Below, in pieces: positions 1-13,641 of a stretch of 13,641 nucleotides of DNA. The position numbers were made by a program, and so were the translations under genes. The notes below the pieces were generated by a model. That model was not told the origin of the DNA. It ran no database searches and saw nothing but the letters and a program-made list of their open reading frames with translations. Every line of letters starts with the position of its first letter. The first letter of the stretch is position 1. Where the stretch lies: positions 1 through 13,641 of the forward strand of contig JBDRFY010000021.1 in NCBI GenBank assembly GCA_043818275.1, read 5' to 3'. The DNA comes from a bacterium. Its GTDB lineage: Bacteria; Babelota; Babeliae; Babelales; JAUWHS01.

Positions 1-1229
1 AAATTTTTAATAATATCCTTTTTTCTATCAGCTAATATTTTTTTTAATTGGTCAACTTCTACTGCTTTTAAATTTTTAGAAACTTCATCTTTATCAAAAA
101 AACCTCCTACTATAGATTCTTTATCACTTACTTGATTCAATGCTCTATTCAATAACAATTTATCTATGTTCGGTAAATTTTTTAATATTTCATTAATAGC
201 CTCTATCTTATTTTTCATTAAAGAAAAACTTCTTTTAGAAAGCCCATATTTTGATTCATAATATGTTTTATATTCGCCTGTTATAGTTGATGGTACTCGT
301 ATAATTTGTTCAAACACAACACATTCACCTGGTATGAAACCCGCAAATGAAACTTCTCGTTCAGATAAAATATTATTAGAAAAATGCGTGAAAATTTTTA
401 TTTTTTTATTTGCATGTCCATAAACAACAAAATATGGATCTAATTCTTTTATTTTAGAACTATCAATAAGAATAATATAAATTTTACCTAAATAAGGATG
501 CTTTGCTTTTCCATTTTCATCATACCATGGATCAAGAAGTTTTACGCCATCTCCAATAAATTTTTGCCCATAAGCGTATTTTCCAGCATGACGAAAAGAT
601 TCAGATGTAGAAACTTGTGGATTTTTATTTGACTTAAAACCTAAATTTTTTAGTTGAGCATGAAATTTATTATATTGATTTGTGTATAATTGCTGAAATT
701 TATTTCTTTGATCTTTCGTTAATTTATTTATTTGTTTTTTTAATTCTTCAGAAACAGTTAACAAAGAATTAAGAATTTCTTCATCATCTAAATTTATATC
801 TTCTTTAATATTCAAATTTGCAAGATCATATGTCGCTGTCGAAAAGATCGGCTTTTCAATTTCAGATGATCTTCTAAGCTTAGATATTTGCTGTTTTCCA
901 AAATTATTTGGCGAAAAATGAATACCTCGATAAAAAACAATACATCGTTTCCCCTGGTATCCCGATATTTTTAAATTATCACAACCTTTATATTTATAAT
1001 TTTCTTCATCTTCTGAATCTGATTGAGAAAAATCTTCTTCACCAGAATCGCCGCTATCAATTTCTCCATCTAAATCCGAATCGTATCCCTGATCAGAAAT
1101 ACTTAATTTTTGAAAATCAACAGACAATTCGGGCTCTTTTTTTTGATTGTCATTTGGAACCATCGAAAAAAGAGAACAAGAAAAAAATAAAAATATGAAA
1201 TTTAGGAAAATTAAACGAAATAACCTCAT
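1..1229 (-). CDS. Secreted putative ADP-ribosyltransferase toxin/effector, R-S-E (cholera toxin-like) clade; partial, runs off the left edge
   Basis: Manual translation: ATG at 1229 with GGAGG RBS at 1236-1240, no stop down to base 1 (>409 aa). Begins MRLFRLIFLNFIFLFFSCSLFSM (signal peptide-like), then an acidic linker, VFYRG (R101), NPQVSTSE (S207-T-S209) and SEREVSFAGFIP (E290-x-E292), resembling cholera toxin A1 EQEVSALGGIP. Absent from the ORF track, probably because no stop codon lies in the window. Confidence 0.75.
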   Translation of the reverse strand, partial: MRLFRLIFLNFIFLFFSCSLFSMVPNDNQKKEPELSVDFQKLSISDQGYDSDLDGEIDSGDSGEEDFSQSDSEDEENYKYKGCDNLKISGYQGKRCIVFYRGIHFSPNNFGKQQISKLRRSSEIEKPIFSTATYDLANLNIKEDINLDDEEILNSLLTVSEELKKQINKLTKDQRNKFQQLYTNQYNKFHAQLKNLGFKSNKNPQVSTSESFRHAGKYAYGQKFIGDGVKLLDPWYDENGKAKHPYLGKIYIILIDSSKIKELDPYFVVYGHANKKIKIFTHFSNNILSEREVSFAGFIPGECVVFEQIIRVPSTITGEYKTYYESKYGLSKRSFSLMKNKIEAINEILKNLPNIDKLLLNRALNQVSDKESIVGGFFDKDEVSKNLKAVEVDQLKKILADRKKDIIKN

Positions 1230-1361
1230 ATCTAACCTCCATTAATATTTTTTAAAAAATCTTCATATATTCAAGATTACAGATTGAAAAATTTTATGCA
1301 AAAGCCCTTATGTTTCTTTTCGCAAAAAACAACGTTTTTTGCTGTTTTTTAATAAAAAAAC

Positions 1362-2063
1362 CTAATTTCCACCTATTTTTAACGCTAGCCCATCCCAGGC
1401 TAAAAAGGCTTTTTTATTAATTTTTTGAATCTCTTTTTGGGCCTTTTCATGATTTGGCACTCTTCGACCAATTTGTGTAAAATATATTTTTTTAATTTTC
1501 CAGTTTTTGCAAAGGGTTAAAAAACCTTTAATTGACTGATGACCAAATACTGTAAAATTCCAGCCGGCGCCATCAACAATTGCAACATCAGTATTTTTAA
1601 AATATTTTTCATTTTTTTTAGGTATTATTTTAAAATCTGACGCATAAACGATTTTTTTGCCTGCAAAACTTATCCGGTATCCATAAGTTGTAAAATCTTT
1701 TGCATGCTCAACTTCAAAACATTCAATTTTAAATCCATCAATTTTATGAATTTTTGAAATATTAACAAATTGAAGTTGTTTTACCGGATATCGTTTTTCT
1801 AATTCAGAATATAATTTTTGAGTTGTAAGTAATTTAATATTTTTAATTAATCTCAGACCACCCGCAGCATCCCGATGCGCGTGAGTTATTAACAAGTAAT
1901 CCGGTTTAATTTTTTTTAATTGTTTTTGCACACTGGGTGTGCAATCTATCATAATTTTTATATCACCATGTGTGATTAAAACCGAAGATTGTAATCGGTT
2001 ACTTTTTCCTTTTTTATCAGTAATTGGATTATTTGGTCCGGTACCTAAAAATTTAATTAACAT
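1362..2063 (-). CDS. MBL-fold metallo-hydrolase (PhnP/Lactamase_B_2-like)
   Basis: N-terminal FLGTG, MIDC, THAHRDA (HxHxDH-like, last His replaced), VEH, YASD and GH motifs. Confidence 0.85.
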   Translation of the reverse strand: MLIKFLGTGPNNPITDKKGKSNRLQSSVLITHGDIKIMIDCTPSVQKQLKKIKPDYLLITHAHRDAAGGLRLIKNIKLLTTQKLYSELEKRYPVKQLQFVNISKIHKIDGFKIECFEVEHAKDFTTYGYRISFAGKKIVYASDFKIIPKKNEKYFKNTDVAIVDGAGWNFTVFGHQSIKGFLTLCKNWKIKKIYFTQIGRRVPNHEKAQKEIQKINKKAFLAWDGLALKIGGN

Positions 2064-2090
2064 TTACAATCCATTTACATAAAAAATTAA

Positions 2091-2113
2091 GGCGCCAGTT
2101 TTTATCTGGCGCC
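2091..2113 (-). terminator. Probable intrinsic terminator downstream of the small membrane protein gene
   Basis: 8-bp stem GGCGCCAG/CTGGCGCC with 7-nt loop, followed by TTAATTTTTT on the minus strand. Confidence 0.65.
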
Positions 2114-2132
2114 ATTTTCACTACAATTTATT

Positions 2133-2399
2133 TTACTTAATCCTTTTCAAAACCATGTTATGAACCCAGGCAAACAACCCTAAAATAACAGCTCCATGAA
2201 TCATACCATAGATTAATCCAACAATTGCGCCTATAAATGTTGCGGCAAAACCAGGATGACCTGTTACCAATAATTCAAACACCTGATTGCTAAAACCAAA
2301 AAAGGCAATACTTTGCATTGCCAAAATGGCTGCAATAAAAAAATATACTCCGCCAAAAATTGCTCCTGTTACAGCAAAAGCTTTTACACTCAATTCCAT
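2133..2399 (-). CDS. Small membrane protein, 88 aa (resembles the DUF5676 / putative holin-like family)
   Basis: Start moved from 2441 to ATG 2399 because AGGAG lies at 2407-2411. Two hydrophobic Gly-rich segments and C-terminal GLFAWVHN. Family assignment is from recalled pattern only. Confidence 0.65.
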   Translation of the reverse strand: MELSVKAFAVTGAIFGGVYFFIAAILAMQSIAFFGFSNQVFELLVTGHPGFAATFIGAIVGLIYGMIHGAVILGLFAWVHNMVLKRIK

Positions 2400-2561
2400 A
2401 CAATTTCTCCTTTTTTGAAAAAAATTATAAAAACACCACACAGAAATGGTTAACTATATTTTTTAAAAAAGTAAACAATTTAAGTTAATTCTTTATTTCA
2501 AGGTGATTAATTATTAAAATGTTGTTTATTTTATAAATTTAAAAAAAAGGAACGATAAAAA

Positions 2562-3701
2562 ATGTTAAAAAAAAATTTATCTTTTTTAATTCTCACATCT
2601 CTTTTTGCGTTAGCAATTTTTGTAGTAACTCAAAAAAAACCTTTTCGTAAACTAAATTTACCCTCAATACATAAAAAAGAAGTTAAAACAGCAAAAGCAA
2701 TAAATAAAGATACTTCGTTTAAAAATCTTCCAGTTGTAAAAATTATTACAACCGGTGGAACAATTGCAGAAAAAATTGATCCTAAAACTGGTGGGGCTGT
2801 TCCTGCTGTATCTGGTCAAGATTTAATTGATGCCGTTCCGGGACTGTCAAAACTTGCATATGTTAAAGTTGTAAATTTTTCAAATATCGACAGTTCACAA
2901 ATGACTCCTGAAATCTGGGCTCGGTTAAGTAAAAAAGTTGATGAAATTTTAAGTGATCCTGAAGTAAAAGGTGCCGTTGTAACTCATGGAACAGATACAA
3001 TGTCTGAAGGTTCTTATTTCTTAGAATTAACATTAAAAAATGATAAACCTGTTGTTTTTGTTGGCGCAATGCGCGATGCTTCTGATTTATCTCCCGATGG
3101 TCCAGCAAATATTTTAAATGCTGTCACACAAGTTTTATCTCCCAACGCGCAAAATTGGGGCGTAACAGTTTCATTAAATCAATACATTAATGCAGCAAGA
3201 GATGTAAGAAAAACACAAACTTCAAATGTTCAAACATTTGATTCAGGCGAAAAAGGTTATCTCGGCTACATTAACATGGGGCAAGTTGTAAGATTTAACG
3301 ATCGGCGCAAAAAACAAAAATTTCCTATACCAAATAAACTTCCTGATGTTGTAATTCTTTCAGATTACGCGGGCTCAGATGGAAGATTTATTCGTCATGC
3401 AGTTGATTCTGGCATTGACGGAATTGTTGTTGAAGCAGTCGGGGCAGGAAATGTTAATGAAAAAATGTATCAGGCAATTAAATACGCATTAGGAAAAAAT
3501 ATTCCTGTGGTTATTACAACTCGGGTTTATCATGGAAAAGTGCTACCTGTTTACGGTGATCTTGGTGGTGGAAAAATACTACAAGACGAAGGGGCAATTT
3601 TAGGTAATGATTTAGTTACTGCAAAGGCCAGATTACTTTTAATGCTTGCAATTCCACAGGCGGGTGGAGATAAAGAAAAATTAAAAAGTTTTTTTGAGTA
3701 A
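2562..3701 (+). CDS. ansB: L-asparaginase (type II-like, N-terminal signal/anchor)
   Basis: Catalytic motifs TGGTIA and HGTDT, plus NIDSSQM, VGAMR, GAGN and KARLLLML. Hydrophobic N-terminus. The ansB rather than ansA label is inferred from the signal/anchor. Confidence 0.9.
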   Translation: MLKKNLSFLILTSLFALAIFVVTQKKPFRKLNLPSIHKKEVKTAKAINKDTSFKNLPVVKIITTGGTIAEKIDPKTGGAVPAVSGQDLIDAVPGLSKLAYVKVVNFSNIDSSQMTPEIWARLSKKVDEILSDPEVKGAVVTHGTDTMSEGSYFLELTLKNDKPVVFVGAMRDASDLSPDGPANILNAVTQVLSPNAQNWGVTVSLNQYINAARDVRKTQTSNVQTFDSGEKGYLGYINMGQVVRFNDRRKKQKFPIPNKLPDVVILSDYAGSDGRFIRHAVDSGIDGIVVEAVGAGNVNEKMYQAIKYALGKNIPVVITTRVYHGKVLPVYGDLGGGKILQDEGAILGNDLVTAKARLLLMLAIPQAGGDKEKLKSFFE

Positions 3702-3804
3702 ATAACATTATTGATAAAGCTTTTATTTGATCAATTTTTCCATCGACTCATTTTTTAATCTCTATAAAATAATCAACATTAATTAAATCAAAAGGGATGA
3801 AGAA

Positions 3805-5787
3805 ATGAGTAAAAAAAAATTTTTCTATTTTGCCTTAATACCAATTTTAGCCTACTTATTTATAAGTTTTTTTATCGTCAAAGATTACGGAATCATGATT
3901 GATGATCCGGAACAATTTGGAGTTGGACATAAAAATCTTAATTATTATGTAACAGGAAAACTTGATTATAAAAATGATGAACCTGAAATTAAAGATCATC
4001 CCAATTTTTATAATTATATCGTAAAAACCAGACCCCATCATGTCTGGCCATTTACCCCAATGCTATCTGCGGCCACATGTAAACTATTTTTTGAAAAACT
4101 AAATTGCCTTCCTCCAATTCCAGCACATCATTTTATAATTCCAATATTAACCGCTATGTTTTTTTTATTATTTTTCTTTTTTGTTCGCAGATGGTGGGGA
4201 AATCTTGCTGGTATATGCGCAATTTTACTTTTAATGACCTTGCCCAGATTTTTTGGACATAGCTTATCAAATATAAAAGATTTGCCTGAAGTTTTATTCT
4301 TCAGTCTAACAATTATGTATTTTATGGATTGGTATTTATGGAACCGCTCTAATCCTTCGACTTCGCTCCCTACTTCGCCAAGGCTTCGCAGGGCAGGCAG
4401 GACGAGCGGAATTCAAAGTTTTTTTTCAAACATAATAAATAAATTTAAATATCAACCAAAGAACAAAACTTTTACATCAAAAACAAAAAACCCCGCCCCG
4501 CTCGTCCTCACTTCGACTCGCTTACACTCGATCAGTATGAGCGCAAGACATCTTCGGTCCGATCATTCTGAGGGTAGCACAGCGAAATCGAAGAAAGGAT
4601 ATCAACATACAAAATATCTTTACCTATCATTTCTTTTCTTCGGCCTTGCATTTGCAACTAAAGCTGATGCTATTTTTGTAATTCCAATTCTTGGTTTGTG
4701 GTTATTACCAGATTTGATAAATGGGTTAATAAAAAACGGCTCAATTAAATTGAGAACATTGTTTCATTTTTGTGTTGGTGGATTAATATCTTTTTTCTTT
4801 ATTTTCTTTACCTACCCTCAACTTCAACCATGGTACTACAAAAGTAATTACGATTTTTTAGTTCAGGCTCCAAAATTTATTTATACTCTTGCGCGTTATG
4901 TTATTGGAATTGGTGGCGATATTGATTCAAGATGGAATCTTTATTCAATTAAGCAAATTTTTTATACAACACCTGTTTTAATACTTTTATTTTTTACAAT
5001 CGGATTTTTGTTCTTACTTACAAACCTAAAACAAAAAAAAAGCTCCGCTCGCCCTGCCTGCCCTGCGAAGCCTTGGCGAAGTAGGGAGCGTAGTCGAAGG
5101 GTAAACCTTATTTTGCTTATCTGGCTACTATTACCCATCTTGCGCCACTGCATGCCAAAAGTAAATCACTACGATGGCTTGCGGCATTTTATGGTTTTTA
5201 TGGTTCCATTTATAATTATTACAACAATTGGAATTATAAATTTTGCTAAATTCATTTCGAAAAAATTAAATTTAAAACAAAACATAACTGAAATAATTTT
5301 TCTAATTATTGTGCTCATACCAAATATTTATTCCGTAATCACACTACATCCATATCAAACAACTTTTTATAATAAAATTATTGGGGGGCTTGGTGACGCG
5401 CAAAAAAAAGATATTCCATTTAGCTCTGATTATTGGTTTAATTCAAATCTGGAACTTGGTCAATGGATCAATAAAAATGCAAAACAAAACGCAAATATTC
5501 ACGGACCATTTATTGATTATTATTTAAACCCTTCGAGATGCTCCCAGCTTCACCAAGGTTTCGCAGGGCAAGCAGGGCGAACGGGAGATTTAAAAATAAT
5601 TAATTTAGATAAAAAAGATGAAATTCCCCAAAATACATACATTGTTGAAATACCAAGACGCTGGTATCGGTTAGATCAAAAAATCCCATTAATTTCTGAT
5701 CTAATTCCTGAAATTAAAAATTTAGAAATTGTTTATCAAATCAAAAGACAAAACGGAATAATCGGAACAATTTATTATAAAAAATAG
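3805..5787 (+). CDS. ArnT/PMT-like (GT-C fold) membrane glycosyltransferase carrying palindromic repeat insertions in an intact frame
   Basis: Acidic DDPE motif after the first TM, PRFFGHSLSNIKD, GLAFATK, YDGLRHF and many TM segments. Four Arg/Ser/Pro-rich stretches coincide with GC-rich repeats. Confidence 0.85.
   Translation: MSKKKFFYFALIPILAYLFISFFIVKDYGIMIDDPEQFGVGHKNLNYYVTGKLDYKNDEPEIKDHPNFYNYIVKTRPHHVWPFTPMLSAATCKLFFEKLNCLPPIPAHHFIIPILTAMFFLLFFFFVRRWWGNLAGICAILLLMTLPRFFGHSLSNIKDLPEVLFFSLTIMYFMDWYLWNRSNPSTSLPTSPRLRRAGRTSGIQSFFSNIINKFKYQPKNKTFTSKTKNPAPLVLTSTRLHSISMSARHLRSDHSEGSTAKSKKGYQHTKYLYLSFLFFGLAFATKADAIFVIPILGLWLLPDLINGLIKNGSIKLRTLFHFCVGGLISFFFIFFTYPQLQPWYYKSNYDFLVQAPKFIYTLARYVIGIGGDIDSRWNLYSIKQIFYTTPVLILLFFTIGFLFLLTNLKQKKSSARPACPAKPWRSRERSRRVNLILLIWLLLPILRHCMPKVNHYDGLRHFMVFMVPFIIITTIGIINFAKFISKKLNLKQNITEIIFLIIVLIPNIYSVITLHPYQTTFYNKIIGGLGDAQKKDIPFSSDYWFNSNLELGQWINKNAKQNANIHGPFIDYYLNPSRCSQLHQGFAGQAGRTGDLKIINLDKKDEIPQNTYIVEIPRRWYRLDQKIPLISDLIPEIKNLEIVYQIKRQNGIIGTIYYKK
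4344..4410 (+). repeat. Palindromic REP-like element, copy 1 (forward), inside the GT CDS
   Basis: CCGCTC...GAGCGG closing stem. 57-bp core 4354-4410 is 65% GC (37/57) and 55/57 identical to the reverse complement of 5044-5100. Confidence 0.9.
4498..4600 (-). repeat. Composite REP-like element, copy 2 (inverted partner of copy 1), inside the GT CDS
   Basis: CCGCTCGTCCT (4498-4508) is the exact reverse complement of 4399-4409. AAGGAT (4595-4600) mirrors ATCCTT (4352-4357). Contains further CTTCG/CGAAG sub-elements. Confidence 0.75.
5044..5100 (-). repeat. Palindromic REP-like element, copy 3 (reverse), inside the GT CDS
   Basis: Reverse complement of copy 1 with 2 mismatches; translated here as SARPACPAKPWRSRERSRR. 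Confidence 0.9.
5530..5585 (+). repeat. Diverged REP-like element, copy 4 (forward), inside the GT CDS
   Basis: About 47/57 identical to the reverse complement of copy 3 by hand alignment; translated as PSRCSQLHQGFAGQAGRTG. Confidence 0.85.
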
Positions 5788-5809
5788 GTGTTGCATTTTG
5801 CAACACCTA
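5785..5809. terminator. Probable bidirectional terminator between convergent GT and MutS-like genes
   Basis: 11-bp perfect stem TAGGTGTTGCA/TGCAACACCTA with TTT loop and AT-rich flanks. Confidence 0.75.
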
Positions 5810-5818
5810 ATTAAATTA

Positions 5819-7882
5819 TTACGCAGCAACTGAAGACTCAACAACCTTATTATTATTCATCGCCTCATGAGCTTCTCTTAAAATGTCACTATCAAAACCG
5901 GATTGACGTAATAAATCTAGAGCTATTTTTTGATCAGTAAGACCTTGCTCAAGTTTGTATGTAAATTTGATATTTCCATATTCATCTTTATTTACATAAA
6001 CTTTGTAATTTTTACATACCCCATCGGTATCTTTTTCCAGTCTGCCTAATTGCGTAACAAAGTGTGTTGCGTTTATAGATAAATGATGATTTAATCTGGA
6101 GAGTTTTTTCAAAATACCATAAGCGGCAGCTGAACCTTCTTCAGGATTTGTTCCTGTAAAAACTTCATCCATTATTATAAAACTAAACTGATTTGGTTGT
6201 AGTTCTGAAACCATATCGATAAGTTTTTTTGCTCTATTCATTTCGGCCTGAAATAGTGATTCCTGACCAACCGCATCAGTAATATTTAGATATGTATTCA
6301 TCAAAGTAAACGGTGTCAATTTTATTTGATTTGCCGGAGCGATACCAAAAGATTGCGCAAAAATAAGATTGATTGTTATAGCCTTAAGAACCGTAGACTT
6401 ACCACCAGCATTAGGCCCCGTTAAAATAATATTTCTGTTGGTTTTCCCAATTTCAAGATTATTTGTAATAACTTTATCTACATCTAATTCCGGATGCCAA
6501 AATTCTTTAATTTCAAATGTCGGTTTATCTAATTCCAGATATTCAACAAATGAGTATTTTGCATTTTCTTTTTTTTCGTATTTTTTGAAAAGCTTTGCAA
6601 TAGACATATAAGCGTCAAGTCGCCCAACAGATCTTAACTGACTAATCAATTGATCCTTAACTTCATACATTTTTTTGTAAGCCGCCAAAATTTTTCCATT
6701 CAAACTAAACATGGAATATTTCTTTTTAAATGTTCTGGTACTTAAAGTTTTAAAAAACTTATTAACTTCTACATCATCTTGAACTAAACCTGGTAACATA
6801 TTTTTAATCACATCATAATTCAAAGTTTTATTTGAAATATTTTGAACAGAACCTTCCAACTCTGCAACGCAAGACATTTTATTATGAACCCATTTAATTC
6901 TTTCATAATTAGCATTTGCATTGTCATAAATATTATTTACACCAAACATTTTAAACGCGCCGTTAAACAATAAATTAAAACCAAGAGCCCAGGCTCCAGC
7001 TCTAGCCGCAACACTGGCGACAGAAACCCAGGGGGCCCCTAAAGGAATAGCAATAGTCCAACCAAACCAAAAAACAGTTCCCATGGAAGCAATTGAAGGA
7101 ACAGCAGCAGGAAGTATTTGCATATTAATAATATCATGCTTAAATTCCATTGGGGTTTGTTGATTATTCACCCCCTTAAACATTTTATTATTAAAATATA
7201 ATTCGCGTGAAAAATCTGACAATTTACCGTCCTCAAGCACTTTCCAAAACCACGCCAATTCATGTTCATTTTTTTTAATTTGATCCAACTCTTTTTCTAA
7301 AAAATTAAATAACTTTTCGTCTTTAACTAATAAACGAATAATTTCTTGTCGTTTTTTTAATTCCTGAATATTTGCGGTAGGTAAAAACAATATTTTTTGT
7401 AACTCAATTTTTCCCGCTGTAGTAACCGTATTATCAATATGCTTAAATAAATTTTTATTCAAATCAGACTTATCGCCACAAAAAACATTAAGATCATTAA
7501 AAACATTTTTATTAAGAATATTTTGCTCTTTTTTCGTTGAAACAATATTTTTATTACCAGCCTCTCTACCAGAAAGAATGTGATAAAAAAGACGTAATGT
7601 TTCTACGCTACCTATTTTAATTGGTTTCTTTTTAAATTCCTGACCAACTTTTAATTTTGAATTTTCATTAATAACTTTCATCTGAGCTTCAAGTTCTTCT
7701 TTTTCCTGAGCAGCCAAAGTTGGCAAATATAAATCAGCAATATCATTGTAATAATCAAGTCCCTTTTCACTATTTGCTAACTGCGCAACTCCAGCCGGAT
7801 TAATAGATAAAACATCTTTGGCAAATAAACAAGCAAAAGCAAAGACAATAACGTTTTTAAATTTTTTAGAAAAAACAAACAT
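5819..7882 (-). CDS. MutS-related ATPase (domain V plus partial core) with signal peptide and internal hydrophobic segment; paralog 1
   Basis: Walker A GPNAGGKST, ESLFQAEM, Walker B IIMDEVFTGT, ATHF. No recognisable mismatch-binding domain I. Hydrophobic N-terminus. Confidence 0.85.
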   Translation of the reverse strand: MFVFSKKFKNVIVFAFACLFAKDVLSINPAGVAQLANSEKGLDYYNDIADLYLPTLAAQEKEELEAQMKVINENSKLKVGQEFKKKPIKIGSVETLRLFYHILSGREAGNKNIVSTKKEQNILNKNVFNDLNVFCGDKSDLNKNLFKHIDNTVTTAGKIELQKILFLPTANIQELKKRQEIIRLLVKDEKLFNFLEKELDQIKKNEHELAWFWKVLEDGKLSDFSRELYFNNKMFKGVNNQQTPMEFKHDIINMQILPAAVPSIASMGTVFWFGWTIAIPLGAPWVSVASVAARAGAWALGFNLLFNGAFKMFGVNNIYDNANANYERIKWVHNKMSCVAELEGSVQNISNKTLNYDVIKNMLPGLVQDDVEVNKFFKTLSTRTFKKKYSMFSLNGKILAAYKKMYEVKDQLISQLRSVGRLDAYMSIAKLFKKYEKKENAKYSFVEYLELDKPTFEIKEFWHPELDVDKVITNNLEIGKTNRNIILTGPNAGGKSTVLKAITINLIFAQSFGIAPANQIKLTPFTLMNTYLNITDAVGQESLFQAEMNRAKKLIDMVSELQPNQFSFIIMDEVFTGTNPEEGSAAAYGILKKLSRLNHHLSINATHFVTQLGRLEKDTDGVCKNYKVYVNKDEYGNIKFTYKLEQGLTDQKIALDLLRQSGFDSDILREAHEAMNNNKVVESSVAA

Positions 7883-7979
7883 AAACCCACCCCAAAAAAG
7901 AATGATTAAAATTTAAGTAAACACCCCTAAAAAAAGAGTTTTAACTTTATCAAAAAGCAACCCTACTGTAAACAAAAAA

Positions 7980-8011
7980 ACAGGTGGATGCCGCTACCTG
8001 AAACCACCTGT
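7980..8011 (-). terminator. Possible intrinsic terminator after MutS-like paralog 2
   Basis: Stem ACAGGTGG/CCACCTGT with 16-nt loop, followed by a T-run on the minus strand. Confidence 0.55.
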
Positions 8012-8048
8012 AATAAATAACTTACTAAACTATTTCTACAAGAAAAGA

Positions 8049-10055
8049 TTAAGCTGCATTTAAAATATTATAAGCTTCACTTAAAATCTCATCTTCAAAA
8101 CCAGACTCTTGTAATAAATCAAGAGCGATAGCCTGATCTGTTACACCATCTTCCCATTTATATGGATACAAAATTTTACCATTTTCATCTTTATTAACAA
8201 AAACTTTATAATTTTTAAAAATTCCATCTGTATCTTGTTCAAGTCTGCTTAATTGTTCAACAAAATGTGTCGCATTTACAGATAAAAGATTAGTAAATCG
8301 TGAAAGACGTTTCAAAATACCATATGCTCCAGCAGCACCCTCTTTAGGATTTGTCCCCGTAAAGACCTCATCCATAATTATAAAACTAAATTCACTCGGT
8401 TTTAAATTTGCAATCATATTAATAAGCTTTTTGGCTCTATTCATTTCTGCCTGAAACAAGGACTCTTTGCCAATGGTATCTGTAACATTTAAATAAGTAT
8501 TAATAAGAGCAAATGGCGTTAATTTCATTTGAGAAGATGGTGCAATACCAAAAGATTGAGCCAAAATAAGATTTATTGTAATCGCTTTAAGAATAGTCGA
8601 TTTACCACCAGCATTTGGTCCTGTCAAAATAATATTTCTATTACCTAAACCAAGCGCAACATTATTTGTGACCACTTTTTTTGGATCCAATTCAGGGTGC
8701 CAAAAATTATTAATTTCAAAATATGGTTTATCAGACTCAAGATATTCAACAAAACAATATCTTGCATTTTCATTTGTCACATGTTTTTTATAAAGTTTTG
8801 CGATAGAAAGATAAGCATCAAGTTCACCAACAGCCTTTAATTGATCTATCAATAAATCTTTAATTTCATACATTTGTTTGTAAGAAGCTAAAATTCTTCC
8901 TTGAAAACTAAACACTGAAGGCTGGCCTTTAAATGTATTCTTATTTAATAAATTTAAAAACTTTTTAGCTTTTCTATCATTTTGATTAAGATGAGAAAGT
9001 TTTTTCATGATTGGGGTATAATTTTGCATTTTTTGAGCAATATCCTGAACGGCATTTTCCAACATTGCAACATCAATCATTTTTTGTTGAATATTTTTAG
9101 CGGTTATAATTTTATCTTCTATTTGATCCAATATGTTTGGAGCGCCGAATGCCTTTGAAATCACAGAACCAATAAGGAGAGCAAATAAATTAACTGCTAG
9201 ATATCCATACAATCCAACCAAGCTTACACCATTAATAAATTCAGCCTCATAAGCAACTATTCCTCCAGCAGCAATTACTCCAAACAATAAGGGTAAAATC
9301 AAACCCAAATTTAAAACATCATGACAATATTCCATTCCAAGAGAACTTTTATTCGCGCCTTGTAAAAATGATTTATTGAAATATAATTTCTCGAAATAAT
9401 TGTAAATTTCTTTTTCCAATGATTTAAAAAACCATGAGAACTCAGATTCTACCTTTTTAATCTTTTTTAAATATCCATCTAAATCATTAAATAATTTTGT
9501 ATCTAATATAAGCTTACGAATAATTTCTTGTCGCTGTTTTAAATCTGAAATATTTGTTGTTGGCTGATATAACATTTTTTGCAATTGAATCTTGCCAATC
9601 TTTGTCTGAGCATAATTTAATTTAGAAAAAAGATGATCTTGCAAAGATGATTTATCACCACAAAAAGCGTTAATATCACCTAGCGTATTTTCATTAAGAA
9701 CTTTTGTCATCACATTAGTTTTCGGATCCTTTTGTGATGCAAACATTTTGTACAAAAGCCGTAACGCTTCCACATTTCCAATACCTGCCAATTTAAAATC
9801 TTTACCATGTCCTTCTTTTAATTCTTTATTTAATTCATTGATTTTTTCAATTTCTTCGGACTCTCTCATTTCCTCTTTGACCAAAGAAGGTAAATATAAA
9901 TTCGCAAGTTCATTATAATGTTCAGCTTCGTATTTAATTACATCTTTTTTCGCCTTAGCAAGAGAAGGAGAAATCAAATTCAAACATAATAAAATTGAAA
10001 ATACCGTTACTATTTTTCGTTTATGATTTCTGACAAAAAACAATTTAAATTGCAT
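8049..10055 (-). CDS. MutS-related ATPase with signal peptide and internal hydrophobic segment; paralog 2
   Basis: Same motifs as paralog 1 (GPNAGGKST, ESLFQAEM, IIMDEVFTGTNP, ATHF) and collinear along its length (LYLP, FCGDKS, GKIxLQK, FWHPELD). Confidence 0.85.
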   Translation of the reverse strand: MQFKLFFVRNHKRKIVTVFSILLCLNLISPSLAKAKKDVIKYEAEHYNELANLYLPSLVKEEMRESEEIEKINELNKELKEGHGKDFKLAGIGNVEALRLLYKMFASQKDPKTNVMTKVLNENTLGDINAFCGDKSSLQDHLFSKLNYAQTKIGKIQLQKMLYQPTTNISDLKQRQEIIRKLILDTKLFNDLDGYLKKIKKVESEFSWFFKSLEKEIYNYFEKLYFNKSFLQGANKSSLGMEYCHDVLNLGLILPLLFGVIAAGGIVAYEAEFINGVSLVGLYGYLAVNLFALLIGSVISKAFGAPNILDQIEDKIITAKNIQQKMIDVAMLENAVQDIAQKMQNYTPIMKKLSHLNQNDRKAKKFLNLLNKNTFKGQPSVFSFQGRILASYKQMYEIKDLLIDQLKAVGELDAYLSIAKLYKKHVTNENARYCFVEYLESDKPYFEINNFWHPELDPKKVVTNNVALGLGNRNIILTGPNAGGKSTILKAITINLILAQSFGIAPSSQMKLTPFALINTYLNVTDTIGKESLFQAEMNRAKKLINMIANLKPSEFSFIIMDEVFTGTNPKEGAAGAYGILKRLSRFTNLLSVNATHFVEQLSRLEQDTDGIFKNYKVFVNKDENGKILYPYKWEDGVTDQAIALDLLQESGFEDEILSEAYNILNAA

Positions 10056-10080
10056 ATTGAACCCAAAACTTGTGTGTAAA

Positions 10081-10137
10081 ACATTAAAAAACCCTTAAAA
10101 GCCCGTCAAAAATAGCATTTTCATAATTTTAAGTCAA
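10081..10137 (-). promoter_or_regulatory. Tandem sigma70-like promoters upstream of MutS-like paralog 2
   Basis: Minus strand: TTGACT-N17-TATTTT with extended -10 TG (10137-10109) and TTGACG-N17-TAATGT (10109-10081). The AT-rich background raises the chance of a random match. Confidence 0.4.
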
Positions 10138-10223
10138 AAATAAATATATGGGCTGTTTTGCTTGCAAAATGAAGAATTTTTGGCAAACTTAAGAACATCT
10201 CAAAAGAATTCAAATTTCGGCCT

Positions 10224-10301
10224 GGGGCTGTAGCTCAGTTTGGTTAGAGCGTCCGCCTGTCACGCGGAAGGCCGCGAGTTCGAGTCTCGTCAGCCCCGCC
10301 A
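10224..10301 (+). tRNA. tRNA-Asp(GTC)
   Basis: Acceptor stem GGGGCTG/CAGCCCC, D-arm TAGCTCAGTTTGGTTAGAGC, anticodon arm TCCGC-CTGTCAC-GCGGA, T-loop TTCGAGT, encoded CCA end. Confidence 0.97.
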
Positions 10302-10338
10302 TACTACGCTCCTACGGAGCTTCGTATGGCTTCTCCAA
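10298..10338 (+). repeat. REP-like hairpin overlapping the tRNA 3' end (left arm of an inverted pair)
   Basis: GCCATAC/GTATGGC outer stem and GCTCC/GGAGC inner stem; CTACGC...GCTTCG core. Confidence 0.7.
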
Positions 10339-10380
10339 TTTCGCCAAAAAGGAAAAGATTGATAGAAATGTTAACTTAGC

Positions 10381-10452
10381 TTGGAGCGGAGTATGCCCTT
10401 CGAAGCTAGGATTATTCGAAGCTTTAGCTAAGAAGAATCTGCGTAGTAGGGC
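10381..10452 (-). repeat. Nested REP-like hairpin upstream of the GIY-YIG gene (right arm of the inverted pair)
   Basis: Reverse complement reads GCCCTACTACGC...AGCTTCGAAGGGC...CTCCAA, homologous to the left arm GCCATACTACGC...AGCTTCGTATGGC..CTCCAA. An inner copy ATTATTCGAAGCTTTAGCTAAGAAGAAT lies at 10411-10438. Confidence 0.7.
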
Positions 10453-10478
10453 TAATTGAATTTTCCCAGGAAACAATT

Positions 10479-10721
10479 ATGTTTTATGTATATCTACTTA
10501 AATCAATAAGAACTTCAAATAAAACTTATATTGGTTACACAACTAATCTTAAAGAACGAGTCAAAAAACATAACGAAGGAGGCTCCATTTACACCAAAAA
10601 TGATCATCCATGGGAATTAATAGCATATATAGCTCTTAATAGTGAAGCTAAAGCAAAATCAATGGAAAAATATTTAAAAGAAGGTTCAGGCCACGCCTTT
10701 GCTAAAAAACGTTTTTGGTAA
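10479..10721 (+). CDS. Small stand-alone GIY-YIG nuclease (SLX1/YhbQ-like)
   Basis: FYVYLL...YIGYT, catalytic Arg in LKERVKKHN, YTK..PW and conserved Glu in MEKYLK. Confidence 0.9.
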   Translation: MFYVYLLKSIRTSNKTYIGYTTNLKERVKKHNEGGSIYTKNDHPWELIAYIALNSEAKAKSMEKYLKEGSGHAFAKKRFW

Positions 10722-10754
10722 TTTTTGTTTTAAAAAAGATTTTATCAAAAATAA

Positions 10755-11162
10755 TTATTTTTTACTTTTGACTTTATAAACTTTTGGCTCAGCTCTAGAA
10801 ATTATATCTACACAATAATCTTGATCTCCGGCAATATAATGTTTTAAATCTGGATTTATCGCTAAAAGTATCCCCTCTGCTTCTTCATCTAATTTTTTTA
10901 AATATTCAGAATCTATTGCTTCAGTTACAAGGCCTCCTGTTAATTCTTCATCTACATGATGATCTAGACGACGCCCCTCATCAGAAACCCTATAATCCAT
11001 AACTGCCCCCCCAAAATCAAAAACAATATCATATTTATCGTCTTTATTGTTATGAAATACTATTTTAAATCCATTTTTATCTGTTAGAATCTGTGATATA
11101 AAATATTCAAAACTCTGCGGTTGCCCCAGTTTATCGGGAAGTTTAAAATCTACATATTTCAT
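10755..11162 (-). CDS. Probable immunity protein cognate to the upstream toxin
   Basis: ATGA overlap with the toxin stop. Acidic 135 aa. The YRVSDEG..RL, SEYL and HY...VDIIS..EP pattern resembles, from memory, CdiI-type immunity proteins. Confidence 0.7.
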   Translation of the reverse strand: MKYVDFKLPDKLGQPQSFEYFISQILTDKNGFKIVFHNNKDDKYDIVFDFGGAVMDYRVSDEGRRLDHHVDEELTGGLVTEAIDSEYLKKLDEEAEGILLAINPDLKHYIAGDQDYCVDIISRAEPKVYKVKSKK

Positions 11163-12103
11163 TTAACGTTATACCTTATTTTAATGTAATCATGTTTTCC
11201 TAACTGTATTTCTATCGTTGGCTTATTACCTGACTTTTTACTACTAAAACCTCTTCTTATTATAGGCTCGCCATTTTTAGTTTTACTAATTTGAATTGGA
11301 CCATTTTTTGTATTTTTATATTCAACATCATTTCCATCCCTAAGTTTATCAAAATCTTCTTGAGACTGGCTTTCTCCAGCATCCTTTTCCCAAACATCTG
11401 CTTCCCCTCCAGCGCCTCGATCAGGTGGTTCTTTCGCATCTATTAATACATCATCCAATCCATCGGTAGTTCGTCTTTTATTTTTACTTTTTTTCTTCTT
11501 GCTAAAATGATGATCTATTGCTTTAACTGTTGCAACCGTTGCCACCACAAATGTAGCTTCAACAACCTTTTCTAAAATTGGATACAATAATATTGAAAGT
11601 TCTATTGCAAAATTATGAACTAAAACATTAGTTCCATTTTCTGATTTAATTAAAAAAAGATTTCCGTCTTCAATTGAAATTTCATACAAATCTATTGGAT
11701 CAGGTAAATCATCAATTTCAACTAGTCTTATTTCCAGGTTGCCTTTTTCCGGAGAAAATAACTTATCCCCCGCTTTTAATTCTTCAGCAGGAATGAACTT
11801 TTTAATCCGTCGATTATAAACTTTCTGTTTCAGGCCAAAAGCAAATAATTCCGAATCTGTTTCTACCAATACAATCTTTTTGATTCTTTTTTTATTTATC
11901 TCTTCGATCTTACATGATTTTTCTATTTTTTTTCTTGGAATGTTATAAACAAGTAATTGATCTCCAACTTTTAACTCGTCAACTCGCTTATAAACCCCTT
12001 CGTCAACAAGAACTCGTGTATCTGGAAGTAAGCCTGAAAATAAATTGTTTGTGATTAAACAGAGAAAAAGAACAAATAAAATCTTTTTTGATTTATTCAA
12101 CAC
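11159..12103 (-). CDS. Polymorphic toxin: signal peptide, Hint domain, hydrophobic linker and C-terminal putative RNase (CdiA-CT-like) domain
   Basis: GTG start with AGGAG RBS. Hint domain GLLPDTRV..RVDELKVGD..AEELKAGD..LYEISIE..VLVHN (aa 24-164). C-terminus EDFDKL..RGFSS..KPTIEIQ..KIRY. Confidence 0.8.
   Translation of the reverse strand: MLNKSKKILFVLFLCLITNNLFSGLLPDTRVLVDEGVYKRVDELKVGDQLLVYNIPRKKIEKSCKIEEINKKRIKKIVLVETDSELFAFGLKQKVYNRRIKKFIPAEELKAGDKLFSPEKGNLEIRLVEIDDLPDPIDLYEISIEDGNLFLIKSENGTNVLVHNFAIELSILLYPILEKVVEATFVVATVATVKAIDHHFSKKKKSKNKRRTTDGLDDVLIDAKEPPDRGAGGEADVWEKDAGESQSQEDFDKLRDGNDVEYKNTKNGPIQISKTKNGEPIIRRGFSSKKSGNKPTIEIQLGKHDYIKIRYNVK
11612..12034 (-). other. Hint (intein-like) autoprocessing domain within the toxin
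   Basis: Block A-like start with Gly in place of Cys1; terminal His-Asn at 11617-11612, followed by Phe. Confidence 0.8.
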
Positions 12104-13231
12104 TTATCTCTCCTTATTCCCAACAATAAATAAATGTGCGACATTCCCATTTTCATTTTTAATTGGATTGCCATTTGTATCAAAAAGCTTTTCATCAAAA
12201 AACAAATCATTAGAAAAATTTTCTAAAAGATTATCTTTTTTTTCATTGAAGTCTTTTTCATTAACAAAACCTATTTCTGCAAAGCTAATGTTTAAACTAT
12301 TTAATTGCTTCATTATTTTTGATAAATAATCCACCTTAAAAACCGTAACTTTTCCTTGTTGAGTAAGAGTTGGAATTGGGTTTTCATCGTATAAGCCCAA
12401 TAAAGTATAAAGATTAACAACCTCGGGATTTCTTTCTATATAATTAAATAATTTTTCGCTTAAAAAATCTGAATATTTAAAAAACAAAACAAGAATCCAA
12501 AAAACAAATAAACCGTCCAAAGCTCCAATTTTTGCTCCGCGAGAAAAACCTTTTGCGACAAGTCCCGGAGATAAAACATCTCTCATAAAACCTTTAAAAG
12601 AAATATTTATTGCTCCGATAGTTCCGAAAAATAACGCTCCTAACGTTGCAACTAATAAACTATCAAGCGAAAACAAACATTTAATTAAAGATTTATCAAA
12701 AGGAAGACCTGATAAATTAGAAAGAAAGAAAATATAATTTCCATCTTTAAAAAAAGAATCTAGATTCATCTTAGTATTTAATTTTACTGGTATAATATTT
12801 TTCACCGTTAACTCAATATGTTTATCAATAGAAATCACATCTTCACACTTTAAATCTTTTGCTTTTTTCCAAATCAAAGGTAATTCATTATTTAAATTTT
12901 CTAAATTGATATATCGAAAACTTGAAGATAATTCTGATTTTATGTTTTTTAAAACTTGATAATCATAAAATAGCTGCTCTTCTCCAGCTAAAATCATAAA
13001 AGTCGATTTTTTATTCGTTTCAAATTCAATTAAATAGAAACTATTTTCATTATTTTGAACTTTAAAACCAAGAACATAATTACTAGATTTATTATTAAAA
13101 TTTTTATTTGATTTATAATCCAGGTAATTAATTTTTGATTTAGTTTTTGAGTTTGTAAAACAATTTACTAGTAAGAAATTTACATTAAAAAACAATAACA
13201 ATATTGATAGGCGCTTAAAAAAATTAATCAT
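12104..13231 (-). CDS. Signal-peptide membrane protein with a possible degenerate Hint-like segment and Gly-zipper TM helices
   Basis: Hydrophobic N-terminus; EEQLFYD...WKKAKDLKCEDVI resembles the Hint core; ATLGALFFGTIG and GAKIGALDG helices. The stop codon abuts the toxin GTG start. Confidence 0.6.
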   Translation of the reverse strand: MINFFKRLSILLLFFNVNFLLVNCFTNSKTKSKINYLDYKSNKNFNNKSSNYVLGFKVQNNENSFYLIEFETNKKSTFMILAGEEQLFYDYQVLKNIKSELSSSFRYINLENLNNELPLIWKKAKDLKCEDVISIDKHIELTVKNIIPVKLNTKMNLDSFFKDGNYIFFLSNLSGLPFDKSLIKCLFSLDSLLVATLGALFFGTIGAINISFKGFMRDVLSPGLVAKGFSRGAKIGALDGLFVFWILVLFFKYSDFLSEKLFNYIERNPEVVNLYTLLGLYDENPIPTLTQQGKVTVFKVDYLSKIMKQLNSLNISFAEIGFVNEKDFNEKKDNLLENFSNDLFFDEKLFDTNGNPIKNENGNVAHLFIVGNKER

Positions 13232-13641
13232 TTTTTTTTACCTTAATAAAAATTTTTACAACTCCACCATTTTGATCCCTAATTGGCTGTCCCGATTCAT
13301 TTAAAAGTATTCCTTCTACCAATTTATATTCATCATCTTCTTCTAAATCTATTTCTTCAAAATCAATATCTTCATTTTTTCTCCGTGCTGTTTCATCCGC
13401 AAAATAACTTGTGGCAGAATCAAATGCCTGATAAGAACCATTTACAGTTTCTTTAGTAAATGCATAAACAAAAATTGCCACGCTCCCATTTTCTGAAACA
13501 ACTTTAATTGCATTTTTTATTTCTTCAAAATGCTCTCCTGTAAAAACAGCTATTTTTTCTAACAAAACACCAATATTTTCTACAATTACTGGAATATATT
13601 CTGCGCCTGCAATAATTCCATAATATATAACAGCTACTGTC
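13224..13641 (-). CDS. Hypothetical protein, 5'-partial (frame stays open to the window end)
   Basis: Upstream of the track's TTG start the frame reads TVAVIYYGIIAGAEYIPVIVENIGVL without a stop. Acidic C-terminus; overlaps the next gene start by 8 nt. Confidence 0.7.
   Translation of the reverse strand, partial: TVAVIYYGIIAGAEYIPVIVENIGVLLEKIAVFTGEHFEEIKNAIKVVSENGSVAIFVYAFTKETVNGSYQAFDSATSYFADETARRKNEDIDFEEIDLEEDDEYKLVEGILLNESGQPIRDQNGGVVKIFIKVKKND

Follow-up and report, generated by a model that had tools for sequence, protein, structure and literature searches.

In-frame nested hairpin repeats in a membrane glycosyltransferase gene of a TM6-group bacterium and their association with small GIY-YIG nuclease genes

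At three sites the glycosyltransferase gene (positions 3805-5787, + strand) has in-frame inserts that consist of a short hairpin, H1; in three of its copies a second hairpin, H2, is nested. With a probability of roughly 60%, these inserts are gene-less offspring of two cassettes that pair a hairpin with a GIY-YIG nuclease gene.

The window, a stretch of 13,641 nt (contig JBDRFY010000021.1), comes from an AT-rich bacterium of the TM6 group. A preliminary description had reported an uninterrupted 660-aa reading frame invaded at four positions by one 57-bp element of 65% GC. The frame is indeed uninterrupted, and the three 57-mer copies have GC contents of 0.65, 0.67, and 0.61 in a gene whose core has 0.286. 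As described, the copy at 5044-5100 is the inverse of the one at 4354-4410, the two being identical at 55 of 57 positions, and the third (5530-5584) has diverged, with 82% identity to the 57-mer. The anatomy had to be revised. What had been taken for one 57-bp element is a 27-nt hairpin (H1) within which a 30-nt hairpin (H2) is nested, and the gaps in orthologues, which do fall at the repeats, show three insertion sites, with 4354-4600 forming a single insert.

Site 1 holds one insert of 85 additional amino acids (4354-4600), consisting of a 57-mer copy, an AT-rich spacer of 87 nt, and the unit at 4498-4600. The first of these, unit A, comprises H1 at 4354-4410 and a degenerate outer arm at 4344-4353, with the head motif and stem read on the - strand, and encodes residues 180-202; its nested H2 (4368-4397, - strand, 30 nt) has the same sequence as the H2 of unit C. 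The spacer (4411-4497, no strand assigned, GC 0.21) is translated in frame, does not occur in the same-genus sister genome G001, and has a similar peptide in the orthologue P0002. Unit B (4498-4599, no strand assigned) looks, on inspection by eye, like a head-to-head pair of degenerate H1 copies (~4498-4543 and ~4560-4599); it has no match to the strict H1 pattern, and its 109-nt stretch folds with a z score of -2.4 against shuffles. Compared with the G001 orthologue, sites 2 and 3 add a net 22 and 17 aa, respectively. Unit C at site 2 (5044-5101, + strand, residues 414-433) is an H1 with H2 nested at 5057-5086, and unit D at site 3 (5529-5586, - strand, residues 575-594) is a diverged H1 with H2 nested at 5543-5572, the latter differing at five positions from the H2 of units A and C.

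The copies are read in different frames and orientations and yield unrelated peptides, the three quoted in the preliminary description being correct. Sequence and predicted model place the inserts in two inter-helix loops and the C-terminal soluble domain, in agreement with its claim of loops after transmembrane helices or the soluble tail. On the model the inserts map to low-confidence loop segments, with pLDDT below 50 only at residues 184-205, 212-264, 414-424, and 576-594, values that would be expected regardless, as the alignment there is almost without depth. The insert peptides are likely disordered passengers tolerated by the enzyme, as far as the model can tell.

The H1 pattern matched 117 times in this genome (G000) and in none of three shuffles, with 0 matches in 1.04 Mb of G001; the exact pattern occurred 68 times in the whole genome of G000 vs 0 times in that of G001. 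On neither strand did the 57-mer fold better than its shuffles (three copies, z -1.0 to +0.9), and its hairpin nature is drawn from covariation of the terminal pair of H1 (T-A 45, C-G 40, T-G 4, C-A 1) and not from folding energy. Close H1 pairs were inverted in 23 of 24 cases, and 17 of the 24 form gene-less H1-spacer-H1 units in the orientation of the gene cassette, with recurrent sizes of ~133 and 157 bp. No consistent target-site duplication or fixed end was found for H1, with 20 dimers showing short chance-level direct repeats only; G001 is too diverged to fix the insertion junctions. One possible decayed duplication of 24 nt was seen by eye in a GT4 gene on contig C3. Rfam at gathering scores found tRNAs only in the window and nine loci, and a sequence search of the PDB with a family profile produced one weak, unrelated match.

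Within reading frames, 56 of 179 repeat copies (31%) were located, compared with 87% coding sequence, which is a depletion. These 56 copies were spread over 46 ORFs, and their 53 sites were distributed as 40 genes with one, five genes with two, and one gene with three sites. The density in the glycosyltransferase gene had been called unusually high and turned out to be only mildly unusual (probability of any gene with at least three sites, 0.044). The frame was intact in all 33 copies inside genes with a spanning G001 orthologue, a count that excludes one row for a spurious antisense ORF of this same glycosyltransferase gene. The same repeat families also occur in homologues of gltX, leuS, alaS, pheT, glmS, murB, lpxB, dnaK, and mnmE. 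The earlier comparison with Rickettsia palindromic elements (RPEs), as a dispersed repeat inserted in frame in tolerant loops, is thus supported, but the proposal of a repeat that is coding-compatible by design is not. The absence of stop codons in five of six frames is correct and unremarkable, with 16.5% of 5000 dinucleotide and 21.6% of 5000 mononucleotide shuffles equalling it. Open frames are at chance level, copies are depleted in ORFs, and the orientation bias of in-ORF copies (39:17) goes with the orientation in which H1 has more open frames (2.36 vs 1.75). A preference for H1 core lengths that are multiples of three in ORFs was also considered and rejected (15/17/11 by remainder). The preserved frame would thus reflect selection and not design. 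One step, the nesting of H2, does tend to keep the frame.

All 26 nested H2 copies sit at one position inside H1, and 24 of them measure 30 or 42 nt, a multiple of three, so that adding H2 keeps the frame. An H2-like hairpin also lies 3' of at least 16 of 44 tRNA genes. In the window, an H2-type hairpin at 10299-10328 (- strand, folding z -3.3) takes its first bases from the CCA end of tRNA-Asp (10224-10301, + strand). A second, longer H2-like hairpin was seen by eye at ~10391-10452. A 4-bp target duplication for H2 was considered and rejected: the four bases that follow the host motif are not constant (13/7/3/3 of 26) and stand at the head of free and tRNA-adjacent H2 copies too, so they look intrinsic to H2. 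Units A and C contain an identical H2 inside H1 hosts that differ, and the same holds for one pair on contig C75. Near-and-identical H2 pairs were observed twice, with 0.085 expected by permutation (p 0.002), in a test that consists of these two pairs only; two further near-identical H2 pairs lie on different contigs.

Outward-facing H1 copies bracket two of the six small GIY-YIG genes in G000, and one H1-clade nuclease gene of this genome lies at 30799-31071 on contig C75. Among 55 loci of homologues, H1 was found on at least one side in 37 of 38 loci of close homologues, from several phyla, and on both sides in 22 of 38, with many of these 38 loci from Legionellales/Coxiellaceae and eight from one genome, so that they are not independent. 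Controls gave H1 in 2 of 32 windows further out and in 0 of 17 distant homologues. All 38 H1-flanked proteins fell in one clade of 44 rows (SH-aLRT 94), separate from three SRM-flanked proteins (SH-aLRT 96), in a tree based on only 80 columns; as a proxy, this grouping points away from cd10448, the family of the Ssn nucleases. The best PDB matches of the H1 nucleases were the UPF0213 proteins 1zg2 and 1ywl. Of 60 relatives, 15 have a close homologue (E <= 1e-20), and H1 was present in 13 of these vs 11 of the other 45. Two genomes with such a homologue had zero exact H1 matches, and the homologue in G001 is truncated and unflanked.

A second clade of four G000 proteins (SH-aLRT 97) is encoded next to tRNA genes. 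Its member in the window (10479-10721, + strand, 80 aa, Pfam PF01541, E 5.6e-14) is a candidate partner of H2, a link seen in G000 and at one G001 locus. In viral contigs, nucleases of this clade gave two partial matches only. The composite anatomy and the tie of each hairpin to its own small GIY-YIG clade go beyond the preliminary description.

H1 and H2 were likely spread by these tiny GIY-YIG nucleases. By analogy to SsnA, each nuclease would bind its own hairpin in single-stranded DNA and nick beside it, and host repair would copy hairpins or hairpin pairs to new places. H1 expanded in this lineage and was not found in the sister genome searched, and selection would retain only in-frame copies in tolerant loops. 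H2 occupies the fixed position in H1 as well as tRNA CCA ends, its step of 30 or 42 nt keeping the frame, and resident inserts would then be rewritten by further insertion and by local copying between inverted neighbours.

In another reading, which we consider rather unlikely, single-strand nucleases domesticated by the host use the hairpins as recognition sites, in the way that SsnA uses NTS. The hairpins would then spread passively, through recombination, template switching, and gene conversion, with no mobility driven by a nuclease. SsnA was shown to restrict incoming, transforming DNA, with no transposition or movement of repeats shown for it (PMC11893778). Passive spread would also fit the identical H2 in inverted neighbours, where conversion may act, and the missing target-site duplication in H1 dimers. 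Moreover, of the ten relatives with at least ten H1 matches, five (G012, G018, G037, G043, and G045, 93-98% complete) are without a close GIY-YIG homologue. However, the copy numbers of H1 among relatives are patchy and burst-like (0 to 121), which looks like enzyme-directed mobility, and one Gammaproteobacterial genome contains eight near-identical H1-gene-H1 units. The gene-less units in cassette orientation and the single insertion point of H2 also speak against passive spread.

Mobilisation of the repeats by a RAYT/IS200-type Y1 transposase, on the model of REPINs and with the GIY-YIG genes as bystanders, is quite improbable. G000 has six Y1_Tnp matches, one of them flanked by H2 copies, and the dimer layout is REPIN-like, but H1 occurs within 450 nt of none of the six and unrelated palindromes flank several of them, while GIY-YIG homologues are bracketed by H1 across phyla.

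The product of the host gene is a membrane glycosyltransferase of GT-C fold, ArnT/PMT_2-like by its predicted model, with sugar transfer as the predicted activity. The model (pTM 0.81) aligned with ArnT 5f15 at Z 26.2 (rmsd 6.6, 426 residues aligned), with Z values of 22-26 to ArnT, Pmt4, AglB, ALG12, and STT3, the best structure matches being tied at 11-13% identity. All 18 Foldseek matches shown at E <= 0.001 were GT-C enzymes. GT-C glycosyltransferases use a lipid-phosphate donor for sugar transfer. Two aspartates of the first loop, D27 and D33, do not vary in the homologue alignment and may have a catalytic role, as would be expected for GT-C enzymes. The insert-free orthologue P0004 matches PMT_2 (E 5.3e-9) and homologues contain PF13231, while the Pfam search gave no match for the insert-bearing 660-aa protein, in which the site 1 insert falls within the PMT_2 span.

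The gene could be dispensable and under relaxed selection, the inserts then marking early decay in place of tolerated loops. It has the most sites of any gene in G000, an orthologue in only 1 of 60 relatives, and longer branches in the insert-rich P0001 and P0002 (0.10) than in the insert-free P0004 (0.055). Against this, the frame is intact across at least five hairpin units, the protein core shows a dN/dS of 0.115 over 503 codons (an average over both lineages), family-invariant residues are retained, and the same insert families occur in the homologues of gltX and the other genes named above. We regard decay as very unlikely.

Orthologues present the sites in several states. No insert occurred at any of the three sites in 15 of 17 aligned homologues, and in G001 the DNA has nothing inserted at any of them. 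In P0002, bare H1 peptides, of which 10 and 11 residues are exact H1 translations, stand where units A and C sit, and by peptide match a single bare H1 lies at the position of unit B. The P0003 insert shares its ends with that of unit D and differs in its interior. P0002 and P0003 are known as proteins only. DNA for P0003 and P0005 was not found in metagenome contigs, and back-matching their insert peptides to known DNA gave 6-residue matches only, their repeat origin being read by eye. A homologue search repeated with P0004 added no close orthologues. Because the inserts that two orthologues carry at shared sites differ in their interiors, resident inserts were likely rewritten in place, to judge from sequence comparison. 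The best tree places P0004 within a four-protein group, which would require loss or recombination; a simpler order of insert gains was not rejected (AU p 0.30).

That the inserts are adaptive new loops altering substrate, partner, or regulation would agree with sites 1 and 2 being filled in three related proteins of 82-86% core identity. It is nonetheless highly improbable, as the peptide differs per orthologue and is read in different frames, P0004 lacks all three inserts, and, as a weaker point, the inserts are predicted to be disordered. An assembly artefact, with repeats of other organisms spliced into the contig, has a negligible chance: the assembly is of metagenome type with 4.2% contamination, and other organisms in the sequencing runs often carry the repeat, but repeat peptides occupy the same sites in two orthologues that come from other datasets, and chimeras would not retain the frame in all 33 of 33 cases. 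In run X1, a 349-nt contig equals 5033-5381 without difference, covering unit C and its right junction with 11 nt on the left; among the run contigs, none extends over the whole gene or reaches 31 nt beyond an insert at both ends.

The closest published system is Ssn/SRM, in which single-domain GIY-YIG nucleases occur with NTS/SRM hairpins (Chenal et al. 2025, PMC11893778). As far as that account goes, it resembles the present case in a gene of ~90 aa with a hairpin on either side that is directional and has an unpaired head, in many gene-less copies, and in enrichment in host-associated bacteria, and an IS-like layout of hairpin-GIY-YIG-hairpin units was proposed there, not tested. In contrast, the nucleases flanked by H1 have UPF0213 proteins as their structural matches and fall outside the group of SRM-flanked proteins, there are two pairs of hairpin and nuclease with one hairpin nested in the other, and 31% of copies lie in ORFs vs 2% of NTS in N. 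meningitidis (PMC11893778). The published degenerate SRM pattern had 0 matches in the window, G000, and 1.04 Mb of G001. RPEs (Ogata 2000, 2002, via PMC10969869 and PMC3733652) are likewise palindromes that sit in frame within unrelated genes, many of them with housekeeping functions, in a bacterium whose genome is small and AT-rich. RPE-1-type elements are described as ~150 bp with a conserved peptide (PMC10969869), whereas those found here are 27-57 nt, composite, and read in several frames on both strands.

Di Nocera et al. (2013, PMC3733652) described CGTC and GTAG REP superfamilies and REPtrons. CGTC REPs, defined by a CGTC/TGTC/CCTC tag, an 8-9 bp stem, a 4-5 nt loop, and a short tail, are similarly short tagged hairpins in inverted dimers with intragenic copies, including double insertions in uvrA/uvrB, clusters coding 43-82 aa, and tRNA synthetase targets; no transposase was found for them (PMC3733652). 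Compared with that textual description, the H1 head (CGYTC) has one extra base and its stem is interrupted by GA mismatches; the partner is GIY-YIG and not RAYT, and fixed-position nesting of a second hairpin family was not seen for REPs in the available text of PMC3733652. Short search strings had no match in four of its supplementary files. Unlike REPINs with their RAYTs, H1 flanks none of the six Y1_Tnp matches and H2 is near one. MITEs, which derive from IS elements, have defined terminal inverted repeats and a fixed target-site duplication; H1-spacer-H1 units recur here, and a fixed duplication was not found in the 20 dimers. No published description of H1, H2, or nested GIY-YIG hairpins was found in what was mainly open literature; the supplements of PMC11893778 may list H1-like motifs. 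Intragenic repeats are a known phenomenon, and both repeat/nuclease pairs described here are distinct from the published pair.

The movement of palindromes that code for protein, RPEs and CGTC REPs among them, has been a standing question since 2000. Tentatively, two GIY-YIG clades outside the published Ssn family may mobilise two hairpins, with H2 as a hyperparasite homing on H1 and tRNA CCA ends and resident H1 as a landing pad with a 30- or 42-nt step. Protein loops would then grow and be rewritten where they stand, giving many phyla a way to new protein sequence that needs no transposase. With two further nuclease/hairpin pairs and a fixed insertion point, mobility becomes testable with enzymes of 80-90 aa and short oligonucleotides, and this locus offers an orthologue series from empty to bare H1 to H1 plus H2. 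For annotation, such inserts abolish domain matches, as for PMT_2 in this gene, and give unrelated proteins spurious peptides in common. If the reading is true, site-specific single-strand nucleases would be gained as tools.

The glycosyltransferase gene of the window (3805-5787, + strand, 660 aa; protein P0001) carries real repeat insertions. The coordinates, identities, GC content and peptides of the preliminary description were correct when re-checked on the window sequence, and its in-frame repeat insertion stood, but its four positions were reduced to three sites by alignments to 17 homologues and to DNA from G001, a sister genome in the same genus. Gaps in the orthologues coincided with the repeats, and G001 was empty at all three sites. 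Site 1 adds 85 aa (unit A at 4344-4410, an 87-nt AT-rich spacer, and unit B at 4498-4599), site 2 adds 22 aa (unit C, 5044-5101), and site 3 adds 17 aa (unit D, 5529-5586). The G001 orthologue P0004 (577 aa) has no insert at these sites, yet it carries ~25 additional residues immediately past site 3. An assembly artefact is opposed by a contig of sequencing run X1 identical to 5033-5381 with zero differences, although no contig of the sequencing runs fully bridged any insert, and is opposed more strongly by the orthologues P0002 and P0003, which come from other sources and bear inserts at the same sites. Three sites are the genome maximum for one gene, but the density once called unusually high is only mildly unexpected (p = 0.044). 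The stop-free frames, previously regarded as a special property, are at chance level, matched by 16.5 and 21.6% of 5000 shuffles, and the 57-mer folded no better than shuffles.

A Pfam search of P0001 gave no match. In the insert-free P0004, PMT_2 was matched at residues 110-231, a span that site 1 splits. One homologue, 48% identical to the host protein, carries the label candidate division TM6, which makes Babelota/Dependentiae the likely affiliation of the organism. The AlphaFold model, built from 18 sequences (pTM 0.81), has a predicted GT-C fold, matching ArnT (Z 26.2, rmsd 6.6, 426 aligned) with Pmt4, AglB, ALG12, and STT3 near behind. As proposed earlier, sites 1 and 2 map to inter-helix loops and site 3 to the C-terminal soluble domain. 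The P0004 counterparts of the first two are short Lys-rich loops, likely cytoplasmic by the positive-inside rule. In the model, pLDDT below 50 is confined to residues 184-205, 212-264, 414-424, and 576-594, which are the inserts; with almost no alignment depth in the insert columns, this is a weak hint of disorder. The dN/dS of 503 core codons was 0.115, averaged across both lineages. Directly upstream lies an asparaginase gene (2562-3701, +) with a likely signal peptide, and further upstream a metallo-beta-lactamase-fold protein (1362-2063, -).

The 57-mer is a composite of 27 and 30 nt, in which the hairpin H2 is nested in the hairpin H1 (CCGYTCRYCCTGAG-loop-TCGAAGGR). The terminal pair of H1 covaries (T-A 45, C-G 40, T-G 4, C-A 1). 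H2 consists of a four-base head and a stem of 6 bp that contains an internal loop, and this stem varies in a compensating manner among 44 copies, which had been picked for pairing. Nested H2 was found in 26 copies inside H1 or a related hairpin, always at the same position and in the same orientation, with a length of 30 or 42 nt in 24 of them. In the window's genome, G000, at least 16 of 44 tRNA genes likewise have an H2-like hairpin starting at their CCA end, as do at least 14 of 27 in G001, by a pattern that misses some. By eye, unit B is a pair of degenerate H1 copies, head to head, and the host gene therefore holds about five H1 units, three of them bearing H2.

The components of the 57-mer are dispersed throughout G000 (1.33 Mb, 92 contigs, GC 0.308, 94% complete). 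A loose H1 pattern occurred 117 times, compared with none in three shuffles and none in 1.04 Mb of G001 (136 of 136 contigs, long ones limited to 20 kb); on whole genomes, the exact pattern gave 68 matches in G000 and 0 in G001. Exact matches numbered 121 and 83 in the relatives G023 and G038, with distinct dominant loop variants in each. Among 179 H1 and H2 matches, 56 (31%) were located in ORFs of at least 100 aa called within this analysis, in a genome that is 87% coding; a further 119 fell between ORFs and 4 at edges. In all 33 cases with a site-spanning G001 orthologue the G000 frame was intact; one spurious antisense ORF was excluded, and 145 matches had no spanning orthologue. The orientation of in-ORF copies (39:17, p = 0.005) favours the one with more open frames (2.36 vs 1.75 for H1). 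This pattern is the mark of a selection filter. Repeat-bearing genes, named through Pfam matches of 31 G001 orthologues, include homologues of gltX, leuS, alaS, pheT, mutL, uvrC, glmS, murB, lpxB, dnaK, mnmE, the tsaD family, and several sugar-pathway genes. Two kinds of gene-less H1-spacer-H1 units of ~133 and ~157 bp also recur in G000 (contig:position C6:25444, C27:23225, C30:6240, C50:25486, and C71:3852 in a first group; C6:7691, C13:1677, C14:2180, C30:6590, C50:1495, and others in a second). Their spacers are related, AT-rich and palindromic, and the units share the orientation of the H1 pair that brackets GIY-YIG genes.

The insert peptides of P0002 at sites 1 and 2 agree exactly with translations of bare H1 across 8-11 residues. 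P0003 carries other inserts at these sites, and at site 3 one with the ends of D and a different interior, their repeat origin being judged by eye on the protein alignment. The core tree joined P0001 with P0003 (96/86) and P0002 with P0004 (85/72), and the AU test did not reject a clade of the three insert-bearing proteins (p = 0.30). Recombination or precise loss is a possible source of this distribution; the most parsimonious account has few gains and subsequent rewriting in place, rather than repeated independent insertions. The H2 of A is identical to that of C and unique among the 26 nested copies, in carrier H1s that differ. A pair on contig C75 likewise has identical H2 in differing H1, giving two of seven near pairs against 0.085 expected (p = 0.002). 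Because P0002 is bare at the places of both A and C, H2 was likely added once and then locally copied, or supplied twice by one donor, as judged from two pairs and from P0002 at the protein level. Further homologues show a C-terminal peptide matching an H2 translation over 7 residues (P0006), 29 inserted residues at a fourth site (P0005, residues ~383-412), and Arg/Pro-rich stretches in the C-terminal part (P0036), possibly more repeat insertions in this family.

G000 encodes six small GIY-YIG proteins besides UvrC and has six Y1 transposase matches. H1 faces outward on both sides of two of the small GIY-YIG genes, the other four sit behind tRNA genes with H2-type hairpins, and H1 was found near none of the six Y1 genes. 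A candidate complete H2 element lies in the window at 10224-10721, with tRNA-Asp (10224-10301), an H2-type hairpin at its CCA end, another H2-like hairpin, and a GIY-YIG gene of 80 aa (10479-10721). RAYT-like Y1 genes flanked by palindromes of their own occur at C59:425-1025, C60:13535, C76:3903, and C36:2823, and H2 copies are also present within this third repeat family.

At 55 homologue loci, a strict head motif was found upstream in 22, downstream in 28, and on both sides in 19. The looser H1 pattern occurred on at least one side in 37 of 38 close homologues and on both in 22, compared with 2 of 32 control windows further out and 0 of 17 distant homologues; H1 also stood in the wrong orientation on 18 flanks. 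Hosts came from Pseudomonadota, Chloroflexota, and Nitrospirota, with 8 loci from one genome. The best case of recent full-cassette mobility is a Gammaproteobacterial genome with H1-GIY-YIG-H1 units in eight near-identical copies at separate positions (L067, L069, L071, L073, L075-L077, L083). In a tree of 70 proteins and only 80 columns, all 38 H1-flanked proteins fell within one 44-row clade (SH-aLRT 94), and three proteins flanked by SRM, the hairpins of published Ssn nucleases, and the four tRNA-adjacent G000 proteins lay in separate clades (96 and 97). Structure matches of the H1 nuclease were to UPF0213. Of 60 relatives, 15 have a close homologue (E 1e-20 or better), and 13 of these contain H1, as do 11 of the 45 that lack one (Fisher p = 3e-5, inflated by kinship). 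However, 5 of 10 genomes with at least 10 H1 matches have no close homologue, and two gene-carrying genomes have zero matches. H1-free G001, counted as lacking a close one, has a truncated homologue lacking H1 flanks (L233:692-900, E 3.5e-19). The H2-clade protein was found in 36 of the 60, as protein presence only.

The window also encodes tandem paralogous MutS domain III/V proteins of 687 and 668 aa (5819-7882 and 8049-10055, -) with hydrophobic N-termini and ~75% identity across a 300-nt stretch; a domain search gave no mismatch-binding domain match. A 314-aa protein (11159-12103, -) that combines a pretoxin HINT domain with a short C-terminal region, and an overlapping 135-aa acidic gene (10755-11162, -), look like a polymorphic toxin/immunity pair.

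The repeats combine in-frame insertion, composite anatomy, a fixed nesting point, lineage-specific expansion, and association with two nuclease clades. By analogy with SsnA, the nucleases would nick single-stranded hairpins. Host repair would then finish the hairpin copy, selection would retain copies in tolerant loops, and inserts would be rewritten in place. Neither a target-site duplication nor a precise element end was resolved in 20 dimers or the G001 comparison. That these are two new hairpin elements driven by nucleases, of which one parasitises the other, is a tentative reading, with a probability of roughly 0.3. In-frame palindromes within genes are already known from RPE (PMC10969869), as are double insertions and clusters of 43-82 aa (PMC3733652) and hairpin-bracketed GIY-YIG genes (PMC11893778). 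Unlike the last, H1 and H2 do not fit the SRM pattern, and their associated nucleases group apart from SRM-flanked proteins. A literature search of incomplete coverage, with the Ssn paper supplements outside it, found no description of H1 or H2 hairpins. To these systems, the locus adds an orthologue series and the likely local copying of H2.

Follow-up and report, generated by a model that had tools for sequence, protein, structure and literature searches.

Small GIY-YIG nucleases have been linked to palindromic repeats in the Ssn family (SsnA, cd10448), which is accompanied by NTS/SRM repeats (Chenal et al. 2025, PMC11893778). In the sections of that paper cited here, SsnA binds one strand of its own hairpin, the cut falling a few bases 5′ of the bound sequence, the authors themselves draw the parallel to REP and IS200 elements, and the spread of transposase-less repeats is raised as a hypothesis. 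REP/REPIN-RAYT systems form inverted doublets whose spacer ends pair, with many gene-less copies, nesting and one linked family of small enzymes, an HUH tyrosine transposase (Y1, PF01797), according to the cited sections of Bertels and Rainey 2011 (PMC3116915). The CGTC-tagged REPs and the Rickettsia RPE are palindromes without a dedicated transposase, some of them translated in frame, and the passages cited from Di Nocera 2013 (PMC3733652) leave the spread of the CGTC repeats as an open question. Among GIY-YIG enzymes, the stand-alone Slx1-like and UPF0213 proteins consist of a minimal domain and are presented in the cited part of Dunin-Horkawicz 2006 (PMC1564403; PDB 1zg2, 7wme, 7cq2) as vertically inherited repair enzymes, and T4 SegB, encoded among tRNA genes, promotes its own inheritance by phage dsDNA homing between allelic sites (PMC2330249, cited in part).

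The window, meaning the whole 13,641-nt stretch of DNA that was analysed, is contig C21 of a 1.33-Mb genome with 31% G+C, whose best homologs with a name come from Dependentiae/Babeliales, the probable origin of the DNA. It carries a tRNA-Asp(GTC) gene (10224-10301, plus strand; ARAGORN, Rfam RF00005) whose encoded CCA (10299-10301) is at the same time the start of an element that ends in a stand-alone GIY-YIG nuclease ORF of 80 aa (10479-10721, plus strand; Pfam PF01541 and a structure match, Slx1-lineage fold). The tRNA-proximal hairpin (10299-10329, plus strand), identified by DNA folding and covariation as a member of what we call family A, reads CCA-NN-CTWCGC-loop-GCTWCG-N′N′-TGG, so that its arm CCATA (10299-10303) begins inside the CCA of the tRNA. 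Variable paired arms surround a fixed mismatched core, and positions 10298-10330 folded as DNA give -9.8 kcal/mol (z -3.07). The spacer that follows (10330-10381, no strand) holds a second CCA at 10335-10337, which belongs to a decayed mini-hairpin, TGGC..GCCA, that is intact in 71 of 83 left elements. At 10382-10395 (no strand) lies an inverted copy of 10300-10313, identical at 12 of 14 bases, whose terminal TG faces the CA of the tRNA CCA and closes a long stem across the spacer. A gene-proximal family-A hairpin is inverted at 10396-10451 (minus strand) and has a degenerate nested hairpin in its loop at about 10410-10439; the plus strand of 10375-10460, folded alone, does not reach significance (z -1.46).

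A sequence-only reading of this DNA had placed two hairpins upstream of the nuclease gene, and both are present between tRNA and gene, although the left one stops at 10330 rather than 10338 and begins within the tRNA CCA, a point absent from that reading. What it drew as one right hairpin (10381-10452) is in fact two parts, the inverted copy at 10382-10395 and the minus-strand hairpin at 10396-10451. The spacer of about 42 nt that it called AT-rich is indeed 69% A+T, but this equals the genome value, so the spacer is AT-rich only beside the repeats. Its stand-alone 80-residue GIY-YIG protein was confirmed (PF01541, E 5.6e-14, residues 1-70). Transposase families and integrases found no match in the 10 window ORFs scanned (17 listed), and the genome's six Y1_Tnp matches lie elsewhere. 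Rfam gave the tRNA as the sole RNA family match over 10200-10800, a consensus scan of the spacer returned no promoter, and NCBIfam had no family for the four window proteins queried. The unit itself contains no transposase, integrase or reverse transcriptase, and docking on tRNA CCA ends is its defining feature.

The neighbourhood differs between the window genome (G000) and a congener (G001). Upstream, tandem MutS-like paralogs (5819-7882 and 8049-10055, both minus strand) have only MutS_III and MutS_V domains and hydrophobic, signal-like N-termini; both are retained in the congener at 75-78% identity, where an AAA_14/DUF4143 gene (L358:6699-7853, minus strand), absent from the window, lies between the glycosyltransferase gene and the MutS-like pair. 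Downstream, an ORF with a pretoxin HINT domain (11159-12103, minus strand; PF07591, E 1.1e-07) and an unassigned C-terminal part is overlapped at its end by a 135-aa ORF (10755-11162, minus strand), and the two resemble a toxin-immunity pair of the polymorphic kind. Since the congener carries a NUDIX gene and others at the position of this pair, the region that follows the cassette is a variable island.

The nuclease is a single domain with no second or DNA-binding domain. Conservation of residues Y5, Y17, G19, R27, H31 and E63 is 90% or higher at each position across 95 close homologs, and dN/dS was 0.07-0.30 in seven of seven nuclease pairs tried; by these measures the active-site pattern is intact and the gene is under purifying selection. 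An AlphaFold model (pLDDT 91) matched At-HIGLE, Slx1 and UPF0213 best and I-TevI far less well (E 0.56). Slx1-like/UPF0213 proteins are its closest matches in both sequence and fold and share its minimal domain; unlike those repair enzymes, the nucleases studied here are patchy, multicopy and bound to repeats and tRNA genes. The genome has four nuclease genes of the window type, none of them more than 330 nt away from the 3′ end of a tRNA; it also encodes UvrC and two small GIY-YIG proteins of a different type. Carriers in the same order have one to five copies, several with stops.

To relate these enzymes to one another, we built a quick-search IQ-TREE phylogeny of 181 small GIY-YIG domains (87 columns, many open forks). 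It contains an Ssn-type clade (24 rows, SH-aLRT 99), anchored not by CDD assignment but by the NTS-flanked homologs within it, which stand in for SsnA's own sequence; a clade B (25 rows, support 97); and a subclade A1 (84 rows, support 87; 83 rows, support 95) that includes nearly all hairpin-bearing genes. Clade A is presumably cd10449, and we take clade B to be cd10456/YhbQ. Rows with at least 200 nt of upstream sequence numbered 81 for A1, 43 for its sister clade A2, 25 for B and 23 for the Ssn type; 60 relative loci were taken from a longer list by rank and type. Hairpin A lies upstream of 54 of 81 A1 genes, 1 of 43 A2, 5 of 25 B and 0 of 23 Ssn-type genes, in line with the flank enrichment that the sequence-only reading had suggested checking; 27 of the 81 A1 genes have no upstream hairpin by the strict test, and at clade B loci hairpin A is nested in B repeats where seen. 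A tRNA or tmRNA gene occurs within 500 nt upstream at 58/81 A1, 8/43 A2, 0/25 B and 0/23 Ssn-type loci. Some A2 genes sit, by eye, between a palindrome-broken partial 5′ tRNA copy and a full downstream tRNA (L059, L069, L076, L081, L082, L086, L089, L090, L092), which is a different docking mode.

Each clade has its own repeats. SRM is found beside 8 of 23 Ssn-type genes versus none of 81 A1 genes, and a family-B repeat beside 13/25 B versus 3/81 A1 genes. Clade B genes (L007 and L008, at C18:20566 and C75:30805; L256-L293) have an inverted repeat of their own on either side, CGCTCGTCCTGAG..TCGAAGG, so that clade B and its repeat form a third nuclease-hairpin pairing, outside Ssn. B and Ssn-type genes are commonly bracketed on both sides, whereas a downstream hairpin accompanies only 3/81 and 1/24 A1 genes, contrary to the idea that hairpins bracket the window-type gene.

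The window nuclease resembles Ssn in several respects drawn from the cited parts of PMC11893778. It is a single GIY-YIG domain of under 100 residues (80 here; the Ssn criterion is under about 150 aa), SsnA residues Y6, Y17 and E64 correspond by position to Y5, Y17 and E63, and the gene lies beside a directional hairpin repeat that is dispersed in the genome and co-occurs with it, the hairpin itself being a different one. Membership in Ssn was rejected, since the nuclease falls outside the Ssn-type clade (SH-aLRT 99 in the quick tree), aligns with an NTS-flanked homolog over just 31 residues in BLAST, and is accompanied by no SRM either in its genome or beside its clade's genes (0/81). Its hairpins also differ in having a fixed core and variable stem, in standing upstream only and in docking on the tRNA CCA. 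The earlier proposal of a REP/RAYT-like system with another enzyme therefore stands as to the tie between hairpin and clade, but its principle is already published as Ssn/SRM for another clade. The main text of PMC11893778 has no match for tRNA or cd10449, and cd10449 has none in 12 of its 14 supplements; PMC3733652 has none for GIY, and tRNA-end docking is absent from the passages cited; the cited part of PMC3184786 has nothing on tRNA-end repeats; and the Minerva preprint (10.64898/2026.09.22.753630), in the portion used here, has SsnA repeats as a benchmark only and no match for GIY. Titles and abstract openings listed from open-access PMC and bioRxiv gave no description of a tRNA-docked unit. 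If, as is likely, the nuclease cuts and spreads its own hairpin, the unit would be an apparently undescribed selfish element that resembles the Ssn nucleases without being a member.

The leader between tRNA and gene is conserved in plan. Its distal half is present in 41 of 83 CCA-type left elements. In this half, complementarity to the left side is seen for the two variable bases, which match the arm in 36 of 41 (shuffle mean 9.4), and for the core in 37 of 41 (shuffle mean 20.3). A long stem that begins at the CA of CCA and ends in a TG abutting a second hairpin occurs in 38/81 and 12/24 A1 loci, two sets with one locus in common, and in none of 91 loci of the other clades (0/43, 0/25, 0/23); shuffles gave 0-1 of 105. 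Since stem and second hairpin recur at A1 loci, the inverted hairpin pair is a conserved leader similar to a REPIN doublet, with the paired spacer ends also seen in REPINs. The two bases that follow the second CCA are identical to the arm in 18 of 71 cases (shuffle mean 9.2). A target-site duplication was considered and rejected, as the second CCA and T run are common to units on different tRNAs, and insertions into family B show no duplication beyond one base. Reverse transcription primed by the tRNA was also discarded: by eye, the bases after TGG are not complementary to the tRNA end.

On its pyrimidine strand, family A has a 5-base arm, CTWCGC, a variable loop, GCTWCG and the complementary arm, often with CANG, and it carries neither a CGTC nor a GTAG tag. 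Our finder made 80 matches in the genome; the reversed genome gave 1, and five local shuffles gave 0, 0, 1, 0 and 1. A query for the core only, with no stem required, gave 189 distinct matches, in which flank positions 1-5 pair above all 500 shuffles, positions 6-8 do not, and the two W positions show all four combinations. The hairpin stands in full after 24 of 46 ARAGORN tRNA/tmRNA genes and in part after 2, with further variants by eye. Among the metagenome matches listed, 81 of 111 distinct window-type hairpins begin in the CCA of a called tRNA or tmRNA, for a query pattern that itself starts with CCA. Viral contigs contributed six loci, two of them full-length. In the genome, tmRNA and tRNA-Ala(GGC) are each encoded twice (C34, C78; C53, C69), the tmRNA copies differing slightly in their tags, and these duplicates may reflect the assembly's 4% contamination.

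A very unlikely explanation is that these hairpins are RNA signals for tRNA 3′ processing or termination, with an ordinary Slx1-like repair enzyme lying behind tRNAs by chance. The stem does pair with the CCA, a T run often comes after it, and the loops include CUUCGG/CUACGG-like motifs, a type known for its stability. A repair role is also what the cited part of PMC1564403 predicts for prokaryotic Slx1 homologs. Yet the terminator scan was negative at the hairpin, 23 of 61 genomes have no hairpin pattern, tRNAs that carry it in one congener are bare in the other, and the hairpin occurs in both orientations inside genes and other repeats. Of the two strands, the purine strand, which is antisense to the tRNA, gives the better DNA fold in 158 of the 189 matches. 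The GWA/GWA loop of the purine strand (a 3x3 inner loop) could form sheared G.A pairs, as DNA chemistry would suggest.

Hairpin A also lands in other hairpins. Family B has 88 copies in the genome. In 11 of these hairpin A sits at the same point, and reading by eye gives at least seven different arms. Three such composites interrupt the glycosyltransferase gene (PMT_2) of the window, and the G001 ortholog is without all three inserts. The first is a family-B repeat (4354-4410, plus strand) with a family-A hairpin at 4368-4393, within an in-frame insertion of about 4338-4610 (net 255 nt); the second (5044-5100, minus strand; hairpin A at 5061-5086) and the decayed third (5530-5584, plus strand) belong to in-frame insertions of net 66 and 51 nt. 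An inverted, more complex family-B copy at 4498-4600 closes the first insertion, which is thus a B doublet around an AT-rich spacer, translated in frame as some CGTC-tagged REPs are. The sequence-only reading had matched the reverse complement of the right arm to the inner module of these repeats, and the match is real at 4368-4393 and 5061-5086. The intragenic hairpins are nested in another clade's repeat family; because the inserts are composites whose outer part is family B, the window nuclease need not have moved them, and the jump into the glycosyltransferase gene may be the work of clade B. Elsewhere in the genome, hairpin A lies inside RAYT-type and SRM-like repeats (C18:34813, C22:10045, C62:51457; C13:10216, C27:15445, C75:29302), the latter holding it though no Ssn-type gene is among the genome's seven GIY-YIG matches. 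In all it was found in three other repeat families and at many non-tRNA sites, in both orientations.

We compared hairpin and nuclease across 60 genomes of the same order, counting as strong a nuclease match of E ≤1e-10. The strict hairpin pattern occurs in 33 of 35 genomes with the nuclease, compared to 4 of 25 without, a contrast also seen within several families, and the two carriers that lack the strict pattern have variant hairpins. Y1_Tnp, by comparison, does not predict the hairpin (17/23 with, 20/37 without; p 0.17). Fisher tests on all these counts overstate significance, because related genomes are not independent. A second class of 149 genomes (the class of L022, titled Alphaproteobacteria, with the seed and one further genome left out) was searched with a stricter pattern with a four-base loop, which occurs in 9/20 carriers compared to 5/129 others. 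Of its 24 nuclease genes, 17 follow a tRNA, and the loci of the 11 carriers (of 20) that miss the strict pattern mostly show variant leaders. The hairpin occurs without a detected nuclease in four same-order and five second-class genomes. Hairpin number is uncorrelated with nuclease number among the 35 carriers (rho 0.07), a relation that the sequence-only reading had proposed to check. Of the refuting outcomes named in that reading, the two open to computation were not seen: homologs do carry the hairpin, and its presence follows the nuclease rather than a Y1 transposase.

These comparisons bear on whether a RAYT or IS200-type Y1 transposase elsewhere moves the hairpin, with the GIY-YIG gene as a passenger. 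This is highly improbable and largely refuted by genome co-occurrence and metagenome neighbours, even though the genome has six Y1_Tnp matches and hairpin A lies inside RAYT-type repeats and upstream of the Y1_Tnp gene on C59. RAYT-like genes carry their own, different palindromes; 20 of 37 Y1-free genomes have the hairpin, in 18 of 20 nuclease carriers compared to 2 of 17 non-carriers; and only 2 of 8 genomes with Y1 and no strong nuclease match have it. Among the 111 metagenome matches listed, a nuclease was near 14, a Y1 transposase near 1, and clade B or Ssn genes near none. The sequence comparisons thus support a tie of the hairpin family to the GIY-YIG clade of the window and not to RAYT. 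The unit shares with REPIN-RAYT many gene-less copies, one linked small enzyme family and nesting, but its enzyme is a hydrolytic GIY-YIG nuclease, its target is a fixed tRNA end and many of its hairpins are single, unlike the systems in the cited sections of PMC3116915.

The units have moved among tRNA genes. Among 57 A1 rows, 12 tRNA/tmRNA types lie upstream, and supported sister pairs sit on different tRNAs: Phe/Pro (99), Gly/Phe (99) and Gly/Glu (96). Where the members of a pair follow different tRNAs (L305/L306, L094/L099), the alignable stretch starts at the CCA and reaches roughly the stop codon, and the right border is not conserved in three pairs on different tRNAs. In the congener, 16 of 34 retrieved tRNA genes are filled. 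With tRNAs paired by anticodon, six are occupied in G000 alone and two in G001 alone, and sites filled in both mostly have different, internally paired arms, so that gain, loss and replacement have occurred at tRNA genes between two congeners. At tRNA-Asp, synteny holds up to the tRNA and the plan is the same, with other arms and different genes downstream. The nucleases there are 56% identical, compared to 61-78% for the neighbours, and replacement of this cassette between G000 and G001 is plausible, at an AU test p of 0.29. At one locus (L119, G058:C49) identical cassettes stand in tandem, each gene followed by a right-end hairpin and a 19-nt tRNA-Arg 3′-end copy, which may be the complete form of the element. 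A duplicated tRNA 3′ end at the far border is one mark of tRNA-targeting integrative elements; the other, an integrase gene, had no match among the 10 window ORFs scanned.

Alternatively, the nuclease could have been domesticated in an Ssn-like manner and cut hairpin ssDNA for the host, limiting or steering how incoming or integrating DNA recombines at tRNA genes while the repeats spread otherwise. SsnA lowers the integration of NTS-bearing transforming DNA in N. meningitidis, according to the cited part of PMC11893778. The purifying selection on the nuclease, its repeated occurrence after tRNA-Lys/Glu and tRNA-Asp across several families, the clustering of tRNA labels on the tree (30 changes versus 40.5 in shuffles) and the differing DNA downstream of the gene in G000 and G001, as at an integration hot spot, point the same way. 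We consider such a role unlikely, given the patchy distribution (35 of 60 relatives), the varying copy number (1-5) with several stops, the 12 tRNA types and the exact CCA border between units on different tRNAs. It is not exclusive of the selfish cassette that we favour, and the two are compatible.

Homing is a further way to fill tRNA genes: the enzyme would cut the dsDNA of an empty tRNA 3′ end, the leader would protect occupied alleles and break repair would copy the cassette, as for T4 SegB, whose cluster of tRNA genes is a precedent (PMC2330249, cited in part). An exact left and ragged right border fit one-sided gene conversion, and the tRNA 3′-end copy after the gene at L119 is also in its favour. 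The idea is nonetheless improbable here. SegB homes between allelic sites with no hairpin family, whereas the window protein has the Slx1-type minimal fold and lacks the UvrC-lineage domain with separate DNA-binding part of the I-TevI/SegB homing enzymes; its nearest structures are Slx1/HIGLE and UPF0213. The units move among unrelated tRNA genes without flanking homology, the hairpin is also in the three other repeat families and at many non-tRNA sites, and by script about 18 of the 46 tRNA genes are unoccupied in this genome, which has four copies of the nuclease gene.

With the anatomy, the exact left border at the CCA and the clade-specific pairing of nuclease and hairpin observed, we propose that the hairpin leader and the 80-residue GIY-YIG gene on the tRNA CCA are probably a selfish cassette, whose nuclease is predicted to nick its own hairpin as ssDNA and so to spread the cassette and gene-less hairpins. 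By analogy with SsnA, the nuclease would bind one strand of its hairpin, from its sequence likely the purine strand CGWAG..GCGWAG, and cut beside the base. The nick would then prime host recombination or template switching, the weakest step of the scheme, and the leader, with or without the gene, would be copied to the end of a different tRNA gene or into a hairpin repeat elsewhere. Such a nick-and-copy mechanism fits the exact left border, the ragged right border, the lack of a joining enzyme and the inverted left-arm copy; the joining step is hypothetical because the nuclease alone cannot join strands. Counting against the proposal are the missing conserved right end, which a cut-and-paste unit would need (a downstream hairpin is seen in just 3/81 genes), the lack of copy-number scaling among carriers, the genomes with the hairpin and no detected nuclease, and the A1 genes without an upstream hairpin by the strict test. 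More tentatively, the unit may represent a minimal mobile element made of an 80-residue nuclease and a folded ssDNA leader, with no transposase, integrase or reverse transcriptase. Such an element would read DNA structure to dock on the universal CCA end of tRNA and tmRNA genes, and its hairpin would also enter those of other repeat systems.

Several bacterial groups contain related units, which follow a wide range of tRNA genes. The question of how such repeats spread is testable here, with one small enzyme, one hairpin, an exact docking point and congeners whose sites are filled or empty. If the broader reading is true, the window nuclease's clade, clade B and Ssn would be three separate small GIY-YIG clades, each driving a palindromic repeat family of its own, the missing mobiliser of many 'orphan' REP-like repeats would be named, and two more sets of sequence-specific ssDNA cutters would be added. 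If the enzyme cuts its own hairpin, site-specific ssDNA nucleases would extend beyond cd10448 to a second clade, with clade B as a third, and could be a source of tools. Many 'putative endonuclease' genes behind tRNAs would be reassigned from repair to selfish DNA, and the in-frame palindromic inserts in proteins of these bacteria would be accounted for.
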